Positions 1-64,000 of a DNA stretch of 64,000 nt are shown here, piece by piece. Source of the stretch: Patescibacteria group bacterium (lineage in GTDB: Bacteria; Patescibacteriota; Patescibacteriia; Buchananbacterales; UBA6539). The notes beneath the pieces are model-generated. The model made no database searches and was not told where the DNA came from. It saw only the letters and a list, made by a program, of their open reading frames with translations. Location of the stretch: contig JBAZMQ010000008.1 in assembly GCA_041649675.1 (NCBI GenBank), positions 344-64,343 on the forward strand, written 5' to 3'. Made by a program: the position numbers and the translations under genes. Position 1 is the first letter of the stretch. The number at the start of each line of letters is the position of its first letter.

Positions 1-531
1 GACGGCAATGACGGAAGCTAATGAAGATAACTTAATGACTGTAATGTACTGTCCAAAGAGATTGGGCAAGACATTCAGAATAGTTTGTGGCAGAACTATT
101 TGCCACATTGTCTGCCAGGCTGAGGCGCCGTCAAGTGCTGCTGCTTCATATTGGTCTTTAGCGACTGATTCAATCCCAGCTCTAAAATTTTCCGAGGCAA
201 AAGCCGCCAACGATAGAGCGAGACTAATCACTGCTACTTCCCATGGCTTAAGTAGTAAATCGCTTATCGCATGGACGAAGAATGGTGACATGACATAGTA
301 GATCCATATCATGAGGACTAGGACCGGGATGGCCAGGAATAGTTCAACGTAGATTTGAGCAACCCAGCGAATCGGGCGGCAACTTGAACGTCTGGCTAAA
401 GCCAGGCCAAAACCCAAGATAGTTCCTAGTACGATTGCCGCTACCGAAAGCCAAAGAGTACGAAATGTTCCAAAAAGGAAAGCTAATTTAAACTCCCACA
501 GAATTTCCCAAAACTGGTAAAATGAAAACAT
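1..531 (-). CDS. Polar amino-acid ABC transporter permease, 3' partial (runs off window start). Start ATG is at 529-531 on the minus strand.
   Basis: Minus-strand translation from 531 (MFSFYQFWEILWEFKLAFL...) gives a multi-TM protein with the EAA-loop-like 'AAALDGASAWQTMWQIVLPQ' of HisM/GlnP-type permeases. The frame is open to position 1. It is absent from the ORF track only because no stop lies in the window. Confidence 0.7.
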   Translation of the reverse strand, partial: MFSFYQFWEILWEFKLAFLFGTFRTLWLSVAAIVLGTILGFGLALARRSSCRPIRWVAQIYVELFLAIPVLVLMIWIYYVMSPFFVHAISDLLLKPWEVAVISLALSLAAFASENFRAGIESVAKDQYEAAALDGASAWQTMWQIVLPQTILNVLPNLFGQYITVIKLSSLASVIAV

Positions 532-647
532 TGAAAACCTCCTTAATTTTTTCTATTTTGTTGTTTAATCCATGATTTAGGGTAAACATTCATTTATATC
601 ATATTTTATTCTGATTGTCAACAGTTATTTTAAAAATATACAGATGT

Positions 648-826
648 CCTGCTCAAAATGGAGAGGTGCCAGAGTGGTTGAACCCCGCACTAAAACCCGC
701 GATTAATATTTAACAATATTAAATTTTGATTCGCACGAAATCGCCTTTGGCTTGCATTATTTAAAATTCAAAGATTTTTACTAGGTTTAGTACGGGGCAG
801 GTGTGACGGGCATGTCCCGCTTCAAA
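648..826 (+). repeat. tRNA-Ser-like degenerate unit A1. A tRNA 5' half (GGAGAGGTGCCAGAGTGGTTGAA, 660-682) is followed by a ~100-nt structured insert closed by the long-range stem CCCCGCAC (683-690) / GTACGGGG (791-798).
   Basis: Direct sequence comparison with unit A2 (927-1103) shows ~80% identity over ~175 bp, with compensatory changes in the closing stem. The acceptor 5' strand GGAGAGG is complementary to CCTCTCC at 1249-1255. Confidence 0.6.
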
Positions 827-835
827 TGGAGAGGT

Positions 836-878
836 GGCCCCGCCTACGGTCGCCCGAGGCGACCTTCGGCGGGCAGGC
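836..878. repeat. GC-rich nested-hairpin mini-element (CCCGCC-TACGGTCGCC-CGA-GGCGACC-TTC-GGCGGG) inserted just after a third tRNA-like start (GGAGAGGTGGCC, 826-837).
   Basis: A perfect nested inverted repeat in an AT-rich context. Homologous copies lie at 61368-61402 (after 5S) and partially at 61139-61180. Confidence 0.6.
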
Positions 879-926
879 GAGTGCCTAAAAAAAAGTTGTG
901 GCAGGAAATTATAGACAAAGGGCTAT

Positions 927-1103
927 CGTGCTCAAAATGGAGAGGTGCCAGAGTGGTTGAACCCCGCACCAAAACCCACGACTAATTTTTTACGATATTC
1001 AAGCTTGATTCGCGCGAAGTCGCCTCCGGCTTATATTATTAAAATTTAAGATTATTTATAGGTTTGGTGCGGGGCAGGTGCGACGGTTCATCCCGCATAA
1101 AAC
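927..1103 (+). repeat. tRNA-Ser-like degenerate unit A2. It carries the same tRNA 5' half (939-961) and a structured insert closed by CCCCGCAC (962-969) / GGTGCGGGG (1066-1074).
   Basis: It is a tandem copy of A1. Its 3' end, GACGGT (1082-1087), together with CTCGAACACCGT (1203-1214), would reconstitute the Ser(CGA) anticodon stem-loop. Confidence 0.6.
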
Positions 1104-1188
1104 GGAAGGGTGACAGAGTGGTCGAATGTGACGGTCTCGAACACCGTTATCCCGCAAGGGATCGTGGGTTCGAATCCCACCCCTTCCG
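1104..1188 (+). tRNA. tRNA-Ser (anticodon CGA), class II with long variable arm
   Basis: The cloverleaf reads: acceptor GGAAGGG/CCCTTCC; anticodon stem ACGGT/ACCGT with loop CTCGAAC; variable arm TTATCCCGCAAGGGAT; T-arm CGTGGGTTCGAATCCCAC; discriminator G. It is flanked by a perfect 13-bp inverted repeat, TCCCGCATAAAAC (1091-1103) and GTTTTATGCGGGA (1189-1201). Confidence 0.85.
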
Positions 1189-1201
1189 TTTTATGCGGGA
1201 T

Positions 1202-1256
1202 CTCGAACACCGTTAGACCTTAACCGGTCTCGTGGGTTCAAATCCCACCCTCTCCG
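1202..1256 (+). pseudogene. 3' fragment of a second tRNA-Ser-like gene (variable arm, T-arm and acceptor 3' strand CCTCTCC-G) with a duplicated trailer
   Basis: AGACCTTAACCGGTCT plus CGTGGGTTCAAATCCCAC plus CCTCTCCG. The acceptor pairs with the GGAGAGG of units A1/A2. The trailer GTTTTGGGCAGGATCTAAAACACCGTT (1256-1282) repeats the trailer after the intact tRNA (1189-1215). Confidence 0.55.
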
Positions 1257-1344
1257 TTTTGGGCAGGATCTAAAACACCGTTTGGGCGCAAGTTTTCCAG
1301 AGTTCAAATTTTGTACAATGAGTACTGCCAAAATAATTTAGCTT

Positions 1345-1935
1345 ATGAAAAATATTATACCCAAAGACACAAGATATACTCCGCTTACTCAACAGAAATC
1401 CTGTTGCGTACCTACAAGTATTAGTATGATTATGTACAGACAGGGTCTGCCCTTAATTCCTCAAGAATTACTTGGTCATTATTTAGGTTTGTTAGTAGAC
1501 AAAAAAGATAAAAAATTATTTTGGAATGTTCGGACCGGTAAGAGGCCGCCAGCCGGTTATGGCACGCAAATGAAAAATAAGCAATTTGAGATAAACTCCG
1601 TTTTTAAAAGATTAAGAATTCCTTTGACAGTTGCAACCTATTATATTAGAAATTTTAAAAAGAAAGAGCTAATTTTTTTAATTTCCAATAGTATAAAGCG
1701 TAACGAAGATTTAATTGCCATGCTTGCAAGTGATGTTTTAAATAATACAAAAAATAATAACGGTCATGCTTGCGTTATTGATAGAATTTACCCGGTCAAG
1801 AATTTAATAAGATTAATCGACCCTTCGGCTGTTCAACCCAAATGGCGAGAGATCAAAATTGACAAGTTTATAAAGGCAGTTATGTTTCACCCGACCGGGG
1901 AAGGTCGGATTTTGAAGTTGACAAGAATAAAATAG
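1345..1935 (+). CDS. C39-like (papain-fold) cysteine peptidase domain protein
   Basis: Q-x3-CC-x3-SISMIMYRQG resembles the C39 Q...DCGxAxLxMVLxYxG nucleophile motif, and a downstream NGHACVIDRI resembles the C39 GHFVV His motif. No signal peptide. Confidence 0.45.
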   Translation: MKNIIPKDTRYTPLTQQKSCCVPTSISMIMYRQGLPLIPQELLGHYLGLLVDKKDKKLFWNVRTGKRPPAGYGTQMKNKQFEINSVFKRLRIPLTVATYYIRNFKKKELIFLISNSIKRNEDLIAMLASDVLNNTKNNNGHACVIDRIYPVKNLIRLIDPSAVQPKWREIKIDKFIKAVMFHPTGEGRILKLTRIK

Positions 1936-1996
1936 TTAAATAAATTCATAATTATCCAGTCTTCATTCCGCCCTTTCCGCTAAAATAATTTAACTT

Positions 1997-2623
1997 ATGA
2001 AAAACAAAACCCAAATATTCCTAATTCACGGCGGAAATACCTTTAAAAATAATAAGGATTATTTGCGTTATTTAAAAACGAGAAAAATTAAGTTAGAGAA
2101 AAAAATAAGGTGGTCTGATGATTATTTGGATAAATGTTTAGGGAAAAATTTTGAAATCATCAGGCCGCGCATGCCGTTGCAAGATTATGCCAAGTACAAT
2201 GATTGGAAAATATATTTTGAAAGGCATATCCCTTATTTAAGAAACGGTGTAATTTTAATCGGTGGTTCATTGGGCGGGATATTTTTGGCCAAGTATTTGT
2301 CCGAGCATAAATTTCCTAAAAAAATATTAGCAACCTATTTAATTTGTCCGCCTTTTGACGATACTTTGCCTAACGAAAGTTTGGCTGGTGGTTTTAAACT
2401 CAAGTCTAACTTAAATTTGCTAGAGAAAAATTCAAAGAATCTCTATTTGTTATTTTCCAAAGATGATGATGTCGTCCCGGTTTCCCACGCAAAAAAATAT
2501 GGCCAGAAACTAAAAAACGCCAAGATTATTATTTACAAAAGCAAGAATGGACATTTTAAGGTGCCTAAATTTCCAGAAATTGTCAGGTTGATTAAGAAAG
2601 ATGTTAAAGAAAGCAAAATTTAG
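1997..2623 (+). CDS. Alpha/beta-hydrolase fold serine hydrolase (YdeN/RBBP9-like)
   Basis: IHGG oxyanion region, nucleophile elbow GGSLGG, and a C-terminal ...NGHF catalytic His context. Confidence 0.55.
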   Translation: MKNKTQIFLIHGGNTFKNNKDYLRYLKTRKIKLEKKIRWSDDYLDKCLGKNFEIIRPRMPLQDYAKYNDWKIYFERHIPYLRNGVILIGGSLGGIFLAKYLSEHKFPKKILATYLICPPFDDTLPNESLAGGFKLKSNLNLLEKNSKNLYLLFSKDDDVVPVSHAKKYGQKLKNAKIIIYKSKNGHFKVPKFPEIVRLIKKDVKESKI

Positions 2624-2636
2624 TATTTAATAAATT

Positions 2637-3002
2637 ATGGATTACGCAGGCACTATAATTAAAGAAAGTTTAGCCGATGACAGTATTTTGCAAGATTTGA
2701 CCATTATCGAAACTAAAATTGAATCAGTGACTGAGCGTCACCAGACACCTTGGGTCAAGCAATGGACCAAAATCAAGTTTTCTTTTCCAGAAACTTGGGC
2801 CGAGTTTTATGCCCAAAAAATTAGTGAAGCCTTAGATGCCGAGCATGCCTGGTATGCTGATTTCAAAAATGATCAGTTTCACTATGTAATTTTTTATGGC
2901 CGTTTTTTTATGGTTGAGCGCAGCCAGCCCCAAGACTACCAGGAGGTTAAAGAATACGGAAAAGAGTTAGGAATTCCTGATTATCAACTTGATTTTGCCT
3001 AA
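2637..3002 (+). CDS. Hypothetical protein (121 aa)
   Basis: Intact ORF co-oriented with and tightly packed against its neighbours. No recognisable motif. Confidence 0.4.
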   Translation: MDYAGTIIKESLADDSILQDLTIIETKIESVTERHQTPWVKQWTKIKFSFPETWAEFYAQKISEALDAEHAWYADFKNDQFHYVIFYGRFFMVERSQPQDYQEVKEYGKELGIPDYQLDFA

Positions 3003-3051
3003 AAAAATTAGAAACTTTATTGAGTTAAATATTTTGAATATTTAAATTATT

Positions 3052-3516
3052 GTGAACAACATTAAAAAAATACTAGAGTATATTGTTCCAAAAACAATAG
3101 AATTAAACCGTCTTTATATAGCCAAGGATTTTGGGGAAATAAATTATTCTGCAATTTTTTGCCAAAGTGACAAAGAGTCCGAAGAATTAAAGGCTGAAGC
3201 ATCGGGTTTGGGGCAGATAATTCAAGATACCCCCACTGGGCCGCTTTTTAAACTTAATGAAGCCATTAAAACGCCAGCAGGCAATCTTTGGCTGCTTAAA
3301 ATCCGTCAACCTGACTCCACTAGAACTCAGCGGGGTCATGCGGACTTTACGCTTAAGGATTATAATTCATTTAAGGAAAAGTATTTGAAAGATGAAAGTC
3401 ATTTTAAATTGATTGACCGGGGTAGTTTTGAAATGATTGAATTAAGGGATTTCAAATTTGATGTCTTATCTTATTTTTCCAGCATTCCACTTGTCTCGCA
3501 GTTAAAAATCAAATAA
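3052..3516 (+). CDS. Hypothetical protein (154 aa)
   Basis: Intact ORF. Its stop overlaps the next gene's start (ATAATG), suggesting translational coupling. Confidence 0.4.
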   Translation: MNNIKKILEYIVPKTIELNRLYIAKDFGEINYSAIFCQSDKESEELKAEASGLGQIIQDTPTGPLFKLNEAIKTPAGNLWLLKIRQPDSTRTQRGHADFTLKDYNSFKEKYLKDESHFKLIDRGSFEMIELRDFKFDVLSYFSSIPLVSQLKIK

Positions 3517-3517
3517 T

Positions 3518-4261
3518 ATGAAAAAATTTTTATTAATTTTATTTAGCGTCGTGGTGGTTGTGATTGTTGCCGCAGTTAGCTTGCAAATTTTTATCAGCAA
3601 TCAACGTAATCAACAGGCTTTAGTAATTGATAAAAACATTGCCAGTTTTGTCGATTGTGCCAAAGCCGGCTATCCGATTATGGAAACTTATCCCGAGCAA
3701 TGTAGAACCAAGGACGGTAGAACTTTTGTAAAACCAATTCCTAATCCGGAAATTATTGCCGGCGTTGAATCGCTCCAATATAGTGATTCTGAGTTTGGTT
3801 TTTCTTTTTGGTATCCAGCTGGCGCTGAAGTCAGAAAGGAAAATTTGGAAGGCTATTTAAGTTTAGCCAAAGCTGGTTTAGCGGGAATATTTTTACCCCA
3901 GGAATTATTTGTTGGTACGAACTTGGGAGAAGCGGCGGTAATTGTTGGAATTAGTACCAGTCCGGATGCAGTCAGTAAATGTGAACAAATTAACACCACC
4001 AATGATGAAAAAGATTTGGGTCCAGCCATGATTGGGTTTGCCTCCGGTCATAAATTTTCTGCCGTCGGTGTCGGGGCAGGTAATATTTATGAATCAACAA
4101 TTTATCGTTTGGTAAAAAATCAAAATTGTTACGAGATTGTTGAATTATTGCATTCGGGCAATATTTATAATTACGATCCGGGTACGGTTGAAGAATTTGA
4201 TAAAAATAAATTTTTAGGAATTTTGGAAAAAATGGTGCAAAGTTTTGTCTTTAGTAACTAA
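3518..4261 (+). CDS. Hypothetical secreted or membrane-anchored protein
   Basis: N-terminal hydrophobic signal anchor MKKFLLILFSVVVVVIVAAVSL. No catalytic motif recognised. Confidence 0.45.
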   Translation: MKKFLLILFSVVVVVIVAAVSLQIFISNQRNQQALVIDKNIASFVDCAKAGYPIMETYPEQCRTKDGRTFVKPIPNPEIIAGVESLQYSDSEFGFSFWYPAGAEVRKENLEGYLSLAKAGLAGIFLPQELFVGTNLGEAAVIVGISTSPDAVSKCEQINTTNDEKDLGPAMIGFASGHKFSAVGVGAGNIYESTIYRLVKNQNCYEIVELLHSGNIYNYDPGTVEEFDKNKFLGILEKMVQSFVFSN

Positions 4262-4270
4262 AGCTGATAT

Positions 4271-4687
4271 ATGGATTATCGCAAGTATTATAAAAAAAGA
4301 TTTTGGGGACATTTATTTTCTATGCCGTTTATTTGGTTGCCCTTGCCGTTTATTATTTTGCTAGATTTGGTCGTTGAGCTATACCAGCAAGTTTGTTTTG
4401 GCCTTTATGGTTTGCCAAAAGTAAAACGCAAAGAATATATTCTAATTATGGACCGAAATAAATTACAGTATTTATATCCTTTGGAAAAATTAGGCTGTAT
4501 GTATTGCGGCTATGCCAATGGCGTTTTTGCTTATTTTAAAGAAATTGCCAACCGAACGGAAAAATATTGGTGCGGGGTAATGCATGTCAACAAGCCAGGA
4601 TTCAAAGTCCAAGAGCACCAAGGAGTACAAAATTTTTCTCAATTTGGTGATGAACAGGAATTTAAGGCAAAATACCCTGATATTTAA
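4271..4687 (+). CDS. Hypothetical small membrane protein with a conserved Cys cluster (CMYCGYANG...YWCG)
   Basis: One N-terminal TM helix and four spaced Cys residues. Family not recognised. Confidence 0.4.
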   Translation: MDYRKYYKKRFWGHLFSMPFIWLPLPFIILLDLVVELYQQVCFGLYGLPKVKRKEYILIMDRNKLQYLYPLEKLGCMYCGYANGVFAYFKEIANRTEKYWCGVMHVNKPGFKVQEHQGVQNFSQFGDEQEFKAKYPDI

Positions 4688-4776
4688 AGTATATTGACAT
4701 TGTTTGTATAATATGCTAACCTTTAGCCGAAGACTGAGAGAGGATTGAAAATAAGAAGGTTACGGGATTTGTAGGG

Positions 4777-4826
4777 TTAGGGTGATAGTTTTGAACCGTT
4801 GAAAAAAGATTTAAAACTATCACCCA
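4777..4826 (+). terminator. 13-bp perfect inverted repeat hairpin (GGGTGATAGTTTT...AAAACTATCACCC), possible terminator of the upstream + operon or part of the typA leader
   Basis: Perfect 13-bp arms with a 24-nt loop, followed by AAAACCCCCTTTTCC. Confidence 0.35.
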
Positions 4827-5043
4827 AAACCCCCTTTTCCAAACTAATCGCCGCAGATCTATTTGCGGCAACCTTCCAAGCGCAGCGATCAATATGCTGC
4901 AACTTCCAATCCAATTTTTCCCAAAACGGAAAAACCTCTCAGTCTTTCCCTATATCTAAAAGGCTTAGGCCTTATTTTTTTAACTTAACAAAAAGATTAA
5001 GCTTGATTAAATCCTGGTTTTATGTTAGGATTTATTTTTATTT

Positions 5044-6834
5044 ATGGAAATTAGAAACATCGCCATTATTGCACACGTTGACCACGGCAAGACTTCCTTG
5101 ACCGATTTTTTATTGCGCCAAACCGGCGTGGCTAAAGAAGGGGTGAGTATGGATTCCAATGACTTGGAACGGGAGCGGGGAATTACGATTTATTCCAAAA
5201 ACGCTTCAATATTTTATAAAGACACAAAAATTAATATTGTTGATACTCCGGGTCATGCGGATTTTGGTTCAGAAGTGGAGCGGGTGTTGCGTTCAATTGA
5301 TTCAGTCATTCTGGTCGTAGATGCCCAGGAAGGCCCAATGCCCCAAACCAAATTTGTTTTGCGAAAATCTTTGGAATTGGGTTTAAAACCAATTGTCGTA
5401 ATTAATAAAATTGATAAACCAGCGGCGCGGCCGGAATGGGTGCATGAAAAAGTTTTTGAATTGTTTTTGGATTTGGGGGCCAATGATGAGCAATTAAATT
5501 TTCCAACGGTTTATGCCATTGCTAAGCAAGGTTTGGCCAAATTAAAATTAAAGGATGAAACTAAAGACTTAACCCCGCTGTTGGAAGTAATTTTAAAACA
5601 CGTCGCACCAGCTTCGGCTAAAAAATTGGTTAATTTGCCGTTGAAAGTTCAGCCGTTTAATTTAGGCTATGATAATTTTATGGGCCGGCTGGCCATTGCC
5701 CGAATTTATCAAGGCACGGCCAAAACCGCCAGCAATGTTTTTGTTAAAAAAACTTCAGGCGAAACCATGACTGGAAAAATTTCTAAAATTTTTACTTTCC
5801 GCGGCCTGCAGCGCGAAGAAGTCCAGGAGGCGAGCGCTGGTGATATCATCATGATTGCTGGATTGCCCGAAATTTATATTGGCGATACCATTTGTGACAA
5901 GGCGGAAACCGAATCATTGCCAGCCATTAATATTGATGAACCGACTATTTCTTTAAACTTTTTAGTTAATAACTCGCCCTTTGCCGGCCGTGAAGGCAAG
6001 CTGGTTACCAGCCGGCAGATTAAAGAAAGATTACAGCGAGAGTTGGAAGTTAATGTGGGTTTGAAAATTGATTTTTCGGTCAATGAGTTTTTTAAAGTTT
6101 ACGGCCGCGGTGAATTGCACATTGTAATTTTGTTGGAAAATATGCGGCGAGAAGGTTATGAATTGCAGGTTTCACAACCGCAAGTAATTTTTAAAGAAAA
6201 AGACGGTAAAAAATTAGAACCGTTTGAAGAAGTGATTGTTGATGTGCCAAGTAATTTAGCCGGAACGGTGATTGATAAATTATCCAAGCGCAAAGGTTTG
6301 ATGATTAATATGCATCCCGAGCAAGCCCACACGAGAATTGTTTTTGAAATTCCCACTCGTGGTTTGCTTGGTTATCGGGGTGAATTTGTGATTGATACGC
6401 GAGGCGAAGGGATTTTATGTAGCGAATTTATCGGCTTTAAACCATACGTTGGCGAAATTGAGCATAAAACCGTTGGTTCGTTGGTTTCAATGGCAACGGG
6501 CAAGGCTCTTGGTTTTTCTTTATATAATTTGCAGGATCGCGGTTCACTTTACATCAGTCCAGCCACAGAAGTTTATGAGGGGATGGTAATTGGTAATGCG
6601 TCTAAAGGTATGGATATGGCGGTTAATCCGATTAAAGGTAAACAATTGACCAACATGCGCTCAAAAGCTTCAGATGAAGCAATTATTCTAACGCCGCCTT
6701 TGGAATTAACTTTGGAGCGCGGTTTGGAAATTATGAATGATGACGAATATTTGGAAGTAACGCCAAAAAGTATTCGGTTGCGCAAACAATTTTTAACAGA
6801 AAATGAGCGGGTAAGAGCAAACCGGAAGAAATAA
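5044..6834 (+). CDS. typA: Translational GTPase TypA/BipA
   Basis: AHVDHGKTSL (G1), DTPGHADF (G3), NKIDK (G4). 596 aa with EF-G-like domain organisation and the TypA-specific C-terminal region. Confidence 0.93.
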   Translation: MEIRNIAIIAHVDHGKTSLTDFLLRQTGVAKEGVSMDSNDLERERGITIYSKNASIFYKDTKINIVDTPGHADFGSEVERVLRSIDSVILVVDAQEGPMPQTKFVLRKSLELGLKPIVVINKIDKPAARPEWVHEKVFELFLDLGANDEQLNFPTVYAIAKQGLAKLKLKDETKDLTPLLEVILKHVAPASAKKLVNLPLKVQPFNLGYDNFMGRLAIARIYQGTAKTASNVFVKKTSGETMTGKISKIFTFRGLQREEVQEASAGDIIMIAGLPEIYIGDTICDKAETESLPAINIDEPTISLNFLVNNSPFAGREGKLVTSRQIKERLQRELEVNVGLKIDFSVNEFFKVYGRGELHIVILLENMRREGYELQVSQPQVIFKEKDGKKLEPFEEVIVDVPSNLAGTVIDKLSKRKGLMINMHPEQAHTRIVFEIPTRGLLGYRGEFVIDTRGEGILCSEFIGFKPYVGEIEHKTVGSLVSMATGKALGFSLYNLQDRGSLYISPATEVYEGMVIGNASKGMDMAVNPIKGKQLTNMRSKASDEAIILTPPLELTLERGLEIMNDDEYLEVTPKSIRLRKQFLTENERVRANRKK

Positions 6835-6857
6835 TAAATTTTTAGTTATAATTACCA

Positions 6858-6890
6858 GTAGAGATGCACAATCATATGTCTCTATTTTTT
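6858..6890 (+). terminator. Intrinsic terminator after typA
   Basis: Hairpin TAGAGATGCA...ATATGTCTCTA followed by TTTTTTATTT. Confidence 0.55.
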
Positions 6891-6940
6891 ATTTCAGCAA
6901 TTTTGGTATAATTAGATTATTAATTAATAATCCACAAGGT

Positions 6941-7633
6941 ATGCAATTAGTCTATAAAATTATTCGGCGCACAGCCTGGCTTTTAATTTTATCAGCCGTA
7001 GTTTTAATGATTTCCGGTTCGGCTATGGTTAAACCGATGTTGTTTCCCGGGATTAATTACCAGTTAGTTTTTTGGCTTCATAGCATTGTTAGTATTTTTG
7101 TTTTTGGTCCCTTGTTTTATTTGCATTCTTCGGCTGGAATTTTTTTAATGCTGGCCCGATACCCGAAACTAAACAAAAAGTATATAAAAATTCCCGCCGT
7201 TATTATTTGGGCTTTGGTTATATTTTCATTCATTCTTATTTATTTTATTCCTAATCCATTACCAAAACAGACAAGTAATGATTTAACCGGCCAAACAGTG
7301 TCCACTACTACCAAATTAGATTTAGCTGAGGTAGCCAAACATAATTCAGCCAGCGACTGCTGGATGATTATTGATAATAAAGTTTACAATTTGACCAATT
7401 TTATTGGCAGTCACTCGGGTGGAGCAGCGACAATCATAAAATATTGCGGCAAAGATGGTTCAATTGGTTATGCAACCAAGGATCGCAATCAACCACATTC
7501 AACTTACGCTAATAGTTTATTGAATTCTTATTATCTGGGTGATGTTGGCCAAACAACCTCTAACCAGCAAAGCCAAAATATTGGCAACCAATCACCGCCG
7601 GGTGGTTTTGGAGAGAATGAAGACGAAAATTAA
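6941..7633 (+). CDS. Membrane protein with a C-terminal cytochrome b5-like heme-binding domain
   Basis: Four or five N-terminal TM helices. The C-terminal CWMIIDNKVYNLTNFIGSHSGGAATI matches the Cyt-b5 pattern (VYDVTxF...HPGG) with HSGG in place of HPGG. Confidence 0.5.
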   Translation: MQLVYKIIRRTAWLLILSAVVLMISGSAMVKPMLFPGINYQLVFWLHSIVSIFVFGPLFYLHSSAGIFLMLARYPKLNKKYIKIPAVIIWALVIFSFILIYFIPNPLPKQTSNDLTGQTVSTTTKLDLAEVAKHNSASDCWMIIDNKVYNLTNFIGSHSGGAATIIKYCGKDGSIGYATKDRNQPHSTYANSLLNSYYLGDVGQTTSNQQSQNIGNQSPPGGFGENEDEN

Positions 7634-7732
7634 TTTGATGTAATTTTCAAATTGCACCTTCTTTAAACTATTAAAATCCTAGTCAGAAATATCTTTAGCC
7701 GTTTATTTTTAGGTGACATCCTAAGTAATTTT

Positions 7733-8134
7733 TTGTATAATAAAAATATAAGTTATAACAAATTTTTTATGGGCAGTTTTATTGAAATCAATGACACTTT
7801 ACAAATCACAACCGATCAAGGCTTTCCCAAAGTTTTGAATCTTACTCGTCATTTGAAAAAACCCTTTGTTGCAGCTAATTTTAAAGGCAAAGTTTTTTCT
7901 TTTGACAAGCCGGATTTGCGTTTGTATCACTCCGCCCCGACGCGGGTTTTTTTAGTGCAAAATATCAAAGGCAAATGGCTTTATTGGGGGCACTGCTTGA
8001 TTATTGAACAAACCATAAATGCCAAAACTAGAAGAACAACTGGTAAATTTATAATTATTAAAATTTATCCGCCCGCGGTGCAGCGCTTAATGAATAAAAA
8101 CGAATCTCATCCGGGCCAGGGTTATCAATTTTAA
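7733..8134 (+). CDS. Hypothetical protein (133 aa)
   Basis: Intact ORF. A bidirectional hairpin (8146-8180) separates it from the convergent downstream gene. Confidence 0.35.
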   Translation: MYNKNISYNKFFMGSFIEINDTLQITTDQGFPKVLNLTRHLKKPFVAANFKGKVFSFDKPDLRLYHSAPTRVFLVQNIKGKWLYWGHCLIIEQTINAKTRRTTGKFIIIKIYPPAVQRLMNKNESHPGQGYQF

Positions 8135-8197
8135 AAAAAGAAACGGTGCAGTTTGAAACTGACCGTTTGAGCTTTTTACGCAAGGTGCGCGAGGAGA

Positions 8198-8680
8198 TCA
8201 TTCGTTAGGGTAGTAGAAGATGTAAGTGTAAGGTATTTCCATCTTACCTACATCTTTGCTATTTAATAATCTCATTACTGAGAAGCGGTCTATTCGGCCA
8301 CTGCCGTTGTAAGCTTTAGCGTGAGGGAAAGACAGGACTTTGTCCTTGTCGGTGAATTCGCCTGGTTCAAGTAGAAATACGGCATGCGACAGTTTTACCT
8401 GGCCATTTAAATCTTTCATGTTGGCATAAATGCCAACAAGACAAAAATTAATAGTTTTATCCGGTAAATCCATCGGCGCAAGGAATTTCGAAGCCATACC
8501 GCTTAGTTCAAGCTTTTTTATCTCGGCCGGGGTCACCTCACCTTGTTTCATTTTTTCCGTCAGCGCTTTATAGGGCTTATCAGCTTGTTGGAATAAGACC
8601 CTCAGTCCAACTGTCAAACCAAGCGCCAAGACTGCTACGACGATAAACAGTGCAATCAAAGTAAAACCCTTCTTTTTCAT
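8198..8680 (-). CDS. Prepilin-like N-terminal domain protein (type IV pilin/pseudopilin-like)
   Basis: MKKKGFTLIALFIVVAVLAL resembles the class-III signal / N-methylation motif G|FTLIE, but with Ala at +5 instead of Glu. Confidence 0.4.
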   Translation of the reverse strand: MKKKGFTLIALFIVVAVLALGLTVGLRVLFQQADKPYKALTEKMKQGEVTPAEIKKLELSGMASKFLAPMDLPDKTINFCLVGIYANMKDLNGQVKLSHAVFLLEPGEFTDKDKVLSFPHAKAYNGSGRIDRFSVMRLLNSKDVGKMEIPYTYIFYYPNE

Positions 8681-8845
8681 TGTCTACTCTCCTTATGGTT
8701 AGAACAAAATTTTTGGTTTGCAGGTTGAAATTATCATATTATTATTAGCTTGTCAATCAATTTTTAAGTACTTAAACCTTTTCTTAAAGCAATTTTTTTG
8801 CTATAGTTATTTTAGTTTTTAAATAATTATTTTTGACGGAAAAAT

Positions 8846-9406
8846 ATGACTAAAAAAACTCACGAAAATTTGCTTAAAGCCATTGCCGGCGAATCAATAG
8901 CGCGCAATAAGTACACTTATTTTGCTGAAATTGCCATGAAAGAAGGTCTAGTTTGGATTGCCAAGGTTTTTGAAGAAACCGCGGATAATGAACGGGCTCA
9001 TGCTCAAGAGGAATTAGAAAAATTAAAAAAGCCGGTTGCCATGACCAACACTTATGACATCCATCCCTTGGGAAAAACTTTGGAAAATCTACGCAATGCC
9101 CAAGCTGGTGAAGAATACGAATTTGGCACGATGTACCCGGATTTTGAGAAAATGGCGCTGCAAGAAGACGAAAAAGATATCGCCACTTTGTTTAAAGAAA
9201 TCAGCGAAGTGGAAGAAAAGCATGCCGAGCGTTATAAAATTTTAGGCGATCGCTTGGAGCAAGGTAAATTATTTGAAAGCGACGAGGAAATTGAATGGAA
9301 GTGCCTAAATTGCGGGTATATTCACAAAGGCAAAAGTGCGCCGAAAAAATGTCCGCTTTGCCAAAAGCCGCAGGGCTATTATATGGGGCTGAAGGTAGTC
9401 AGATAA
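8846..9406 (+). CDS. rbr: Rubrerythrin
   Basis: N-terminal ferritin-like diiron domain (E...EGESIARNKY...E..H) plus a C-terminal rubredoxin-like CxxC...CxxC (CLNCGYIH...CPLCQ). Confidence 0.9.
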   Translation: MTKKTHENLLKAIAGESIARNKYTYFAEIAMKEGLVWIAKVFEETADNERAHAQEELEKLKKPVAMTNTYDIHPLGKTLENLRNAQAGEEYEFGTMYPDFEKMALQEDEKDIATLFKEISEVEEKHAERYKILGDRLEQGKLFESDEEIEWKCLNCGYIHKGKSAPKKCPLCQKPQGYYMGLKVVR

Positions 9407-9426
9407 AAAATTAAGAAAATAAAAAA

Positions 9427-9454
9427 ATAAGAAATTAATTTTTTAATTTCTTAT
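9427..9454. terminator. Bidirectional intrinsic terminator between rbr (+) and metallopeptidase-1 (-)
   Basis: Perfect palindrome ATAAGAAATTAA-TTTT-TTAATTTCTTAT flanked by A- and T-runs. Confidence 0.6.
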
Positions 9455-11637
9455 TTTTTTATCTCAAAGACAATCGGATGAGGCAAATCACGGTAGCCGC
9501 CGGAGTTATACAAGATAAAATCAGGCAGGCTGATTTTGCAGCCATCGGCTGTCATTTCCGAAATCACACCTTTCTTTGGCACATTCCAAGAGGTGTTATT
9601 TTGTGGGACAGTGGCGCTTTCACCGGAAATTTCATTATGAATCGTGAAGCCCGGGGTTTCAAATTTGCCCTCTTTAGTCACAGCTTCAAACGTGCCGTCT
9701 TTCAGGACTGATTCCGCACTTAAATCAAATTCTAAATAATGATCATAAGCAAAATTCATGGCGCTTGAAGTGATAAACAAAGCCGTCTGGCTGGGCCAAT
9801 CTTCCCGATAAGTGACTTTAACTCTCCATTTACCCAAGTAAGCATATTTGGCCTTGGCCGGGACCGAATCTTTAACTAATTCACCTTCAGCCTGATATCT
9901 GACAATACCAGTATAGTTTGGGCTAACAGCAAAGATGGGTTTAGAAACCATAGTCTCCCCTTGATTAATTTCATAGCACGACTCTTGAGTCTTAACTTTA
10001 ATGTCGCTTACGTCTATTTTATTTTTCATTTCGGCATTGCTGAAAATCAAAATAATTCTGTCAAAATCTTCATCCGCCTTGTCAAAGCAAAAACTGCGGC
10101 TTTCTTTGTCGGTCCAATCTTCGGTGTAGGGTTGGCCATTATTTTTTGGATAGATTATGGCCTTGATTGCCGCGTTGCCACTTTTGCCGGTAAAATTTTT
10201 CAGATCTTTAAAGACTGCTTTACGTACACCTTGCGCGTCGCTAAAGAAAGTTTCAATCACCTGGGCCGTCAGCGGTTTTAATTCTTTGGTGGGAATACTA
10301 GTTTCGCCGGGTGCCAAGAAAATCATATCGTTATTGTCTTTTTGATTGGTATCACCGGTGAACTTTTTACTCTGGTCGGCTTTTTTATAATTTTCGATTG
10401 GGTTTTGATTAAAATTCCACAAGGTAAATTCTTTCCAGTTTTTCTTAAAGCCGCCGTTAATGGTTTTTTCGGCACTGGCCAGCGGAGTAGAACCGCCGGT
10501 ACAACCTTCAAAAATTTTAGTGACAATCATCCGATCATAAGTATTGGATAGATAAAAAGGAAAAACATAAGCGCCATATTCAAAATTTTTGCCATTTTCA
10601 AACAAGCTCGTGGCCGGTCTTGGAATAAAACTTTCAACATATCCTTGTTCAGTATTATCTTTGGGGTAGATCATATCTTCCGACCAGGTAGCTGTGCCTT
10701 CAATCCACCACCAGTTGGCGACGTAAAGCCGGCATTCAAAAGCCCGTTGAAAGGCGTGGAATAATTCATGAACGGTTGTAGTCTTTAAATATCTGTCATT
10801 TAAATTTTCTCGAAGGATGATATAACTGCTTTTGCCATTGCCGTTATCCGGCACGTTAACGCCCTGGGAAGGTGAACCACCTTTCGAATCAGCTAAATGA
10901 ACATGGGCACCAGTTGCTATAAAAATATCGGTTTTATTATCGCCACCCAAAGTTCCGTCCGAAGGGGGAGTTTTCCCAAGTAAGCCGACAAACTGGGCAT
11001 AGGCGCCGTCGGCATTTAAGTTTGCCACAATTTTTTGGGCGACATTATAATAGAGCTTAGTGACTTTTTCCTCGCTGTTAACCATTTCCTTTTTTTCCAG
11101 ATACCAGACTTTAATTTTGCCATCGGCAGTTATTAAAGTGTCATCGGATTTGTAAGACAGGGGACGATCAAAAGCTTTGGCTTGATCAATTAGTTGAAGC
11201 CAGCTGGTTTGTGGCGCTTGGATTTCACCATTCATAATTTTACTCATCGCGCTTTCCGGATTATCCGGCCGCAAAAAATACGGCGCCAAAGTCTTTTTAG
11301 TTTCAGCTGTTAGTTTGCTCCAGTTTTCGGCAATTTCGCCAAAAGTGCCGCCATCTTCAAACGGCCCATTGGCGCTGGCATATTCTTTTGGCAAAGTTGG
11401 GTCATTGAATAAAAATTTAACCTTATTGATCAAAGCCGTGTCTAAATTAATTTTGCCTTCAGCTAAGTCTTTTTGGATTGAATCAAGGCCGGTTGGCTCG
11501 TTACTGTAGCGCGGGTCAGTAAATTTGTCAGCTTCGGCCACTTTGGCTTTCTCGCCTTTGGGTAAGAAAAAATAAAGACCGACTCCAGCGGCAAGAATGA
11601 TGGTCGCTGCAATGATTAAAATTAGTTTCTTTTTCAT
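9451..11637 (-). CDS. Secreted gluzincin-type metallopeptidase (HExxH...E; peptidase-MA-like), paralog 1
   Basis: Signal peptide MKKKLILIIAATIILAAGVGLYFF. Zinc motif TVHELFHAFQ with a downstream WWWIEGTATWSED glutamate. Shares NxxWxxFSxxTKxxLxPFLL and EATATW motifs with the 13290-15512 gene. Confidence 0.65.
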   Translation of the reverse strand: MKKKLILIIAATIILAAGVGLYFFLPKGEKAKVAEADKFTDPRYSNEPTGLDSIQKDLAEGKINLDTALINKVKFLFNDPTLPKEYASANGPFEDGGTFGEIAENWSKLTAETKKTLAPYFLRPDNPESAMSKIMNGEIQAPQTSWLQLIDQAKAFDRPLSYKSDDTLITADGKIKVWYLEKKEMVNSEEKVTKLYYNVAQKIVANLNADGAYAQFVGLLGKTPPSDGTLGGDNKTDIFIATGAHVHLADSKGGSPSQGVNVPDNGNGKSSYIILRENLNDRYLKTTTVHELFHAFQRAFECRLYVANWWWIEGTATWSEDMIYPKDNTEQGYVESFIPRPATSLFENGKNFEYGAYVFPFYLSNTYDRMIVTKIFEGCTGGSTPLASAEKTINGGFKKNWKEFTLWNFNQNPIENYKKADQSKKFTGDTNQKDNNDMIFLAPGETSIPTKELKPLTAQVIETFFSDAQGVRKAVFKDLKNFTGKSGNAAIKAIIYPKNNGQPYTEDWTDKESRSFCFDKADEDFDRIILIFSNAEMKNKIDVSDIKVKTQESCYEINQGETMVSKPIFAVSPNYTGIVRYQAEGELVKDSVPAKAKYAYLGKWRVKVTYREDWPSQTALFITSSAMNFAYDHYLEFDLSAESVLKDGTFEAVTKEGKFETPGFTIHNEISGESATVPQNNTSWNVPKKGVISEMTADGCKISLPDFILYNSGGYRDLPHPIVFEIKK

Positions 11638-11647
11638 AAAATTTTTT

Positions 11648-11722
11648 TGTCATGCCGGCCTTGAGCCGGCATCCAGGGTTAATATCGTGCGACTCTGGAT
11701 TCCCGCGTTCGCGGGAATGACA
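11648..11722. repeat. TGTCAT...ATGACA palindromic element (copy 1), in the 5' leader of metallopeptidase-1
   Basis: Terminal inverted repeats TTGTCATGCCGG / CGGGAATGACAA with internal hairpins GCCGGCCTTGAGCCGGC and TCCCGCGTTCGCGGGAA. Homologous to 15526-15601. Confidence 0.6.
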
Positions 11723-11900
11723 ATAAAGAGTTAAGGTTTAATGACGGCTTTATTATAGCAAAAAACCGCCTTCTCGTCCCGTCCTTATGAAAGGCGGGGG
11801 TAGGCGATTATTATCTCAACTTAATAAATTTAGTTTAGTATGTTATAATGTAGTTAAGGTTGGGCCCGGGTAGAATTTCTACCCGGGCCTTGTCTAATTG

Positions 11901-12251
11901 TTAATTGTAACAATTAGATACCGGACAGCTCCAGTCTGTATCATCGGGATGATCAGGATGGATAGCATTATCCAACTGCTGACTACCCCCGAACATGTGG
12001 TAGATCTCACATTCCTTGTTGTAAGCAACTTCCGCTGATGGGAAGTATGATGCTTTGAACATAGGGTAAGATTCTACCCAATCATGAAGTCTGTCATTTA
12101 AATCCGTATCAGACCTACCAACATACTCGACAATGAATGTGCGGTTAGTATTTAACCTGCCAAGAACATAAGTGCCTGGACGGGTCAGTTTAACAGCAAA
12201 ATCAATTGACTCATGTGATAGCGTGAACGGACCTTCAAGTCCGGTATTCAT
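11901..12251 (-). CDS. Small GIY-YIG nuclease-domain protein (YhbQ/UPF0213-like)
   Basis: PGTYVLGRLNTNRTFIVEYVGRSDTDLNDRLHDW matches GIY-x10-YIG-x3-L-x2-RL-x2-H. Confidence 0.6.
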   Translation of the reverse strand: MNTGLEGPFTLSHESIDFAVKLTRPGTYVLGRLNTNRTFIVEYVGRSDTDLNDRLHDWVESYPMFKASYFPSAEVAYNKECEIYHMFGGSQQLDNAIHPDHPDDTDWSCPVSNCYN

Positions 12252-12364
12252 AATCGTGATAGAAACCTTTCGGTTTTTTTAATTATTAAACCAATTTTAG
12301 GTAAAACCGACTTTATTTACCATTATTGGTAGGGTATAATAGTACCTTTCCCTTTTGATTATTT

Positions 12365-12886
12365 TTAACTTATCAGCCTATCAAGAATAGATTTAATCTT
12401 TTCAATCTCGTCTTTAGAGGTATCCTCTGGAATATCTATAGTAAACCGTATTCCGGGTCTTAAGTTTAAATCAATTCTATGTCGGTTCGTTAAAACTTCT
12501 GTTTCAGTTACTTGATTATCTTTGTTGTTTTTTAGCTGTGGTTTAAGGGTTTGATTTTGAGATCTAATGCGACGGGAAGGATTCCAATTAGCCATTTTTG
12601 CAGGATCTTGCCCGTATTCTTCAAAGTCATCAATAACTTTCATAACCCGACCTTTGTAGGTAGCCAGTGAGGCAGCACTCAGTTTACTGCTGTTTTTTGA
12701 AAAGACATTATGATATATCTGCTCAAGATTATTTTTAAATTTTTCTACCGATTCACGTTCATCATCATTTATTTCAGCCTCGAATAACTTTAAAGCTGCC
12801 TTTAACCCACTCGCTGTGTTTTCGGCATATTTCCGACTTTTTGTCGCGCTCTCTATAAATTTGTACAGACTTTCAAATTTTTCCAT
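12365..12886 (-). CDS. Hypothetical protein (173 aa), co-oriented upstream partner of the GIY-YIG gene
   Basis: Intact ORF with good local codon usage. No recognisable motif. Confidence 0.4.
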   Translation of the reverse strand: MEKFESLYKFIESATKSRKYAENTASGLKAALKLFEAEINDDERESVEKFKNNLEQIYHNVFSKNSSKLSAASLATYKGRVMKVIDDFEEYGQDPAKMANWNPSRRIRSQNQTLKPQLKNNKDNQVTETEVLTNRHRIDLNLRPGIRFTIDIPEDTSKDEIEKIKSILDRLIS

Positions 12887-13149
12887 TTTTTTATAGTTAA
12901 TTGTTAGGTATTCTCATCTTAGCGCATCTGATTTTAATTGTCAAATGCAAATGACCAGTAAAGTGTATGTTATATGATATTTTTTGCTAAAGATAGCAAA
13001 TATATATATATTTAATGATATTTTCTAGTCATCAATCTCCACTAAATATATAAGTTAGATTGTAAATTGAATATTAAAGGCTTAAGATAGCTCTTTTCTA
13101 TTGTTATTTATTTCATCTTAATTGTCATTAACGAGAATTGAATTTTGCT

Positions 13150-13205
13150 TGTATTTTTTGAAAAACCGAAGGTTCGATTCGTCGGTTAGACGGTCAAATC
13201 TTACC
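13150..13205 (-). terminator. Intrinsic terminator of metallopeptidase-2 (minus strand)
   Basis: On the minus strand a GCCGAAGGT...ACCTTCGGT hairpin is followed by TTTTTC. Confidence 0.5.
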
Positions 13206-13289
13206 TTCGGCAAGGGCTGGCTCGGCGAGGACGCCTCACCCCTATTATATTTATTTTCTTAATTTTTTAATTTCTTATTTTCTTAAACT

Positions 13290-15512
13290 CTAATCCATCT
13301 TCCTATATTCCCAATCAATCGTGCCTTTGATATTATCTCCCGGCTGGTAGGTGGTATGGCCTTTAATCACTTTGTCATTGGGCTTGATGGTAATTTCAAT
13401 TGGGTTGGGGGCATAAGAGTAGCTGGCGGAATACTCGGTATTACTGCTTTCCTGATAACCGCCCCAGGCGTTTTGTAATGGCAGAATGAAGGAACAGTTT
13501 TTTTCCAAATACTGCCAGTAGCTGGTGGTTTTGAATTGTCTTTGAGCCGTGGCTGAATCGGGATCAGGCTTGATGTCAAAACCGATTTCATAAGGGCCGC
13601 CGATTTTGCCGGTTAAATCTTCGGCGTGAGTGGTGCCGTAGATTCGGCTGTGTTGTTGCTCTTCATTTTTGAGATCATAGATATAATTACCATTGCCGCT
13701 GGTGGTACTGCGTGAATTGTCAAAAATTACACCGCAGCCGCCCCGGCCACCCTGATAGGTTTTGTTATATTTTTCATTGAAGGTAAAATTATGTTTTTTT
13801 ACTAACAACTCATCATTTTCCGGATCATATTCGAGTTCTTCATGAATCGAATAAGAACCGCCAGTTTTCACATTGCCGCTGGCTTTGCCATAATCCATAT
13901 ATGCTCCCTGCCAACTGACGCGAACCGTGCCAATCCAGCCTGGGCCGCATTTTTTTTCCGCTTTGGTTTTTAAGTTGCCATTGGCGAGATTAATGATATC
14001 TGAATTGGTGGTAATCAAAACGGCAGCGGTGATGTTTTCCTCGTCCAAATTGCGACAGAAAGTCCGTTCCGGCAAATTTGACCAGTCTTCGTAATACCAA
14101 TTGTCACCAATCTTAATTAGGGCTTGCAAACCCTTGGGTCCATTTTCGTTGGGCTCAAATGCCTTAACGTCAAAAGTCAGTTTTTTAATATTATCATTGG
14201 TCAGATAGTAGAAATAATATTTCGCCCCACCTCTTTCTAAACTGACGGCTTCGGTTTTTTCACCAAATGAATGCAGCGGAATCATTTTCATTGAAGCGCC
14301 TCCGGGAGTAATGGCGGGAAATTGGGGCGTATCGTTGTGGTAAATAAATGGTATTTGATTCCAGTTCCAGAAAGAAAATTCTTTGAATTCATCATTAAAG
14401 TCCGGCCGGGATTTCAAAGCTTGGCGGGCGGCATTGGTTTGTTTGGCTCTAGCCAAGGCTAAAGCGATGTCTTGGCCACCGCCACCGGCTTTTTCGGTCA
14501 AATAATAAAACCAAAGATAAGAAGCATATTCGTGGCTGGCTTTAGTGCTTAATAAATCCCAGTTAGTGTAGTTAAAAAAATCAGAATCATATTCGTGTTC
14601 AGTGTTATAGTTATGATAAACAAAATCTTCAGCCCAAGTGGCGGTGGCTTCCATCAGCCATTTCATATCCAATTCATATTTGAAACCATAAAAATATTGG
14701 TAGCAATGAAAAACTTCATGAGCCGTGGTGGCCTGAGTTATTTTTTGATCCAAACCAGTTTTGATTCTAACCACGCAGATTTTATTGGAGACCGGATTTA
14801 AAGAAGCTTGGCCGTAGCCGGAAAGACCGCGGCTGTTTAAATAAATATTGATTTTTTTGTCAGTCAAATCAATGCCAAGTAAGTCAGAAAATTTTGGCAC
14901 CGAATCAACCGCGGCAGTTTGAGCCCAAACATTATTTTGATAATCCTGTTGTTCGCGCGATTTATCATAGTAAACGCTGACTTGGGGCAAAGGTTTTGAT
15001 TCAACCCAGACTGTCGCTGGCGCCGCCCCGGCCGGCTTGATTAAAAGTAGCTTATCCCAAAGATTTTTTTCCTCATCAGCGGTCAAAGCCGGACTGTAAT
15101 AACTTTTGGGATCATCCGGCGGCAGTAAAAAGGGGAGTAAAGCATCTTTTGTCTGTTGAGAAAAAGAATTCCACTTTTCATTAATTAAGCCGAAAAGATA
15201 GGCGTCATCAGTGGAAACTGGCGCGCCTTGGAATTCTGCCGGTAATTTAGTCTGGTCAGCCAAGCCAATCACTTGATAAACTATACTTTGTTCCTCGGTG
15301 ATTTTGTCCGCCGTTTGCGCGGCTTGAATTTTATCCGCACTAGTTTCTTGATAAGGAACTTCTGGCCTGTATGATTCAACGATTTTTTTTACTTGGGGAT
15401 CAGTAATTTTTGAAGGGTCAATTGTTTCTTGAGCCGTCTGATTGTTTTTATTAAAACAGCCGGTGGTAAATAGGGTCAGGAGGATTAGTAGTAAAAATAG
15501 AGGTTTTTTCAT
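13290..15512 (-). CDS. Secreted gluzincin-type metallopeptidase lipoprotein (HExxH...E), paralog 2
   Basis: Lipobox LFTTGC. TTAHEVFHCYQ with downstream MEATATWAED. Paralogous to 9451-11637. Confidence 0.65.
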   Translation of the reverse strand: MKKPLFLLLILLTLFTTGCFNKNNQTAQETIDPSKITDPQVKKIVESYRPEVPYQETSADKIQAAQTADKITEEQSIVYQVIGLADQTKLPAEFQGAPVSTDDAYLFGLINEKWNSFSQQTKDALLPFLLPPDDPKSYYSPALTADEEKNLWDKLLLIKPAGAAPATVWVESKPLPQVSVYYDKSREQQDYQNNVWAQTAAVDSVPKFSDLLGIDLTDKKINIYLNSRGLSGYGQASLNPVSNKICVVRIKTGLDQKITQATTAHEVFHCYQYFYGFKYELDMKWLMEATATWAEDFVYHNYNTEHEYDSDFFNYTNWDLLSTKASHEYASYLWFYYLTEKAGGGGQDIALALARAKQTNAARQALKSRPDFNDEFKEFSFWNWNQIPFIYHNDTPQFPAITPGGASMKMIPLHSFGEKTEAVSLERGGAKYYFYYLTNDNIKKLTFDVKAFEPNENGPKGLQALIKIGDNWYYEDWSNLPERTFCRNLDEENITAAVLITTNSDIINLANGNLKTKAEKKCGPGWIGTVRVSWQGAYMDYGKASGNVKTGGSYSIHEELEYDPENDELLVKKHNFTFNEKYNKTYQGGRGGCGVIFDNSRSTTSGNGNYIYDLKNEEQQHSRIYGTTHAEDLTGKIGGPYEIGFDIKPDPDSATAQRQFKTTSYWQYLEKNCSFILPLQNAWGGYQESSNTEYSASYSYAPNPIEITIKPNDKVIKGHTTYQPGDNIKGTIDWEYRKMD

Positions 15513-15525
15513 AAAGTTTTTATTT

Positions 15526-15601
15526 TGTCATGTCGGATTCAATCCGGCATCCAGAGTTAATTTGTATTACTTCTTGATCCCGCATCAAGTGCGGGATGAC
15601 A
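15526..15601. repeat. TGTCAT...ATGACA palindromic element (copy 2), in the 5' leader of metallopeptidase-2
   Basis: TTGTCATGTCGGATTCAATCCGGCA...GATCCCGCATCAAGTGCGGGATGACAA, followed by AGGTTTAATGACGGGTTTATTATAGCAAAA, which is also conserved at 11727-11762. Confidence 0.6.
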
Positions 15602-15652
15602 AGAAAAGGTAAGGTTTAATGACGGGTTTATTATAGCAAAACCTATTACCAA

Positions 15653-15742
15653 TGTCATTGCGAGCGACCAGGGGAAGCGAAACAATCCACTAGGACCTTA
15701 GAGATTGCTTCATCCCGATAATAAGTCGGGACTCGCAATGAT
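15653..15742. repeat. TGTCATTGCGAG...CTCGCAATGAT palindromic element (copy 3)
   Basis: About 90 bp, bounded by 11/12-matching terminal inverted repeats. Confidence 0.55.
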
Positions 15743-15801
15743 ATAAACAAATAAAAAACACCCTGCAACTTTGGTGTAAGTGCAGGGATGAAGTGCAAAG
15801 A

Positions 15802-16749
15802 TCAGACTACGTGGGAAATTTCTCCGGGTTGGGGTGCCTGGTGGGCTGAGACAGGAACAGCCTCTGGAGAAACTGCTGGGCAGCCATCAAGGGTGGTAAC
15901 GTCGTCGGTCGGGTTAGGCGTGATGTCAAGTGCTATCTTGCCGCCAGCGTTGCAAATGCCGCAGGCCAAAAATCCGCCGTCAATGTTGATACAGGTACCA
16001 TTAATAAAGGATGCGCCCGGGGAGCAAAGAAATGCCACTACGCTGGCGATTTCTTCGGGTAGCCCATAGCGACCCATTGGTGTATTTGACTTGATGCGCA
16101 AACCGCGGTCGCCTAAGGCCAAAATTTCGCGGTTTTGTTCGCCTGGGAAAAAACCCGGTTCCACGGCATTGGTTCGGATGTCACCTTCAATTAACTGTGG
16201 GTCAACTGCCATTTGCCGGGTTAGGGCCAGCAAGCCGGATTTGGCACAGGCATAAGGGGTTACACCGCTTAAGGCAACCTGACTGGCAACCGAGCAGATG
16301 TTTACGATGACGCCGCCAGTGCCTTGCTTGAGCATTTGGCCCGCGACGGCTTGCGACATCCGGATCGCACCGTAAAGGTTAAGATCCATCAAGGTTTGGA
16401 AATCTTCCATGGTCGTTTCAAGAAACGACTTTTTTCCTCGGTTGCCGCCAGCGCAGTTGATCAGACCATCTACCTGGCCAAATTCCCCGATGGCAGTTCG
16501 GATTGCATACTCCACGTCAACGTTTTCACAGACATCAACTTTAATGACGATAGATTGGTTTTTGTCATAAGTTTGATCAAGCTCTTCGGCTTTGGCTATA
16601 GCCTTGTCAGTGCTGGCTGAACAGCAGACTACTTTGGCACCCAAATCCAAAAGTGTTTTGGTAATTGCCATTCCGATGACTCCGGTTCCGCCGGTGATGA
16701 TTATCACTTTTCCGGACAAATCAAATTTGTTCATGTACAAAACTCCCAT
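15802..16749 (-). CDS. SDR-family NAD(P)-dependent oxidoreductase with a ~60-aa C-terminal extension
   Basis: Rossmann TGGTGVIGMAI (TGxxxGxG), NCAG, catalytic YACAKSGLLALTR (YxxxK). Locally elevated GC. Confidence 0.75.
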   Translation of the reverse strand: MGVLYMNKFDLSGKVIIITGGTGVIGMAITKTLLDLGAKVVCCSASTDKAIAKAEELDQTYDKNQSIVIKVDVCENVDVEYAIRTAIGEFGQVDGLINCAGGNRGKKSFLETTMEDFQTLMDLNLYGAIRMSQAVAGQMLKQGTGGVIVNICSVASQVALSGVTPYACAKSGLLALTRQMAVDPQLIEGDIRTNAVEPGFFPGEQNREILALGDRGLRIKSNTPMGRYGLPEEIASVVAFLCSPGASFINGTCINIDGGFLACGICNAGGKIALDITPNPTDDVTTLDGCPAVSPEAVPVSAHQAPQPGEISHVV

Positions 16750-16916
16750 AAGTTGTGAGGATTTTCTCCTCCTTTTTTTGTCTCACAAATCGAGTAAATG
16801 TTAACTTAATAATTAAATTATGTCAACTTAGTAACGGTTAGTTTTCGCTGGGTAATTAATAGCGGCTTTTTGGTTTTTTTGTTATAATTTAAATAAGTTT
16901 GATTTAATTTTTTGAT

Positions 16917-19622
16917 ATGGCAAAAGTTCTTTGGCACGTTTTGGCTCAGCCAAAAGTTTTGAGTTCACTCAAAGCTGACAAAAATGGTTTGAGTCAAGCC
17001 GAGGCAGAAAAAAGAATAAAAAAGTTTGGCCTGAATAAATTGCCAGAAGAGAAACCAGAAACCGGTTTGGTAATTTTTTTAAACCAGCTTAAAAGCCCTT
17101 TGGTTTATGTTTTGCTTGGGGCCGCTGCCATTTCTTTTATTCTTCAAGATTTTGTTGATATGGCCGTAATTTTAATTACGGTTTTTATTAATATTGTTTT
17201 AGGTTTTTATCAAGAGAACCGAGCTTACAAAGCAATTTATTTTCTTAAAAAGTTAATTGATTTTAAAGCTAAAATTTTACGGGATAAACAGACGATTGAG
17301 ACTAATGCCATTAATTTAGTCCCGGGCGATATTATCATTTTAAAAGCCGGTGATAAAATTCCGGCTGACTGCCGGCTTTTAAGTCTGGATAATTTTTTGG
17401 TTAACGAAGCAACTTTGACCGGTGAATCAATTCCGGTGGAAAAAAGTTTGGAGTTATCAGGAAAAGGAGCAGTTTTAGCCGAGCGAAAGAATATGGTTTA
17501 TAGCGGTACAATCGTGGCGCGCGGTAAGGCTACGGCCGTAGTTTGTGAAACCGGCATTAATACCGAACTGGGCCAGATTACCAAATTAGTGGCCAAGACC
17601 AAAAAAGAAAAAACGCCGCTGCAATTACAGTTGGAAGTTTTTAGCCGTTATTTGATTTATGCAGTTTTGGCTATTTGTACTATTTTGATTGTAATTGGAA
17701 AATTGCAGGGCCGGGCAATTTTTGGCTTTGGTCAAGCCGCCAGAGAGGGAATGTTAAATACCGCTGCAGCCATTGCGGTAGCCGCTATTCCGGAAGGGCT
17801 TTCAATTTCTGTGACCGTGATTTTGGCCATTGGCATGCAAGCAATTTTGAAAAGGAAATCTCTCGTTCGTCATTTGGTCGCGGCCGAAACCTTGGGCAGC
17901 GTTTCAATAATTTGTACCGATAAAACCGGAACTTTGACTGAAGGGAAGATGCAAGTGGCAAAGATTATTACTGCCGAGACAGAAACTAACTCCCGGGGTT
18001 TAAAGCCGTATGTTCATTCTGACTTATTGGCTGATAAAGATTTGATTTTTAAAATGTCGCTTCTTTGCAGTGATGCGGTTTTGGAAAATCCTGAAGCGGA
18101 GCTAGAAGAACAAAAGATTATTGGCGATCCAACTGAAACTGCTTTACTCTTGGCGGCCTTGCAAAATGGTATTCCTTACCAGCAAATTCATAAACAACAG
18201 CCGCGGTTAGCCGAGCTTCCCTTTGATTCAGAAAATAAATATATGGCGACTTTAAATCAGCTTGATTCGCAAAACCAAGTGCTTTACGTTAAAGGTGCAG
18301 GGGAAAAAATATTTGGTATGATTTCGCAGCTTAGGATAAATGGAAAGAAGGAATCAGTTAACGAGGCTAAATTAAAATTATTAAAAGTTAAATATGAGAG
18401 GTTAACAAATCAAGGTTTAAGAGTGTTAGCTTTTGCTTATAAAAAAATTCCTAACCAAAAAGATTTAAAAATTAAAACAGAGCTGAATAATTTAATTTTT
18501 GTCGGATTTGTCGCCTTACAAGATCCATTACGGCCCGAAACCAAAGACACGATTAAATTGGCGCAAAAAGCTGGGATTAGAACGATTATGGTAACGGGTG
18601 ATCATAAATTGACAGCCAAGGCCATTTATAGGGAATTAGGCTTTGAGATTTCCGAAAAGAATATTTTGGAAGGTCATCAACTAGAGCAAATGAGTGACGA
18701 GGAATTAGAAAAAATTGTGGAAAATATTGATATTTACGCCAGGGTTGAGCCGCATCATAAATTAAGAATTGTTGACGCTTGGCAAAAGAAAGGCGAAGTA
18801 GTGGCCATGACTGGTGACGGGGTCAACGACGCCGCGGCGATTAAATCAGCCGATATCGGCATTGCTTTGGGTTCGGGTACTGACGTGGCCAAAGAAACAT
18901 CAGATTTGATTTTGCTGGATAATAATTTTAAAACTATAATTACAGCAATTGAACGCGGCCGGATAATTTTTGATAATATTAAAAAAAGCATTTTATACCT
19001 TTTATCCGATTCGTTTTCGGAAATTATTTTAATCTCCGGGGCTTTGATTTTAGGTTTGCCCTTGCCGATTTTACCGGCCCAAATCATTTGGGTTAATATG
19101 ATTGATGATGGTTTTCCCAGCCTGGCTTTAACGCTGGAAAAAGGGGATGAAAATGTGATGAGTTACAAACCAAGAAGAAAGAAGGAAAAAATTCTAGATT
19201 CAGAAATGAAAATTTTGATTTTTGGCATCAGCGCTATGACCAATTTAATTTTGTTAGCCTTGTTTTATTATCTTTTTAAAACTGAGGTTTTTGATCTAGC
19301 CCATATCCGTACTTTAATTTTTTCAATGTTAGGTCTTGAGTCATTGCTTTATGTTTTTTCCTGCCGCAATCTTCGGCGTTCAATTTTTAAATCAAATCCT
19401 TTTTCCAATTTGTATTTAGTGGCAGCAGTTTTAGCCGGCCTGGGTCTGCAATTAATGGCAATCTATCATCCTTTTCTCCAAAAAATATTTGAAACTGTAA
19501 ATTTAGGTTTGATTGATTGGGTAATAATTATTATTTTAAATTTGATCCAGTTAGCCGGTATTGAATTGGTCAAATATTATTTTATTTCTAAAAAATACAA
19601 ATTTAGTCAGGTTACTACTTAA
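16917..19622 (+). CDS. P-type (type IIA, Ca2+/Mg2+-like) cation-transporting ATPase
   Basis: Phosphorylation site ICTDKTGTLT, TGES, hinge MTGDGVNDAAAIK, ten predicted TM helices, 901 aa. Confidence 0.9.
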   Translation: MAKVLWHVLAQPKVLSSLKADKNGLSQAEAEKRIKKFGLNKLPEEKPETGLVIFLNQLKSPLVYVLLGAAAISFILQDFVDMAVILITVFINIVLGFYQENRAYKAIYFLKKLIDFKAKILRDKQTIETNAINLVPGDIIILKAGDKIPADCRLLSLDNFLVNEATLTGESIPVEKSLELSGKGAVLAERKNMVYSGTIVARGKATAVVCETGINTELGQITKLVAKTKKEKTPLQLQLEVFSRYLIYAVLAICTILIVIGKLQGRAIFGFGQAAREGMLNTAAAIAVAAIPEGLSISVTVILAIGMQAILKRKSLVRHLVAAETLGSVSIICTDKTGTLTEGKMQVAKIITAETETNSRGLKPYVHSDLLADKDLIFKMSLLCSDAVLENPEAELEEQKIIGDPTETALLLAALQNGIPYQQIHKQQPRLAELPFDSENKYMATLNQLDSQNQVLYVKGAGEKIFGMISQLRINGKKESVNEAKLKLLKVKYERLTNQGLRVLAFAYKKIPNQKDLKIKTELNNLIFVGFVALQDPLRPETKDTIKLAQKAGIRTIMVTGDHKLTAKAIYRELGFEISEKNILEGHQLEQMSDEELEKIVENIDIYARVEPHHKLRIVDAWQKKGEVVAMTGDGVNDAAAIKSADIGIALGSGTDVAKETSDLILLDNNFKTIITAIERGRIIFDNIKKSILYLLSDSFSEIILISGALILGLPLPILPAQIIWVNMIDDGFPSLALTLEKGDENVMSYKPRRKKEKILDSEMKILIFGISAMTNLILLALFYYLFKTEVFDLAHIRTLIFSMLGLESLLYVFSCRNLRRSIFKSNPFSNLYLVAAVLAGLGLQLMAIYHPFLQKIFETVNLGLIDWVIIIILNLIQLAGIELVKYYFISKKYKFSQVTT

Positions 19623-19633
19623 TTTTAATTAAT

Positions 19634-20185
19634 ATGGCTAAAGTAAAAATTTTAATTGAGGGTTTTACCAGCGGTGATAATGGCGACGGGGAAACTTGTT
19701 CAACAATTTCTTTAGTGGTTGATAAAGATATTATTATGGTAGTTGACCCCGGGGTTTTAGAAAGTCAACAACTTTTGGTTGAGGCTTTGGCTAAAGAAGG
19801 ATTAAAAATCAGTGATGTCAATTATGTTTTTATTACCCATTCGCATTTGGATCATTACCGCAATATTGGGCTGTTTGCCGAAGCTAAAACTGTTGAATAT
19901 TTCGGTGTTTGGCAAGGTGGAAAATGTGATGACTTACCCAAACAATTAAGTGATGATATTGAAATAATCAGCACGCCGGGTCATAACTATGACGGTTTAA
20001 GCTTGCTGGTAAAAACTGACTTAGGCATAATTGCGATTGTCGGCGATGTTTTTTGGCAAAAGAATTCTCCTGAAGTTGATCCTTATGCCAGTGATCAAAA
20101 TAAGTTGGCTGAGAGCCGAAAAAAAGTTTTAGCTTTAGCTGATTATATTATTCCCGGCCATGGGCCGATGTATAAAACAAAATAA
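19634..20185 (+). CDS. MBL-fold metallo-hydrolase
   Basis: ITHSHLDHYRN (HxHxDH) and a downstream PGHN His ligand. Confidence 0.7.
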   Translation: MAKVKILIEGFTSGDNGDGETCSTISLVVDKDIIMVVDPGVLESQQLLVEALAKEGLKISDVNYVFITHSHLDHYRNIGLFAEAKTVEYFGVWQGGKCDDLPKQLSDDIEIISTPGHNYDGLSLLVKTDLGIIAIVGDVFWQKNSPEVDPYASDQNKLAESRKKVLALADYIIPGHGPMYKTK

Positions 20186-20291
20186 AGAATTATTAATTAT
20201 TTTGTCATTCAATTACTAATAATTCAAAGTATGATGAGATTTTTTTCGCTTAGCTAACCTTTGAGGTCAAAATGACTATTAAAAAATAGAA

Positions 20292-20318
20292 TGCAGTTTA
20301 GTAGCAGCTGCACTTTTT
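20292..20318 (+). terminator. Intrinsic terminator after the MBL gene
   Basis: TGCAG...CTGCA hairpin followed by CTTTTT. Confidence 0.4.
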
Positions 20319-20331
20319 AAATTAAGGATAG

Positions 20332-20360
20332 TTGACAAGGTATTATTTTTTTGTTATATT
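20332..20360 (+). promoter_or_regulatory. Sigma70-like promoter for the 20505 gene
   Basis: TTGACA (20332-20337), 17-nt spacer, TATATT (20355-20360). Confidence 0.45.
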
Positions 20361-20504
20361 AGTCATCAATTAAACTGTTCTTTGACTTATTATTCAACGT
20401 GAGTTTCCACTAGATTACTTGGGAAAATCTGGTGTGCGAATATACAAAGTGTATCATGTGTAAAAGGCAGAAAAATACCAAACGAAGAAGAGAGGAGAAC
20501 GGAC

Positions 20505-21725
20505 ATGAATTTGATTATGAATTTTTGGGCATTGGTGACATTTTTGCTCCGGCCAAACGCGGAGACTGCCCAAGTCCGCAAGCTGTGGAAGAATTGGGTG
20601 ACGGGGTTGGCCAAATCGGATCTTGCTGCCATTCCTGTCGTTCGTACGCTGGGAGACGTGCTGGACCTGTTGCGGCCGCGGGACGAGAAAATGCCAGTCG
20701 TTAGCGATAGTTTTAAGCAGTATGCTTTGTATGTGCTGCTGGCGCCATCAGCGCGATGGTATAACCCTTTTTCCTGGGGCTGGATTTTGAAGCCAGTTTA
20801 CTGGCCGTATCGGTTGGATCCAACCCAGCGGCCCAACGACGTGCTGGCAGTTTTGGGTAATTTGTCACCAGAGCTGACGCAGTATGCGGCTGAAATGGTA
20901 CTGGCGTTTACCAAATCAATCCGTCAGCGGCCATATTGCCCCAAGCTCAAGCGGTTCTACAACCAGTGTTTACTGGTCTTGCTTGAGAGGCTGCCATTTG
21001 AACAAGATCTGATCGAGCAGGTTTATTACGCCTATGAGTTTTTTGGCCGTTCATTTTGTGGTCGGCGGTTGAACTATACCAATCTGAAACCGCTTTACGA
21101 TCTGTTGACCAATGTCAATATTGATCAAAGGATAAAAGCCCTGGCTCACCAAGACATTTGCCGGGCAGCTTTGTCGCAGGAGGAAGGCTATTTGCCCCAA
21201 CGCGACAAAGATCCTAGCATAGTTGCCTGCTATGCCCAGGTTTTTCATAGGATATTGGAGTGGCCAACTACGCCTTACGACAACCAGCTTTTGATTGAGC
21301 AGATCCTTTTCTTCTTAAACAACCCGGATGAAAAATTTGGTTTGTTTGATCTTGAGGACCTGCCCCGGATTTTGTTGGTGGTCAATGGCGAAAACAAGCG
21401 GGCAATAATATACCGCTTGGCCAGCTTTTTGGTCTTGGACAATGGTGAGTTGCTCATTTCCAGCGACGAAGTCGCCCAGGCAATTGAAGCCTTGGCTAAA
21501 GAACTTGCCTTTGATTCCTATTTGGCTGGTGAACTGGAGCAAGCCCTTCAGATTTGGGAGAGTCTCGGCCTGATCGAGAGTCTCTGCTATGATCAGGAAA
21601 GCACTTTGCGCCAGGAAATGACAGCGGTAATTATTGAGCCTGAAGAAGTCGTGGTGCCTTCAGCCATTGACACTACAACTACAGTGGTTGAAACCGCTCA
21701 AGCTGGCGGCGAGCCTACGGCTTAG
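20505..21725 (+). CDS. Hypothetical protein (406 aa), GC-rich relative to its neighbours
   Basis: Long intact ORF with no recognisable motif. Its GC content is clearly higher than the flanking genes, which also causes several spurious overlapping ORFs. Confidence 0.45.
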   Translation: MNLIMNFWALVTFLLRPNAETAQVRKLWKNWVTGLAKSDLAAIPVVRTLGDVLDLLRPRDEKMPVVSDSFKQYALYVLLAPSARWYNPFSWGWILKPVYWPYRLDPTQRPNDVLAVLGNLSPELTQYAAEMVLAFTKSIRQRPYCPKLKRFYNQCLLVLLERLPFEQDLIEQVYYAYEFFGRSFCGRRLNYTNLKPLYDLLTNVNIDQRIKALAHQDICRAALSQEEGYLPQRDKDPSIVACYAQVFHRILEWPTTPYDNQLLIEQILFFLNNPDEKFGLFDLEDLPRILLVVNGENKRAIIYRLASFLVLDNGELLISSDEVAQAIEALAKELAFDSYLAGELEQALQIWESLGLIESLCYDQESTLRQEMTAVIIEPEEVVVPSAIDTTTTVVETAQAGGEPTA

Positions 21726-21839
21726 CCGTGACAAGTCACGTTGTTATCTCAAGCCTCCAAAGTAATTTACTAAGGGGGCTTCTTTTTTATAAAAAAAATC
21801 CGGCGTTTATAAACGCCGGAACCAATATTTTGGAGAAAT

Positions 21840-24086
21840 TTATTTAATGGTAATCTTTTGCAACCATTGCTGCTTGCCATCCAGTAAAACTTGTTTTTCT
21901 TTATCTAATAATTTTAGTTGTAGATTCAAGGTATAGTCGCCAGCTTTGAGAGTTTTGGCATTTAAGATAAATCGGAATTCAGCGGTTTGGCCCGGCTTGA
22001 TTTTGCTGGCATTGATTGGCACGGCAGCAACATCTTTTTTAAGCCAGTCACTTTTGTAATAAAATGGGCTGGCTGAACCGTCAGCGTTGTAGATTAATAA
22101 AGCGGTTTTTTTTGATGTCCAAGTGTCTTTACCGGTATTCTTTATTTTAACTGTGACCGAAACCAAATTTTTTTTATTTTTTATGACAGTTGGTAGATTA
22201 TGCTTTGTGATTTGGCTGGTGGTACCTGATTTAACAAAAATAAAGCGGCCAGCGTCAGTAATTTTAGTTTGAGTTGAACCGTTTTTATAATACAAGGTAA
22301 AGATTTGGTTGATTAAATCGCCAGCTTTAGTGGGTGCTGTTAAAGTAACATCAAAGGTGGCAAGTTGCTGCGGCTCAACGCTTGGTTCGTTAAAATTAAT
22401 ATTTTGATTGGCCCCAAAGGAACTGGCAGCCTGATCACGATCAGAAACTTTTAACCAGACATCGCCTGATTGCCAGGCCAAAGTGCCGTCATTTTTGAAT
22501 GTAAGGGTAATTTTTTTTGTTTCGCCGGTTAACAAAACCAATTCTTCAGGATTGATTGAGATTAATGAGGCACTGTAGTCTTTGACCGTTGAGGTTGAAT
22601 CATTAGCCAAAGTTTGGTCTTTAATAGTGTCGTCAATATAATCAATGGTACTGCCGGCGTCATGAATTTCTAGCAAAGCAGTTGAAACTTTTAAAGCATT
22701 ATCTTTTTTATCAGCTCCAAAAACCCGGTCAAAAATTCCTAAATCCATAATTCGGCTGCGGCTGCCACTGGTAATAATATAATATTTGCTATCAGCAACA
22801 ACAAAAGTGCCGTCTTTTAATTTGAGCGGTTTGTCAGTCAGGAAAGCATCTAGATCGGCTTGGGCCGTTACTTGGGCTGGCTGGCTATCAAAACGATTTT
22901 GCCAAACTAATGGATCAACCAAATGTTTTAAACCATCTTGGACCCACCAAATAGTTCCGGCTGGATCTTGGAATAATTTTCCGGCCGGATAAATTGAGCT
23001 TTTGGAAATGGTTGTGCCAACGCTATAATTATCTAATTCTTCATTAGTAATTGTTGGAATTTCACTTTCGGTTAAACTGATTCTAAAATCGGATAACAAA
23101 GCCAAAGCGTCATTATCAATTACCGGCCGTTTTTGGTTTTGGCTTAGTAAAAATATTTGGCCAGAAGTTAATGACTTAACCAACGAGTTATCAGTTTTGG
23201 TAATAGTGGCACCGTTGGGATAAGCAGCTAAATCTTTTTGGCTAACAACAATGGCATCGCTTAGTTTATAGCTGCTTAAAAATAATTCTTTAGAAGCAAA
23301 CTTCATTTTTTTATTGTTTTGGATCAGCCAATAATTATTAGTATCAGTGATCACTTGGCCATCAACAAATTTTTGGTTGGTAAAATATTGAGTCCAAATT
23401 TGCCAAAACAAGCGATTGCCGCCGTAAGGAGCGGTAACACCAATTTCCGGGGAGTAGCCGACATAAGGTGTATAAATATATAGATTAGCAGTGGCTTTAT
23501 TTTCAGGAATTACAACAAAACCATCATTAGTTTTACTGGGCAAACCGACATTGAAGCTGAATTGGCCGATTTTTTGCCAATAAATATCTTGAGTTTCAGC
23601 TGTTGCCTCAAGTTGATTATAAAACCCGCGATATTTTTCTTTACAAGTACCGCCATAACAGCCATAACCAGTGGCCCAATCCAAGGCTTTTTCCGTCGCT
23701 TGGGTTTTATGAACCAAACTTTGTTCTTTCTCTAAAGTGGTGAGTAAAAATTTAGGATCAATATCATGTTTTTGACTAATTTGCCAAATCATTTCAGCCG
23801 CGGTCAAAGGTTTATCGTCAATAATTTGGCTATAGCGCGACAAGACACTATTTTCCCGTTCAAGAAATTTTTGAATCGCTGTTTTAGAAAGAGTATCACA
23901 GTTACGCAGCTCTTCATCGGTAATAATATTATGAGGATTAAAAATTCTAGCAAAAGTAACATTTGGAGTTAAGACTAAAAGAGCTAAGATAAAAATTCTT
24001 AGCCTAAAAAAGTAGTTTTTGCCCGCCTGACAGCGCAGTAGGGTAGTTTTTATTTTTGTTTTTTTGAGATTTTTAAGAGGAGCCAT
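21840..24086 (-). CDS. Large secreted protein with C-terminal CARDB/Ig-like beta-sandwich repeats
   Basis: N-terminal signal/TM segment. The C-terminal region contains repeated 'VTVKIKNTGKDTW'-type segments typical of CARDB domains. The N-terminal portion may be a glycoside-hydrolase-like domain. Confidence 0.5.
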   Translation of the reverse strand: MAPLKNLKKTKIKTTLLRCQAGKNYFFRLRIFILALLVLTPNVTFARIFNPHNIITDEELRNCDTLSKTAIQKFLERENSVLSRYSQIIDDKPLTAAEMIWQISQKHDIDPKFLLTTLEKEQSLVHKTQATEKALDWATGYGCYGGTCKEKYRGFYNQLEATAETQDIYWQKIGQFSFNVGLPSKTNDGFVVIPENKATANLYIYTPYVGYSPEIGVTAPYGGNRLFWQIWTQYFTNQKFVDGQVITDTNNYWLIQNNKKMKFASKELFLSSYKLSDAIVVSQKDLAAYPNGATITKTDNSLVKSLTSGQIFLLSQNQKRPVIDNDALALLSDFRISLTESEIPTITNEELDNYSVGTTISKSSIYPAGKLFQDPAGTIWWVQDGLKHLVDPLVWQNRFDSQPAQVTAQADLDAFLTDKPLKLKDGTFVVADSKYYIITSGSRSRIMDLGIFDRVFGADKKDNALKVSTALLEIHDAGSTIDYIDDTIKDQTLANDSTSTVKDYSASLISINPEELVLLTGETKKITLTFKNDGTLAWQSGDVWLKVSDRDQAASSFGANQNINFNEPSVEPQQLATFDVTLTAPTKAGDLINQIFTLYYKNGSTQTKITDAGRFIFVKSGTTSQITKHNLPTVIKNKKNLVSVTVKIKNTGKDTWTSKKTALLIYNADGSASPFYYKSDWLKKDVAAVPINASKIKPGQTAEFRFILNAKTLKAGDYTLNLQLKLLDKEKQVLLDGKQQWLQKITIK

Positions 24087-24218
24087 AGTATTACTTCTTG
24101 TCTTTAAGATATCATATTTTTATTAGCTTGTAAATGATTTGATATTGGGTTTGTTTTGTGGTATATTAAAATCAGTTTTAATAATATTAACAATCAATTT
24201 TAGAAAGGGGGTGAAACA

Positions 24219-24578
24219 ATGAGAAAAATTGCAATTTTAACTACTCTAGTGGCAATTTTTGCTATCAGCGTTTTACCGGCGCTAGCTTTAGACGTCGGTT
24301 TGAACTATGGTACTTACACTGGTTTAGGGACTAAAGATATCCGTGAAGGAATCATGGCCGTAATTAGAATATTGCTAGGCTTTTTAGGCATTATCGCCAT
24401 CGTGATTATGCTTTACGGCGGTTTTGTTTGGTTAATTTCTGCTGGTAACGAAGAAAAAGTTGGTCAGGCCAAAAAAATTATTACCGCTGGGGTGATTGGT
24501 TTGGTTATCATCTTTGTCTCTTACGCTTTGGCCACCTTCGTCGTTAGCCAACTTATGACAGCCACTGGGGCTATTTAG
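24219..24578 (+). CDS. Small secreted 2-TM protein, VirB2/TrbC-pilin-like (tandem paralog 1)
   Basis: Sec signal (…LPALA|LD), then two hydrophobic helices separated by SAGNEEKVGQAKK, 119 aa. RBS GAAAGGGGGTGAAACAATG. Confidence 0.4.
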   Translation: MRKIAILTTLVAIFAISVLPALALDVGLNYGTYTGLGTKDIREGIMAVIRILLGFLGIIAIVIMLYGGFVWLISAGNEEKVGQAKKIITAGVIGLVIIFVSYALATFVVSQLMTATGAI

Positions 24579-24663
24579 TTATAATTTAATAAGTTTAGAC
24601 TTGAATTGATTTTTGGTAAGATATCTAAGCCTTTACTTATATTATTTGAAAGGGGGTGAAACA

Positions 24664-25023
24664 ATGAAAAAATTTATTGTTTTAACAGCGTTAGTTTCAG
24701 TTTTCCTTTTTTCCGCTATGCCAGTTTTGGCCTTAGAAACCGGTTTGAACTATGGTACTTACACTGGTTTAGGGACTAAAGATATCCGTGAAGGAATCAT
24801 GGCCGTAATTAGCGTATTACTAGGCTTTTTAGGCATTATCGCCATCGTGATTATGCTTTACGGCGGTTTTGTTTGGTTAACTTCTGCTGGTAATGAAGAA
24901 AAAGTTGGTCAGGCCAAAAAAATTATTACCGCTGGGGTGATTGGTTTGGTTATCATCTTTGTCGCTTACGCTTTGGCCACCTTCGTCATTAGCCAACTTA
25001 TGACAGCCACTGGAGCTGTTTAA
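24664..25023 (+). CDS. Small secreted 2-TM protein, VirB2/TrbC-pilin-like (tandem paralog 2)
   Basis: Near-identical mature region to 24219-24578 (about 90% nt identity from LNYGTYTGLGTKD onward), with an identical RBS and a different signal peptide. The start is taken at the internal MKKF rather than the ORF-track 24613. Confidence 0.4.
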   Translation: MKKFIVLTALVSVFLFSAMPVLALETGLNYGTYTGLGTKDIREGIMAVISVLLGFLGIIAIVIMLYGGFVWLTSAGNEEKVGQAKKIITAGVIGLVIIFVAYALATFVISQLMTATGAV

Positions 25024-25052
25024 TATATTGTAAAGGTATTAGCTAAAAAAGT

Positions 25053-25727
25053 ATGACCAATTTTACAGACCTTGGTTCAATTTTTTCCACCTCGATTACC
25101 GAGATTTGGTTTAAGTTTGTAAATCTGATCCCAAATTTAGTGGCCGCAGTCTTAATCTTTATTATTGGTTTGTTTGTGGCTAATGCCTTTGGCCGCTTAG
25201 TTGCTAAAATAATCAAAAAGATTTATGTTGACCGGGCAGTAGAAACTACCGGGCTGAAAAAAGTTTTAGAAAGTATTGGTTTTAAAGTGGAAGTGAGTAA
25301 AGCTTTGGGCCTGTTAGTTGCCTGGTTTTTGTATGCCGTGGTTTTGATCGCGGCGGCTGATATTTTAGGGTTAAGCGAAATTTCCGCGTTTTTAAGCGCG
25401 GTTGTTTTGTACCTACCTAATATCTTTATTGCCATAATCATTTTAATTGTTGGCATTGTTGTCAGTAATTTTGTTTATACTCTAGTTAAAGAAACATCGT
25501 TGGCCGCCAAGTTAACCTCAGCTGATTTTTTGGCCAATGTGGCTAAATGGTCGCTTTTGGTTTTTACTTTTATGGCGGCTTTAATCCAGTTAAAAGTTGC
25601 TTCGGATTTGATTAAGATTCTTTTCACCGGATTAGTTCTCATGATTTCTTTAGCCGGCGGTATTGCTTTTGGTTTAGGCAGTAAAGATCGCGCCAAGGAA
25701 TTTATCGATAAACTCGTTGGAAAATAA
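25053..25727 (+). CDS. Membrane protein with two 'conserved TM helix' (MscS-associated) repeats
   Basis: IPNLVAAVLIFIIGLFVANAFGRLVAK and LPNIFIAIIILIVGIVVSNF repeat the PF05552-like motif. Confidence 0.45.
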   Translation: MTNFTDLGSIFSTSITEIWFKFVNLIPNLVAAVLIFIIGLFVANAFGRLVAKIIKKIYVDRAVETTGLKKVLESIGFKVEVSKALGLLVAWFLYAVVLIAAADILGLSEISAFLSAVVLYLPNIFIAIIILIVGIVVSNFVYTLVKETSLAAKLTSADFLANVAKWSLLVFTFMAALIQLKVASDLIKILFTGLVLMISLAGGIAFGLGSKDRAKEFIDKLVGK

Positions 25728-25750
25728 AATAAAAATTCAAATAGTAAAAG

Positions 25751-25785
25751 AGCCCCGACGCCAAGTCGGGACTCTTTTGTTTTAG
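25751..25785 (+). terminator. Intrinsic terminator
   Basis: GAGCCCCGAC-GCCAA-GTCGGGACTC followed by TTTTGTTTT. Confidence 0.6.
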
Positions 25786-25889
25786 CTAAGGCCTTTAAAT
25801 TTGGTTGCCATTGACAATAGTTGGCTATCAGGATAATTTGTTAAGGTCTGCTTTAATGTAAAGTATTTGGCAACCAACCAGGAGGAGTT

Positions 25890-26270
25890 TTGCCAATGAT
25901 GACTATTGCCGTTTCTTTGAAAAGTAAAGAGTTTGGGTTCAAAATTCCAAGCGAAATAGGTAAAATGCTGTACGAGGGTGCGGCCGAGGCACTTAACCAG
26001 CTAGGCGAATTGGCTGATTCAGTGCAGGAGATAGCGTTTGAGCCGATTGCTTTTGGTGGGCTAAATCCCGATATTAGGGTAACAATTATAGTGCAAAATG
26101 GTGGCAGTCCAGTTGGAGAAATTAAAGTAACTTTTCAGTTTAAGCCACAGAGTTTTGAGGTTTTGGCCCTAGAAATAGCCGAGAAAGTTCAGGCCGGTGT
26201 CAGAGAATATTGCCGAATCAATACCGCTCAAATCAAAGCCTTGACAGCCAAGCTCCCGGCTGAAAAATAA
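25890..26270 (+). CDS. Hypothetical protein (126 aa), GC-rich
   Basis: Intact ORF with an RBS-like AGGAGG upstream, followed by the terminator at 26272-26311. Confidence 0.4.
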   Translation: MPMMTIAVSLKSKEFGFKIPSEIGKMLYEGAAEALNQLGELADSVQEIAFEPIAFGGLNPDIRVTIIVQNGGSPVGEIKVTFQFKPQSFEVLALEIAEKVQAGVREYCRINTAQIKALTAKLPAEK

Positions 26271-26271
26271 A

Positions 26272-26311
26272 ACGTGTTCATCACTACTGGCGATTGAACA
26301 CGTCTTTTTTT
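26272..26311. terminator. Bidirectional intrinsic terminator
   Basis: ACGTGTTCA...TGAACACGT hairpin followed by CTTTTTTT, with an A-run on the other side. Confidence 0.6.
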
Positions 26312-26319
26312 ATAATTTT

Positions 26320-27621
26320 TTAGAGTAAGGCAATAATTAGCCAAAACAGAACGGCTAAATCATTTTTGAAATAGGGCACGTCAATAAAACCGTGAACTAA
26401 AATGGTTATCATGGCAGCCATTAGGCCCAACTTAAGCCAGCGATTTTCTTTATTAACTTCGCTTAACCCTTTTTTGAAGAATTGAATTATTAGAATAATA
26501 AAAGAACTTAAACCTAACAAACCAAGTTCCAGCCAGAAGTTGAAAAAGATATTGTGTGCATAAAGTAATGGCTCCATCTTTAGTGGATTGCGCAATTGAT
26601 TTTGGATCTGGGCAAAACCTAAAATACCGCTGCCAAAAATAAAATTTTTGGGACTGCTTAATAAATACTTTTCGCTCATCTGCCATAAAATTATACGGTT
26701 TTGGCTGGATTGGCTGGTAAGATTTAATAATTTATCGGCCGCAATTGGCAAAACCAGCAGGGAAATTATAATTATTAATAGCATTAGTAGCAGTTGTAAT
26801 TTGTTGATTTTTAGCTGGAATTTTAATTGAGGTAAAAAAGCAAAAGAGATTAAAAAGATGATAGCTGCTATTAAGCCCAACCAAGTTCCTTGTGAGACAG
26901 TAAAGATGATTGCAATGATTGCTGGAATCAAAATTAGCAATTTGCCAATTGCGCCCAGCCAATTTTTAAATTCCGCAATCAGCCAGCCAAGATAAATAGT
27001 AATAATCGGACCCAGATACAAACCAACGGCGTTTGGTGAGCTAAAAATTGCAGTGACGCGGCGGCGGCTGGGAGCAATCCAAATCGGTTGGGCAATGCCA
27101 AAGGCGGTAAATTTTTGGTAAATGGCTAAAAATGAAATTAATAAAGAAGAAATTCCCAAAGCCCAAAGAATTATTTTTTTATCTTGGTCTGATTTAACAA
27201 CATTAATTAAAACCAAGAAAAACAAAATCGGTTCAATGAAATAAGCTTTCCAGAGCCCAGCGGCGGTGATTTTATTTGGGGCAATAAAAATGCTAATTGT
27301 TGCTGCGATAATAAATAGTAAAATTGGTAAGAGATATAGCTTGTAGCTTGTAGCTTGTAGCTTGTAGGGTTTGGCTTGGATAAACCAACCAAAAAAGGTT
27401 ACTAAAAGGCAAAGTTCTAAATAGGTGATTGGGACAAACCAAATTTGGCTGCGGCAAAGATAAGTGGGCAGTAAAATAATAGTGAGAGCGCAAGCGTAAA
27501 TTGATTTTTTAAAGCTGAGATAGCCTAAAACAACTAAAACAATCAGCATTAAAAAGTTTAACTGATACCAAGATTGGTTTAGAAGGTCTTGAATTTGCCA
27601 ATTGTAATCAAACCAAAACAT
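26320..27621 (-). CDS. O-antigen ligase/polymerase-like (Wzy_C/WaaL family) polytopic membrane protein. It contains an (AGCTTGT)x4 heptanucleotide repeat at 27338-27365.
   Basis: About 12 TM helices with a large periplasmic loop, the typical architecture of this family. It lies in a cluster with a flippase and a GT39 gene. Confidence 0.5.
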   Translation of the reverse strand: MFWFDYNWQIQDLLNQSWYQLNFLMLIVLVVLGYLSFKKSIYACALTIILLPTYLCRSQIWFVPITYLELCLLVTFFGWFIQAKPYKLQATSYKLYLLPILLFIIAATISIFIAPNKITAAGLWKAYFIEPILFFLVLINVVKSDQDKKIILWALGISSLLISFLAIYQKFTAFGIAQPIWIAPSRRRVTAIFSSPNAVGLYLGPIITIYLGWLIAEFKNWLGAIGKLLILIPAIIAIIFTVSQGTWLGLIAAIIFLISFAFLPQLKFQLKINKLQLLLMLLIIIISLLVLPIAADKLLNLTSQSSQNRIILWQMSEKYLLSSPKNFIFGSGILGFAQIQNQLRNPLKMEPLLYAHNIFFNFWLELGLLGLSSFIILIIQFFKKGLSEVNKENRWLKLGLMAAMITILVHGFIDVPYFKNDLAVLFWLIIALL

Positions 27622-27626
27622 AATTA

Positions 27627-28619
27627 TTATTTTGAATTTAAGATTTTAACACAAAATCCGTTGGTTGCTTGTTTTCTAAAATCATTAATTTGCCGCCGGT
27701 AGTTGGGGTCAATTTTTGATAATCTGATCAGCTTACCATTTTGGAGCAATGGCGGGTCAACGATTCTAAATTTGGTTTTTAAAATTAAGTCAGCTTTTTT
27801 AGGCTCAACAATTTTAATTTTTAATTTTTTTAAAGTTTTAAGCTGCTGATTAATTTCTGAATCCTTGGCTAGCTTAAGTTTTTTCATCACCACATCATCG
27901 GTGGTAAACAGATCTTTTTTGTTAATGATTTTTTTGGCCAAACTCAATTTAATGGTATCAGCCAAAATCCAATAAAGGCTGGATTGTAAAGGATTACACC
28001 AAACAACTTTGTTTAGTTTTAAATATAAGTAGGAAAATTTTTTGGCCGAAGCGACATTGGCAAAAACAAAATGGTTTTGGTAAACGATTAATTTTTTTAT
28101 TAAATCTTGAGTTTTATTTTTTAGTAGGTATTTAGCTATCGGATCCTGTAAAGTATAATCAATCCGATCGGCACATAAATCCGGTAGTTCTTTTTCCAAC
28201 AAGGTAAATTTTGAAAAATCCAAAATTTTTTTTGGTTTGAGCCCATGGTGTTTTAATATTTTATTTATGCCCTGCAATTCAAAAGCTTTTTTGAGCCGGC
28301 TATCCTGATAATCTTGGTATAATTCGCGGCCGTAAACCCGGTCAATGACATGGGAAAAAGCAGTGTGAGAAATATCGTGCAATAATCCGGCTGTTTGTTC
28401 TTCAAGACTGGCGCCATATTTTCTAAGTAAAAGTAAAACGCCGATTGAATGTTGATAACGATTGAAATTTCCCGGTTTTTGATGATAGAAATGCCAAGCC
28501 CCGAGCTGGGCAATTTTTTTTAATCGCTGTAAAGCCGGTGATTTAATTAAATCAATTAAAACCGGTTCACTGATGGTAAAACGGCCGTAAATTTTATGAT
28601 TAATTATTGTTGGTTTCAT
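27627..28619 (-). CDS. HD-domain phosphohydrolase
   Basis: QHSIGVLLLL...LLHDISHTAFSH (H...HD...H...H...D). Confidence 0.65.
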   Translation of the reverse strand: MKPTIINHKIYGRFTISEPVLIDLIKSPALQRLKKIAQLGAWHFYHQKPGNFNRYQHSIGVLLLLRKYGASLEEQTAGLLHDISHTAFSHVIDRVYGRELYQDYQDSRLKKAFELQGINKILKHHGLKPKKILDFSKFTLLEKELPDLCADRIDYTLQDPIAKYLLKNKTQDLIKKLIVYQNHFVFANVASAKKFSYLYLKLNKVVWCNPLQSSLYWILADTIKLSLAKKIINKKDLFTTDDVVMKKLKLAKDSEINQQLKTLKKLKIKIVEPKKADLILKTKFRIVDPPLLQNGKLIRLSKIDPNYRRQINDFRKQATNGFCVKILNSK

Positions 28620-30039
28620 CTTTTTTGACTTTAATAATTTCTAAAACCATTTCTCGGTCAAAACCCTTAAGCAAATATAGACAGAGAAAATAAACAACCG
28701 CGCCCAGACAAACTGACATCAGTAAGGGTAAATTAGGCAAGTAATAGAGGGGGATTGCCATTACTAAACTGGCCAAAATTACTTTACCCAGAATTTTTAA
28801 GTTAGGTAAAAATTTAAGTTGTTGGTAAAGAATCAAACCAGCCGTGGCCAAAATAAAAATTTCAGTAAACACCGTCATCCAGGCCGCCCCCCAGTAAGAA
28901 TAAAGCGGAATGAAGATTAAGTAACCAATTACTGAAATTACGGCATTGAGGGCATAAAATTTGATCATCTTTTTCTGTTGGTTTAAAGCCACCACGGCAT
29001 AACCAAATAAACCGGCAATAAAAATTGACCCAGTAGCTAAAAATAATATTTTGATAATTTGGCCCGAAATGGCAAAATCCGGCCCGGCCATTAAAACCAT
29101 TAGAGGTACACCCAAAAAGTAGCCGCCCACAATCATTGGTATGGTAAAGATAATTAAAAAATCAAAAGTTGATTGGATAATTTTTTTTAATCTTTCAAAA
29201 TTATTAATCGCTGAAGCCGTGGCCAAAAGTGGCAGAATTAAACCTAAAAACAGATAAACAACATTAATTAATACCTCTAACACTTTGTAAGGTGCGCCGT
29301 AAAGGCCGACCTCCGATTGGGTGCGAACTAATGACATGATAAAAATATCGCCCTTAAAATAAATTAAATTTAAAGCAATGGTTAAAGCCACCGGCCAAGT
29401 TTTGGTAATAATTTTTTGCCAAACTAACCAATCAAAGCTGGGTTTTAATTTTAATTGTTTGGAAGCAAAATAAAACATGATAATAAAAACGAAAAAGCTG
29501 TCTAAGGAAGCTGCCACTAAAATTCCCCAAAGCCCAAGATCAAAGTAGATTGTAATAATGGTGAGGATTAAATAAATTATTTTAGCGGTTACTTCAGCAA
29601 TAACCGCTTTGACCATGATTAAGTTTTTTTGAAACAAGCTGGTTAAGGTTGCCGTTAATGAAGCCGAGACAAAACCAACAATAGCAATAACCATGCCAAT
29701 TTTGACAATTGTTGGGTAGGGCAAAAATATTGCCACTAGAGGAGCAAGGCTTAAAAAAGTAATTGAAGCAATCAGCCGGATGGTTAGGGCATTGCTCAAA
29801 ATCTGGCTTTCATTTTCTTTTGGGTTAGAAATCAACTGAGTGGTTGTCATCTGCAGCCCCAAATCAATTAAAATTCCAAAAATAGCCAAGAAAGCATAAA
29901 TGGTTGAATAATAACCAACGCCTTGTTGACCTAAGTAGCGAGTCATTAAACCAAAACCAACCAAAGCTAAAGCTATCACCAGGGCTTTGCCGATGACTTG
30001 AATCATTGTATTATGGGCAATTTTTTGAACTTCACTCAT
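28600..30039 (-). CDS. Polysaccharide/oligosaccharide flippase (MOP superfamily, Wzx-like)
   Basis: 479 aa with about 14 TM helices and the Polysacc_synt-like N-terminal organisation. Confidence 0.55.
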   Translation of the reverse strand: MSEVQKIAHNTMIQVIGKALVIALALVGFGLMTRYLGQQGVGYYSTIYAFLAIFGILIDLGLQMTTTQLISNPKENESQILSNALTIRLIASITFLSLAPLVAIFLPYPTIVKIGMVIAIVGFVSASLTATLTSLFQKNLIMVKAVIAEVTAKIIYLILTIITIYFDLGLWGILVAASLDSFFVFIIMFYFASKQLKLKPSFDWLVWQKIITKTWPVALTIALNLIYFKGDIFIMSLVRTQSEVGLYGAPYKVLEVLINVVYLFLGLILPLLATASAINNFERLKKIIQSTFDFLIIFTIPMIVGGYFLGVPLMVLMAGPDFAISGQIIKILFLATGSIFIAGLFGYAVVALNQQKKMIKFYALNAVISVIGYLIFIPLYSYWGAAWMTVFTEIFILATAGLILYQQLKFLPNLKILGKVILASLVMAIPLYYLPNLPLLMSVCLGAVVYFLCLYLLKGFDREMVLEIIKVKKDETNNN

Positions 30040-30189
30040 AAAATTATTACCATTTTATCATAACATTTTTGAAAGTAAATTGACAAAATTTTTTAGGTGT
30101 GCTATACTGTATTTAGAGAGTGCCAAAAGCTCTCTTTTATAAACCCTTTTTAAGAAAGGGCAAGCCAAAACAAAAATAAAAACAACAAT

Positions 30190-30477
30190 ATGCAGCGCAT
30201 TCAATCAATTCATGAGGTTTTATCCTTTTTTGGTGTAACCTCTCAAAACCAGGTACTGAATAATCGGCTTAGCCAATATCAATTGGTGGTAAGCTTGGTC
30301 AGTGCTTTTTTTATTGTTTTGTTTGCCACTTGGCTTTTGAGTGTTACCTCCAGTTTTTTAGCTGGTAACCAGGGTTTGACTTTAGATCAACAAGAGAAAT
30401 CAGCTTTCCAACCCAGTCAAGCAGTCAGTAAGCAAATTAATCAGATTAACGGTGGCTATTTGGGGATTTATCATTAA
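30190..30477 (+). CDS. Hypothetical small membrane protein (95 aa)
   Basis: One TM helix. Intact ORF. Confidence 0.35.
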   Translation: MQRIQSIHEVLSFFGVTSQNQVLNNRLSQYQLVVSLVSAFFIVLFATWLLSVTSSFLAGNQGLTLDQQEKSAFQPSQAVSKQINQINGGYLGIYH

Positions 30478-30576
30478 TAATAATTAAAGCCAGTTTTGCT
30501 GCCAGTTGGCAGCCTGTAACCATTGGCTTTTACATATTTGTTCATTTGTTTTTACAATTCAAAAAAACAAAAACAA

Positions 30577-30608
30577 AAATATATGGCTTAAGGCCATATA
30601 TTTTTTAT
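30577..30608. terminator. Bidirectional intrinsic terminator (perfect palindrome)
   Basis: AAAATATATGGC-TTAA-GGCCATATATTTTTT. Confidence 0.65.
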
Positions 30609-30623
30609 TGAAATTTAGTTTGA

Positions 30624-31181
30624 TTATTTTTTTAAGTTATCAGTAAAGATGTGGGCTTTTTTATAATCATTAACAACATTGCCTAGTTTTTTGGCAACCG
30701 AATGGGGTTCTGGTATTTGTTTAAAAACAAACCGTTCTTTTTCACCGGCAGTTTGGGCATAGACTTGGCCGTAATTTAAAATGGTTGGGAAAAAACCTTT
30801 TGCTTCCGAAGTGATATCTTGGATTTTATCCAATCTTTGTTCCGAAACCGTTCGGGCAAACAAGCCACCTTGTTCCATGTCAATAATTCTTTGGTTGGTG
30901 ATTACCCAAACGTCCAAGTAATAACTGACATAACTGGCAAAAGCAAAAAGCCAAATAAAAAGATAATAGAGGCTGGTGAATAAAACTAGAATTGGTTCAT
31001 AAGTTACCCCGGTAAAGATTTTTTTTAAAGTATCATTCAAAAGCCAATAAAATAGTAAAGGTAAAATTGCCACTACTGTCCAGCTGGCAAATCTTGTCAG
31101 AAGAACAAAATGATGCCGCCGCAAAAGCAGGATAATATTTTCACCTTCCAGGCGATGGGGGATAAAAAATTTTATTATCAT
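30624..31181 (-). CDS. Membrane protein with a bacterial PH (bPH_2/YdbT-like) domain
   Basis: Two N-terminal TM helices followed by ITNQRIIDMEQGGLFARTVSEQRLDKIQDI. Confidence 0.4.
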   Translation of the reverse strand: MIIKFFIPHRLEGENIILLLRRHHFVLLTRFASWTVVAILPLLFYWLLNDTLKKIFTGVTYEPILVLFTSLYYLFIWLFAFASYVSYYLDVWVITNQRIIDMEQGGLFARTVSEQRLDKIQDITSEAKGFFPTILNYGQVYAQTAGEKERFVFKQIPEPHSVAKKLGNVVNDYKKAHIFTDNLKK

Positions 31182-31184
31182 AAA

Positions 31185-31421
31185 TTATTGAAATTGAGGA
31201 GAAATATAAAAAGTTTGCTGCCAATCAATTTGGCCAATATAACCCCAAGAGATACTTAGAATTAAAGCCGTAACGACAATGTAAAAAATAATTACGGTAA
31301 TATTACCAAGGCTCAAGAAACCAAACCGGACTAAATGATAAACATTAAAAAAGGTAAAAATTAAAAAAACCGCGATAAAAATCAGGTAGATGTAGTAGAA
31401 AAATGAGATGGCAACAGTCAT
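31185..31421 (-). CDS. Small membrane protein (78 aa)
   Basis: Two TM helices, immediately upstream of ruvB. Confidence 0.35.
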   Translation of the reverse strand: MTVAISFFYYIYLIFIAVFLIFTFFNVYHLVRFGFLSLGNITVIIFYIVVTALILSISWGYIGQIDWQQTFYISPQFQ

Positions 31422-31428
31422 GACTTTA

Positions 31429-32457
31429 TTATATCAATTTTTTTTGAATTTTAACATCATTCAAATTAAGGTGCTTGTAGGCATGTTCGGTTGCCAGGCG
31501 GCCCTTAGGGGTTCGTTTGAGTAAGCCGATTTGGAGCAAAAACGGTTCATAAACATCTTCAATCGTTGCCATTTCTTCACCAGTGGCCGCCGCAATGGTA
31601 TTTAGGCCAACTGGTCCGCCACCAAATTTAGTGATAATTACTTCTAAAATTTTTCGGTCAATTTCATCCAAACCGAATTTATCAATATCTAGCATGGTTA
31701 AAGCTTGTTCGGTAATGGCTTCATTAACTTTGCCTTCCGCTTTGACTTGAGCAAAATCCCTGACCCGTTTTAACAAGCGGTTGGCCACGCGCGGAGTTTT
31801 TCTGGCTCGGCTAGAAATTTTGGCCGCGGCTGACAAATCCATTTCAATATTTAAAATTTTAGCGGCCCGATTAATGATTTGTTGGATTTCATCATCTTCA
31901 TAAAAATTCAAATGATAGATATTGCCAAACCGATCGCGCAAGGGCGAAGAAAGCAAGCTGATTTTGGTAGTGGCGCCAACGATGGTAAAATGCGGTAAAT
32001 CAAGTCGTAAAGTCCGAGCCGACGGTCCTTTGCCAATGACGATATCCAAAGCATAATCTTCCATGGCTGGATAAAGAATTTCTTCAATTACTTTATTTAG
32101 GCGATGAATTTCATCAATAAATAAAATATCGCCATCTTCCAAATTGGTCAGAATGGCTGCCAAATCGCCGCTTCTTTCCAGGGCTGGTCCAGAAGTGACT
32201 CGGATATTAACCTTCATTTCATTGGCAATAATATGGGCCAAAGTGGTTTTACCCAAACCCGGCGGGCCATAGAGCAAAACGTGTTCAATTGGTTCTTTTC
32301 GGCCCTTGGCTGCTTGCATGAAAATTTTTAAATTATCTTTGATCTTTTTTTGGCCGATGAATTCCGTTAAATCTTTTGGCCGCAAAGTCAAATCAAAGGT
32401 CGCTTCATTTTTTAGCTCCTTTGGGTCAATTACTCGATTTTTTTCAGCCGTTGGCAT
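31429..32457 (-). CDS. ruvB: Holliday junction branch-migration helicase RuvB
   Basis: Walker [21 protein letters not shown], sensor regions and winged-helix C-terminus; 342 aa. Confidence 0.93.
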
Positions 32458-32497
32458 ATCACTAACATCTTACCTTTTTGGGTTTAAAAAAACAACT

Positions 32498-34006
32498 TTA
32501 TTTGTAATAAACAATTATCTGCGGTCCGCAAAAGGAATCTGGTTTGTAGCTAGTTTCAATTTGCCAGCCATTATTAGTCAACCATTGATGCACTGGTGCG
32601 GAAAAATAATGGTCATCAGAATTAACTTCAAAGATAATAATAACCCGATCAAAACCCTCAATTAGGGCCTGGAGCTCTCCAACGTTATTAGTATTAATTA
32701 AATTCTGCCAGTTTTTTTCTGAGATTCTTTGGTCTAAAGTTTTATTGTCGTTTATTGGATAGAAACCGACAAAATTATTTTTTCCAGTGTAGTAGCGTTG
32801 AAACGGCAATTCATAAATATAACTGGAAATTATTATTTTGTCTTTTGGTTTTTCATTTTGAGCCAACCATTGGTTGCCCAGATCCCAGCGACAAAACTGT
32901 AAAAATAAATTTTGACTTAAGGTAAAAAGGCTGATTAAAAACCAAGCAGTAATCAGAAACCAAAATAATTTTTTTTGCTTTAGCCAAAGTAAGTAAAAAA
33001 AGTAGGCAACGATTAGATAAAGAGCCAGATAGGAAATACTAAAAATTCGGATGTAATTGATTTGAGTTATTGCCGAAACTATTAAGCCAGGTAGCAGCCA
33101 GGCAAATAAAAACCAGTTGGGGTTAATTTGCTTTGGTGTTTGGCGGTTTTTTTTGGACTCAGGCCAAAGCAAAATCATAAATGGCGCGGCCAAAATTATT
33201 ACGGCGCTATAAAACCTCAGCCAGTAGCTTTTTAAAAGTAAAAAGAAATAATCATAAATTCCAACGGCAAAATTTCGGTTGCGGGTGGAGCTGAAATACC
33301 AGCCTTGATTGATAATGGTTGGCAATTTTGGTAAAAACAGGGCAACGAGCCAAGCTAGCCAAAGGGTAACGCCGGGGATTTGAGCTAAAAAGAATTTTTT
33401 AGCCTTTGGCTTGTCAATTTGTTTTTGCCAAACTAGAATTAAAAACCAAAGCCCTTGAGTGGCCAAAGCAAAAAGGCTGCCTAAATGGGTTAAAAGCATT
33501 ACTGAATTAGTAAGAATATAAAGCAGCCAAAGGCCTTTTTTCTTTTCAACAAATATTTGCCAAAATAAAAGCAAAGAGAGAGCACCGCCAAATTCTAACA
33601 TTGGGTACATCCGCGCCTGGCAGGCAGAAAATATTTGAAAATAGGACAGGGCAAAAATAATTGTCGCCAAGGTAGCACTGAAGCGATTGAGAATTTTTTT
33701 GGTTAAGTAGTAAATTACAATCATCGTACCAAGGCTGAAAAACAGGGAAGGCAGCTTGGTTACAATTTCGTTGTCACCAAAAAATTTAATCCAAAAATGA
33801 AGCAACAGGTAATAAGCCGGCGGATGAACTTCGTTTTGTAACAAAGAAAACATTTGACCCAAATTCAAACTGGCAAAATGGACGCTAAAAATATCGTCAA
33901 AGGTGTAGGTACCAAAATTAAAAAGCGCAATCAACCTAATGATTGCGGCAATTACAATAATTCCTGACAAGGTGAATAATTCAAAAGAAACTTTAAACTT
34001 GGGCAT
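32498..34006 (-). CDS. GT39/ArnT-like (PMT_2) membrane glycosyltransferase
   Basis: Polytopic protein whose N-terminal FDDIFSVHFA and HPPAYYLLLHFW resemble the ArnT/PMT family. Confidence 0.6.
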   Translation of the reverse strand: MPKFKVSFELFTLSGIIVIAAIIRLIALFNFGTYTFDDIFSVHFASLNLGQMFSLLQNEVHPPAYYLLLHFWIKFFGDNEIVTKLPSLFFSLGTMIVIYYLTKKILNRFSATLATIIFALSYFQIFSACQARMYPMLEFGGALSLLLFWQIFVEKKKGLWLLYILTNSVMLLTHLGSLFALATQGLWFLILVWQKQIDKPKAKKFFLAQIPGVTLWLAWLVALFLPKLPTIINQGWYFSSTRNRNFAVGIYDYFFLLLKSYWLRFYSAVIILAAPFMILLWPESKKNRQTPKQINPNWFLFAWLLPGLIVSAITQINYIRIFSISYLALYLIVAYFFYLLWLKQKKLFWFLITAWFLISLFTLSQNLFLQFCRWDLGNQWLAQNEKPKDKIIISSYIYELPFQRYYTGKNNFVGFYPINDNKTLDQRISEKNWQNLINTNNVGELQALIEGFDRVIIIFEVNSDDHYFSAPVHQWLTNNGWQIETSYKPDSFCGPQIIVYYK

Positions 34007-34113
34007 ATCAAAATTTTACCCTTTTGAGCCCAAAAAAACAAATAAAAAAAAGACTCGCACATTCCTTTTGGTCTGTGCGAGGGTTTCAAATTCCTCCCGT
34101 GCCTTGGGCACGA

Positions 34114-35856
34114 TTAGTTTAGGGGAAAGAGCGTGGCAAACTGGGTTGCCAGATGTGAAGGGATTTCATCTCGGTTTCGGGGATCTGCTTCCGGGCGTGC
34201 TCGGTGCAGAAGCGCAAGAGAGATTTCATGGCAGTCTGTCGGGGTAAGGCTTATTAAGGTCTTATCACCATCGGTTGATAGCGTGATTCCTTCTTTAAGA
34301 GCTGCAATCAAGGCCCTGACAACCTCAATGTTGAACTGGGTGCCGGCACACCTGATCATTTCCAGGATTGCTTTCCAGACTAGCATGCCTTCTTTTTCCA
34401 ATGCTCGGTAACTGCGCCGTGAAGTCATAGCATCAAAAGCATCTACGGCACCTAAGATCATTTCAGAAATTGTTAGCTCTTTAATGCCTCGGGGGTAGCC
34501 TTTACCGTCAGGCCGCTCATGGTGGCACCAGATAAACCTGGCTACGCCGGTACTAAACATTCTTCCTTGTTCAATGATTCTGACCCCTAGGTCTGGGTGT
34601 TGTTTCATTGTGGTCCACTCTTGTTCAGTAAGTTTGTCGGGTTTTTCCAATACTTCATCGGGAATTCCGATTTTACCCACATCATGGACCAAACCGCCTT
34701 TGGCTAATAGTGTCAGCTCTTCATCGCCGAGACCTAGTTTTTTACCAACAGCGACAGCAAGTTCGCTTACTCGGCGGCTATGGCCAGAAGTGTAGCGACT
34801 CCGTTCTTCAAGAGCGGCTGCCAGGATAAATATCATTTGTTCTTGGGCTTCGATTTGTTCATTGATGTCACGCAGATGCAAGATTTGCATTGCCAAACAT
34901 CGAGCGAACACTTGAGCATTTGTTGTTTCCTCTTGGGTAATTTGGCAGCCGGATTTTTCAAAGATGATCATAGCACCAATTAGGTTCTGATTTTGGTCAG
35001 CGAGCGGGAATACCGCGAATGGCCGGTTCTCTGGCTGGCCTTGAGGATCAATCGCTTTGGTTTCGCCCGGTTGATTATAGACGGCGGTCCTTTTAGTCTG
35101 GCTCACTAAAAGTAGGGCTGACGAACTATCGGGTATTTCTATCTTGATTTTATGCCTTGAGGTCACCGTTTTTGTATTGGTTACTTCAATTAGATGTTCC
35201 CCATTAACTATGAATAGGGAAATCTCATCAAGCATTAAAGCCCGTACGATAATAACCAAAGGGAAAATTATTTCTTCTGGTTCCTGGCAGGCAAGTAAAG
35301 CGACGATTGCTTCGTAGATTGCTTCCATATTGCGCCGGCGCGTAATCACTGGGTACAGTTCGCCAGCGACTGCCACAAGCATGCCTAATTCAGTATCGGT
35401 AAAAGCAACTTCTCGGCTGATCCGATTGACACTCAGAACACCAATGACTTTACTGCCATCGGTTAGCGGTACGCAGATTGCTGAGCCGATATCGTCTCTG
35501 CTTATCATGCCTTGCAGGTCAGGCTCGGTGATAGTTTTCTGGTTAAGGAGCAGCGGCTTATTTTCGGCTGCCACTTTACCAGCAATTCCTTCTCCTGGTC
35601 TGATGCCTCTTGAATTGACTTCACTGACAGTTTGATCTGACAAACCTTTGCTGGCGGAAAATCGCAAGAGACCATCATGGTTTGTTAACATAATTGATCC
35701 GGTATTTCCGCTAACTGATTCAATTACCAACCCTAAAGCTTCGGTTAAAGGTCCAGCAAGATCATCAGCAGTGGCAGTCAGCCCTGTTATGGTTAGCAGC
35801 AAGCGCATTTGGGCTTCATTCAGGGTTGTCATTCTTGTTCCTTCTTCCGCTTTCAT
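34114..35856 (-). CDS. GAF-domain-containing HD-GYP phosphodiesterase (c-di-GMP or cGAMP)
   Basis: HDVGKIGIPDEVL...HHERPDGKGYPRG. N-terminal GAF-like regions. GC-rich. Confidence 0.8.
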   Translation of the reverse strand: MKAEEGTRMTTLNEAQMRLLLTITGLTATADDLAGPLTEALGLVIESVSGNTGSIMLTNHDGLLRFSASKGLSDQTVSEVNSRGIRPGEGIAGKVAAENKPLLLNQKTITEPDLQGMISRDDIGSAICVPLTDGSKVIGVLSVNRISREVAFTDTELGMLVAVAGELYPVITRRRNMEAIYEAIVALLACQEPEEIIFPLVIIVRALMLDEISLFIVNGEHLIEVTNTKTVTSRHKIKIEIPDSSSALLLVSQTKRTAVYNQPGETKAIDPQGQPENRPFAVFPLADQNQNLIGAMIIFEKSGCQITQEETTNAQVFARCLAMQILHLRDINEQIEAQEQMIFILAAALEERSRYTSGHSRRVSELAVAVGKKLGLGDEELTLLAKGGLVHDVGKIGIPDEVLEKPDKLTEQEWTTMKQHPDLGVRIIEQGRMFSTGVARFIWCHHERPDGKGYPRGIKELTISEMILGAVDAFDAMTSRRSYRALEKEGMLVWKAILEMIRCAGTQFNIEVVRALIAALKEGITLSTDGDKTLISLTPTDCHEISLALLHRARPEADPRNRDEIPSHLATQFATLFPLN

Positions 35857-36038
35857 AAGTGAACGTCTCCCTAGTTTTAGTTGTAGTGTTCAATCATTTC
35901 ACCTCATAATACTTCTATACTTCCTAGTTAAAAAAATTAACATTTTTTTAGTTGGCTGTCAATAATAGTCTTATTTTTCTTAGATAAAATAGCATTTTTA
36001 TTTAAATAACAAAAAAATAACCGGCTAGGTTATTATTT

Positions 36039-36125
36039 TGGTGCCCAGAGAGGGGGTCGAACCCTCACGGCCTTGCGGCCACAGGATTTTAAGTCCTGCG
36101 TGTATACCAGTTTCACCACCTGGGC
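36039..36125 (-). tRNA. tRNA-Leu (anticodon TAA), CCA encoded
   Basis: The reverse complement reads GCCCAGGTGGTGAAACTGGTATACACGCAGGACTTAAAATCCTGTGGCCGCAAGGCCGTGAGGGTTCGACCCCCTCTCTGGGCACCA, a class II cloverleaf with anticodon loop CTTAAAA. Confidence 0.85.
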
Positions 36126-36323
36126 ATTAAAATTTTAAAAACCAAATCTCAAAGCTAAAAAATTAGGAAGTCGCCTGGCGGCGACTGATATTGTTTTTTA
36201 ACATTAATTATAATAAGATAAAAGCAGTTTTATGTCAATCCTGCACCGAAGCTCGCGAATTAAATGGTAATGGAATTTTTATTTCATGGCCACTTTAAAT
36301 TATTTGATTTACTTAAATAAACA

Positions 36324-36824
36324 ATGAAAAAAGAAACAAGAAACAAAAAAAATAATTTTTTGGCAAAAAGTGATGAGGTTTATTTAGTGGCTCAAAATGT
36401 TAGAAGTTTATTTAACGTCGGTTCATTTTTTAGAATTGCCGATGTCTTTGGGGTGAAAAAAATTTTTCTTTGCGGTTATACCGGTTTTCCGCCCCGGCAG
36501 CAGATTAGCAAAACCGCTTTGGGTGCTGACCAATGGGTGGCCTGGGAAAAACAATATCAGACACACTTGGTAATTAAAAAATTAAAAAAACAGGGAATTA
36601 AAATTGTAGTTTTAGAAACCGGCCAAAAAAGTAAGTTATTGCCTGAGTTTAAACCCAAATTTCCACTAGCCTTGGTGGTGGGTAATGAAATTAAGGGAGT
36701 CAGTAAAAGTATTTTGGCCCTGGCTGATGAAGTCGTCAAAATTCCGATGCAGGGTAAGAAAGAATCATTAAACGTGGCGGTGGCAGCAGCGGTGGCTTTA
36801 TATCAATTACAAAATCAGCACTAG
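36324..36824 (+). CDS. TrmH/SpoU-family RNA 2'-O-methyltransferase
   Basis: SpoU motifs ...LVVGNEIKGVS... and ...VKIPMQGKKESLNVAVAAAVALYQL. Confidence 0.7.
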   Translation: MKKETRNKKNNFLAKSDEVYLVAQNVRSLFNVGSFFRIADVFGVKKIFLCGYTGFPPRQQISKTALGADQWVAWEKQYQTHLVIKKLKKQGIKIVVLETGQKSKLLPEFKPKFPLALVVGNEIKGVSKSILALADEVVKIPMQGKKESLNVAVAAAVALYQLQNQH

Positions 36825-36825
36825 C

Positions 36826-37533
36826 CTATTCTTTCATCAAATTTAATATTTCTTTTTCCAAAGGTATATCAAGATTGATATTTTTTGTATCAATTATTTT
36901 TTTAATTTTAGCCGGTCTGGCGGATAAGATTATTACTTTATCTGAAAAAGAAATTGCGTCTCTAATATCATGGGTGACATATATTATTGGTATTTTAAGG
37001 ATTTTTTGCAAATTTTTTACTTCGGCAAAAAGGATTAGTTTGGTCTGGTAATCGATTGAAGCAAAAGACTCATCCATCAGTAAAATATCTGGCTTAACTA
37101 TTAAGGCTCTGGCAATAGCAACTCTTTCTTGCATACCCTCAGAGAGTTGCCAATGGTAGTAGTTTTCAAAATTATTCAGTTTAAATAAGTCAATATATCT
37201 CTCTATTTCCGCTTCAATTTTATTTTCGGAAGCTTCTAAGCCAAAACTGATATTTTGTCGAACAGTCAGCCAGGGAAACAAGCGGTTATCCTGCCAAATC
37301 ATAATTGCTTTTAATTTTTTATTATAAACTTTAGGCTGAAAAATAATTTGGCCAGCATCTTTTTCTTCTAGTCCGCTAATAATCTTTAAAAGTGTACTCT
37401 TGCCGCAGCCGGACGGGCCGACAATTGATAAAAATTCCGATTGGTCTACAACAAAATTAATATCATTTAAAACCGGTAAGATTTTATTTGTATTTGAAAA
37501 AAATGTTTTTGCAATGTTATTTATTATCAGCAT
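36826..37533 (-). CDS. ABC transporter ATP-binding protein (NitT/TauT family, SsuB/TauB-like)
   Basis: Walker A GPSGCGKST, signature LSEGMQERVAIARAL, Walker B ILLMDE. Confidence 0.8.
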   Translation of the reverse strand: MLIINNIAKTFFSNTNKILPVLNDINFVVDQSEFLSIVGPSGCGKSTLLKIISGLEEKDAGQIIFQPKVYNKKLKAIMIWQDNRLFPWLTVRQNISFGLEASENKIEAEIERYIDLFKLNNFENYYHWQLSEGMQERVAIARALIVKPDILLMDESFASIDYQTKLILFAEVKNLQKILKIPIIYVTHDIRDAISFSDKVIILSARPAKIKKIIDTKNINLDIPLEKEILNLMKE

Positions 37534-38302
37534 GTTCTTTATTTTTAATCCAAGGCAACCAAGGCAGTATATATTTTTTTTCTACCAGGTCAAAGATTTT
37601 TAAAATGATTACGCCGGTAAGCCCTAGGGTAATTTGGCCTAAGATGATTAAATCCGGCTTTAATAATTCCGCTCCCTTTTCAATAAGTTGGCCCAAACCA
37701 CCGCTACCCATAATCATTTCCGCTGGCGGGGTGACAAGAAAAGTTAAAATAATTGAATTTTTTAAACCATTGGTAATATAGGGCAAAGCGGCCGGGATTG
37801 TTACTTTATTCATGATTTTTCTTTTATTTTCGGTAAAATTTCTAGCCACTTCAAGATACCGGTAATCAATTTTTTTAATGCCCGAGATGGTACTTAATAA
37901 AGTCGGAAAGAAGGCGGCAATAATAGCGCATAAAATTATTGGTTTTTCATTCAAACCAAACCAAAGAATAAAAAGGGGCAAAAATGTTACCACCGGTATT
38001 GTGCCTATAATTAAGACTAGGGGTTTGACGGATAACTCGATTTTTTGTTGGTAGCTGATTAAACATCCAAAAATAATAGCAAGTATTGTGCCGGTAAAAT
38101 AACCTAAAGTAATATGTTTTAAAGTTAAAAGTAGACTAATCAGCAGATAGTGATAATTTTTAACCAAAGCGAAAAGCACTTTTACAGGTGAAGGTAAAAA
38201 AATGGAATTAATAAAGCCAAAGTTTACCACTGCTTGCCAAATTATTAACAGTAGCAGGAAGCTGATTGCCGGATAAATTAAATTTATTAGCTTTTTTTTC
38301 AC
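37517..38302 (-). CDS. ABC transporter permease (NitT/TauT family, SsuC-like)
   Basis: Six TM helices with an EAA-like loop. Its stop overlaps the downstream ATPase start. Confidence 0.7.
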   Translation of the reverse strand: MKKKLINLIYPAISFLLLLIIWQAVVNFGFINSIFLPSPVKVLFALVKNYHYLLISLLLTLKHITLGYFTGTILAIIFGCLISYQQKIELSVKPLVLIIGTIPVVTFLPLFILWFGLNEKPIILCAIIAAFFPTLLSTISGIKKIDYRYLEVARNFTENKRKIMNKVTIPAALPYITNGLKNSIILTFLVTPPAEMIMGSGGLGQLIEKGAELLKPDLIILGQITLGLTGVIILKIFDLVEKKYILPWLPWIKNKEHADNK

Positions 38303-38303
38303 T

Positions 38304-39320
38304 TTAATTGATTGGTGGTAAAAAATTAAAGTCAGTTTTTTTGGTTAAATCAATTTTTTGGTCTAAAAGACCATTGGCAAAATACCAGTCTTGGGCGGCT
38401 GTCATTTCAACAATATCGGGCTTAAGATCGTTGTTAATTTCAATCCACATACTTTTATCTACAATTTCTTGTTCAGTATTAGTATAATCCGCCACAATTT
38501 TAATCACTTCCTGGCGCTGGGGTTGCTGGCCAGTCTTACCTTGATTATAGTATTGGGCCGCTTTTTTATAAGCAATAAAGAATTTTTTAATCGCTTCGGT
38601 TTTAGTATTTAAGACGTCAGTGGTTGAGAGCAAAATCATATTTTGTTGGCCGGCTGGAAAAATCTTTTTAATTTCATTAGCGGCTAAAGCATTAGCAATT
38701 CCCTTATTAATGGCAATCGTCGCGAAAGGTTCATTAATAATGCCGGCATCTAAATTTTTTGCCTCTAAAGCCGCAACGGCTGGCTGTTGGTCTAAGCTTT
38801 TAGCTGAGATATCTTTAATGGTTAAGCTGGCGCTTTCCAGAATTTTGACTAAGGCGTATTGGGAAGCGCTGCCTTCACGCGGGGTAGCAATGCTTTTTTC
38901 TTTTAAATCACTAATGGTTTTGATCTGATCAGCTAGATCTTTTCTAACCAGCAGTACTGGTGTTACCCGGGCCGCATCAGCAATAATTTGCAGTTTAGGG
39001 CTTTTAGCCAAAGCATTGAAGGTTCCGGCCGAGCGGGAGGCAATAATGATATCTAATTCTCCTTTCTCTAAAGCCGGCAAAGTGATTTTTGAACTTTCAA
39101 TTCGTTCAATTTGGACATCCAAACCTTCTTGCTGAAAAAATCCTTTACTTTGAGCCACTTCTAAAACCGCACTGAGCATAGTAGTGTGGCCGCCGACTTT
39201 TAATTTTAATAGCGGCTGAACAGTTTTTTCTACTGGCTTAATTAAAGAAATGACAGCGATAGCCGCAACAGCGGCTATAATTAGAATCCCACTGCCTAGG
39301 ATTTTGATTTTTTTGGTCAT
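38304..39320 (-). CDS. ABC transporter substrate-binding protein (NMT1/THI5-like, SsuA/TauA-like)
   Basis: Signal anchor, then a periplasmic-binding fold of this family. First gene of the SBP-permease-ATPase operon. Confidence 0.6.
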   Translation of the reverse strand: MTKKIKILGSGILIIAAVAAIAVISLIKPVEKTVQPLLKLKVGGHTTMLSAVLEVAQSKGFFQQEGLDVQIERIESSKITLPALEKGELDIIIASRSAGTFNALAKSPKLQIIADAARVTPVLLVRKDLADQIKTISDLKEKSIATPREGSASQYALVKILESASLTIKDISAKSLDQQPAVAALEAKNLDAGIINEPFATIAINKGIANALAANEIKKIFPAGQQNMILLSTTDVLNTKTEAIKKFFIAYKKAAQYYNQGKTGQQPQRQEVIKIVADYTNTEQEIVDKSMWIEINNDLKPDIVEMTAAQDWYFANGLLDQKIDLTKKTDFNFLPPIN

Positions 39321-39499
39321 ATTTTTAAGATTAGTTTAAGCTTTAAAATAATTTAGTATGTCATTTCTAACTTGATAGGTCAATAACTCCGGCTATTTTT
39401 TTATTATATTTTGACAAAATTGCTAAAATGAGCTAATATTATGCTATAAAAAAGTTGTCGGTTTAACCGACAGAACTGACGCAAATTTGAAAATATAGT

Positions 39500-39595
39500 A
39501 TTTAAATTCTAAACAAATTACAAATTCTAATTTCCAATTTTTTAAATTCTTTGGAATTTATGACTTGAAACATTAGAATTTGTTTAGGATTTATA
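39500..39595. promoter_or_regulatory. AT-rich imperfect palindrome (CTAAACAAATTACAAATTCTAAT ... ATTAGAATTTGTTTAG) upstream of the TrmB-like regulator
   Basis: Inverted copies of TAGAATTTGTTTAG about 60 bp apart. The motif CAAATTACAAATTC recurs at 61667-61680. Confidence 0.4.
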
Positions 39596-40335
39596 ATTTA
39601 GAAATTAATAAATTTATGGATTTAGAAAAAATTCTGAAAAATTATGGGCTAAACGAAAAACAAGCCAAAATTTATTTGGCCTGTTTAGAATTGGGTTCGG
39701 CGCCGGTGCAGAAAATTAGCCAAAAAGCCGGTTTACCGCGCTCAACTTGTTATGAAATTTTGGAATTTTTAAAACAACAAAGTTTAATCTCGGTATTTTC
39801 TAAAAAGAAAACAAAATACTTCAGTGCTGCTGACCCAAAAGTTGTAATTGGTCTGGCTAAAGAAAAAGTCAGTTTGTTGGAGCAAGCTTTACCGGAACTG
39901 GAGGCGGTTTATGGCCAAGCAAAAATCAGGCCAACCGTTAGATTCTATCAAGGCGAATTAGGAATGCGATTGATTTTAGAAGAAGTTTTAAAAGAAGCCA
40001 AAGAGATATCAGTTTTTAGTTCCGCTGATGATTTATTTGCGACTTTGAGTTTTTATCCGGAATTTGTTAAGCGGCGATTAAAACAAAAAATTCCCGCTAA
40101 GGTAATTTTGCGCGAATCAGCCTTGGCCAAAGAACGCCAGCGGTTGGGACAGCCAGAATTGCGAGAAGTAAAAATAATTCCCGCTAATAATGATTATCAT
40201 GGCTTAATTTATATCTGGAGCAAAAAAGTTGCCATGTTTTCTTTCAAAAAAGATTTAGTTGCTATAGTCATTGAAAGTGAAGAATTGGCTAATGTTCAAA
40301 AAGCGATGTTTGATAATCTTTGGAATTTGTTGTGA
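39580..40335 (+). CDS. TrmB-family transcriptional regulator (the start is probably the internal Met at 39616)
   Basis: N-terminal wHTH KQAKIYLACLELGSAPVQKISQKAGLPRSTCYEILEFL followed by a TrmB C-terminal-like domain. Confidence 0.6.
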   Translation: MFRIYNLEINKFMDLEKILKNYGLNEKQAKIYLACLELGSAPVQKISQKAGLPRSTCYEILEFLKQQSLISVFSKKKTKYFSAADPKVVIGLAKEKVSLLEQALPELEAVYGQAKIRPTVRFYQGELGMRLILEEVLKEAKEISVFSSADDLFATLSFYPEFVKRRLKQKIPAKVILRESALAKERQRLGQPELREVKIIPANNDYHGLIYIWSKKVAMFSFKKDLVAIVIESEELANVQKAMFDNLWNLL

Positions 40336-40417
40336 TGCTAGTCTTGCAATTTTATTTGTTTTTGTTATAATAACCTTTGTAACTTTTGCGGGCTTGCCCC
40401 GCCGAAGTGAAACGTAG

Positions 40418-40515
40418 GCGGGTGTAGTTTCCGCCAAAGGCGGATCCGCCTCTGGCGAACAGTGGTAGAATGTCTCCTTGCCAAGGAGAAGATCGCCGGT
40501 TGGACCCGCACCAAA
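40418..40515 (+). pseudogene. Degenerate tRNA-Gly copy with a GC-rich double-hairpin insertion in the D-loop and a truncated T-arm
   Basis: GCGGGTGTAGTT[TCCGCCAAAGGCGGATCCGCCTCTGGCGAA]CAGTGGTAGAATGTCTCCTTGCCAAGGAGAAGATCGCCGGTTGGACCCGCACCA versus the intact gene 35 bp downstream. Confidence 0.6.
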
Positions 40516-40550
40516 GGAATACCTTTTTAAAATAGGCTTAACTATTTAGA

Positions 40551-40624
40551 GCGGGTGTAGTTCAGTGGTAGAATGTCTCCTTGCCAAGGAGAAGATCGCC
40601 GGTTCGAATCCGGTCACCCGCTCT
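40551..40624 (+). tRNA. tRNA-Gly (anticodon GCC)
   Basis: GCGGGTGTAGTTCAGTGGTAGAATGTCTCCTTGCCAAGGAGAAGATCGCCGGTTCGAATCCGGTCACCCGCTCT with a canonical cloverleaf and discriminator U. Confidence 0.88.
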
Positions 40625-40807
40625 GAGTAGTTAAGTTTTTTATTTTGGTGCGGGGTAAAAATCCGGCCTGTCCCGGCCAAAATAACCTAAAAATCAGATT
40701 TTTGTATTAACAAACAAGTCGCCAAATGTGGCGATTTTTTGGTTAAAAAAACCTGCCTTTGTGCGGTGCACTTGGGCAGGTAAGTTTATTTATTGTTCCT
40801 CCTGGGA

Positions 40808-42109
40808 TTATTTGTTTACCTCCATCATTGGCATTCGTTGGTTGAGTAACTCCAATGCTTGTTCGTAGGTTGCCGGCTGGTTGATTCCGCCCACTTTGAC
40901 GGTGCAGGAAAATCGGATTTGATCGCCGAAAGGAACACTGACTACGCCGTGTTCGTTTAGCATGTATTGCATGAACTGCTCGGCGTCGCCGAAAGTCTGT
41001 CCGCCGCCAGCCTGGGGCGCCCGGCAGAAAACAAAGAAGCCACCATCGGGCATTGAGACATCCAGGCCTTTTTGTTGAAGCACTGCGACCAGCCCTTGCA
41101 TCCGCTTTTCGTAATCGGTGTGAATTTTTGGTACGATCAATTTGAAATTGTTCAGGGCCTGTGCTGCTGCCCATTGCAGTGCCAGAGTTTGGCCCGAAGA
41201 TGAGTCTTCGTATTCCTTGCGGTAGGCCTTAATGATGGTTGGGTTGCCAACTACCCAGCCAACACGCCCGCCGGTCCAGTCCAGGGTTTTGGAAACGGAG
41301 TGTAAAACAACTCCAATATCCAGAAAGCCCGGAACGGATAAGACCGTAAACGGTTTTTGTTCGCCGTCAACCCAGCGTAAGTGGCAGTAGGCTTCGTCGA
41401 CAATCAATGCGACTTTGCGGCGCCGGCAGAAGGCAACAAGCTCTTCCCAAAAGCCGGGCACGGTGTCGTAGGCGCGGCCAGTCGGGTTATGCGGGCTGAT
41501 CAGGTAAATCGCGTGAAGATTTCTGACACTTTTCAGGAGTGAAATATCCGGAACAAAGTTGTTTTCCTTGTTGACCGGCAAAACCACAATTTTGGCGCCC
41601 AGCTTGGCTGCTTGGGTGCCAAAAACCGGATAACCCGGTGCGGTCACGGCCACGGAAATCCGGGGATTGGGCCAGCGTTGGTTGCCCGGAGCACAGAACA
41701 CTTTGGCCAGTGCGTCAAGGCTGGGTTTGATACCCCAAGCGTCCTGAACATTTATTTCCGGGTCCAAAACAAAAGCTTGAGCTTCAACGGTCAGATAGCT
41801 AAGACCAAAGACTTCATTGAGATGGTTGACTACGGCCTGCCGAAGTTCGGCTAGCCCTAGATCAGGATAGCCGTCAAAGTGGGGATAGCGAATTGCCGTT
41901 ACTACGGCTTCACGGATGATGCGATCAGGACCGTTGTAGGGTTCGCCGATGCCGAAGTTCAGCACCGTTACGCCGTGGTGAGTGGCAATATAAGCGGCAA
42001 TGAGGCGCTTGATTCGGCCGAACAAATACTCGGCCGTGTCATCGCCAAAGGTTTTGCCACCAATGCCTGGACCAAAAGCTCTTCGAATATCTACTCTTTG
42101 TTTACTCAT
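40808..42109 (-). CDS. PLP-dependent class I/II aminotransferase, likely LL-diaminopimelate aminotransferase (DapL-like)
   Basis: SVSKTLDWTGGRVGW (PLP-lysine region), 433 aa. Linked to lysA. GC-rich. Confidence 0.6.
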   Translation of the reverse strand: MSKQRVDIRRAFGPGIGGKTFGDDTAEYLFGRIKRLIAAYIATHHGVTVLNFGIGEPYNGPDRIIREAVVTAIRYPHFDGYPDLGLAELRQAVVNHLNEVFGLSYLTVEAQAFVLDPEINVQDAWGIKPSLDALAKVFCAPGNQRWPNPRISVAVTAPGYPVFGTQAAKLGAKIVVLPVNKENNFVPDISLLKSVRNLHAIYLISPHNPTGRAYDTVPGFWEELVAFCRRRKVALIVDEAYCHLRWVDGEQKPFTVLSVPGFLDIGVVLHSVSKTLDWTGGRVGWVVGNPTIIKAYRKEYEDSSSGQTLALQWAAAQALNNFKLIVPKIHTDYEKRMQGLVAVLQQKGLDVSMPDGGFFVFCRAPQAGGGQTFGDAEQFMQYMLNEHGVVSVPFGDQIRFSCTVKVGGINQPATYEQALELLNQRMPMMEVNK

Positions 42110-42153
42110 GTTCCGTTAGCCTTTCTGTAGTTACTAGCAAACCCGCAGTGGGT

Positions 42154-43443
42154 TTACTGGTTGAGTCCGATTTCGTTTTGCATCAGTTGTTCCAATGTTT
42201 GCCGCCGGCGAATCAGCAACAAGGTGCCATCATCGCGGACAAGCACACTGGCGGCAGCCGGAAACGAATTGTAACCGGCGCAATTCATTCCTTCACAGTA
42301 GGCGCCGGTGTCTTCAACAATCAAGAAGTCACCGATTTCCGCTTCAAGCAGTTCGCGGACAGCAATAGTGTTGGGGTCACCCGGAGCGGGAGTCAAAACA
42401 TCGCCGCTTTCGCAGCAGTGTCCGGAAATAACGCAGCCGATTTTTTGCCGGCTGTCATCATCTTCCTTAGGTAAAATTTCCATCAAGTGTTGGGCGCCGT
42501 ACAAAGTTGGACGGGCGACTTCGGTCATTCCCGTGTTGACTTTGACAAAGACTTGACCGTTGGGATCAGGCTTGGTGGAAACCACATCAACGACTTGAGC
42601 AATCAGGCAACCGGCTCTAGCAACCACGTAGGTGCCTGGTTCAATTTCAAGCTGCAGTTTACGTCCAGTGGCAGTGGCAAATGTCTGAAATAATTCGCTG
42701 ATTGCCTGACCGCAGATTGGTAAATCAATTGACGGTTCATCGGGCATACGGCCGATTTTTTGACCGCCGCCAAGACTAACTTCCTTCACGTCCGGAAGTT
42801 TTTTGGCAATGTTCAGAGCCATGCCAGCGACTTTGACCCAAATTTCGGGATCGCTGCCAGACCCAATATGGGTGTGGAGCCGCCTGATTTTTAGGCCATA
42901 TTGCCGGGCAATGGCTTTGGCCTCTTCAAGCTGCTCGTGCCAAATGCCAAAACTGGAGCTGGGGCCGCCGACGTTGGTTTTGCCACAGTGGCCTGAACCT
43001 AAGCCCGGGTTGACTCGGATGCTGATTTTACGGCCGGCCGCTAGGTTGCCAACCGGAACTCTCTTTATCATTTGACCATATTGCCGAAGCTGGTCCAAAG
43101 AACAGGCATTGAAGCGGACACCTTCAAGCGCTAGGACGAAAAGGTCAGCGGGTAGTTCTTGGCAGGTTAGCTGGATTCTGTTTGGCTTAATACCAGCCGC
43201 TAGGGCGCGGTGGACTTCAAAGCCAGAACTGGCATCAAAATGCAAATCAAGCTGGTTGACCAATTGCAGAACGGCTCGGTTTGGACAAGCTTTCATGGCA
43301 TAGCGGACCACTAGTCCGAAGGCCGCAGGGAAGTCCAACAGGGCCTTTGCTGCCTGATTTAACATCTCTTCCGAGTAGACATAGGTGGGCGTGCCAAATT
43401 GCTGGGCAATTGCACGCACTTGGTCAGCAGTTAGAAATTTCAC
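42154..43443 (-). CDS. lysA: Diaminopimelate decarboxylase
   Basis: Fold-III PLP decarboxylase with N-terminal VRYAMKACPN (PLP Lys), HTHIGSGSD, and a C-terminal CESGD catalytic Cys motif. GC-rich. Confidence 0.85.
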   Translation of the reverse strand: MKFLTADQVRAIAQQFGTPTYVYSEEMLNQAAKALLDFPAAFGLVVRYAMKACPNRAVLQLVNQLDLHFDASSGFEVHRALAAGIKPNRIQLTCQELPADLFVLALEGVRFNACSLDQLRQYGQMIKRVPVGNLAAGRKISIRVNPGLGSGHCGKTNVGGPSSSFGIWHEQLEEAKAIARQYGLKIRRLHTHIGSGSDPEIWVKVAGMALNIAKKLPDVKEVSLGGGQKIGRMPDEPSIDLPICGQAISELFQTFATATGRKLQLEIEPGTYVVARAGCLIAQVVDVVSTKPDPNGQVFVKVNTGMTEVARPTLYGAQHLMEILPKEDDDSRQKIGCVISGHCCESGDVLTPAPGDPNTIAVRELLEAEIGDFLIVEDTGAYCEGMNCAGYNSFPAAASVLVRDDGTLLLIRRRQTLEQLMQNEIGLNQ

Positions 43444-43506
43444 GGTTTGTCTCCTTCTGTGGTAGAATTTTTTTAAACCTCAAAATGGTAAAGGGCATAT
43501 TGAAAG

Positions 43507-43563
43507 AGGAGGCAGCTGCCTCCTTCGTGTCATTATCTTAATAGGTTTAATTTAGTTTGTCAA
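43507..43563 (-). promoter_or_regulatory. lysA promoter on the minus strand (TTGACA 43558-43563, 17-nt spacer, TAAGAT 43535-43540) with an 18-bp perfect palindrome AGGAGGCAGCTGCCTCCT (43507-43524) in the leader
   Basis: Read directly from the reverse complement. No L-box-like element is apparent in the ~125-nt leader. Confidence 0.4.
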
Positions 43564-43569
43564 TTAGAA

Positions 43570-43800
43570 TTAGATTCTATTTGAGTCTTGATTGGTCAAT
43601 TCTTGTTGCCATTCCGGCGGCATAATTGGTTTTTGATATTCGTGCCAAACCCAAAGCCAGCAGATAACGGCGATTACCAGTAAAATAGAGATTTTTAGCC
43701 AATCAGATTTGGAAACGATGTCATTGAATTTTATAGTCATAAATTTAGTATAGCCTTCGGATTTTATTTTGCCAAGCGGTAATAAAATTAATTTGCTCAA
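43570..43800 (-). CDS. Small membrane protein (76 aa)
   Basis: Single TM helix (ILLVIAVICWLWVW). Intact ORF. Confidence 0.3.
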   Translation of the reverse strand: MSKLILLPLGKIKSEGYTKFMTIKFNDIVSKSDWLKISILLVIAVICWLWVWHEYQKPIMPPEWQQELTNQDSNRI

Positions 43801-43846
43801 ACCCTTTTCTTACACTATAATGGAATAAAGATTAATTAATAAAAAA

Positions 43847-45286
43847 ATGGATAAAATCATTCGTAAAAATGCCAATTTGTTTGATGCTTTGAAAATGGAA
43901 GTTGATCCAGAGATTAAGCGTCAAAGTCATACCCGTTACACAATTTTGAAACCGGGCAAGAAGGCGAGACGGATTTTAATTTCCTCGGCTGCCTTTATTG
44001 TTACGGTTGATAGTAAAAACCAGCTCCAAGTTTGGAAAAATTATTCAGTTTATATCGTTGATGGTAAAATTAAAGAGATATTACCACCCGGTAAAAAATC
44101 AATTCCACTCAATAAAATTGATTTAATTTATGACGGCGCTAAGCGTGGTGGTATTGTGGTGACGCCTGGATTTATTAATGTCCATACTCATCCGCCAATG
44201 TATCTTTTGCGTTCTTCAATGACTTTAGACAAAGGTAATATTGTTGATCAGGTAGTGAAGATGGCGCAGCTGGAAAAAAAGATGACGGCTCAAGATTTTG
44301 TTTTGGGAGCGATTGGTGATTTTACCGAAGAACAAAAAAATGGGATTACTACGACTTTAAGCCATTATGCAGTTTTTGATTCCGTTGAACAGGCTGCCAA
44401 GCTAACTAAGCAATATGTAATTAACGCTCTGTCAGTTGTTTCCAATTCTCATCCCAAGAATTCACCGGAGATGGCAGAAAAGATTTTAGAGAATAGGAAG
44501 AAATATTTTTCACATCCGGCTATTGCCATTCATTATATTCATAAAGCCGACGAAGAGCAGTTGGCCAAAATCAAAACTCTGGTAAAAAAGTACAATGTAA
44601 TCCTAACCATGCATGCGGCCGAAACTGAAGAATGGGTGCAGGAATGCGTGAAAAAATTTGGCAAACGAACGGTTGAGGTTTTAGTTGACAGAGGGTTAGC
44701 TGGACCAAATTTGATTTTATCGCATGGCGTTCATTTTTCCGATGAAGAAATAAAATTAGTTAAAAAATATAAAATCGGGGTGGTTCATTTGCCGACTTCC
44801 AATAAACTTCATTTAAGCGGTGAATTCAAATATCCGTTATTTGTTAAATATAAAGCTGATCAGCAAATTGCTTTGGGCACTGACAGTGTAATTTCAAAAA
44901 ACAGTTTGGATTTATTGTCTGAAGCGTTGCAAGCTAGGATTATGCACCAAAGTGCCCACCGGGTGCTGTATGAGGATTTATTCAAAATGATGACTTGTCA
45001 GGCAGCCGATGTTTTGCGGTTAAACAAAGTTGGTAAAATTTTGCCTGGCTACAAAGCCGATTTGGCTTTTTGGAAACTACGAGATCGGGGATTCGTACCG
45101 TATAACGGAAAAAAACCGATAAGTTTAGTTGGCAATATGATTACTCATGGCGGCCGTAATATCCGGGATTTAATGATCAATGGTGAATTTATTATTTCCA
45201 ATCGCGTTCATAATTTAATTGATGAAAGTCAATTAATGGATGAATTACAAAAAGCTCACACTAAATTAAGAAATAAGATTGAATAA
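43847..45286 (+). CDS. Amidohydrolase-family metallo-hydrolase (nucleobase/nucleoside deaminase-like, MtaD/guanine-deaminase-type)
   Basis: GFINVHTHPPM (HxH), downstream metal-ligand His residues and HAAE. 479 aa. Lies near guaB/guaA. Confidence 0.6.
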   Translation: MDKIIRKNANLFDALKMEVDPEIKRQSHTRYTILKPGKKARRILISSAAFIVTVDSKNQLQVWKNYSVYIVDGKIKEILPPGKKSIPLNKIDLIYDGAKRGGIVVTPGFINVHTHPPMYLLRSSMTLDKGNIVDQVVKMAQLEKKMTAQDFVLGAIGDFTEEQKNGITTTLSHYAVFDSVEQAAKLTKQYVINALSVVSNSHPKNSPEMAEKILENRKKYFSHPAIAIHYIHKADEEQLAKIKTLVKKYNVILTMHAAETEEWVQECVKKFGKRTVEVLVDRGLAGPNLILSHGVHFSDEEIKLVKKYKIGVVHLPTSNKLHLSGEFKYPLFVKYKADQQIALGTDSVISKNSLDLLSEALQARIMHQSAHRVLYEDLFKMMTCQAADVLRLNKVGKILPGYKADLAFWKLRDRGFVPYNGKKPISLVGNMITHGGRNIRDLMINGEFIISNRVHNLIDESQLMDELQKAHTKLRNKIE

Positions 45287-45289
45287 TTT

Positions 45290-45766
45290 ATGTTTAACAA
45301 AAAAACTTTAGCCTTATTGTCACTGGTGAGTTTGGTTTTTATTTTGGCCGGCTGTGGCAGTAAACCTAAAACCAATCCGAATTTTGTTGATGCTTACCAG
45401 GCGGCTCAAGAGATTAATAAAGATAGTAATAATGCGCAGGCCGTTGATTCAGAACGAAATGTTAATAATATTATTACCATGATGAATTTCAATGGCAATG
45501 AATCCGATATGGCTCAGTTAAAAGTTGCGGTTAAGCAAGGAATTGAAGATGGAAAAAATCAGGGTGAATTGAATAAAACAATTATTACCGCTTCAGCCAA
45601 GGACGGCAACAATTTAGGCACTGGCTATATGTTGGGTTATACTTTTGGTTGTAAGGCCGTGACTGGTGATGAGGAAAAATGTAGTTCTAATATGGGCCAG
45701 CAGTATCAAAAGATTTTGCTTGAAGAAATGCAAAAACAAATTCCTCCTCCAGCTCCGGTTCAATAA
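45290..45766 (+). CDS. Hypothetical lipoprotein
   Basis: Lipobox LAGC at residues 18-21. Confidence 0.45.
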   Translation: MFNKKTLALLSLVSLVFILAGCGSKPKTNPNFVDAYQAAQEINKDSNNAQAVDSERNVNNIITMMNFNGNESDMAQLKVAVKQGIEDGKNQGELNKTIITASAKDGNNLGTGYMLGYTFGCKAVTGDEEKCSSNMGQQYQKILLEEMQKQIPPPAPVQ

Positions 45767-45829
45767 TATTGTTTAGAGGATAATAAAAATCGTAAAGGCT
45801 GTAATATGCCTCTACGATTTTTTGAATGG

Positions 45830-46555
45830 TTAAATAAATCTGGTGATGAGGAAAATAAAAACCGTGCCTAAAATAGTTAGGCCGATGGTTTTATATGAGC
45901 TGTGCTCGCTATGAGCTTCGGGCAAAATGTCGCTAGCGCCGATATAAAGCAGAAAGCCAGCAAAAAAACCCAGATACAAAACTAAAAATTGCGGTGGAAC
46001 TTGGAACAGTAAAGTAAAAGCCGCACCGGCAATTGGGGCTAAGGCATCAATTAGCAAAAATCCCATTGCTTTTTTTTGGCTGTTTTCATTTTTTAGCATT
46101 AAAGCGACTGTGTTCATACCGTCAGTAAAGTCGTGAGAAATTACGGCAATTGCTACCAATATGCCAATCATTGAATTTATTTGAAAACCTAAACCAATGC
46201 CGATACCGTCCATGAAACTATGGCCAGCCAAGGCCAAGGCAGATAAAATACCAACTTGCGGATGTTTATGGCTAGCATAATCACCTTCGTGGCAGTGGTG
46301 GATTAGGATAGTTTTTTCTAGAACATGAAAAAGTAAAAAGCCGCAGACTAAAGCAATCATGACATTGATTGGTGGCAGATTATATATCTTTATTTGTTCA
46401 ATAATCTCAGGCAAAATATCAAAACTGACAACGCCTAAAATAACGCCGGCGGTAAAACCCATTACCAGGTGAAGTTTGTTTTTTAATTTAATGGCAAACA
46501 AGCCACCCAAGAAGGTGGAAAAAAAGGTTATTAAAGAAATTAGGACGGCTGGCAT
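45830..46555 (-). CDS. ZIP-family divalent metal transporter (ZupT-like)
   Basis: HHCHEGDYASHKHP His-rich loop, HSFMDGIGIG and HDFTDGMN signature helices. Confidence 0.7.
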   Translation of the reverse strand: MPAVLISLITFFSTFLGGLFAIKLKNKLHLVMGFTAGVILGVVSFDILPEIIEQIKIYNLPPINVMIALVCGFLLFHVLEKTILIHHCHEGDYASHKHPQVGILSALALAGHSFMDGIGIGLGFQINSMIGILVAIAVISHDFTDGMNTVALMLKNENSQKKAMGFLLIDALAPIAGAAFTLLFQVPPQFLVLYLGFFAGFLLYIGASDILPEAHSEHSSYKTIGLTILGTVFIFLITRFI

Positions 46556-46578
46556 TTAATTTTATATTTTATAGAAAA

Positions 46579-47658
46579 TTATAGAAAATCGCTTTTGTAA
46601 TTTGGGGCTTCTTTTATTTCTTTTAAGCTGTGCGGATGACTTTCGCGTAAACCGGCCGGTGAAATTCTGACAAACTCGGCTTTCTTGGCCAGTTCATAAA
46701 TATCTTTGGAACCGCAATAGCCTAAACCTTGGCGGATACCGCCAATCATTTGAGAAATTACGTGATTAGCTGATCCTTTGTAGGGGACATGGCCAACCAC
46801 ACCTTCAGCAATTAATTCATTATCATTTTTTCCACTTTGTAAATAACGATCTTTACTGCCTTGTTGCATGGCGTCAATTGAACCCATGCCGCGGTAAGTT
46901 TTGAATTTTTTGCCTTTGATTTCCACAATTTCTCCCGGGGCTTCGTCCGTGCCGGCAAACAAACCGCCAAGCATGACCGCAACGGCACCGGCGGCCAAGG
47001 CTTTAACAATATCACCAGAATATTTTATGCCGCCATCAGCAATAATTGGAGTTTTGGTTTTTTTAGCGGCTTTAACAGCTTCCATTACGGCGGTTAGTTG
47101 AGGCACGCCAATGCCGGCAATAATTCGGGTCGTACAAATTGATCCGGGTCCAACTCCGACTTTAACAACATCAGCGCCAGCGGCGATTAAATCAGCAGTG
47201 GCTTTAGCGGTTGCCACATTACCGCCGATAATTAAAATATTTTTTGGCAGAATTTTTTTTAAGGCTTTAATGGTTTCAGCCACTTTATAGTAATGGCCAT
47301 GGGCCACATCAATTACAATGGCATCAGCCCCAGCGGCAACCAAAGCTTTGGCTCGAGCAATGGCTTGATCACCGACCGAAACGGAAGCGCCACACAAAAG
47401 ATTTTGATCTTTTACTTTTTTGACTTCTAAGGCTTGTTGCTCGGTGGGCATATTTTTATGGATAATACCTAAGCCGCCGGCCTTGGCTAAAACTATAGCT
47501 AAGGCACTTTCGGTTACCGTATCCATGGCCGCAGACAACAAAGGGATTTCCAATTTTAATTTTTTTCCCAAGGTAACAGCGGTGCTGACTTGACTGGGTG
47601 AAGTATTAGATTTTTGGGGGACGAGTAAAACGTCGTCAAAAGTTAAGGCTTCTTTCAT
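46579..47658 (-). CDS. guaB: IMP dehydrogenase/GMP reductase family protein (IMPDH lacking the CBS subdomain, or GuaC-like)
   Basis: TIM-barrel IMPDH motifs including the catalytic loop [11 protein letters not shown] and GGI...GG. 359 aa. Divergent from guaA. Confidence 0.75.
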
Positions 47659-47781
47659 ATTTTAGAATTAAGAATTACGAATCATGAATTAAGGGTGATA
47701 ATTTTTTAATTCATTATTCTTACTTCATAGTTCTTATTATACTTTATTCTAACCCAAATTTAAGATATAATCAATTTAGAT

Positions 47782-49587
47782 ATGAAAAATCCCCAAATTG
47801 CCGTAATTGATTTTGGCTCACAATACACTCATTTAATTACCCGGCGCATTCGGCAGCTGGGTGTTTTAGCAAAGATTTATTCGCCATTGGTTGAAGTTAA
47901 AAATCTTAAAGGAATCAAAGGTTTAATTTTATCCGGCGGGCCAAACAGTGTTTACGATCAAACCGCAGTCAAATATAATCCCAAGTTATTTGAGTTGAAC
48001 GTACCAATCTTAGGCCTGTGCTACGGCCATCAATTAATTGCTCAACATTTGGGCGGCAAAGTCCAGCCCGGCAAAACTAAAGAATACGGTTTTGCCACTT
48101 TGGAAAAAATTGCCTCAGCAAAACTGTTAAAGGGTGTTTCTAAAACCAGCCGGATTTGGATGAGTCATGGCGACAGCGTGGTTCAATTGCCCAAAGGTTT
48201 TGTTAATTGTGCCAAAACTTCGGATTGTAATGTCGCGGCGATGGCTTGCGAAGCAAAAAAGATTTATGGCCTGCAATTTCATCCCGAAGTTGCCCATACC
48301 AAGCCGGGCCAGTTAGTTTTTAATAATTTCCTTTTTGATATTTGTCATTGCAAAAAAGATTGGTCGTTAGAAAAATATTTTTTACAAATTACCAAAGACG
48401 TTAAAAAAATTGTGGGTAAAAGAAAAGTTTTTTTACTGGTGTCTGGCGGTGTTGATTCTTCAGTTTGTTTTGCTTTGTTAGAAAAGATTTTGGGCAAAAA
48501 AAGAGTTTTTGGTTTGCATATTGATTCAGGCTCAATGCGGCTAGGCGAATCAGCCCAAGTCAAAGCTGATTTGGCCAAAGCCGGTTTTGATAATTTGGTG
48601 GTTTATGATGCGGTCAAAACTTTTTTAAATGCCGAAATTGGCGTTATTGAACCCGAAAAGAAACGTGAGATTATTGGCAGAACTTTTTTACAGGTCAAAG
48701 ACGAAGTGATGGCCAAAAATAAATTAAACCCCAAAGATTGGGTGTTGGGCCAAGGAACAATTTATCCCGATACGATTGAAACCGGCGGGACCAAGCATTC
48801 GGATAAAATTAAAACTCATCATAACCGGGTTAAAGAAGTTTTAGAATTAATGCGTTTGGGTGCTTTGGTTGAGCCGTTAGCAGAATTATATAAAGATGAA
48901 GTTCGGGCCATTGGAAAAAAATTGGGTTTGGCCGATTCGTTAATAAATCGTCATCCTTTTCCTGGGCCAGGCTTGTTTATTCGGACTTTATGCAGTAATG
49001 GACGTAAACGAGAAATCAGAAATCAGAAATCAGAAATCAGGGTGGCAGAGATTGTGGGTTCTAAGTTTAAAACTGCGATTTTGCCTTTAAAAAGCGTTGG
49101 GGTTCAAGGGGATAATCGGACTTATCGTCATCCGGCCTTGATTTCCGGGCAGGCCAAATGGTCAACGTTGCATGATTTGTCGGTTAGAATTACCAATGAA
49201 GTCCCAGAAGTTAACCGAGTGGTATATTTAGTCGCGCCACAAAAGATTAATTTTAGTAATTTAAAAATTAAACCGGCTTATTTAACCAAAGACCGTTTGG
49301 ATTTATTACGTCAAGTTGATTTTTTGGTCAACCAAGAAGTAAAAAAGGCAAAATTGTATGATAAAATTTGGCAATTTCCAATTGTCCTGGCGCCTTTAAG
49401 TTTGAATGGGGGAGAGACCATAATTTTAAGGCCGGTTGAATCCGAAGAAGCAATGACGGTAAATTTTTATCCAATGCAAAAAACAATTTTAGATAATATT
49501 GCCAAAAAGATCTTGACGGTCAAGGGCATTGATTTAGTTTTATACGATGTAACCAACAAGCCACCAGCCACGATTGAGTGGGAGTAA
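47782..49587 (+). CDS. guaA: GMP synthase (glutamine-hydrolysing), with an internal partial duplication of the C-terminal domain and a (GAAATCA)x4 tract
   Basis: GATase LCYGHQL..H..E, ATP-PPase SGGVDSSV, and C-terminal LYDKIWQFPIVLAPL. The extra segment ...AILPLKSVGVQGDNRTYRHPAL... duplicates the canonical KSVGV-GD-RTY motif. 601 aa. Confidence 0.85.
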   Translation: MKNPQIAVIDFGSQYTHLITRRIRQLGVLAKIYSPLVEVKNLKGIKGLILSGGPNSVYDQTAVKYNPKLFELNVPILGLCYGHQLIAQHLGGKVQPGKTKEYGFATLEKIASAKLLKGVSKTSRIWMSHGDSVVQLPKGFVNCAKTSDCNVAAMACEAKKIYGLQFHPEVAHTKPGQLVFNNFLFDICHCKKDWSLEKYFLQITKDVKKIVGKRKVFLLVSGGVDSSVCFALLEKILGKKRVFGLHIDSGSMRLGESAQVKADLAKAGFDNLVVYDAVKTFLNAEIGVIEPEKKREIIGRTFLQVKDEVMAKNKLNPKDWVLGQGTIYPDTIETGGTKHSDKIKTHHNRVKEVLELMRLGALVEPLAELYKDEVRAIGKKLGLADSLINRHPFPGPGLFIRTLCSNGRKREIRNQKSEIRVAEIVGSKFKTAILPLKSVGVQGDNRTYRHPALISGQAKWSTLHDLSVRITNEVPEVNRVVYLVAPQKINFSNLKIKPAYLTKDRLDLLRQVDFLVNQEVKKAKLYDKIWQFPIVLAPLSLNGGETIILRPVESEEAMTVNFYPMQKTILDNIAKKILTVKGIDLVLYDVTNKPPATIEWE

Positions 49588-49594
49588 CGCGTAG

Positions 49595-49695
49595 TGTCAT
49601 TTCGAGGTCTTAGTTGAAGTCGAGAGGCCGAGAATTTCATACTATAATGAGATTTCTCCCTTGACCATCCTAAATGTGACTCGGTCGAAATGACA
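49595..49695. repeat. TGTCATTTCGAG...TCGAAATGACA palindromic element (copy 4)
   Basis: About 100 bp, bounded by terminal inverted repeats of the same family as 15653-15742 and 55169-55273. Confidence 0.55.
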
Positions 49696-49699
49696 ATAA

Positions 49700-49738
49700 A
49701 AAAAGAGCCGCGCCTGTATTACCAGGTGCGGCTTTTGA
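49700..49738. terminator. Bidirectional intrinsic terminator between guaA (+) and the LTD-protein gene (-)
   Basis: AAAAAAA-GAGCCGCGCCTG-TATTA-CCAGGTGCGGCT-TTTGA. Confidence 0.55.
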
Positions 49739-49754
49739 TAGTGGCTTTTTTAGA

Positions 49755-51677
49755 TTAACGATCAGATTTCAATTTTAGTAAGCCAGCGATGACTAAAATG
49801 GCTACTGCCAATCCGGCGGCAATAAAATATTTTGTTTTGGTATTAATTGTCGCCGGAGTCGAAGTATTATTTTGATAAATATTTTTTTGGTCTAATTTAG
49901 GGTCTAATTCCGCGCCCAAAATGGTTGGTGTTTTTTCCTCCTCATCTGCCTGGCTATCTAAGCTGTTAATTTCGCCCGGAGTCGGGGTTTGGGTTTGTTG
50001 CCAAGTAAAATCTTGATCCAAAACATAACTGACGCCGGCTTGGCTGGTTTGGTAAGAAACAGCATCAATAACTTGGCCAGACGGAGCTATTAGTCGGACA
50101 CTGTCGTCGCTATTGTTTAAAGCAATTTTGGTCTGGTCTTTTAAGAAAGCCAAATATTGGCCGGGCTGAATAATTGTACCCGGTGGTATGGTGTAGGGTT
50201 TGCTGCCTTTTTCACTATCATCAAGCTGAAAATTACCTAAGTCAACGGCAAAATCTTCTTGGTTAAAAAGTTCAATAAATTCTTGTTGATTATTTTCTTT
50301 TGTGGGGTTGGGCAAAAATTCAGAAATAAAAATTGTTGGCAGTTTTTCTTGGGTGCTGGCAATAAAATAGGAATTATTGACTGCCGGATTTATTATTTCG
50401 GGCGTGGTTGTTGGTTTTTCTTCGGTCTTATCTTCTTTATTTTCCGGATCAGTAATTTTAATTTTGAAAGTTTCGGTGCTGCTAGCTTCATTGTTAACAA
50501 AAACATTTAAAGCTATTTCATAATTTCCGGGCAGTAAATAGGTTTGGGTTGATGTGACGTTGTTGGCACTTTGGCCATTACCAAAATTCCAAAGAAATTT
50601 TAATGGTCGTTTTTGGGGATCAAAAGAATCAGAACCGTCAAAAATAATTAGTTGACCAATTTGGCCGGTTTTGGGTGCATAAATTGTGGCTTGGGGCATA
50701 ATCTCAACCTTAAAGATATTTTCTTGACCGGGCGTAATATTTTCCCAGCTCCATTGATTATCACTGTTTTTTTGGTAGCTTAGGCCATCTGGCGCCTGGG
50801 TTTTAAAGCTGGCCTGGTCAATAATTTTTCCGTTTTTATCGTAAAGCGTAATTTTTTCTTGAAAGTTATTTAAGACCAAATTAGTTTGGGTTCGGTCAAA
50901 AATAATATGGCAGCCCGGAGTAATTATTAAAGAGGGGATAATAAATTTTTGTTTGGCTAAATTGGTGATTTTCCAATCAGTCAGATCCAAATTATTTTGG
51001 CTAATGTTTTTCAATTCAACAAATTCGTTTTGGCTGTTGCCGTCGCTGGGGGCAGGAAAAATTTCAGTAATAATAATTTCACCTTTTTTGGCATCGATTT
51101 GGGCACTGGGCGGTGTTGGGGTATTGTTTTGGGCTGGTAGCAAATTGTTTTCGTCAACAGGCGGCGGGATTGTGCTAGCCGTGCTGTTTTGGGCTTTTGG
51201 CGTACCGCCCACTTCAGCACTGGTTTGCCATTGATTATTGGTTCTTTCCAGGGTTTGTTTAGTGTTATTATCGCCAGCCGGCCAGGCAGCGCTGCCATTA
51301 ATTTCATCAATTAAATTATTATTTTGATCGTAAAGTTTTAACCATTCGCCGGAGTTACTTAATGAACCAGTGTAAGTTTGGTCCGCTGTAATATCGGGTA
51401 AAGTATCGTCAGCGGTTCGTTCTAATAAAAAATAACTACCCGCCGGAATTGTTCCGCTTAAATTAATTTTGGGACTGCCATCAGCAGCTTCCAGGCGCCA
51501 ACCATTTAAGTCAATGTTTTGTTCAGTTGGATTGTATAATTCTAACCATTCGCTGTTGGCTGAAACGGTTGTGCCCATCCAAGCGATTTCGTTGATTAAG
51601 ATTGATGGTTGGTTGGCATAAAGATTTAGAGGGAGAAGGATTAGAGTTAAGACGATAAAAAGAAGTTTAGTCTTCAT
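49755..51677 (-). CDS. Cell-surface protein with three lamin-tail domains (LTD), a PKD domain and a C-terminal TM anchor
   Basis: Signal peptide, then the repeated LTD pattern INEIAWMG...EWLELYNPT...LNGWRL (three times). PKD segment FDGSDSFDP...WNFGNG...YLLPGNYEIALNV. C-terminal FIAAGLAVAILVIAGLL. Confidence 0.7.
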   Translation of the reverse strand: MKTKLLFIVLTLILLPLNLYANQPSILINEIAWMGTTVSANSEWLELYNPTEQNIDLNGWRLEAADGSPKINLSGTIPAGSYFLLERTADDTLPDITADQTYTGSLSNSGEWLKLYDQNNNLIDEINGSAAWPAGDNNTKQTLERTNNQWQTSAEVGGTPKAQNSTASTIPPPVDENNLLPAQNNTPTPPSAQIDAKKGEIIITEIFPAPSDGNSQNEFVELKNISQNNLDLTDWKITNLAKQKFIIPSLIITPGCHIIFDRTQTNLVLNNFQEKITLYDKNGKIIDQASFKTQAPDGLSYQKNSDNQWSWENITPGQENIFKVEIMPQATIYAPKTGQIGQLIIFDGSDSFDPQKRPLKFLWNFGNGQSANNVTSTQTYLLPGNYEIALNVFVNNEASSTETFKIKITDPENKEDKTEEKPTTTPEIINPAVNNSYFIASTQEKLPTIFISEFLPNPTKENNQQEFIELFNQEDFAVDLGNFQLDDSEKGSKPYTIPPGTIIQPGQYLAFLKDQTKIALNNSDDSVRLIAPSGQVIDAVSYQTSQAGVSYVLDQDFTWQQTQTPTPGEINSLDSQADEEEKTPTILGAELDPKLDQKNIYQNNTSTPATINTKTKYFIAAGLAVAILVIAGLLKLKSDR

Positions 51678-51690
51678 AGAGTTATTGTTA

Positions 51691-51723
51691 ATATTTAGTC
51701 ACAAAAACACAAAAGCACAAAGG
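51691..51723. repeat. Left arm of a ~30-bp inverted repeat flanking the four-helix-bundle gene
   Basis: ATATTTAGTCACAAAAACACAAAAGCACAAAGG matches the reverse complement of 52092-52122 (ATATTTCACAAAAACACGAAGGCACAAAAGC). Confidence 0.6.
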
Positions 51724-51725
51724 GA

Positions 51726-52088
51726 TTATTTTTTTAGAGATTTTTCTAAATCGGAGATTTCTGTCCATAACATTGCACCGATTTCTTCGGCCAGTTTTAT
51801 TCCGATTGAATGGTCATTTTCAGTAATAAAATTTTGTTGTTGGGAAAAATGTAATAGGTATTTTGATTCTTTTAAGGAGCCGTAGGAAATTTCCAAAAAA
51901 TTTAATTGAACTAAAGGTTTTTTTCGAGCATAACCTTCAAGATAGTTCAAAATTATTGAAAGGGTTGATCGTCTCCATTGGGAAACGCTGCCATATAATT
52001 CTCCTTTAGGAAATTTTTTTGTCACCCGATAGACAAATTTGACGTATTCATCAGCTTTCATTTTTAATTTATTTTGGAATTTGCTCAT
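51726..52088 (-). CDS. Four-helix-bundle protein of the '23S rRNA intervening-sequence protein' family
   Basis: YRVTKKFPKGELYGSVSQWRRSTLSIILNYLEGYARK...EISYGSLKESKYLL closely follows the family consensus (…[30 protein letters not shown]…A.GSL.EL.T.L). 120 aa. Confidence 0.75.
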   Translation of the reverse strand: MSKFQNKLKMKADEYVKFVYRVTKKFPKGELYGSVSQWRRSTLSIILNYLEGYARKKPLVQLNFLEISYGSLKESKYLLHFSQQQNFITENDHSIGIKLAEEIGAMLWTEISDLEKSLKK

Positions 52089-52091
52089 ATT

Positions 52092-52122
52092 GCTTTTGTG
52101 CCTTCGTGTTTTTGTGAAATAT
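52092..52122. repeat. Right arm of the inverted repeat flanking the four-helix-bundle gene (in its 5' leader)
   Basis: See 51691-51723. Confidence 0.6.
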
Positions 52123-52175
52123 AAAAAGCGTAGAACCAGAAAATTGGTCTGCGCTATGTTGGTTTGTGAATACGG

Positions 52176-52260
52176 AAAAATCCCGATCGAGTCGGGATTT
52201 TCGCGCTATGTTGAGCCTAAGCTCAATTATCATTTTAAGCGCAATCCAAAATCTTGTCAA
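52176..52260 (-). promoter_or_regulatory. Putative promoter of the four-helix-bundle gene (minus strand: TTGACA 52255-52260, 17-nt spacer, TAAAAT 52232-52237) followed by a terminator-like hairpin in the leader (52176-52204)
   Basis: Read from the reverse complement. AAAAATCCCGA-CTCGA-TCGGGATTTTT hairpin with a T-run. Confidence 0.4.
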
Positions 52261-52321
52261 GACTAATTGACAATTAGGCCAAAATTAGTAATTATTATAA
52301 GGTAAAAGTAATAAAAATGGG

Positions 52322-52398
52322 TGAGTGGTGAAATTGGCCCGCCTTCGCCAAAGCTACGGCGGGTAAATATACACGCATCTATTTTAAAATTAAAAATC
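52322..52398 (+). pseudogene. Degenerate 5' portion of tRNA-Leu with a GC-rich hairpin (CCCGCCTTCGCCAAAGCTACGGCGGG, 52338-52363) inserted in the D-loop
   Basis: GAGTGGTGAAATTGG[...]TAAATATACACGCAT parallels the D-arm GTGGTGGAATTGGTATACACGCAT of the intact gene. Confidence 0.5.
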
Positions 52399-52399
52399 A

Positions 52400-52486
52400 G
52401 CAGGCGTGGTGGAATTGGTATACACGCATGCCTTAGGAGCATGTTCCCGAAAGGGATTGAGAGTTCGAGTCTCTCCGCCTGCACCA
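52400..52486 (+). tRNA. tRNA-Leu (anticodon TAG), CCA encoded
   Basis: GCAGGCG-TG-GTGGAATTGGTATACACGC-A-CATGC-CTTAGGA-GCATG-TTCCCGAAAGGGAT-TGAGAGTTCGAGTCTCTC-CGCCTGC-A-CCA. Confidence 0.85.
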
Positions 52487-52529
52487 AAAATTGTAAGCGG
52501 TTCGCTTGCCCCGCACTAAAGATATATTG

Positions 52530-52660
52530 AGGCGCATGCTTGCCCGCCGAAGCGAAGCGGAGGCGGGCCTTAGGAGCACGTGCCGCAAGGCTTGAGAGTT
52601 TCCGCCAAAGGCGGACCCGCCTCTGGCGGGCGAGTCTCTCCGCCTGCACCAAAAATTACA
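52530..52660 (+). pseudogene. Degenerate tRNA-Leu(TAG)-like copy lacking the acceptor/D-arm 5' part, with GC-rich hairpin insertions in the anticodon stem (52542-52568) and T-loop (52599-52631), ending in CGCCTGCACCA
   Basis: CATGC[TTGCCCGCCGAAGCGAAGCGGAGGCGGGC]CTTAGGAGCACGTG...TTGAGAGT[TTCCGCCAAAGGCGGACCCGCCTCTGGCGGGCG]AGTCTCTCCGCCTGCACCA. Confidence 0.55.
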
Positions 52661-52760
52661 AAAGGTTTGCCACCAAACCAAAAAAATTATAATCGCCTAA
52701 TGGGTGATTTTTTGGTATAATTAAAGTATTGATATTAAATTTCAAAAATTAGCTAAATTT

Positions 52761-55160
52761 ATGTTTGAAGAACAAAAACCACCACAAAATTCGCTTAATA
52801 ATCAAACCAGTCCAATCTCGTCCGAACCTCAGTTGCCACCGCCGCCAGAGTCAATGGCTCAAGTGCCAAAACCTAAACCAGCCAAGCTCAAAACCACTGG
52901 GCCGGTCAGTTCTGCCGGTTGGGCGGCTTTAGTTTTGCTAATTTTAGTCAGTGGCGGCGGTTTAGGCTATTATGTTTATAATAAATTTTTTGCCGGTGCT
53001 ACTTTTAATATCAATCAACCGGTAACAAATCAGAATCAAGGGATAGTTGATAATTCCAATGGCACCAAAAATCAAATTAGTAATTTAATTGGTGCACCAA
53101 TTGTTTTAGCCCAAGACTTTGCGTCTTATAATGAACCGGCCGTGACGGTTAAGCCGGCCATCGTTAAATATCAAACCGCTTCAGATTTGAGTAATATTTC
53201 CAATCTTTCCGATTTCACTCTTTCGCCTCAGGTCAAAGATTTATTAGGCAAAAATAATTTTGTGGTTACGCCGACCTCTTACCAGGAGTTTTTTAGCATC
53301 TACGAATCTAATCGTTATAGCTTTGTGCCGAGTTTTATCACGACCGATTCAATTTTACATAATTATCATTTGGCCTTTGACTTTTTATTACGTCAAATTG
53401 AAGCCAATAAATTGAAAGCCAGTTTAACTGAACTAACTTATAAAATGGTTAAAGCTAGCCAGGCTCAGTATCAAGATTTGCAGGGGACAGAATGGGAAAT
53501 TGCCGCTAAACGTAATGTGGCTTTTTTCACCGTTGCTAACAAATTAGTTTATCCTGACGCTACGCCGGCTGATTATGTTGCCACTGAGGTTAATCAGGAG
53601 CTGGATTTGATTACCAAAGCTGCCGATATTTTGCCATCAGTAGTAATGAATATTGGCGTGACTGATCCTGGGGAAATGTATAATGAAGATTATTCGCAAT
53701 ATATTCCTCGTGGTCATTATACCCGAACTGAAGACTTAAAAGCTTATTTTAAATCAATGATGTATTTGGGCCGCTTTACTTTTCGACAAAAAAGCGACAG
53801 CGAAACTAAGTCGGCCATTTTAATTACTCAGGCTTTGCAAAATTCAACGGACTTAAAAAATTTATGGCAAAGAATTTATGAGCCAACGGTCTTTTTTGTT
53901 GGCAAGGCTGATGATTTAAGTTTTACTGATTATAGCAAAGTTTTGACCTCAGTTTATGGTAATAGCTTCTTGGCTAAAGATTTGGTTGACAATAGTAAAT
54001 TGGAAAGCGCTAAAAATGGTTTAGCCAATTTGGCGGCGCCCAAAATAAATTCCATGCCAATTGCGGATGTCCGGTTTGCACCGGATCGGACTAAAGAAAT
54101 CAAAGGCTTGCGATTTATGGGCCAGCGCTATACTTTAGATTCGGATATTTTCCAGCGCTTAGTTTATCGTGAGGTTGGTGATAAAGCTCATTCTTGTGAT
54201 TCAGATCCGGCCTCTTGGGTTTTGGCCGATTCGCGCCGTTTACCTTCGGGTTTGGATGTAGCCGCGGCTTTTGGTTCAATTGCGGCTTATCAATTACAAA
54301 AAGATAAAGGTGAGACTGATTATGCCTGTTATCAGAATAATTTAGATAAAATGACTCAATATGTTTCTGGTTTAGATAATTCTACTTGGGTCCAAAATTT
54401 GTACTGGGGCTGGCTTTACTCCTTAAGACCTTTATTGGCAGAGAAGGGGGATGGTTATCCGGCCTTTATGCAAAATCAGGCTTGGCAGAAAAAAGATTTA
54501 AATACCTTTTTGGGTAATTGGACCGAGCTAAGACATGATACAATTTTGTATGTTAAACAAGTTTATGCCGAATTGGGCGGTGGTCCGCCAGACGAAAAAG
54601 ACGACCGTGGTTATGTTGAACCAAATCCTTATGTTTATTCTCGTTTAGCCGCTTTAATTAAAATGACTAAAGAAGGTTTACAGTTGCGCACTTTGCTTTC
54701 GGAAAGTGATATTGATTTATTGGATCGCTTAGAAACTTTGTCTTTACGACTCAAAGATATTTCCGAAAAGGAATTGGCCAATCAGGCTTTAACGGCTGAT
54801 GATTACGATTTCATTCGGACCTATGGCGGCAGTCTGGAACATCTGTGGCTTGATGCCTACAAAGATTTGGGAATTGAAAGCAGGAGCCAGCTGGATCAGG
54901 AGCCAGCCGCTTTAGTGGCCGATGTGGCCACTGATCCCAATGGTCAGGTTTTGGAAGAAGGCACTGGTCGGATTTTTGAAATTTATGCTGTTGTTCCAAT
55001 TGACGGCAAATTAAGAATTGCCAAGGGTGGTGTTTATTCTCATTATGAGTTTGCCTGGCCGATTAATGACCGGTTATCCGATGAAAAATGGCGCCAGATG
55101 ATTAATGAAGAAAAGCAGCCAGCCTTGCCGGATTGGACTGCTGAGTTTATTGTGAAGTAA
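52761..55160 (+). CDS. Large hypothetical membrane-anchored protein (799 aa; possibly DUF3160-like)
   Basis: Pro-rich N-terminus, single TM (WAALVLLILVSGGGLGYYVY), long extracytoplasmic domain. Confidence 0.45.
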   Translation: MFEEQKPPQNSLNNQTSPISSEPQLPPPPESMAQVPKPKPAKLKTTGPVSSAGWAALVLLILVSGGGLGYYVYNKFFAGATFNINQPVTNQNQGIVDNSNGTKNQISNLIGAPIVLAQDFASYNEPAVTVKPAIVKYQTASDLSNISNLSDFTLSPQVKDLLGKNNFVVTPTSYQEFFSIYESNRYSFVPSFITTDSILHNYHLAFDFLLRQIEANKLKASLTELTYKMVKASQAQYQDLQGTEWEIAAKRNVAFFTVANKLVYPDATPADYVATEVNQELDLITKAADILPSVVMNIGVTDPGEMYNEDYSQYIPRGHYTRTEDLKAYFKSMMYLGRFTFRQKSDSETKSAILITQALQNSTDLKNLWQRIYEPTVFFVGKADDLSFTDYSKVLTSVYGNSFLAKDLVDNSKLESAKNGLANLAAPKINSMPIADVRFAPDRTKEIKGLRFMGQRYTLDSDIFQRLVYREVGDKAHSCDSDPASWVLADSRRLPSGLDVAAAFGSIAAYQLQKDKGETDYACYQNNLDKMTQYVSGLDNSTWVQNLYWGWLYSLRPLLAEKGDGYPAFMQNQAWQKKDLNTFLGNWTELRHDTILYVKQVYAELGGGPPDEKDDRGYVEPNPYVYSRLAALIKMTKEGLQLRTLLSESDIDLLDRLETLSLRLKDISEKELANQALTADDYDFIRTYGGSLEHLWLDAYKDLGIESRSQLDQEPAALVADVATDPNGQVLEEGTGRIFEIYAVVPIDGKLRIAKGGVYSHYEFAWPINDRLSDEKWRQMINEEKQPALPDWTAEFIVK

Positions 55161-55168
55161 TTTTTCCT

Positions 55169-55273
55169 TGTCATTCTGACCCCGCTGCATAAAATAAATA
55201 GGGGCGGGGGAAGAATCTCAGAGATTCTTCGTCGTCCCATGAACAAGGGTTGGCAGGACTCCTCAGAATGACA
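55169..55273. repeat. TGTCATTCTGAC...TCAGAATGACAG palindromic element (copy 5), in the CapA leader
   Basis: About 105 bp with terminal inverted repeats and an internal CCCCGC...GCGGGG hairpin. Confidence 0.55.
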
Positions 55274-55287
55274 GAGGGTAAGGAATT

Positions 55288-57012
55288 TTGGTTAAAAATA
55301 ATAAAATGAAAAAACATCTTTTTATTATTGGCTTATTAACACTTACTGCCGTAATTATCGGTGGTATTTTAATTATTGAGAATTTTTATCCGACGCAAAG
55401 TCTGTCACCAAATCAAATTAGGCCGGAAAAAATTATCAACATTGAATCACAAACATTAAAGCCAGTTCCCAAATGGCAAAAGCCAGAATCGGAAGTTACT
55501 TTAATTGCGGTTGGCGATATCATGCTTTCCAGAAGTGTTGAACAATTAATGGTTAAACAAAATGATTTTACTTTGCCATTTTCATCGTTAGCAAGTTTAA
55601 CTAAAAATGCCGATATAACTTTTGGTAATTTGGAAACAGCAATTTTACCTGGCCGGCAAATTAATACCGGTGAATTTATGTTTCGGACTAGCCCCAAAAG
55701 TGTTACTGGTTTGAACTTGGGCGGTTTTGATGTTGTGTCGCTGGCCAATAATCACACGCCAAATTTTGGTCTGGACGGCCTAAAAAGTACTTTCAGTAAT
55801 TTAGATAAAGCCGGAATAAAATTTGTTGGTGCTGGAATTGATAGTCAAGCTGCCAGTCAGCCAGTGATTACGGAAAAGCAGGGAATTAAGTTTGGGTTTT
55901 TAGCCTATGTTTACCAGCAACCAGCCAATTATCAGGCCGCTGCTAATCATCCCGGGGTAAACTTTATGGATTTAGCCAAGTTGAAAACTGATGTCAAAAT
56001 TTTAAAACCGCAAGTTGATTTTGTGATTGTTTCCATGCATGCCGGTACGGAATATGTCCCCGAACCCAACCAGGAACAAATTGATTTTGCTCACGCTGCC
56101 ATTGAGGCCGGCGCCAGCTTGGTAATTGGTTCTCATCCGCACGTGGTCCAAACCGTGCAAAAGTATAAAGATGGTTATATTTTTTATAGCTTAGGTAATT
56201 TTATTTTTGATCAACTTTGGTCCGATGACACTCAACAAGGTTTAATGGCAAAGGTTAGTTTCAGTCCAAAACAAATTGATGACATTGAATTTATTCCGGT
56301 TCAAATTAATAAAAATTTTGCACCGCAACTGGCCAGTGCTACGACCACCCAAAAGATTATTAATCGCCTAAAAACGCCATTAAAAATTCAAACAAAATTT
56401 TATTGGACCGGCTCGGAATACGCTCAGCGGCCAAGCTACCAAATTAATAATGAGCAATCCAGCTTACCGCCAACGACTTACCAAGAAAAATATTTGACTG
56501 ATGGCAAATTGTTACAAGCGGTAATTATTAAGAACAAGGCTTACGTGATGTTGGACGGCAAAGCAATTTGGGAAAGCAATTCTGGTTACAAAGTAGAAAA
56601 TGTTTTGATTGGTGATTTTAATAATGACGGGATTGATGAAATTGGTTTTTCGCTTTATAAGCAGGGGAGTTTTGGTCCCAATTTACCGTTTTGGTTAAAA
56701 GAAAATGATAAAAACATTTCCAACCATTTGTTTTTGTATCAGCTTAAAGGTGAGGCATCCTTGCCTCGCCTGCAAATGGTTTGGGGCTCATCAGCCTTGG
56801 ATCAGCCAATTATCAAAATGGCCTTGGTTGATTTAGACCAAGACGGCAAAAATGAATTGGCGGTATTGGAAAAAGATGATAACTCTACCGCCGACTTAGG
56901 TATTTGGCGATTTAATGAATTCAATTTTGTTAATCTTTATAAAAGTGAGGCGGGAAATTATTTTGACCTAAAAACCGATTTGAATTATATTTATCTTAAG
57001 GCGATAAATTAA
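55288..57012 (+). CDS. CapA-family (PGA_cap) metallophosphoesterase-like protein with a C-terminal FG-GAP/VCBS-like repeat region
   Basis: N-terminal TM. LIAVGDIML, GNLET, LANNHT, SMHAGTEY, GSHPHV match the CapA/YwtB pattern. C-terminal IGDFNNDGIDEIG and VDLDQDGKNELAVL. Confidence 0.65.
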   Translation: MVKNNKMKKHLFIIGLLTLTAVIIGGILIIENFYPTQSLSPNQIRPEKIINIESQTLKPVPKWQKPESEVTLIAVGDIMLSRSVEQLMVKQNDFTLPFSSLASLTKNADITFGNLETAILPGRQINTGEFMFRTSPKSVTGLNLGGFDVVSLANNHTPNFGLDGLKSTFSNLDKAGIKFVGAGIDSQAASQPVITEKQGIKFGFLAYVYQQPANYQAAANHPGVNFMDLAKLKTDVKILKPQVDFVIVSMHAGTEYVPEPNQEQIDFAHAAIEAGASLVIGSHPHVVQTVQKYKDGYIFYSLGNFIFDQLWSDDTQQGLMAKVSFSPKQIDDIEFIPVQINKNFAPQLASATTTQKIINRLKTPLKIQTKFYWTGSEYAQRPSYQINNEQSSLPPTTYQEKYLTDGKLLQAVIIKNKAYVMLDGKAIWESNSGYKVENVLIGDFNNDGIDEIGFSLYKQGSFGPNLPFWLKENDKNISNHLFLYQLKGEASLPRLQMVWGSSALDQPIIKMALVDLDQDGKNELAVLEKDDNSTADLGIWRFNEFNFVNLYKSEAGNYFDLKTDLNYIYLKAIN

Positions 57013-57024
57013 TAAAATAAAAAT

Positions 57025-57306
57025 ATGCCAGAAAAAAAATCAACCCAAGAACAAAAATCACTTCGGTTAGCGGTTATTGAACAAGTGGTAGCATTAGCGA
57101 CTAGCGGGTTTGGTCTAGTGGCGGCCTTGGCTTGGAACGAAGCGATTAAAGCTTTCTTTGCTGAATTTTTTCCCCAACCCGGCGGAAACATAATTGCCTT
57201 GTTTAGTTATGCACTGTTTATCACCATTATTGTGGTTTTAGTCAGTATCCAGCTTGGGCGAATCCAGAATTTAGCCAAAAAACAGCTTAATAAAGACAAA
57301 AATTAA
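57025..57306 (+). CDS. Small membrane protein (93 aa)
   Basis: Two TM helices, followed by the hairpin plus T-run at 57484-57511. Confidence 0.35.
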   Translation: MPEKKSTQEQKSLRLAVIEQVVALATSGFGLVAALAWNEAIKAFFAEFFPQPGGNIIALFSYALFITIIVVLVSIQLGRIQNLAKKQLNKDKN

Positions 57307-57731
57307 TTTATAAAAAGGCTACTCTTGACAAGACGTTTTAAATGATATAAAATTGTATTACTCAATAATACTATTTGAGGACCAAAAACAGTCAAAATTA
57401 ATTGAATAAAGCGTATATATGATATTAAGTAAACTAACTCTTAAATTCCCAAGCGCATGATTGGCTGATATTTAGGTTGTATGCACGCCGCTTGGGACCA
57501 GGCGGCTTTTTTAGTCCCACTCAGCTTTAGCTCTCAGGGTTTAGTCCAAAATAATTTTTGCACCTAACTTTGGTAGTTAAAAGAAAGAACGTTGACAATA
57601 AAATCAAATTCAACAAATTCAATTAAAGTAAGTAAGTATCAAGCATCTTAATTAAATTTAGTACACACTAAATTAGCACAGATATGCCATAGAGAATTAA
57701 CATGAGCGGATGCTCGTGTCCCAATTCTTGT

Positions 57732-61037
<3,306 letters not shown>

Positions 61038-61216
61038 AATTGGGAGCGTTGAATTTTGATTTATTCTTTTTAAATTACCAGAAGCCAAGTATCCGAAATA
61101 CTCTGTTTTTGCCTTCGGATGCTTCCTTTTGGTGGTTTTATCCGCCTACGCTCTCACTGCGTTTGAGCTTCGGCGGATAAGGGCGAAAAATTGTTCATTA
61201 AAGTGGGTTTTAGAGT

Positions 61217-61325
<109 letters not shown>

Positions 61326-61367
61326 TTTGGAACCCACTTTTTTGTTTGGTCATCATAAGTAGGCTTG

Positions 61368-61402
61368 CCCGCCGTAGGTCGCCTAAGGCGACCGAAGGCG
61401 GG
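61368..61402. repeat. GC-rich nested-hairpin mini-element (CCCGCC-GTAGGTCGCC-TAA-GGCGACC-GAA-GGCGGG)
   Basis: Homologous to 838-873. Lies between the 5S gene and the terminator. Confidence 0.55.
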
Positions 61403-61422
61403 TCACCGCCAATTTAACATTA

Positions 61423-61450
61423 AGTCCCGCATTACTGCGGGACTTTTTGA
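61423..61450 (+). terminator. Intrinsic terminator of the 23S-5S transcription unit
   Basis: AGTCCCGC-ATTACT-GCGGGACT followed by TTTTTGATTT. Confidence 0.7.
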
Positions 61451-61664
61451 TTTAAAAAATTAGATGGTTGGGTTTACTTATTTTTTAATTATAACATCAC
61501 AAGTAGGCCTGCACGCTTCTTTTTTGTTTGAGATATTTTACGTTCAGGCCATTTTTTGGCTAAATTTATTACTTTTTTTAGTGCATAAGTCTCTTGACAA
61601 TTTCTCTTGACTCCATTTTTCGTATGATATAGTATGATAATATAGATAGTTAAGTACCAAATAT

Positions 61665-61790
61665 CAAATTACAAATTCCAAACAAATCACAAATTTAAAA
61701 TCTCAAAAGCAGGGCGTTTGTAATTTGTAATTTAAATATTGAAATTTATTTGGGATTTGAGATTTTGAATTTCTAATTTACTAACATTAT
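61665..61790. promoter_or_regulatory. Long AT-rich imperfect palindrome containing CAAATTACAAATTCCAA (possible operator) upstream of the RHH-nucleotidyltransferase gene
   Basis: AAATTACAAATTCCAAACAAATCACAAATTTAAAATCTCAAA... is mirrored by ...TTTGGGATTTGAGATTTTGAATTTC. It shares the motif seen at 39517-39530. Confidence 0.35.
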
Positions 61791-62622
61791 GGATCGTTCT
61801 CGTTTAACCATTACACTCAAAAAAGAAATACTCAATCAGCTTGATGAATATATTGATGGTTCAAGGATTAGAAATCGTTCTCATGCCATTGAATATGTTT
61901 TAAGCAAATATTTTGCGCCAAAAATAAAAAAGGCAATTATTTTAGCTGGCGGCCAAGGTTTAAAGATGCGGCCGTTTACTTATGAAATGCCAAAGGCAAT
62001 GATTCCGGTTAACAATCGACCGGTTTTAGATTACATTATTGAAAGTTTAAGGCGCTATGATGTTAGAGAATTAATTATTTCCATTGGTCATCAGGGAAAC
62101 AAAATTAAACAGTATTTTGGTGACGGTTCAAAATGGGGAGTAAAGATTACTTATTTGGAACAGGGCAAATTGGAAATCGGAACGGCCGCTCCTTTGTTGC
62201 AAGCGAAAAAATTAATTGGCGACCAACCCTTTTTGGTTTATTATGGTGATGTTTTAGCCACCATTGATTTAAATGATATGGTTGATTTCCATCTTTCCAA
62301 CGGGGCTTTGGCTACCATGGCTCTAACTTCGGTTAATCGGTCTGCTGATTGGGGAGTGGTTCGGGTTCAGGGCAGCCATGTTTATTCATTTTTAGAAAAG
62401 CCAGATCAAAGAAAAAATTTATCAAATGTTATTAATGCCGGAATTTATCTTTTTGAACCGGCGATTTTTAATTATTTGACCGAAAGTACCAAGCGTTTGG
62501 AAAAAGATGTTTTCCCCAAACTGGTTGAACAGCGAAAACTGTTTGGGTATTTGTTTGCCGGCCAATGGTATGACGTCGGTAATCCGGAAATTTATCAGCA
62601 AGCAGTCAAGGAATGGAAATAA
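61789..62622 (+). CDS. Sugar-phosphate nucleotidyltransferase with an N-terminal ribbon-helix-helix-like extension
   Basis: Residues 46-277: AIILAGGQGLKMRPFTYEMPKAMIPV (NTP_transferase G-loop), …YYGD…, …NAGIYLFE…. Residues 1-45: RLTITLKKEILNQLDEYIDGSRIRNRSHAIEYVL (beta-strand plus helix pattern of RHH/CopG). Confidence 0.7.
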   Translation: MDRSRLTITLKKEILNQLDEYIDGSRIRNRSHAIEYVLSKYFAPKIKKAIILAGGQGLKMRPFTYEMPKAMIPVNNRPVLDYIIESLRRYDVRELIISIGHQGNKIKQYFGDGSKWGVKITYLEQGKLEIGTAAPLLQAKKLIGDQPFLVYYGDVLATIDLNDMVDFHLSNGALATMALTSVNRSADWGVVRVQGSHVYSFLEKPDQRKNLSNVINAGIYLFEPAIFNYLTESTKRLEKDVFPKLVEQRKLFGYLFAGQWYDVGNPEIYQQAVKEWK

Positions 62623-62717
62623 GTTAGTCTTTGAACTAAATTAGATTTTTAAGAAATTAGAAGTCTAATTTGGTTTAAAGGCAGAAACTACAGAAACAAC
62701 CGACGGAGGATTGTACC

Positions 62718-63437
62718 TTGAAAGTTTTAGGTTTAGTTAACGGAAACCCAATAGGCGGCATTGTCTTTGATATCGACAATACCGTTTATCCCCGGTCACC
62801 GGCATACTTTGACGAGGGATCTCGTCTTGAGCTTGAAGGTGCGGCAGAGTGTCTTGGGTTATCGTTTGAGGCATTAGAACCCAAGTTCAAGGCCAAGCGC
62901 CAAGAGATCGAGCAGCAACAAGGCCGTAAGGCAGCAGTTACCGAAACGCTCTACGCGCTGGGGCTTACGCCTGAGCAGTGGAGTGAACTGCGTTTGATTG
63001 CCTGGCAGCCGGAAAAATGGATTTTGCCCGATGAAGAAATTTCCCGATTTTTTGCCAAGCTTTCTCAGCAGTATCAGGTGGCCTTTGGCACCAATTCGCC
63101 CATTGAGATTGGTAAACGCGTCCTGAGCATCATTGGCATTTTGGCAGCAGTGCCCCAGGTTAAGATTTACGGTCCTGAAGTTCTTGGGGCATCTAAGCCT
63201 GAGGCCGCTTTCTATACCGGGATTGCCCAGCGCCTTGGTTTACCGCCAGGGCAGTGTTTGTCAATTGGTGATCGGGATTTTTCGGATGGCCCGCCAGCAG
63301 TGCAAGCGGGTTATGCCGGTGCAATTATTGTCCCCGGAAGTCGCGATGAGCTGCTAAATATCGGTCCAGAACTGTTGGCCGGTAATTGGCAAACGATTCG
63401 CCAACAAGAACAAGGCATGGAGGTGGCTTATGGATGA
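62718..63437 (+). CDS. HAD-superfamily hydrolase (TTG start as per the ORF track). GC-rich.
   Basis: Motif I IVFDIDNTVY (DxDxT) and motif IV SIGDRDFSDG. Confidence 0.55.
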   Translation: MKVLGLVNGNPIGGIVFDIDNTVYPRSPAYFDEGSRLELEGAAECLGLSFEALEPKFKAKRQEIEQQQGRKAAVTETLYALGLTPEQWSELRLIAWQPEKWILPDEEISRFFAKLSQQYQVAFGTNSPIEIGKRVLSIIGILAAVPQVKIYGPEVLGASKPEAAFYTGIAQRLGLPPGQCLSIGDRDFSDGPPAVQAGYAGAIIVPGSRDELLNIGPELLAGNWQTIRQQEQGMEVAYG

Positions 63438-64000
63438 CGAAAAGAGTTTCTCGACAGTAATCCAACGATTACTCCAGCCCGGTAAGTACCCGATATTGGG
63501 GGTAACAGGTCAGGCCGGTGCGGGTAAGACTACTCATGTCACCCCATTGGTTTTGGCCGAAGCCAAGCAGGCTGGTTTTAATGCTCAAACTTTGGGCCTG
63601 GATGCCTTTTTTATACTTTCGAGCCGGGAACGCAAAGCCTGGATCGAGGAAGGGAAAGGCATTAGCCCCGAAGAAGGCATTAGACGCGCTGATCAGATCA
63701 ATTGGTGGGACTTCGCCAAGGCCCAGGAAGCTTTGATCACCTTGCGTCAAGGCAAACCACTTCATCTGACCGGTGTCTATAATCGCGCTGATGGCGGCGA
63801 GCTGACTGGTGAGGTACACATCGAGCCTTCGGCTGAGGGTACACTGGTGGTGTTTGAGGGTGTGGCGATTTGCCATTTGGACGGCATCTCTGAATTGATG
63901 TTTGCTTATGCCCCGGCTCCGGTCAGATTGGCACGCTTGGCAGCGCGCGACCAGCACCGCAAAGGCGCAGACGTGAAGGAGCGTTTTGGCCTGACCCAGG
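63433..64000 (+). CDS. P-loop nucleoside/nucleotide kinase (uridine kinase/PRK-family-like), 3' partial (runs off window end)
   Basis: ATG at 63433 overlaps the upstream stop (ATGGATGA). Walker A GVTGQAGAGKTT. The frame is open to 64000. It is not in the ORF track because no stop lies in the window. The overlapping minus-strand ORF 63469-63957 is judged spurious. Confidence 0.55.

Follow-up and report, generated by a model that had tools for sequence, protein, structure and literature searches.

Nested copies of a tRNA-Ser(CGA) gene in a Patescibacteria genome and their possible origin by serial gene replacement

The DNA analysed here is a stretch of 64,000 nucleotides from a Patescibacteria contig, which we call the window, and all coordinates refer to it. 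Between 600 and 1300 ARAGORN and Rfam agree on a single intact gene, a tRNA-Ser(CGA) at 1104-1188 on the plus strand, as a preliminary description of this DNA had proposed. It is a canonical bacterial class II tRNA-Ser with cloverleaf, long variable arm, CGA anticodon and G73, and scores 57.3 bits in Rfam against a gathering score of 29. The gene lies between a leader, ATCCCGCATAAAAC at 1090-1103, and a trailer, (G)TTTTATGCGGGAT at 1188-1201, and CCA is not encoded in this cassette (1090-1201). The 13-bp perfect inverted repeats reported around the gene are present, and with the 7-bp acceptor stem counted they extend to 21 nt (1090-1110 / 1181-1201). The RNA of 1079-1215 folds at -69.4 kcal/mol (z = -7.2), with the outer anticodon stem, the leader/trailer helix and the acceptor stem stacked in one very stable structure. 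A promoter and terminator scan of 500-1450 gave counts not above those of shuffled sequences.

Upstream lie three displaced 5' parts of older copies, all on the plus strand. A1 (647-814) and A2 (926-1090) have a common plan: a 13-nt leader (647-659 and 926-938), tRNA positions 1-23 (GGAGAGGTGCCAGAGTGGTTGAA, at 660-682 and 939-961), an insert in the D loop, CAGG, and the 5' strand of the D stem and anticodon stem. The insert of A1 is palindrome-ended and 115 nt long (683-797), and is followed by CAGG at 798-801, by TGTGACGGG at 802-810, which is the D-stem and anticodon-stem strand, and by CATG at 811-814. The insert of A2 is 113 nt long (962-1074, termini CCCCGCACCAAA / TTTGGTGCGGGG), and is followed by CAGG at 1075-1078, TGCGACGGT at 1079-1087 and TCA at 1088-1090. 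Both units had been recognised before, with limits of 648-826 and 927-1103 that are revised here; a stem, of 12 bp by our count, closes both inserts, as had been described, but their length had been put too low, at about 100 nt. Between the two units lies A1b (815-925), a truncated 5' start with leader TCCCGCTTCAAAT (815-827) and GGAGAGGTGG (828-837); its remainder (839-925) is a GC-rich 35-nt hairpin (839-873), then CAGGCGAGTGCC, then an A-rich spacer. The report of a third tRNA-like start with a GC-rich hairpin was accordingly correct.

Downstream, also on the plus strand, B1 (1202-1269) is a displaced old 3' part extending from anticodon loop to discriminator (1202-1256, CTCGAAC...CCTCTCCG) and ends in a trailer, TTTTGGGCAGGA(T), at 1257-1269. 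Its tRNA part aligns with the intact gene (E = 1e-8 to 4e-8), and CCTCTCC, the acceptor strand, is complementary to GGAGAGG in A1 and A2, confirming a pairing already pointed out. The leader of A1 pairs with the trailer of B1 at 18 of 20 positions, and the remaining two, read by eye, are G·U on plus-strand RNA. B2 (1270 to ~1312, CTAAAACACCGTTTGGGCGCAAG..GTTCAAATTTTG) is the oldest and most decayed 3' part; it matches TCTCGAACACCGTTA at 80%, and tRNA positions 32-72 at 68% identity, with the anticodon and T stem lost. Deletion of 962-1078 and 1088-1201 leaves 87 nt that ARAGORN folds as tRNA-Ser(CGA). A2 joined to B1 is thus a second, older tRNA-Ser(CGA) allele, and two earlier proposals stand with it, namely that one former gene is represented by the 5' halves on one side and the downstream 3' part on the other, and that removing the A2 insert and the repeat-flanked tRNA rebuilds a Ser(CGA).

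The order of the pieces is nested, not tandem: four 5' parts (A1, A1b, A2 and that of the intact gene) are followed by three 3' parts (that of the intact gene, B1 and B2), and each piece has its own complementary 13-nt leader or trailer. Two or three older copies, now in halves, thereby enclose the one working gene. Every element listed in the preliminary description exists, with coordinates slightly off, and it is the tandem arrangement given there that has to be replaced. The nesting itself, B2, the leader/trailer helix as a hallmark and the other nested tRNAs of the window had been overlooked. The junctions are clean, with 3-4 nt from an old 5' part to the new leader and 0-1 nt past the trailer, and decay rises outward through the layers to B2, the worst. 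The sequence supports the reading that the intact tRNA with its inverted repeats is an insertion in the anticodon loop of the older gene.

An assembly artefact was considered and rejected. The locus is real and is reproduced by an independent assembly: an ENA contig (L005) is identical over the whole of it except for one A in a poly-A run, and a Logan contig (L006) stops within B1, a break to be expected where sequence is repeated. Gene calling over the interval from -3.2 kb to +3.5 kb gave an ABC permease, a nucleotidyl transferase, a binding protein, a hydrolase and unknowns. The permease, the upstream neighbour, has its best homologue at 46% identity; synteny is lacking in all four genome hits to the 196-aa protein encoded downstream, and L001 has a plain tRNA-Ser(CGA). 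A search of the homologues of the flanking genes revealed neither an "empty-site" allele nor a close relative.

The inserts had been suspected to be introns or RNA structures under selection, which the results do not uphold. Between their stems there is one T-A to C-G switch, and a single C·A mismatch disrupts the stem of A1; with two copies only, such a change carries no statistical weight as compensation. The folding energies are no better than those of shuffles (z = -0.12 for A1 and -1.48 for A2), Rfam gave no match to them in 540-1400 even at E <= 10, and one insert is a local duplicate of the other. A1 and A2, spaced 279 nt apart, are nearly the same sequence, with 89% identity across 198 alignment columns, and since they also have the same D-loop insert, at least one step must have been a local segmental duplication of ~279 nt and not an independent invasion. 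The idea that the D-loop insert is a decayed tRNA cassette was rejected as well, local alignment of its interior with four tRNA units being not above shuffles (best p = 0.04-0.16 before correction) and Rfam silent. Nor are the GC-rich hairpins specific to tRNA genes: related ones occur in the 23S-5S spacer and after the 5S gene, where a hairpin similar to that of A1b lies at 61368-61402.

Exact removal of the inserts restores a cloverleaf, the outer stems stack very stably, and in a nested tRNA-Ala locus elsewhere (L223) the second-generation outer tRNA has all its arms intact save for the insertion. These observations could be taken to mean that both the inner cassette and the D-loop insert act as introns, excised for instance by cleavage at the leader/trailer helix followed by RtcB-type ligation, and that one transcript yields two functional tRNA-Ser. 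We find this hardly credible. The outer layers are degenerate, with a C x C mismatch in the D stem, a B2 without anticodon and T arm and a truncated A1b, and hairpin elements occupy the D, anticodon and T loops of outer copies only. No intron family matches at E <= 10, the inserts fold no better than by chance, and bulge-helix-bulge geometry is absent; by inspection and folding the junctions form an asymmetric internal loop and a continuous 21-bp helix in place of 3-nt bulges 4 bp apart. Archaeal- or eukaryal-type tRNA-splicing machinery is not known from Patescibacteria. The degenerate outer layers and the bacterial host both argue against the spliced tRNA across 660-1256 that had been envisaged. 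Three readings had been offered at the outset; the intron part finds no support, and the ones favoured are a mobile insertion that brings a complete tRNA with it and a tRNA-Ser hotspot hit by successive events.

Inner and outer gene represent different alleles with 82% identity. Their acceptor stems differ by compensatory changes (GGAAGGG/CCCTTCC in the inner, GGAGAGG/CCTCTCC in the outer) and their variable arms are entirely different, and the inner gene is therefore not a simple in-place copy. This bears on the possibility that the locus arose by local rearrangement with no mobile element at all, the palindrome of leader, acceptor and trailer stalling replication, and template switching duplicating a 5' block (leader to anticodon stem) and a 3' block (anticodon loop to trailer). 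The spacing of the near-duplicates A1 and A2 would fit, as would the 3' blocks, which stand head-to-tail with a period of 66-68 nt and an identical 15-mer in common, and the window has no nuclease, integrase or transposase gene near the locus. Duplication in place would, however, not produce coordinated compensatory changes and different variable arms, and nests of the same layout are found at unrelated tRNAs and in further genomes, with break points in tRNA loops at several loci and often a nuclease gene at the junction. We consider local rearrangement as the whole explanation unlikely.

The leader TCCYGCWYAAAAY is found on every 5' part, and its complement trails both complete 3' parts, those of the intact gene and of B1; the motif has 6 matches against 0.75 expected, all six at the tRNA-Ser locus. 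A helix of 10-20 bp between leader and trailer, of a different sequence at each locus, marks replacement tRNAs. Among 60 Patescibacteria tRNAs the helix extension is at most 4 bp in 52, and the five with at least 13 bp all stand beside fragments of old copies; helices of 10-14 bp, belonging to at least four unrelated sequence families, also flank six of seven nuclease-linked tRNA-Ser genes. From locus to locus the sequence of the helix is wholly different while the pairing is kept, and its G·U pairs work on the tRNA strand only, which argues for an RNA helix rather than a protein-binding terminal repeat.

The same observation weighs against a MITE-like, non-autonomous transposon with terminal inverted repeats of 13-21 bp, a preference for tRNA loops and a transposase encoded elsewhere. 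The perfect 21-nt inverted repeats and the 12-nt ones that bound the D-loop inserts have the look of such an element, and the insertions are clean. The termini of the A2 insert are moreover identical to the outer ends of the leader/trailer helix of a tRNA-Gly in the window; these inverted termini, CCCGCACCAAA/TTTGGTGCGGG, are 11-12 nt long, and their 11-mer has four exact copies in the 64 kb. Apart from these termini, however, there are no dispersed copies of the motifs of the locus in the window or in 246 fetched loci. No target-site duplication is visible at the junctions, and in nuclease-bearing loci the ORF lies outside the repeats, all of which makes a transposon of this kind quite improbable.

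The architecture recurs at other tRNAs. In the same window a tRNA-Gly (40551-40623) sits in the T loop of an old copy, and a tRNA-Leu(TAG) (52400-52486) has old 5' and 3' fragments on both sides. L223 is a three-generation tRNA-Ala nest without a nuclease, broken exactly at position 35|36, with a ~15-bp leader/trailer helix and a trailer that abuts the old 3' half. In other Patescibacteria contigs the displaced 5' part of the old copy and the new tRNA often have a small GIY-YIG nuclease gene between them, and five loci (L198, L227, L167, L197 and L239) have the order old tRNA part, hairpin, GIY-YIG ORF and new intact tRNA; the ORF of L198 matches Pfam GIY-YIG at E = 1e-10. All six GIY-YIG homologues that were looked up, from 15 loci whose neighbouring genes differ, stop between a few and ~20 nt before an intact tRNA-Ser, and in all six representative loci old tRNA-Ser sequence lies upstream of the ORF, as a 5' half in five and as a shorter remnant in L232; the sample was drawn from the homologues of a single seed, and one clade may be over-represented in it. 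In L234 nuclease and tRNA-Ser form tandem cassettes. The ORFs are 74-129 aa long, mostly 80-115 aa, and comprise the catalytic domain alone. None has a match in NCBIfam, the best, a group-I-intron endonuclease at E = 0.007, being below the cut-off, or a significant relative in the PDB, where Slx1 came closest (E = 0.6). Jackhmmer and tblastn found neither a GIY-YIG ORF nor a recognisable remnant across the 64-kb window, and the tblastn hits in the Ser, Gly and Leu loci, first candidates for remnants, are artefacts of gene calls reading into a tRNA or into the element described next.

This element, here called E1, is a 30-nt double hairpin found across many Patescibacteria metagenome contigs. 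It occupies a fixed anticodon-loop position of the displaced tRNA-Ser beside GIY-YIG ORFs, and yet it occurs mostly in ORFs, in-frame in many proteins. Scans of viral contigs gave 0 matches for E1 and for the A-unit junction. A T-arm/acceptor pattern, which is too generic, gave 105 hits there, nearly all of them ordinary tRNA-Ser and a few other stable-RNA genes, and phage tRNA clusters cross-match, so that viral loci are unusable as a control for the frequency of partial copies.

The nuclease linkage also sets these loci apart from the scars of a tyrosine integrase, as left by phages or genomic islands that used the tRNA-Ser anticodon arm as attB, carried a replacement tRNA segment and later lost their bodies by deletion. 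The anticodon stem-loop is a classic attB sublocation, B1 and B2 both start at the 5' edge of the anticodon loop, and repeated 3' tRNA segments past an intact gene are typical of attR relics. Here, however, the repeats are directly adjacent with zero element DNA between them, and both sides are duplicated and nested, with three displaced 5' parts and two displaced 3' parts; conservative integration of a circle gives a tandem order without displaced 5' halves. The gene calls between -3.2 kb and +3.5 kb include no integrase, and the related loci carry GIY-YIG nucleases instead, L244 alone having a serine recombinase ~1 kb away. An integrase origin is very unlikely on these grounds.

The explanation that we favour, with a probability of about 0.55 and by analogy with the nuclease-bearing loci, is that the tRNA-Ser(CGA) gene has been serially overwritten by a homing-type replacement cassette driven by a GIY-YIG nuclease. 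The cassette, a complete tRNA-Ser(CGA) between a 13-14-nt leader and its complementary trailer, would land each time in the anticodon loop of the resident gene, splitting it and pushing its 5' part upstream and its 3' part downstream. Only the innermost gene at 1104-1188 would now be functional, the outer halves being pseudogene shells that decay with age and gather small palindromic elements such as the 113-115-nt D-loop insert and the GC-rich hairpin. The leader/trailer helix, stacked on the acceptor stem, may serve in processing, as a signal by which the new pre-tRNA is cut from a transcript begun in the promoter and leader of the old gene. The window has no nuclease, and the driver is therefore one that we infer from related loci: a small stand-alone GIY-YIG nuclease that for the cassettes of this window would be lost by now or acting in trans. 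Such a nuclease would break an intact target tRNA gene, and repair would copy in the interrupted-plus-replacement allele, which amounts to homing, while the replacement tRNA would make the insertion harmless to the host. For cleavage and non-reciprocal transfer of this kind, the one indirect indication is the set of compensatory differences between inner and outer allele. Nucleases of 80-115 aa with only a catalytic domain would have a sequence specificity that is putative. What speaks against overwriting is the cleanness of the junctions, as it is difficult to believe that every layer has shed an ORF of ~260 nt so precisely. We also entertain, tentatively and with considerable doubt, that the leader-tRNA-trailer minigene is a hairpin-ended mobile module of which E1 is the minimal form, both being inserted in cognate tRNA loops (anticodon 31-36, D and T) after breakage by a stand-alone, possibly structure-specific GIY-YIG nuclease. 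They might then form a new selfish class, widespread in Patescibacteria, that replaces the essential gene it destroys.

If serial overwriting is true, the tRNA genes of Patescibacteria turn over by invasion and replacement, and not by descent alone. This would affect tRNA-based annotation, where partial copies and hairpin-interrupted genes are missed or miscalled, as well as the use of tRNA loci as integration landmarks, and it bears on the tolerance of selfish DNA in streamlined genomes. The conserved leader/trailer helix implies an unstudied route of pre-tRNA processing, E1 with its 30 nt may be a general insertion element of this large and poorly known radiation, and the GIY-YIG proteins of ~85 aa with their apparent tRNA-gene specificity are a directly testable system.

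The nested tRNA locus is best read as a variant of the mobile elements that target tRNA genes and restore their target, and we found no published description of it. Integrative elements (phages, islands and pNOB8-type plasmids) insert in tRNA genes with a replacement segment, and the archaeal tRNA-disruption model belongs with them (PMC3293823). As here, the target is a tRNA gene, often at the anticodon arm, a carried copy restores function, and displaced tRNA fragments remain as direct repeats, those of older alleles marking past events. These elements differ in using tyrosine or serine recombinases, in their kilobase size and in duplicating one side, usually the 3'; here a whole tRNA cassette of ~112 nt stands between both displaced halves without a recombinase. 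Group I introns are known from tRNA genes of the same phylum, where standard tools miss them and where they sometimes have homing endonucleases (PMC13011429). They are insertions inside tRNA genes too, but as self-splicing ribozymes they leave the host tRNA functional, whereas here the interrupted copies are dead and a second complete tRNA is supplied; the group I core (Rfam Intron_gpI, typically > 200 nt) is not matched at E <= 10 in 540-1400, where the inserts measure 112-115 nt. Dada elements, a group of animal DNA transposons, insert specifically in genes of tRNAs and other small RNAs, with hotspots around the anticodon (PMC8869645). They are eukaryotic, encode a transposase, avoid harm through multicopy targets, and have neither a replacement gene nor nested generations. 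Rickettsia palindromic elements are small palindromic repeats that sit in-frame in protein genes and in stable-RNA genes of a reduced genome. E1 resembles them in siting, and differs in being only 30 nt, a double hairpin, and present in many Patescibacteria contigs.

SegB of phage T4, a homing endonuclease of the GIY-YIG type, recognises the sequence of tRNA genes, whose regions it spreads and amplifies (PMC2330249; PMC13096335). It is a phage protein, and the GIY-YIG ORFs of the related loci are chromosomal in Patescibacteria and 80-115 aa long. Unlike these ORFs, SegB-like homing endonucleases fuse a catalytic and a DNA-binding domain (~200-250 aa), SegB itself reportedly having ~220 aa with a DNA-binding domain. 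With SegB the new gene is not left nested in the halves of the old one, and a leader/trailer helix is not described. A nuclease gene of this type adjoining the tRNA is missing from the present window and present in the related loci, much as free-standing SegB adjoins the tRNA gene cluster of T4 and T6. Through SegB its own gene and the adjacent tRNA genes are preferentially inherited and segmentally amplified, to which the tandem nuclease-tRNA-Ser cassettes of L234 may be compared.

The tRNA-Ser locus is bounded by the start of a divergently transcribed ABC-permease gene (531, minus strand) and by an ORF at 1345, and ARAGORN and Rfam call a single tRNA between them, the tRNA-Ser(CGA) at 1104-1188. 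Repeat analysis, together with inspection of the bases, shows the region to be assembled from copies of both sides of a tRNA-Ser gene. Four of these copies are 5' units, which all open with a leader of 13 nt, TCCYGCWYAAAAY, and continue with GGAGAGG or GGAAGGG: A1 (start 647), A1b (start 815, truncated after GGAGAGGTGG), A2 (start 926) and that of the intact gene (start 1091). The three 3' units, which span anticodon loop (CTCGAACACCGTT), variable arm, T arm and acceptor strand, start at 1135 (intact gene), 1201 (B1) and 1269 (B2, decayed), and the trailer GTTTTRKGCRGGA, the complement of the leader, ends the two complete ones, those of the intact gene and of B1. The leader motif occurs six times against 0.75 expected, always within this locus. 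With four 5' units followed by three 3' units, the order is therefore that of a nest, not of a tandem gene array. The preliminary description had rightly placed one intact gene within an inverted repeat, which is perfect and comprises 21 nt of leader, acceptor stem and trailer, and had rightly noticed a third tRNA-like start with a GC-rich hairpin, here called A1b. An assembly artefact is ruled out, since the locus recurs in full in an independently assembled ENA contig (L005), where the length of a poly-A is the sole difference. A Logan contig terminates within B1. The reverse-complemented A2 and A1 leaders (TTGAGC), with a nearby TATAAT or TAAAAT, give sigma-70-like promoter matches at 908-935 and 627-656 (minus strand), which face the permease gene and are no more than consensus matches.

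Deleting 962-1078 and 1088-1201 leaves an 87-nt sequence that ARAGORN folds as a tRNA-Ser(CGA) with a D-stem C x C mismatch as its sole defect, so A2 and B1 are the halves of one former gene; that removal of insert and inner tRNA would rebuild a Ser(CGA) anticodon stem-loop had been proposed beforehand and is borne out. The former gene and the intact one represent different alleles (82% identity overall). The acceptor stems differ by two compensatory pairs (GGAGAGG/CCTCTCC in the old gene, GGAAGGG/CCCTTCC in the intact one), the D stems differ and the variable arms are unrelated; the 19-nt anticodon arm is identical. Between the A1 leader and the B1 trailer, 18 of 20 positions are paired, and the other two are read as G·U on the strand of the tRNA. 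In B2 neither the anticodon (CTAAAAC) nor the T stem survives, and in A1b a 35-nt GC-rich hairpin ends the copy early; decay thus rises outward, in keeping with the innermost gene being the youngest. We consider it very probable that the locus consists of nested generations of which the innermost alone is functional. A1 and A2 are 89% identical, and local duplication driven by the palindrome is one conceivable origin of the nest, but on its own it is unlikely, as the alleles differ between the layers and the pattern recurs with nucleases in other genomes.

The inserts of A1 and A2 sit after tRNA position 23, in the D loop, and are closed by CCCCGCACYAAA/TTTRGTRCGGGG. An insert of about 100 nt had been described after each tRNA 5' half; the inserts are there, with measured lengths of 115 nt in A1 (683-797) and 113 nt in A2 (962-1074). 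The compensatory changes reported in them, and the selection on RNA structure that these were thought to indicate, did not hold up: the change amounts to a single pair between two paralogous copies, A1 has a mismatch that disrupts pairing as well, no Rfam match is found at E <= 10, and folding is not above that of shuffled sequences (z = -0.12 and -1.48). Within the interior of the D-loop insert no tRNA similarity is detectable. The RNA 1079-1215 gives -69.4 kcal/mol (z = -7.2), with a predicted fold in which the outer anticodon stem, the leader/trailer helix and the inner acceptor stem are stacked. Patescibacteria tRNA genes can contain group I introns (PMC13011429). Nested introns that are still functional are highly improbable here, since the outer layers are degenerate and there is no match to an intron model.

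Three of the four tRNAs of the window (Ser, Gly and Leu) show the nest pattern. In the tRNA-Gly(GCC) nest (40387-40680) the intact gene (40551-40623) sits within the T loop of an older copy of tRNA-Gly. This older copy matches the intact gene at 98-100% identity over a 42-45-nt stretch and carries two GC-rich hairpins of 30 nt each; its 3' acceptor strand is gone. The leader/trailer helix is interrupted and about 40 bp long, its G·U pairs work on the tRNA strand only, and at its outer ends it has the same sequences, CCCGCACCAAA/TTTGGTGCGGG, as the A2 D-loop insert at its termini. In the tRNA-Leu(TAG) nest (52320-52651, intact gene 52400-52486), which is without a leader/trailer helix, an old 5' fragment with a hairpin in the D loop and an old 3' fragment with hairpins in anticodon stem and T loop flank the gene, and the final 21 nt of the latter are 100% identical to the intact tRNA-Leu. 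Some 230 nt away from this nest's old 5' fragment, 51726-52088 (minus strand) encodes a four-helix-bundle protein of the 23S-rRNA-intervening-sequence family (Pfam PF05635, E = 9e-24). The 23S rRNA match (57732-61034) is 3303 nt long against a model of 2925 positions, which makes about 380 nt of inserted sequence, and contains a 113-aa ORF (59946-60287, minus strand). Beside the tRNA-Gly nest, the block 40800-43450 has a G+C of 0.47-0.48 against about 0.38, carries aminotransferase-like and decarboxylase-like genes on the minus strand, as judged from translations alone, and may have been acquired horizontally.

The leader/trailer helix extends the acceptor stem by 4 bp or less in 52 of 60 Patescibacteria tRNAs, like random leader/trailer pairings. 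Extensions of at least 13 bp are found in five (Gly and Ser of the window, and Ala, Gln and Ser of the comparison loci L223, L197 and L198), and old-copy fragments adjoin every one of these; replacement tRNAs are marked out by this inverted repeat. Helices of 10-14 bp are also present in six of seven nuclease-linked tRNA-Ser genes, belong to at least four unrelated sequence families, and have the nuclease stop codon within them. The pairing is kept despite sequence change and includes strand-specific G·U, which points to an RNA function of the helix, and we infer that it would free the pre-tRNA from a transcript whose start lies in the old gene or the nuclease mRNA. MITE-like transposition of the repeat-bounded unit is quite unlikely: the helices covary, no target-site duplication is seen, and dispersed copies were found neither in the window nor among 246 fetched loci.

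Old-copy fragments lie beside several tRNAs in the window and in contigs bearing the hairpin element E1. The closest analogue of the Ser locus is L223, a three-generation tRNA-Ala(TGC) nest without a nuclease gene, broken exactly between positions 35 and 36, with a helix of about 15 bp and a trailer that adjoins the old 3' half. In L198, L227, L167/L228 and L197 the order is old tRNA part, hairpin, small ORF and new intact tRNA, and the ORF of L198 is a GIY-YIG domain (Pfam E = 1e-10). There are 10 GIY-YIG ORFs of this kind in 722 kb, at least five directly beside a tRNA. A search for homologues of the L198 ORF, independent of the selection by E1, gave 57 matches, and six of these (51-82% identity) were looked up and led to 15 loci with differing neighbouring genes. 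The contig reaches past the ORF in 14 loci, and an intact tRNA-Ser (CGA or TGA) follows a few to about 20 nt downstream of the ORF end in all 14. Old tRNA-Ser sequence precedes the ORF in each of the six representative loci read, as a displaced 5' part in five and in L232 as an anticodon-loop remnant by the hairpin only; L239 retains the old 3' part as well. A tRNA-like gene in L190 (6370-6530; GCCGA/75-nt triple hairpin/TGTAGCTCAGG...GCATCGGCTCCA), interrupted after position 5 and not called by ARAGORN, lies directly downstream of a GIY-YIG ORF that itself follows a tRNA-Tyr.

E1 is a 30-nt double hairpin (TCCGCCAAAGGCGGAYCCGCCTCTGGCGGR; T CCGCC AAA GGCGG A Y CCGCC TCT GGCGG R) with copies in the window at 40429-40458 and 52594-52623; metagenome contigs match it exactly over 27 nt in at least 120 places. 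Among the matches listed, 80 of 121 copies are spanned by an ORF of at least 150 aa, and at least 51 of these 80 share one reading frame, encoding SAKGGSASGG. E1 looks like an in-frame 10-codon insertion element, similar in this to the Rickettsia palindromic elements. Degenerate copies retain both hairpins via compensatory changes (L227, L239). An E1-type hairpin is present in every GIY-YIG/tRNA-Ser cassette (L198, L227, L235, L238, L239, L241, L244), 9-60 nt upstream of the nuclease start codon and at a fixed point of the displaced old anticodon loop, 35/36 (33/34 in L235 and L238), where it could confer target immunity, mark the end of the element or be the nuclease substrate. Hairpins related to the one at 839-873 are found in the 23S-5S spacer (61140-61178) and directly after the 5S rRNA (61364-61402; CCCGCCGTAGGTCGCCTAAGGCGACCGAAGGCGGG); the GC-rich hairpin families are therefore not limited to tRNA relics.

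We propose, with a probability of roughly 0.55 for the statement as a whole, that the nests are the work of a target-restoring homing cassette. A nuclease would cut the intact tRNA gene within a loop, and repair would bring in an allele interrupted by a cassette. As this cassette would provide a fresh tRNA, whether or not it includes the nuclease gene, the insertion would be neutral to the host. The old halves would persist as homology arms and as leader and trailer of the transcript and later decay, and the next cassette would invade the new gene and thus build the nest. The case for homing is weakened here by the lack of any GIY-YIG ORF or remnant in the window, by the very clean junctions and by A1 and A2 being local duplicates. 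The nuclease would then either act in trans or have been lost; otherwise the mobile unit would be the leader-tRNA-trailer minigene itself, with a contribution from local duplication. Integrating elements are known to disrupt archaeal tRNA genes (PMC3293823). Scars of integrase integration are an improbable explanation for the tRNA-Ser locus, where the order is nested, the 5' halves are displaced, element DNA is absent and no integrase occurs among the genes called from -3.2 kb to +3.5 kb.

In a full-text literature search no account came up of nested replacement tRNA cassettes or their leader/trailer helix, nor any of GIY-YIG-tRNA-Ser cassettes from Patescibacteria. We place the finding among the tRNA-targeting mobile elements that restore their target; the Dada transposons (PMC8869645) belong to the literature considered. 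A precedent for the spread of tRNA genes driven by a GIY-YIG enzyme is SegB of phages T4 and T6, a protein that recognises the sequence of tRNA genes and causes tRNA regions to spread and be amplified (PMC2330249; PMC13096335). The segmental amplification of the SegB type is resembled by L234 (1-600), where two GIY-YIG ORF and tRNA-Ser(CGA) cassettes stand in tandem, with an old anticodon-loop remnant holding an E1-like hairpin between them.

Follow-up and report, generated by a model that had tools for sequence, protein, structure and literature searches.

The palindromic elements dispersed through a 64-kb stretch of DNA (64,000 nt, referred to as the window) from a Patescibacteria group bacterium are head-to-head (HH) dimers of two inverted hairpin units, with the tags of the units on the outside. 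They belong to the superfamily of CGTC/TGTC-tagged REPs, which has thousands of relatives elsewhere, and were correctly recognized in the first-pass annotation as a REP-like structured repeat family. It is likely that these HH dimers of CGTC/TGTC-tagged REPs are sites for an Ssn-type nuclease and gene-less derivatives of ssn cassettes.

Repeat elements in the window

Five palindromic elements had been reported, and reading the coordinates confirmed all five at the places claimed, each of them situated between ORFs (Table 1). The start of dimer 3 was retained, but its end had to be moved from 15742 to 15743, where the terminus reads ATGATA. The count of five copies did not hold, as a structural scan revealed a sixth, decayed dimer at 20204-20277, with an eroded left half (TGTCATTCA...). 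The same metagenomic contig also carries a seventh, canonical copy outside the window, 4.5 kb beyond its right-hand boundary (L122 10817-10912), which lies 2 nt after the stop codon of one gene and 12 nt before the ATG of the next. In the window, TGTCAT...ATGACA pairs with a spacing of 55-115 nt were observed 4 times, compared to 0.05 + 0.09 (= 0.14) expected from dinucleotide-preserving shuffles.

Table 1. Repeat dimers, their units and an adjoining promoter-like site in the window.
Feature	Position	Strand	Class and length	Composition	Context
Dimer 1	11648-11722		class I, 75 nt		10 nt upstream of HELFH gene ATG
Dimer 1, left unit	11648-11676	+		TGTC-ATGCCGGC-CTTGA-GCCGGCAT-CCAG	
Dimer 1, right unit	11695-11722	-		TGTC-ATTCCCGC-GAAC-GCGGGAAT-CCAG	
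Dimer 2	15526-15601		class I, 76 nt	units 15526-15554 (+), 15573-15601 (-)	
Promoter-like site	15630-15658	-		-35 ATGACA; 17-nt spacer; TG-extended TATAAT	-35 is outer terminus of dimer 3
Dimer 3	15653-15743		class II, 91 nt, partly decayed	units 15653-15690 (+), 15700-15743 (-); right tag TATC	
Sixth dimer (decayed)	20204-20277		74 nt		intergenic, 18 nt past stop of Lactamase_B gene 19634-20185
Sixth dimer, right unit (recognizable)	20238-20277	-		AGTC-ATTTT-GA...GA-AAAAT-CTC	
Dimer 4	49595-49695		class II, 101 nt	units 49595-49639 (+, imperfect), 49648-49695 (-)	
Dimer 4, right unit	49648-49695	-		TGTC-ATTTC-GA...GA-GAAAT-CTC	
Dimer 5	55169-55273		class II, 105 nt	units 55169-55220 (+), 55220-55273 (-)	

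The extended terminal inverted repeat TGTCAT(T)NCGAG, which had been ascribed to all copies, is present in dimers 3 and 4 but not in dimer 5 (TGTCATTCTGA), and dimers 1 and 2 have TGTCAT/ATGACA alone in common with the others. Dimers 3, 4 and 5 share almost no primary sequence beyond the ~11 terminal bases. Dimers 1 and 2 both lie within a 154-bp stretch of 77% identity, which also takes in a TGcTATAAT box and the start-codon region, and are therefore not independent but represent one event. Compared to dimer 1, dimer 2 has undergone a paired deletion and gained an A-T pair, and its hairpins are preserved. In the first-pass annotation, an explanation of the copies by duplication of leaders alone had been named as a possible refutation, plausible for the two metallopeptidase leaders. 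This applies to dimers 1 and 2, which go back to a single leader duplication, but the many additional copies show that the family is real.

Second assemblies of the same organism (L001, L122-L125) were at least 99.95% identical to the window over their overlaps (blastn), and no presence/absence difference at the elements was found among them.

Unit anatomy and folding

Each unit is composed of an unpaired 5' tag, (T/C)GTC, a hairpin with a stem that starts with A-T and T-A pairs, a C straight after the stem, and a short tail. Two classes of units, linked by intermediate forms, were distinguished. Class I units (dimers 1 and 2) have an 8-9 bp stem starting from AT and a 3-5 nt loop, followed by CCAG or CAAG; the stems of the four units are 8, 8, 9 and 8 bp long, and their loops 5, 4, 3 and 5 nt. 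Class II units (dimers 3-5, the decayed dimer and the L122 copy) follow the formula TGTC-ATTNN-GA-[variable inner hairpin]-GA-NNAAT-C(T/C)C. The AT(T) start is retained in these, but the outer stem is limited to 5 bp and is combined with GA/GA and a long variable insert. Both units of dimer 5 read TGTC-ATTCT-GA[inner hairpin]GA-AGAAT-CTC.

Among the ten units of the five reported dimers, the tag is TGTC in nine and TATC in one, and TGTC is also the tag of both L122 units. GTC before the palindrome and C right after the stem are each found in 9/10 of these units. The tails are CCA (three times) or CAA (once) in class I, and CTC, CCA or TTC in class II. Decay is visible in one unit without the tag (TATC) and another without the C after the stem, and several copies may be relics.

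When folded as single-stranded DNA, the class I units formed the expected hairpin (z -3.3 to -5.0), including the 8-bp hairpins of dimer 1 (z -4.7 and -3.9), and left both the tag and the tail unpaired. Three or four of the class II units folded as expected when isolated as single-stranded DNA, and about half folded no better than shuffles. The left unit of dimer 5 reached z -3.8. In dimer 3, the right unit paired ATTGC/GCAAT round its inner hairpin (z -3.4), and the left unit no longer folds alone. A 28-position covariance model of the unit recovered 9/10 units of the five reported dimers and the decayed unit (20236-20275), at E 0.24-9 among noise. This model gave no convincing new copies and was too short to be useful.

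Relation to published repeat motifs

The unit at 11695-11722 on the minus strand (TGTCATTCCCGCGAACGCGGGAATCCAG) is identical at 27/28 positions to the 28-nt Neisseria Transformation Sequence (NTS), CGTCATTCCCGCGMAVGCGGGAATCYRG (Chenal et al. 2025, PMC11893778), with the first base alone differing. The degenerate pattern for Ssn-related motifs (SRM), HGTCWYN(0-2)YYVSBRHN(0-5)WNVSBRGN(0-2)RNCYNB, was derived from 29 genomes (PMC11893778). Its sole match in the window was this same unit (one match compared to 0.03 expected), that is, 1/10 units of the five reported dimers. The pattern gave 7 sites in 251 kb of nuclease-flanking DNA and is too narrow for class II units.

The architecture of the units was compared with that of the CGTC-tagged REPs described by Di Nocera, De Gregorio and Rocco in 2013 (PMC3733652), which comprise the families CGTC-1 to CGTC-4. 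In these repeats, the unpaired tag CGTC (variants TGTC, which is frequent, and CCTC) precedes a stem of 8-9 bp that almost always starts from AT, a loop of 4-5 nt, and a tail that is mostly CCA. HH dimers predominate, and they are extragenic near 3' ends, with occasional intragenic copies (PMC3733652). Neisseria dRS3 corresponds to CGTC-1, and the Rickettsia elements RPE-4 and RPE-6 are also members (PMC3733652).

Unit-level conservation in the wider family

A collection of viral contigs was searched with the pattern TGTCATTNNGA-N(55-85)-TCNNAATGACA, which returned at least 120 matches. Among the matches listed, there were 108 distinct dimers, 95 of them with the unit architecture. In 169 of the 216 units of these listed dimers, ATTNN is followed downstream by its own complementary NNAAT[CT]. 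The base after the stem was C in 164/166 units among the matches listed, though the search also allowed T at this position. The tail profile of the family is C, then Y, then C.

Covariation was assessed in a 28-nt alignment of units with seven proposed pairs, ascertained only on GTCAT, GA and ATC. In this alignment, 91.9% of the cells were paired, compared to at most 53% in slid controls. Doubly changed cells numbered 32, whereas shuffles gave 8.0 +/- 2.2 and 0/500 of them reached the observed value; the covariation score was 0.352 vs 0.136. Because pairing at the level of the unit and the following C are both conserved, the hairpin, the tag and this C are under selection in each unit. The unit grammar of the window copies is common to hundreds of external copies.

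Among related loci, family members were present in L129 and L132 only, which indicates a patchy distribution within the group. The family member in L129 lies in frame within the guaA coding region.

Association with GIY-YIG nuclease genes

A small ORF encoding a GIY-YIG protein is bracketed by dimers at two viral loci, L094 (= L126) and L116. The protein from L094 is 100% identical to a Flavobacterium beibuense protein. Searches of the viral contigs with the GIY-YIG protein, as a single sequence and as an alignment, returned the starting locus alone. When an alignment of the GIY-YIG family was scanned against metagenomic contigs, 80 loci with single-domain genes were obtained. Upstream of the gene, a GTCAT-tagged unit was located within 300 bp at 50/76 of the evaluable loci; the corresponding figure downstream was 57/77, and 41/73 had units on both sides. 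The density of units was 4.17/kb near the GIY-YIG gene vs 0.30/kb further out, a 14-fold enrichment. The commonest layout (20/41) was a plus-strand unit, ~20 nt, the gene, 10-40 nt, and a minus-strand unit, so that the gene occupies the spacer of one HH dimer. At other loci, whole dimers serve as flanks.

Canonical NTS-type units flank some of the homologues (L216, L185, L222, L215), with CGTCATTCCCGCGCAGGCGGGAATCCGC on both sides in L216. Since both NTS-type and class II units flank homologues of this one GIY-YIG family, the family pairs with both unit classes. The bracketing reproduces the NTS-ssnA-NTS arrangement of Neisseria (Chenal et al., PMC11893778) and widens it to class II units. The associated proteins were confirmed as members of Pfam PF01541 and are putative members of the Ssn family cd10448; NCBIfam and PDB sequence searches did not place them. 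All of the homologues with an over-called N-terminus (14/14) start with peptides encoded by the units (GHCEARSNL, VVIARYEAI, LRGTKQSN, SLLAMT; also CHCE.., VIAR.., LAMT). Short ORFs and N-terminal extensions made by the repeats are artefacts, of which annotators should beware.

Pfam scans of 39 window ORFs, together with Pfam annotation of the genes called on L001, L122 and L124, revealed no GIY-YIG ORF within the window or the adjoining 10 kb on each side (84 kb in total). A tblastn search of the window likewise found no GIY-YIG gene, a result that is weak alone, as the query sequences were approximate.

Gene neighbourhood and a possible role in RNA

The elements had been placed in the 5' leaders of two metallopeptidase paralogs and of CapA, and at gene ends including that of guaA, and these positions were correct. 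Dimer 1 precedes the gene for an HELFH protein (9451-11637, minus strand), and dimer 2 ends 13 nt upstream of the ATG of its HEVFH paralog (13290-15512, minus strand). Dimer 3 is located just beyond a terminator-like hairpin of a short-chain dehydrogenase gene. Dimer 4 begins 7 nt past the stop codon of guaA, and a terminator-like hairpin comes next (49697-49740). Dimer 5 begins 8 nt past the stop codon of a DUF3160 gene (55160) and ends ~33 nt before the PGA_cap ATG. Of the six independent copies, five follow a stop codon at a distance of 2-60 nt.

The promoter-like site that uses the outer terminus of dimer 3 as its -35 box is the best in the region, with 11/12 consensus positions and TG, and faces the paralog at 13290-15512. 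Judged by its sequence, it may be a working promoter.

The elements could act mainly as RNA, that is, as leaders that control translation or stability of the two HExxH and PGA_cap mRNAs, and as 3' stabilizers or terminators after guaA and other genes. We consider this unlikely. All five reported elements fold as plus-strand RNA more strongly than shuffles (z -3.5 to -6.1), which agrees with such a role, although in the predicted fold a closing stem encloses two or three hairpins, in place of the one long imperfect stem-loop that had been proposed. The start codon is 10-13 nt away from the ends of dimers 1 and 2, which lie downstream of the TGcTATAAT box. The leader (promoter and dimer) is 77% identical between the two HExxH paralogs vs only 25% for the proteins, which could mean a selected RNA or regulatory role and is best read in this way. 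Dimer 4 is probably transcribed, being between the guaA stop codon and the terminator-like hairpin. Moreover, many REPs have been argued to act as RNA elements (Di Nocera et al., PMC3733652).

Several observations argue against RNA as the primary level of action. No Rfam match was obtained at gathering thresholds in the whole window, or at E up to 10 on 11500-15900 (dimers 1-3). None of the elements was listed by a scan for intrinsic terminators (a GC-rich hairpin followed by a T-run). The bases that follow ATGACA are A-rich or mixed, with no T-tract after any element, and separate terminator-like hairpins with T-runs adjoin dimers 3 and 4 (15762-15800 and 49697-49740). The conserved unpaired tag and the single conserved base after the stem are features typically seen where a protein recognizes its site. 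Members of this family also flank nuclease genes and, in L129, occupy an in-frame position in the guaA coding region. SsnA, the characterized partner enzyme of this class of repeats, does not bind RNA (PMC11893778). The orientation of the elements relative to transcription is uninformative because the dimer is palindromic. An RNA stability or termination module, as had been suggested, is therefore not supported as the primary role of the elements.

Relation to transposase-dependent repeats

Another possibility is that the elements are classical REPINs, mobilized by a REP-associated tyrosine transposase of the Y1 (IS200/IS605-like) type. The design is the same, with two inverted tagged hairpin units, no target duplication and a mostly extragenic location, and the comparison was drawn by Chenal et al. 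themselves (PMC11893778). However, the tag is TGTC/CGTC and not GTAG. Neither a RAYT nor an IS200 gene was found flanked by CGTC units, and no dedicated transposase or other enzyme was found for CGTC REPs (Di Nocera et al., PMC3733652). No transposase or Y1 domain (Y1_Tnp) was detected among the ORFs scanned in the window and in the 10 kb on each side, and the gene flanked by the repeats elsewhere encodes a GIY-YIG protein. This makes the REPIN reading quite improbable.

Even less probable is the reading of the elements as classical MITEs, that is, as deletion derivatives of insertion sequences with TGTCAT...ATGACA terminal inverted repeats recognized by a DDE transposase. The size of 75-105 bp, the inverted termini, the intergenic scatter and the many copies elsewhere are as expected of MITEs. 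In contrast, direct repeats of k = 1-8 round the 95 dimers with the unit architecture were at the level of the permutation control among the matches listed, and no direct repeats flanked the window copies. The ends of a dimer also vary independently, and each pairs with its internal partner: among the matches listed, in dimers with differing ends, 55 units pair with their own partner vs 4 with that of the other end. What looks like a terminal inverted repeat at the level of the whole element follows from the units being inverted relative to each other. No transposase was found in the window, and the gene bracketed elsewhere encodes a GIY-YIG nuclease and not a DDE enzyme. The label MITE in its usual sense, as applied in the first-pass annotation, is therefore not supported. 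The Coxiella elements QMITE1/2 were also considered; their descriptions (150-400 bp, target duplications, GTAG REP; PMC5896051) set them apart.

The idea that there is no real family, just chance palindromes and one duplicated leader, draws on the single duplication behind dimers 1 and 2 and on the ~11 terminal bases to which the likeness of dimers 3-5 is confined, but is refuted by the shuffles (4 pairs vs 0.14 expected, with all copies intergenic), the SRM match (27/28 to the published 28-mer), the hundreds of external copies with the same unit grammar, and the covariation of units with their own partners, and can be dismissed almost with certainty.

Proposed mechanism

SsnA of Neisseria binds and cleaves single-stranded DNA only, and one strand only, and cuts a few nucleotides 5' of its motif (PMC11893778). 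The C after the palindrome is the base most critical for its binding, and cutting depends critically on the three bases in front of the palindrome (PMC11893778). The near-invariant C after the stem in the wider family parallels the mutagenesis results for that C in SsnA.

By homology with this system, the elements are most likely gene-less derivatives of ssn cassettes that act as single-stranded DNA sites. A unit would fold when DNA becomes single-stranded during uptake, replication or conjugation. An Ssn-family nuclease, small and with GIY-YIG as its single domain, would then bind the folded unit via its stem and the following C and cut on the 5' side of the tag, a few nucleotides away. As the units of a dimer are inverted, each strand has one correctly oriented site, and both predicted cuts would fall just outside the dimer. 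Such a geometry would suit the restriction of incoming single strands whichever strand enters, or the excision of a cassette. We infer that this organism has a cognate nuclease and that the enzyme is active in it.

Since the nuclease gene often lies within a single HH dimer, the dispersed dimers have the look of a 'unit - ssn gene - inverted unit' cassette that has lost its gene, and they may be propagated or maintained as selfish or domesticated DNA. Any influence on nearby transcripts, such as leader structure or a borrowed -35 box, would be secondary.

A bolder proposal, which we put forward as a tentative possibility with the balance against it, is that an Ssn-type GIY-YIG single-strand nuclease mobilizes the dimers in trans as non-autonomous elements. 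In that case, the arrangement 'unit - ssn - unit' would represent a kind of bacterial transposon that has escaped recognition, active in or inherited by CPR bacteria and able to land in frame in essential genes such as guaA. If so, Ssn cassettes and dimers would be the GIY-YIG counterpart of RAYT/REPIN, with the dimers as its miniature form. The geometry of the dimer, with one cleavable unit per strand and predicted cuts outside the element, fits a mobile element.

Host and significance

The guaA product is at most 54% identical to proteins in species-representative genomes, the best of which are MAGs of Patescibacteria, Kerfeldbacteria, Komeilibacteria and Moraniibacteria. Arrays of T4SS-pilin genes and a 23S rRNA ~380 nt longer than the model were also observed, which fits a candidate-phyla-radiation bacterium. 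Patescibacteria are thought to depend on DNA uptake, and a single-strand DNA restriction or mobility system in these organisms could be biologically relevant.

The repeats of the window, previously under a vague MITE/REP-like label, now have a specific and testable identity. This kind of repeat has already been described and is widespread; it occurs here in Patescibacteria with a common variant unit, and the current understanding is not overturned. Three points go slightly beyond the two source papers. First, the orphan CGTC REPs of 2013 and the Ssn-related motifs of 2025 are the same thing. Second, Ssn-like genes are also bracketed by a variant that is very common but missed by the published pattern, namely the one with GA...GA, whose inner hairpin varies. 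Third, the nuclease gene often lies inside a single HH dimer.

Comparison with known systems

Bacterial MITEs, such as the Correia elements of Neisseria and QMITE1/2 of Coxiella (PMC5896051), are likewise small, palindromic, intergenic and foldable, with promoter elements at their ends. They differ in having true IS-related terminal inverted repeats and target-site duplications, neither of which was found here.

The likeness to the REPIN/RAYT system is in its inverted tagged doublets, the lack of target duplication, the bracketed enzyme gene and the dispersed doublets without a gene. REP doublets that form hairpins, as described by Bertels and Rainey (2011) and Nunvar et al. (2010), are reportedly accompanied there by a domesticated Y1 transposase. 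The two systems differ in tag (GTAG in REPINs) and in the fold of the enzyme (HUH/Y1 there, GIY-YIG here), and mobility was shown for REPINs but not for CGTC/SRM dimers.

With the CGTC-tagged REPs, the class I units share the tag, the AT start of the stem, the stem of 8-9 bp, a loop of 3-5 nt and the CCA-type tail. HH dimers, the extragenic position near gene 3' ends and the rare in-frame intragenic copy (L129) are also common to both. In contrast, the class II units, with their 5-bp outer stem, GA...GA and variable inner hairpin, span 23-61 nt and extend beyond the definition of an 8-9 bp stem and a 4-5 nt loop. The host, a member of the Patescibacteria (CPR), is outside the five phyla listed in 2013.

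Compared to NTS/SRM and SsnA (PMC11893778), 9/10 units are outside the degenerate pattern, and no ssn gene was found in the 84 kb examined. Neisseria has large clusters of NTS, whereas the repeats here are few and partly decayed. On the other hand, one unit agrees with the NTS at 27/28 positions and also conforms to the SRM pattern. The GTC in front of the hairpin and the C behind it, at positions important for cleavage and binding, are conserved here too, and relatives of the repeat likewise flank single-domain GIY-YIG genes on both sides.

Shared leader of the two HExxH genes

The two HExxH proteins, HELFH and HEVFH, are only 25% identical, whereas their genes have in common an upstream module of 154 bp that is 77% identical (window 11630-11800 and 15505-15680, minus strand). 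In both leaders, this module consists of a TGcTATAAT box, followed after ~37 nt by the REP dimer (two inverted tagged hairpin units) and then by the start region. The higher identity of the leaders than of the proteins suggests leader-specific conservation or recent conversion. A promoter-like site lies at dimer 3, a class II REP dimer. The outer end of this dimer reads ATGACA on the minus strand, with a TG-extended TATAAT located 17 nt downstream. Judged from the sequence, the terminus of dimer 3 may serve as the -35 box for the downstream paralog.

Other features in and beside the window

At 3303 nt (window 57732-61034), the match to 23S rRNA is longer than the 2925-nt model, which indicates ~380 nt of inserted sequence. 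No 16S rRNA was found within the window. Of note, the PF05635 gene is free-standing and located outside the rRNA. Partial tRNA-like copies and a 139-nt repeat surround tRNA-Ser(cga) (window 630-1290). Small T4SS-pilin/TrbC-like paralogs occur in arrays, with two in the window (24219-25023) and ~10 in tandem just upstream of it (positions 1237-5900 of L124, a contig of the same organism).

Features located in the window
Feature	Position	Strand	Remarks
Promoter-like site	15630-15658	minus	11/12 positions matched; top such site in region
'23S rRNA intervening sequence protein'/bAvd-like four-helix protein gene	51726-52088	minus	PF05635, E 1e-23
tRNA-Ser(cga)	1103-1189		sole intact copy
tRNA 5'-half-like segments	647-682, 926-961, 1091-1126		three, around tRNA-Ser(cga)
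tRNA 3'-half-like segments	1162-1214, 1230-1282		two, around tRNA-Ser(cga)
139-nt repeat	630-768, 909-1047		81% identical; near tRNA-Ser(cga)
5S rRNA	61217-61324		downstream of 23S rRNA

Repeat units within reading frames

Gene callers routinely stretch the ORFs of the GIY-YIG nuclease homologues (P0007-P0105) in the 5' direction. Because these calls run into the adjoining repeat unit, spurious N-terminal peptides result (GHCEARSNL, VIARRYDEAI, and SLLAMT). Many short 'hypothetical proteins' in the databases probably derive from the same tagged repeats.

A class II dimer of 136 nt was located within the guaA coding region of a Candidatus Komeilibacteria MAG (MHKO01000037.1; L129 4164-4299). 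The guaA reading frame continues through this dimer (LC|HCERSEASQKL...STLSRND|IF), which occupies the variable linker between the conserved blocks GPGLxIRxLC and LPxKSVGVQGD, where the conserved Cys codon is the first TGT of the dimer. The in-frame guaA dimer is similar to the Rickettsia palindromic elements.

Follow-up and report, generated by a model that had tools for sequence, protein, structure and literature searches.

Phase variation through simple sequence repeats (SSRs) is a hallmark of host-adapted pathogens. Several of the closest described systems use a heptanucleotide unit. In Escherichia coli K1, the CUS-3 prophage gene neuO, which encodes a capsule O-acetyltransferase, harbors an (AAGACTC)n tract in its 5′ coding region and yields a full-length product only when the number of units is divisible by three; unit counts in its alleles run from 3 to 53, most often 20, its switching has been measured, and OFF alleles account for 65.6% of complete genomes (PMC13001214). 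A coding heptanucleotide repeat also controls phase variation of pglE, the glycosyltransferase gene of pilin glycosylation in Neisseria meningitidis, for which switching is documented in carriage isolates (PMC7157529). In Haemophilus influenzae, heptanucleotide SSRs are found in the promoters of hmw1A and hmw2A and, in strain PittAA, inside hmw1A as (AATTTTG)14; the survey that reports them counted 7-mers from three units upward and judged heptamer SSRs to be potential mediators of phase variation (PMC2651432). A further type, the TAACTGA heptamer direct repeats of Beggiatoaceae and Cyanobacteria, consists of one sequence that is mostly intergenic and located upstream of start codons (PMC4679880).

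The stretch of DNA analyzed here (the window; 64 kb of contig JBAZMQ010000008.1, assembly GCA_041649675.1) derives from an environmental Patescibacteria metagenome-assembled genome (MAG), and the host-associated lifestyle invoked in the original prediction would follow from what is known of the phylum. Tandem Repeats Finder (TRF) identifies a perfect heptanucleotide SSR at positions 27337–27367 on the minus strand, (CTACAAG)×4.43 on the coding strand (period 7, 4.4 copies, 100% matches, score 62), which reads as a perfect 31-bp TAGCTTG ×4.43 on the plus strand. As (CTACAAG)4CTA, the tract starts at gene nucleotide 255 (codon 85) and occupies codons 85 to 95 of a 433-aa gene that is intact and encodes a Wzy_C domain, where it gives PYKLQATSYKL in frame, as originally predicted; the AGCTTGT ×4 array that had been placed at 27338–27365 describes this tract in a different register and misses one base at its left end and two at its right. 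At 4.4 units, the tract lies above the permissive 7-mer threshold of at least three units used in the H. influenzae survey and far below the 13 to 53 units of typical neuO and hmw tracts.

The window contains just two perfect tandem repeats of period 4 to 12 with at least four copies, both of which are heptamers, and the two-unit pattern was found zero times elsewhere in the window (0.28 expected). Third-order Markov simulations of the window, 300 in all, never gave rise to a period-7 repeat with four or more copies, and a chance origin of the tract is therefore excluded. Tandem repeats are prone to misassembly, and one related contig (L009) stops within its own tract; against this, the 31-bp tract is far below read or k-mer length, a second, independent assembly (L175) gives an identical sequence, which rules out an assembly artifact for the window tract, the host gene is intact, and homologous tracts are found in many orthologues. 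An account by chance similarity or artifact can thus hardly be right. We also rejected a DNA or RNA structural element, as DNA folding of the 61-nt coding strand is weak (−4.1 kcal/mol, z = −1.83, with 8 of 200 shuffles equally good), and Rfam returned no match at the tract. A lineage-specific 7-aa insertion is likewise unsupported: the loop measures 210 nt from anchor to anchor in the window versus 207 to 216 nt in orthologues, which bear degenerate heptamer arrays themselves.

The gene that harbors the tract (26320–27621, minus strand, ATG start) encodes a polytopic membrane protein in which residues 230 to 375 match the Wzy_C domain (Pfam PF04932; E = 4.5e-14, 52.9 bits versus a cut-off of 31.7). 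An AlphaFold2 model of the 433-aa protein (pLDDT 82.8, pTM 0.86) has a WaaL-like fold, with the O-antigen ligase WaaL (7TPG) as the sole match in a Foldseek search of the PDB at E ≤ 0.001 (E = 1.8e-6, TM 0.58–0.61), although sequence identity to 7TPG is 13%. Residues R187, R309, R344, H356, and H410 are invariant in the orthologue alignment (A1). An identical protein, P0001, carries the name [quoted passage not shown] in which “O-antigen ligase family protein” is a family label; the score against the IctB equivalog TIGR00947, 72.7 bits, is under the curated cut-off of 366.4. Domain and fold place the protein in the Wzy_C/WaaL-like ligase-polymerase family, and the enzyme would act on a surface glycoconjugate. 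LPS synthesis is not known from Patescibacteria, and the acceptor is thus probably not lipid A-core.

The surrounding genes, assigned from Pfam matches, are conserved in synteny. An HD-domain protein (27627–28619) lies upstream of the Wzy_C gene and is accompanied by a Wzx-like polysaccharide flippase (Polysacc_synt; 28600–30039), both on the minus strand; the Wzy_C gene is flanked on its opposite side by two T4SS-pilin-like genes (24219–24578 and 24613–25023) and an MscS-like gene (25053–25727), all on the plus strand. The likeness to pglE comprises a heptamer in coding sequence and, in the window, a gene next to pilin-like genes and a flippase, but pglE belongs to another protein family and another organism. 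With neuO, the locus shares a coding-region heptamer in a surface-glycan enzyme gene, in which in-frame repeats give a peptide with a seven-residue period; the enzyme differs, an acetyltransferase in neuO versus a WaaL-like fold here. The H. influenzae SSRs differ in that most are promoter-located and 13 to 38 units long, and in that they occur in a pathogen adapted to its host, in which tetranucleotide contingency loci are known.

To place the tract in its family, we surveyed 156 nonredundant orthologues, overwhelmingly from Patescibacteria, together with 1.875 Mb of surrounding DNA. Of 38 perfect heptamer tracts with three or more copies, 31 lie inside the Wzy_C orthologue, which makes up 10.7% of the 1.875 Mb (binomial p = 4.4e-24); this corresponds to a tract density ≈37-fold over that of flanking DNA. 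Looser TRF criteria give 41 tracts inside the orthologue versus 22 outside, and 38 of the 156 orthologues harbor at least one tract. Period 7 predominates, with 17 tracts of at least four copies compared with one each of periods 4 and 6 and none of periods 5 and 8. The Wzx flippase genes of the same loci, used as a matched control, contain no heptamer tract in 81 genes (113.6 kb), whereas 200 kb of the Wzy gene holds 59 tracts of 17 bp or longer in this comparison. The enrichment of heptamer tracts is strong and specific to the Wzy_C gene family.

The repeat units are lineage-specific yet uniform within each tract, and units are thus homogenized within tracts. Orthologues with 55 to 65% identity and conserved synteny harbor heptamer arrays at the same loop as the window tract, among them (AGCTAAA)≈5, GCTACCA×2 followed by GTTACCA×3, (CTACAAC)≈4.4, and AAGCTAT/CAGCTAT. 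The comparison of repeat number among relatives that had been proposed at the outset therefore reveals different units and copy numbers at one loop, rather than the identical and invariant tract in all relatives that had been named as evidence against phase variation. This pattern does not match the TAACTGA type, since the tracts here are coding, diverse in unit, and concentrated in one gene family.

The relative positions of tracts in the orthologues are sharply trimodal and map to window residues 90 to 97, 214 to 227, and 389 to 396. Hot spot 1, the site of the window tract, is a loop of residues 84 to 92 (27346–27372, minus strand) between helices 67 to 83 and 93 to 113, delimited from secondary structure and a dip in pLDDT. 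All three hot spots are short interhelix loops on the side opposite the conserved Arg/His-rich loops, as judged from the helix order of the AlphaFold2 model and the alignment, and are probably cytoplasmic, the side being called from this helix order and the Lys/Arg-rich positive-inside pattern. Because the loops look cytoplasmic, nothing in them indicates surface variation as such, and antigenic variation of an exposed loop was judged unlikely given their location opposite the Arg/His-rich loops. The arrangement also departs from that of neuO, in which one tract lies near the 5′ end, as opposed to three loop hot spots across the phylum with unrelated units.

Three pairwise comparisons of closely related loci reveal differences at the tracts themselves. 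Loci L008 and L096 have no mismatches over 4.4 kb apart from the tract, which is at the loop orthologous to that of the window tract and contains exactly 25 units in L008, where it is out of frame and only a 339-aa fragment is called, and 27 units in L096, where it is in frame within 473 aa; the two sequences come from two assemblies (JGI and ENA/MEGAHIT), such that an assembler effect is possible. This pair matches the divisible-by-three rule of neuO. L171 differs from L172 to L174 of the same species by nine substitutions in 4.41 kb, seven of which fall inside a five-unit tract at hot spot 3, and L033 and L044 are told apart by a pair of 21-bp indels, one in hot spot 2 and the other in hot spot 3. 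Collectively, these comparisons point to ongoing turnover, support slipped-strand dynamics, and make a frameshift on/off switch plausible. Another 17 near-identical locus pairs show no difference in tract length.

One of 171 related loci is frameshifted at its tract, in consensus metagenome assemblies that hide minority alleles; OFF alleles thus seldom appear in consensus sequences, in contrast to those of neuO at 65.6%. A search of 90%-identity protein clusters for ±7-aa or truncated variants returned, besides P0076/P0121, contig-end fragments and one unrelated 5-aa deletion. N-terminal fragments of the kind expected from OFF states, sought first with residues 1 to 84 and later with a profile built from them, were short ones only, nearly all from contigs of <1 kb or with no contig information. 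The split gene of L010 was considered as a further tract frameshift and rejected, as the break is at about residue 45 and not at the heptamer tract.

Some of these observations might instead reflect a sequence-directed process, either intragenic gene conversion between hot spots or targeted insertion of heptamer arrays. L020 harbors AGCTATAAGCTATC at both hot spots 1 and 3, hot spots 2 and 3 of L160 hold AGAAATC and its rotation, and L001 harbors CTACAAA and CTACAAG at two hot spots; the 21-bp inserts of L033 and L044 are similar yet located at different hot spots, and the seven clustered substitutions between L171 and L172 could be a conversion patch. We nonetheless regard such a process as very improbable, since an associated enzyme or template was not found, units differ greatly among lineages, the 25 versus 27 difference is a plain two-unit slip, and the need for units that are free of stops in three frames and encode polar residues could alone give rise to convergence.

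The indels that separate relatives come in exact 21-bp quanta, even where these are not heptamer repeats, and copy numbers group near 4.4 and 7.3 to 7.6. These features would be accommodated by tuning at the protein level, in which selection acts on the length or composition of loops that adjoin transmembrane helices at their cytoplasmic ends, in increments of seven residues or roughly two helical turns, and frameshifted forms are by-products. Such an arrangement would resemble the heptad “repeat domain” of NeuO, the length of which reportedly raises catalytic activity, and SYKLQAT-type peptides are shared between hot spot 1 of the window protein and hot spot 3 of P0012 and P0077. Units of a multiple of three, on the other hand, would tune length without lethal intermediates, yet tracts of periods 6 and 9 are rare (3 and 2, respectively, versus 31 of period 7), and unit sequences, and hence peptides, vary widely among lineages. 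Tuning of this kind is, in our judgment, unlikely.

The window also holds heptamer arrays in intergenic DNA and 23S rRNA. Its second perfect heptamer tract, (AGAAATC)×4.29, was detected by the repeat scan at 49011–49040 on the plus strand and lies in frame in a housekeeping gene, that of GMP synthase (GuaA; 47782–49587), in the variable linker from the ATP-pyrophosphatase domain to the dimerization domain. Tracts of 4.3 to 4.6 copies are found elsewhere in a probable LeuRS and in TrmD-like and Nfo-like ORFs, as identified by eye from sequence motifs. Comparable tracts in presumably indispensable genes indicate that such tracts can be fixed without an OFF phase, and we accordingly dropped the idea, on the strength of the probable LeuRS, the TrmD-like ORF, and GuaA, that a 4.4-copy tract is proof of a past OFF excursion.

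These tracts bring into focus a non-adaptive origin, in which general heptamer slippage leaves scars because only frame-keeping expansions (typically +3 units, +21 bp, +7 aa) survive, the three permissive loops are unusually tolerant, and the window tract is a fixed, stable seven-residue insertion with no regulation. The modal perfect tract is 31 bp (4.43 copies), with few non-coding tracts to set beside this mode, no perfect tract has five or more copies, and nearly all alleles are in frame; the constancy of the window tract in two assemblies and of tract length in the 17 near-identical pairs fits this account as well, as do non-heptamer 21-bp indels at the hot spots. Heptanucleotides are, moreover, the most abundant class of 5- to 11-nt repeats in most prokaryote genomes according to a 2007 survey, with slippage favored by a 7-nt polymerase contact proposed in explanation (as summarized in PMC4679880). 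What a scar leaves to be explained is the regional pattern: tolerance alone must account for the ≈37-fold density over flanking DNA, even though the Wzx flippase encoded at these loci is just as rich in loops and has no tracts, and for tracts that stay perfect or are rehomogenized in many lineages and have arisen independently, time and again, in the same three loops of orthologues with identities down to about 31 to 35%. One out-of-frame allele also exists. We consider a non-adaptive scar possible but doubtful.

The reading that we favor is that of a slipped-strand microsatellite in one of three interhelix loops of a conserved Patescibacterial membrane enzyme of WaaL/Wzy_C fold, these loops being sites at which heptanucleotide repeats recur as gene-specific hot spots. 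With four units in frame, the present allele is ON. Slippage by one or two units would shift the frame after about codon 95; in silico, the product shrinks to 104, 135, 111, and 142 aa upon changes of −2, −1, +1, and +2 units, respectively, as expected from the original prediction that a unit that is not a multiple of three shifts the frame, and these 104- to 142-aa stumps without a Wzy_C domain would constitute the OFF state. A total change of three units would bring the frame back with seven residues more or fewer, and changes of −3 and +3 units in silico indeed keep the frame (426 and 440 aa). The last step of surface glycan attachment or polymerization would in this way be switched on and off, heritably, reversibly, and at low frequency, the expected rate being low because the tract has only four units.

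A low-frequency, reversible on/off contingency locus for a surface glycan is therefore what we consider the likeliest role of this slippage microsatellite, with a probability that we put just short of even. The window's four-unit allele may itself switch, and such switching may be adaptive. The description of the locus as classic slipped-strand phase variation thus holds for its configuration; it does not extend to switching of this tract, which contrasts with neuO in having only four units and in being identical in both assemblies compared, and the near absence of frameshifted loci and the presence of like tracts in housekeeping genes further weaken the label. More broadly, heptamers may be reseeded and rehomogenized at three loops of a WaaL-like enzyme across the Patescibacteria (CPR) as frameshift and seven-residue length switches of surface glycan attachment, a phylum-wide hypervariation that we advance tentatively and think rather less than probable.

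CPR bacteria, which are ultra-small and have tiny genomes, live in attachment to host cells and face exposure to phages. Even if non-adaptive, the tracts represent a strong signature of heptamer slippage, whose imprint extends to housekeeping proteins and rRNA expansion hairpins, and they repeatedly lead to contig breaks and to split or “truncated” gene calls in CPR MAGs. The family-wide pattern, with its ≈37-fold enrichment, three hot spots, and 25/27 pair, makes the idea of a switch testable with existing metagenome reads. If the tract is a switch, it would afford a CPR bacterium bet-hedging on a surface glycoconjugate at very small genomic cost. In the literature searched, no paper links phase variation with Patescibacteria, and if the hypervariation reading holds, these may thus be the first contingency loci in these episymbionts and could bear on host attachment or phage escape.

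The window carries a perfect tandem repeat of period 7, TAGCTTG x4.43 on the + strand (27337-27367, 31 bp), of which the AGCTTGT x4 described in the original prediction (27338-27365) is simply another register. A scan of the 64 kb for perfect repeats of period 4-12 in four or more copies gives only two, both of them heptamers, and 0 of 300 third-order Markov simulations of the window yielded a heptamer repeat of at least four copies; the tract is real, and chance does not account for it. It lies in the Wzy_C gene (26320..27621, - strand; 433 aa), where the coding strand reads (CTACAAG)4CTA from nucleotide 255 of the ORF and encodes PYKLQATSYKL (residues 85-95). The protein, P0001 ('MAG: O-antigen ligase family protein [Patescibacteria group bacterium]'), harbors a Wzy_C domain (PF04932, E = 4.5e-14), and its AlphaFold2 model, built from 29 homologues, is confident (pLDDT 82.8, pTM 0.86), with O-antigen ligase WaaL as the sole significant PDB match (7TPG; E = 1.8e-6, TM 0.58-0.61); it falls far under the cut-off of the IctB equivalog model. 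The nearest relative after P0001 is 65% identical; among named genomes, those of Candidatus Buchananbacteria come closest. The locus order (Wzx-like flippase, HD protein, Wzy_C gene, T4SS-pilin-like genes, MscS-like gene) is kept in relatives. Many orthologous loci with this Patescibacteria-type neighbourhood (L016, L022, L029, L031 and others) are titled 'uncultured Gammaproteobacteria bacterium'; these records come from binchicken and SRP co-assemblies, and the titles look like mislabels. At locus L173, the HD-domain gene that precedes the Wzy orthologue is called at 333 aa (496-1497) versus 399 aa in L172 (298-1497), the longer call being found in other assemblies of the same species as L173; the 5' end of L173 diverges completely from L172, which could reflect a rearrangement or a chimeric contig.

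In silico, changing the window tract by -1, -2, +1 or +2 units leaves products of 135, 104, 111 and 142 aa, all without the Wzy_C domain, and -3 or +3 units give 426 or 440 aa. The nearest analogues are neuO, in which a heptanucleotide VNTR within the coding region is ON if the repeat number is divisible by 3 (PMC13001214), and Neisseria pglE, in which a heptanucleotide repeat governs phase variation of pilin glycosylation (PMC7157529); the heptanucleotide SSRs of H. influenzae are also close (PMC2651432).

Loop 1 of orthologues of 55-65% identity, compared over the span bounded by the conserved anchors TFLELC and GLWKAY, likewise contains heptamer arrays, with units that vary by lineage and are uniform inside each array (CTACAAA x3; CCTACNN x5; GCTACCAx2 + GTTACCAx3; AGCTAAA x5; CTACAAC x4.4; AAGCTAT/CAGCTAT). 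This within-array uniformity points to continuing unit turnover. Protein-level selection cannot generate a 7-bp periodicity, which is a DNA-level signature.

We then consider 160 orthologous loci taken regardless of repeats, 80 of them drawn from species-representative genomes and 80 from metagenomes (156 loci and 1.875 Mb after duplicate removal). Period 7 dominates the perfect repeats of at least three copies, with 38 tracts, 17 of which reach at least four copies and none five (modal length 31 bp); periods 5, 6, 8 and 9 contribute 10, 9, 8 and 2 tracts, with a single one reaching four copies (period 6, 28 bp). Wzy_C orthologues make up 10.7% of the DNA and hold 31 of the 38 heptamer tracts (p = 4.4e-24), or 30 of 37 independent ones since loci L008 and L096 share one tract; looser TRF criteria give 41 inside versus 22 outside. 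At least one tract is present in 38 of 156 orthologues, and relative positions are trimodal, corresponding to residues 90-97, 214-227 and 389-396 of the window protein, with two more tracts at 281-286. These three hot spots are short inter-helix loops in the AlphaFold2 model (84-92, 217-220 and 389-393), Lys/Arg-rich and predicted to be cytoplasmic from the helix count off conserved R/H-rich loops. It is close to certain that slippage produced the window tract and that it belongs to this family-wide hot spot. The chief alternative to an adaptive on/off role is a non-adaptive insertion scar, filtered for frame, in loops that tolerate it. This reading is somewhat less likely, its weak points being an ≈37-fold enrichment and the Wzx control: no perfect heptamer tract reaches 17 bp in the 81 Wzx flippase genes of these loci (113.6 kb), against 59 such tracts in Wzy. 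Tuning at the protein level by a 7-residue quantum is improbable.

Change in such arrays is seen between near-identical genomes. L008 (ENA ERZ27247350, a 43,930-bp contig) and L096 (JGI Ga0172381_10000583, 44,063 bp; protein MFA6322285.1, Candidatus Buchananbacteria) are identical over 4.4 kb save 14 bp in the array at the residue-92 loop. The L096 array counts exactly 27 units and its protein is complete (473 aa), whereas in L008, with exactly 25 units, the gene is split across two frames and 339 aa are called; the neuO rule also fits this pair. Within one species, L171 differs from L172-L174 by nine substitutions in 4,410 bp, seven of which fall in a five-unit hot-spot-3 tract. The L009 contig terminates within its tract.

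The phase-variation reading of the original prediction is partly supported. On paper the window tract behaves like neuO, pglE and the H. influenzae SSRs, but common OFF alleles, a population-level mark of such loci, are lacking, and several observations speak against frequent switching: tblastn finds a frame break at a tract in 1 of 171 loci, versus 65.6% OFF among neuO genomes (PMC13001214). In L010, the other split gene, the break lies away from any heptamer tract; comparison of 17 further pairs of near-identical loci reveals no indel. The window tract has four units only, and a second assembly (L175, ENA ERZ27247363) is identical to the window over 2,302 bp, including the tract. Furthermore, the second perfect tract of the window, (AGAAATC)x4.29 at 49011-49040 (+), is in frame (REIRNQKSEIR) within guaA (47782-49587). 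This gene encodes a 601-aa GMP synthase (best PDB match 2vxo, the long human enzyme), and the tract falls in a variable linker that joins the ATP-pyrophosphatase domain to the C-terminal one. At other loci a probable LeuRS, a TrmD-like ORF and an Nfo-like ORF (identified by eye from motifs) likewise contain tracts of 4.3-4.6 copies, so an in-frame tract is no proof of a past OFF state. One 989-aa ORF, a probable leucyl-tRNA synthetase by the same motif inspection (L061, 15045-18014), has several such tracts (units GATTTAA, AAATCCG, CAAGCTC and AAATCCC); with several in one essential-looking gene, some genomes seem to carry a generally high heptamer-slippage load.

Conversion or directed insertion, a very improbable source of the tracts overall, draws on the presence of one unit at two hot spots within a single gene. 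One heptamer or 14-mer unit occupies two hot-spot loops in L020 (2224-2256 and 3124-3160), L160 (3240-3266 and 3743-3773) and L001 (2255-2276 and 3242-3272); AGAAATC, the guaA unit, or its rotation is found at two hot spots of the L160 orthologue, and a SYKLQAT-type peptide like that of window loop 1 recurs at loop 3 in the homologues P0012 and P0077. Such sharing could reflect conversion from one hot spot to another, or convergence since few heptamers are stop-free in each of the three frames. L033 and L044 (82% nucleotide identity), a further case of change between relatives, differ by two 21-bp indels, at hot spots 2 and 3. The indels, within the Wzy orthologues of L033 (~9020-10225) and L044 (~2659-3864), have similar, partly palindromic sequences, CCATGCCTACCGGCAGGCAGG and ACTTACCTACTGGCAGGCAAG, and lie at different hot spots, one per genome, a pattern that suggests a 21-bp cassette moved or converted rather than local slippage.

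Heptamer arrays are also found elsewhere in the window. The divergent intergenic (promoter) region between two purine genes, IMPDH (46579-47658, -) and guaA (47782, +), is filled with imperfect heptamer and 14-mer arrays (47664-47736, +; AGAATTA x4.3 and TTAATTCATAATTC x2.2), and an imperfect AAACAAG x4.4 array (36319-36350, +; 84% matches) runs across the 5' end of an ORF for a SpoU-family rRNA methylase (36324-36824). The 23S and 5S rRNA genes span 57732-61324; no 16S gene lies upstream of the 23S inside the window, where a 574-aa ORF is found (55288-57012), so the rRNA genes appear unlinked. The 23S gene (57732-61034, 3,303 nt versus 2,925 in the model) contains two similar ~140-nt stretches (59165-59305 and 59572-59712, +) folding as long hairpins (-66.6 and -62.5 kcal/mol; z = -11.5 and -8.1), whose arms are inverted TTAACNA arrays of ~4 copies each that pair into 5-bp helices with 2-nt internal loops between them. 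These look like rRNA expansion segments made of heptamer repeats. The heptamer preference may be mutational; as summarized in PMC4679880, a 2007 survey ranked heptanucleotides first in frequency among the 5-11-nt repeat classes of most prokaryotes and put forward a 7-nt polymerase contact.

Our literature search returned no paper tying phase variation to Patescibacteria, or O-antigen ligase to phase-variable slipped-strand tracts. The reading that we tentatively favor, which includes an adaptive on/off role, is that a slipped-strand microsatellite occupies a hot spot specific to this gene, where gain or loss of units would toggle the enzyme. If confirmed, the phylum-wide recurrence of heptamer tracts at three hot spots of this protein would be the new part.
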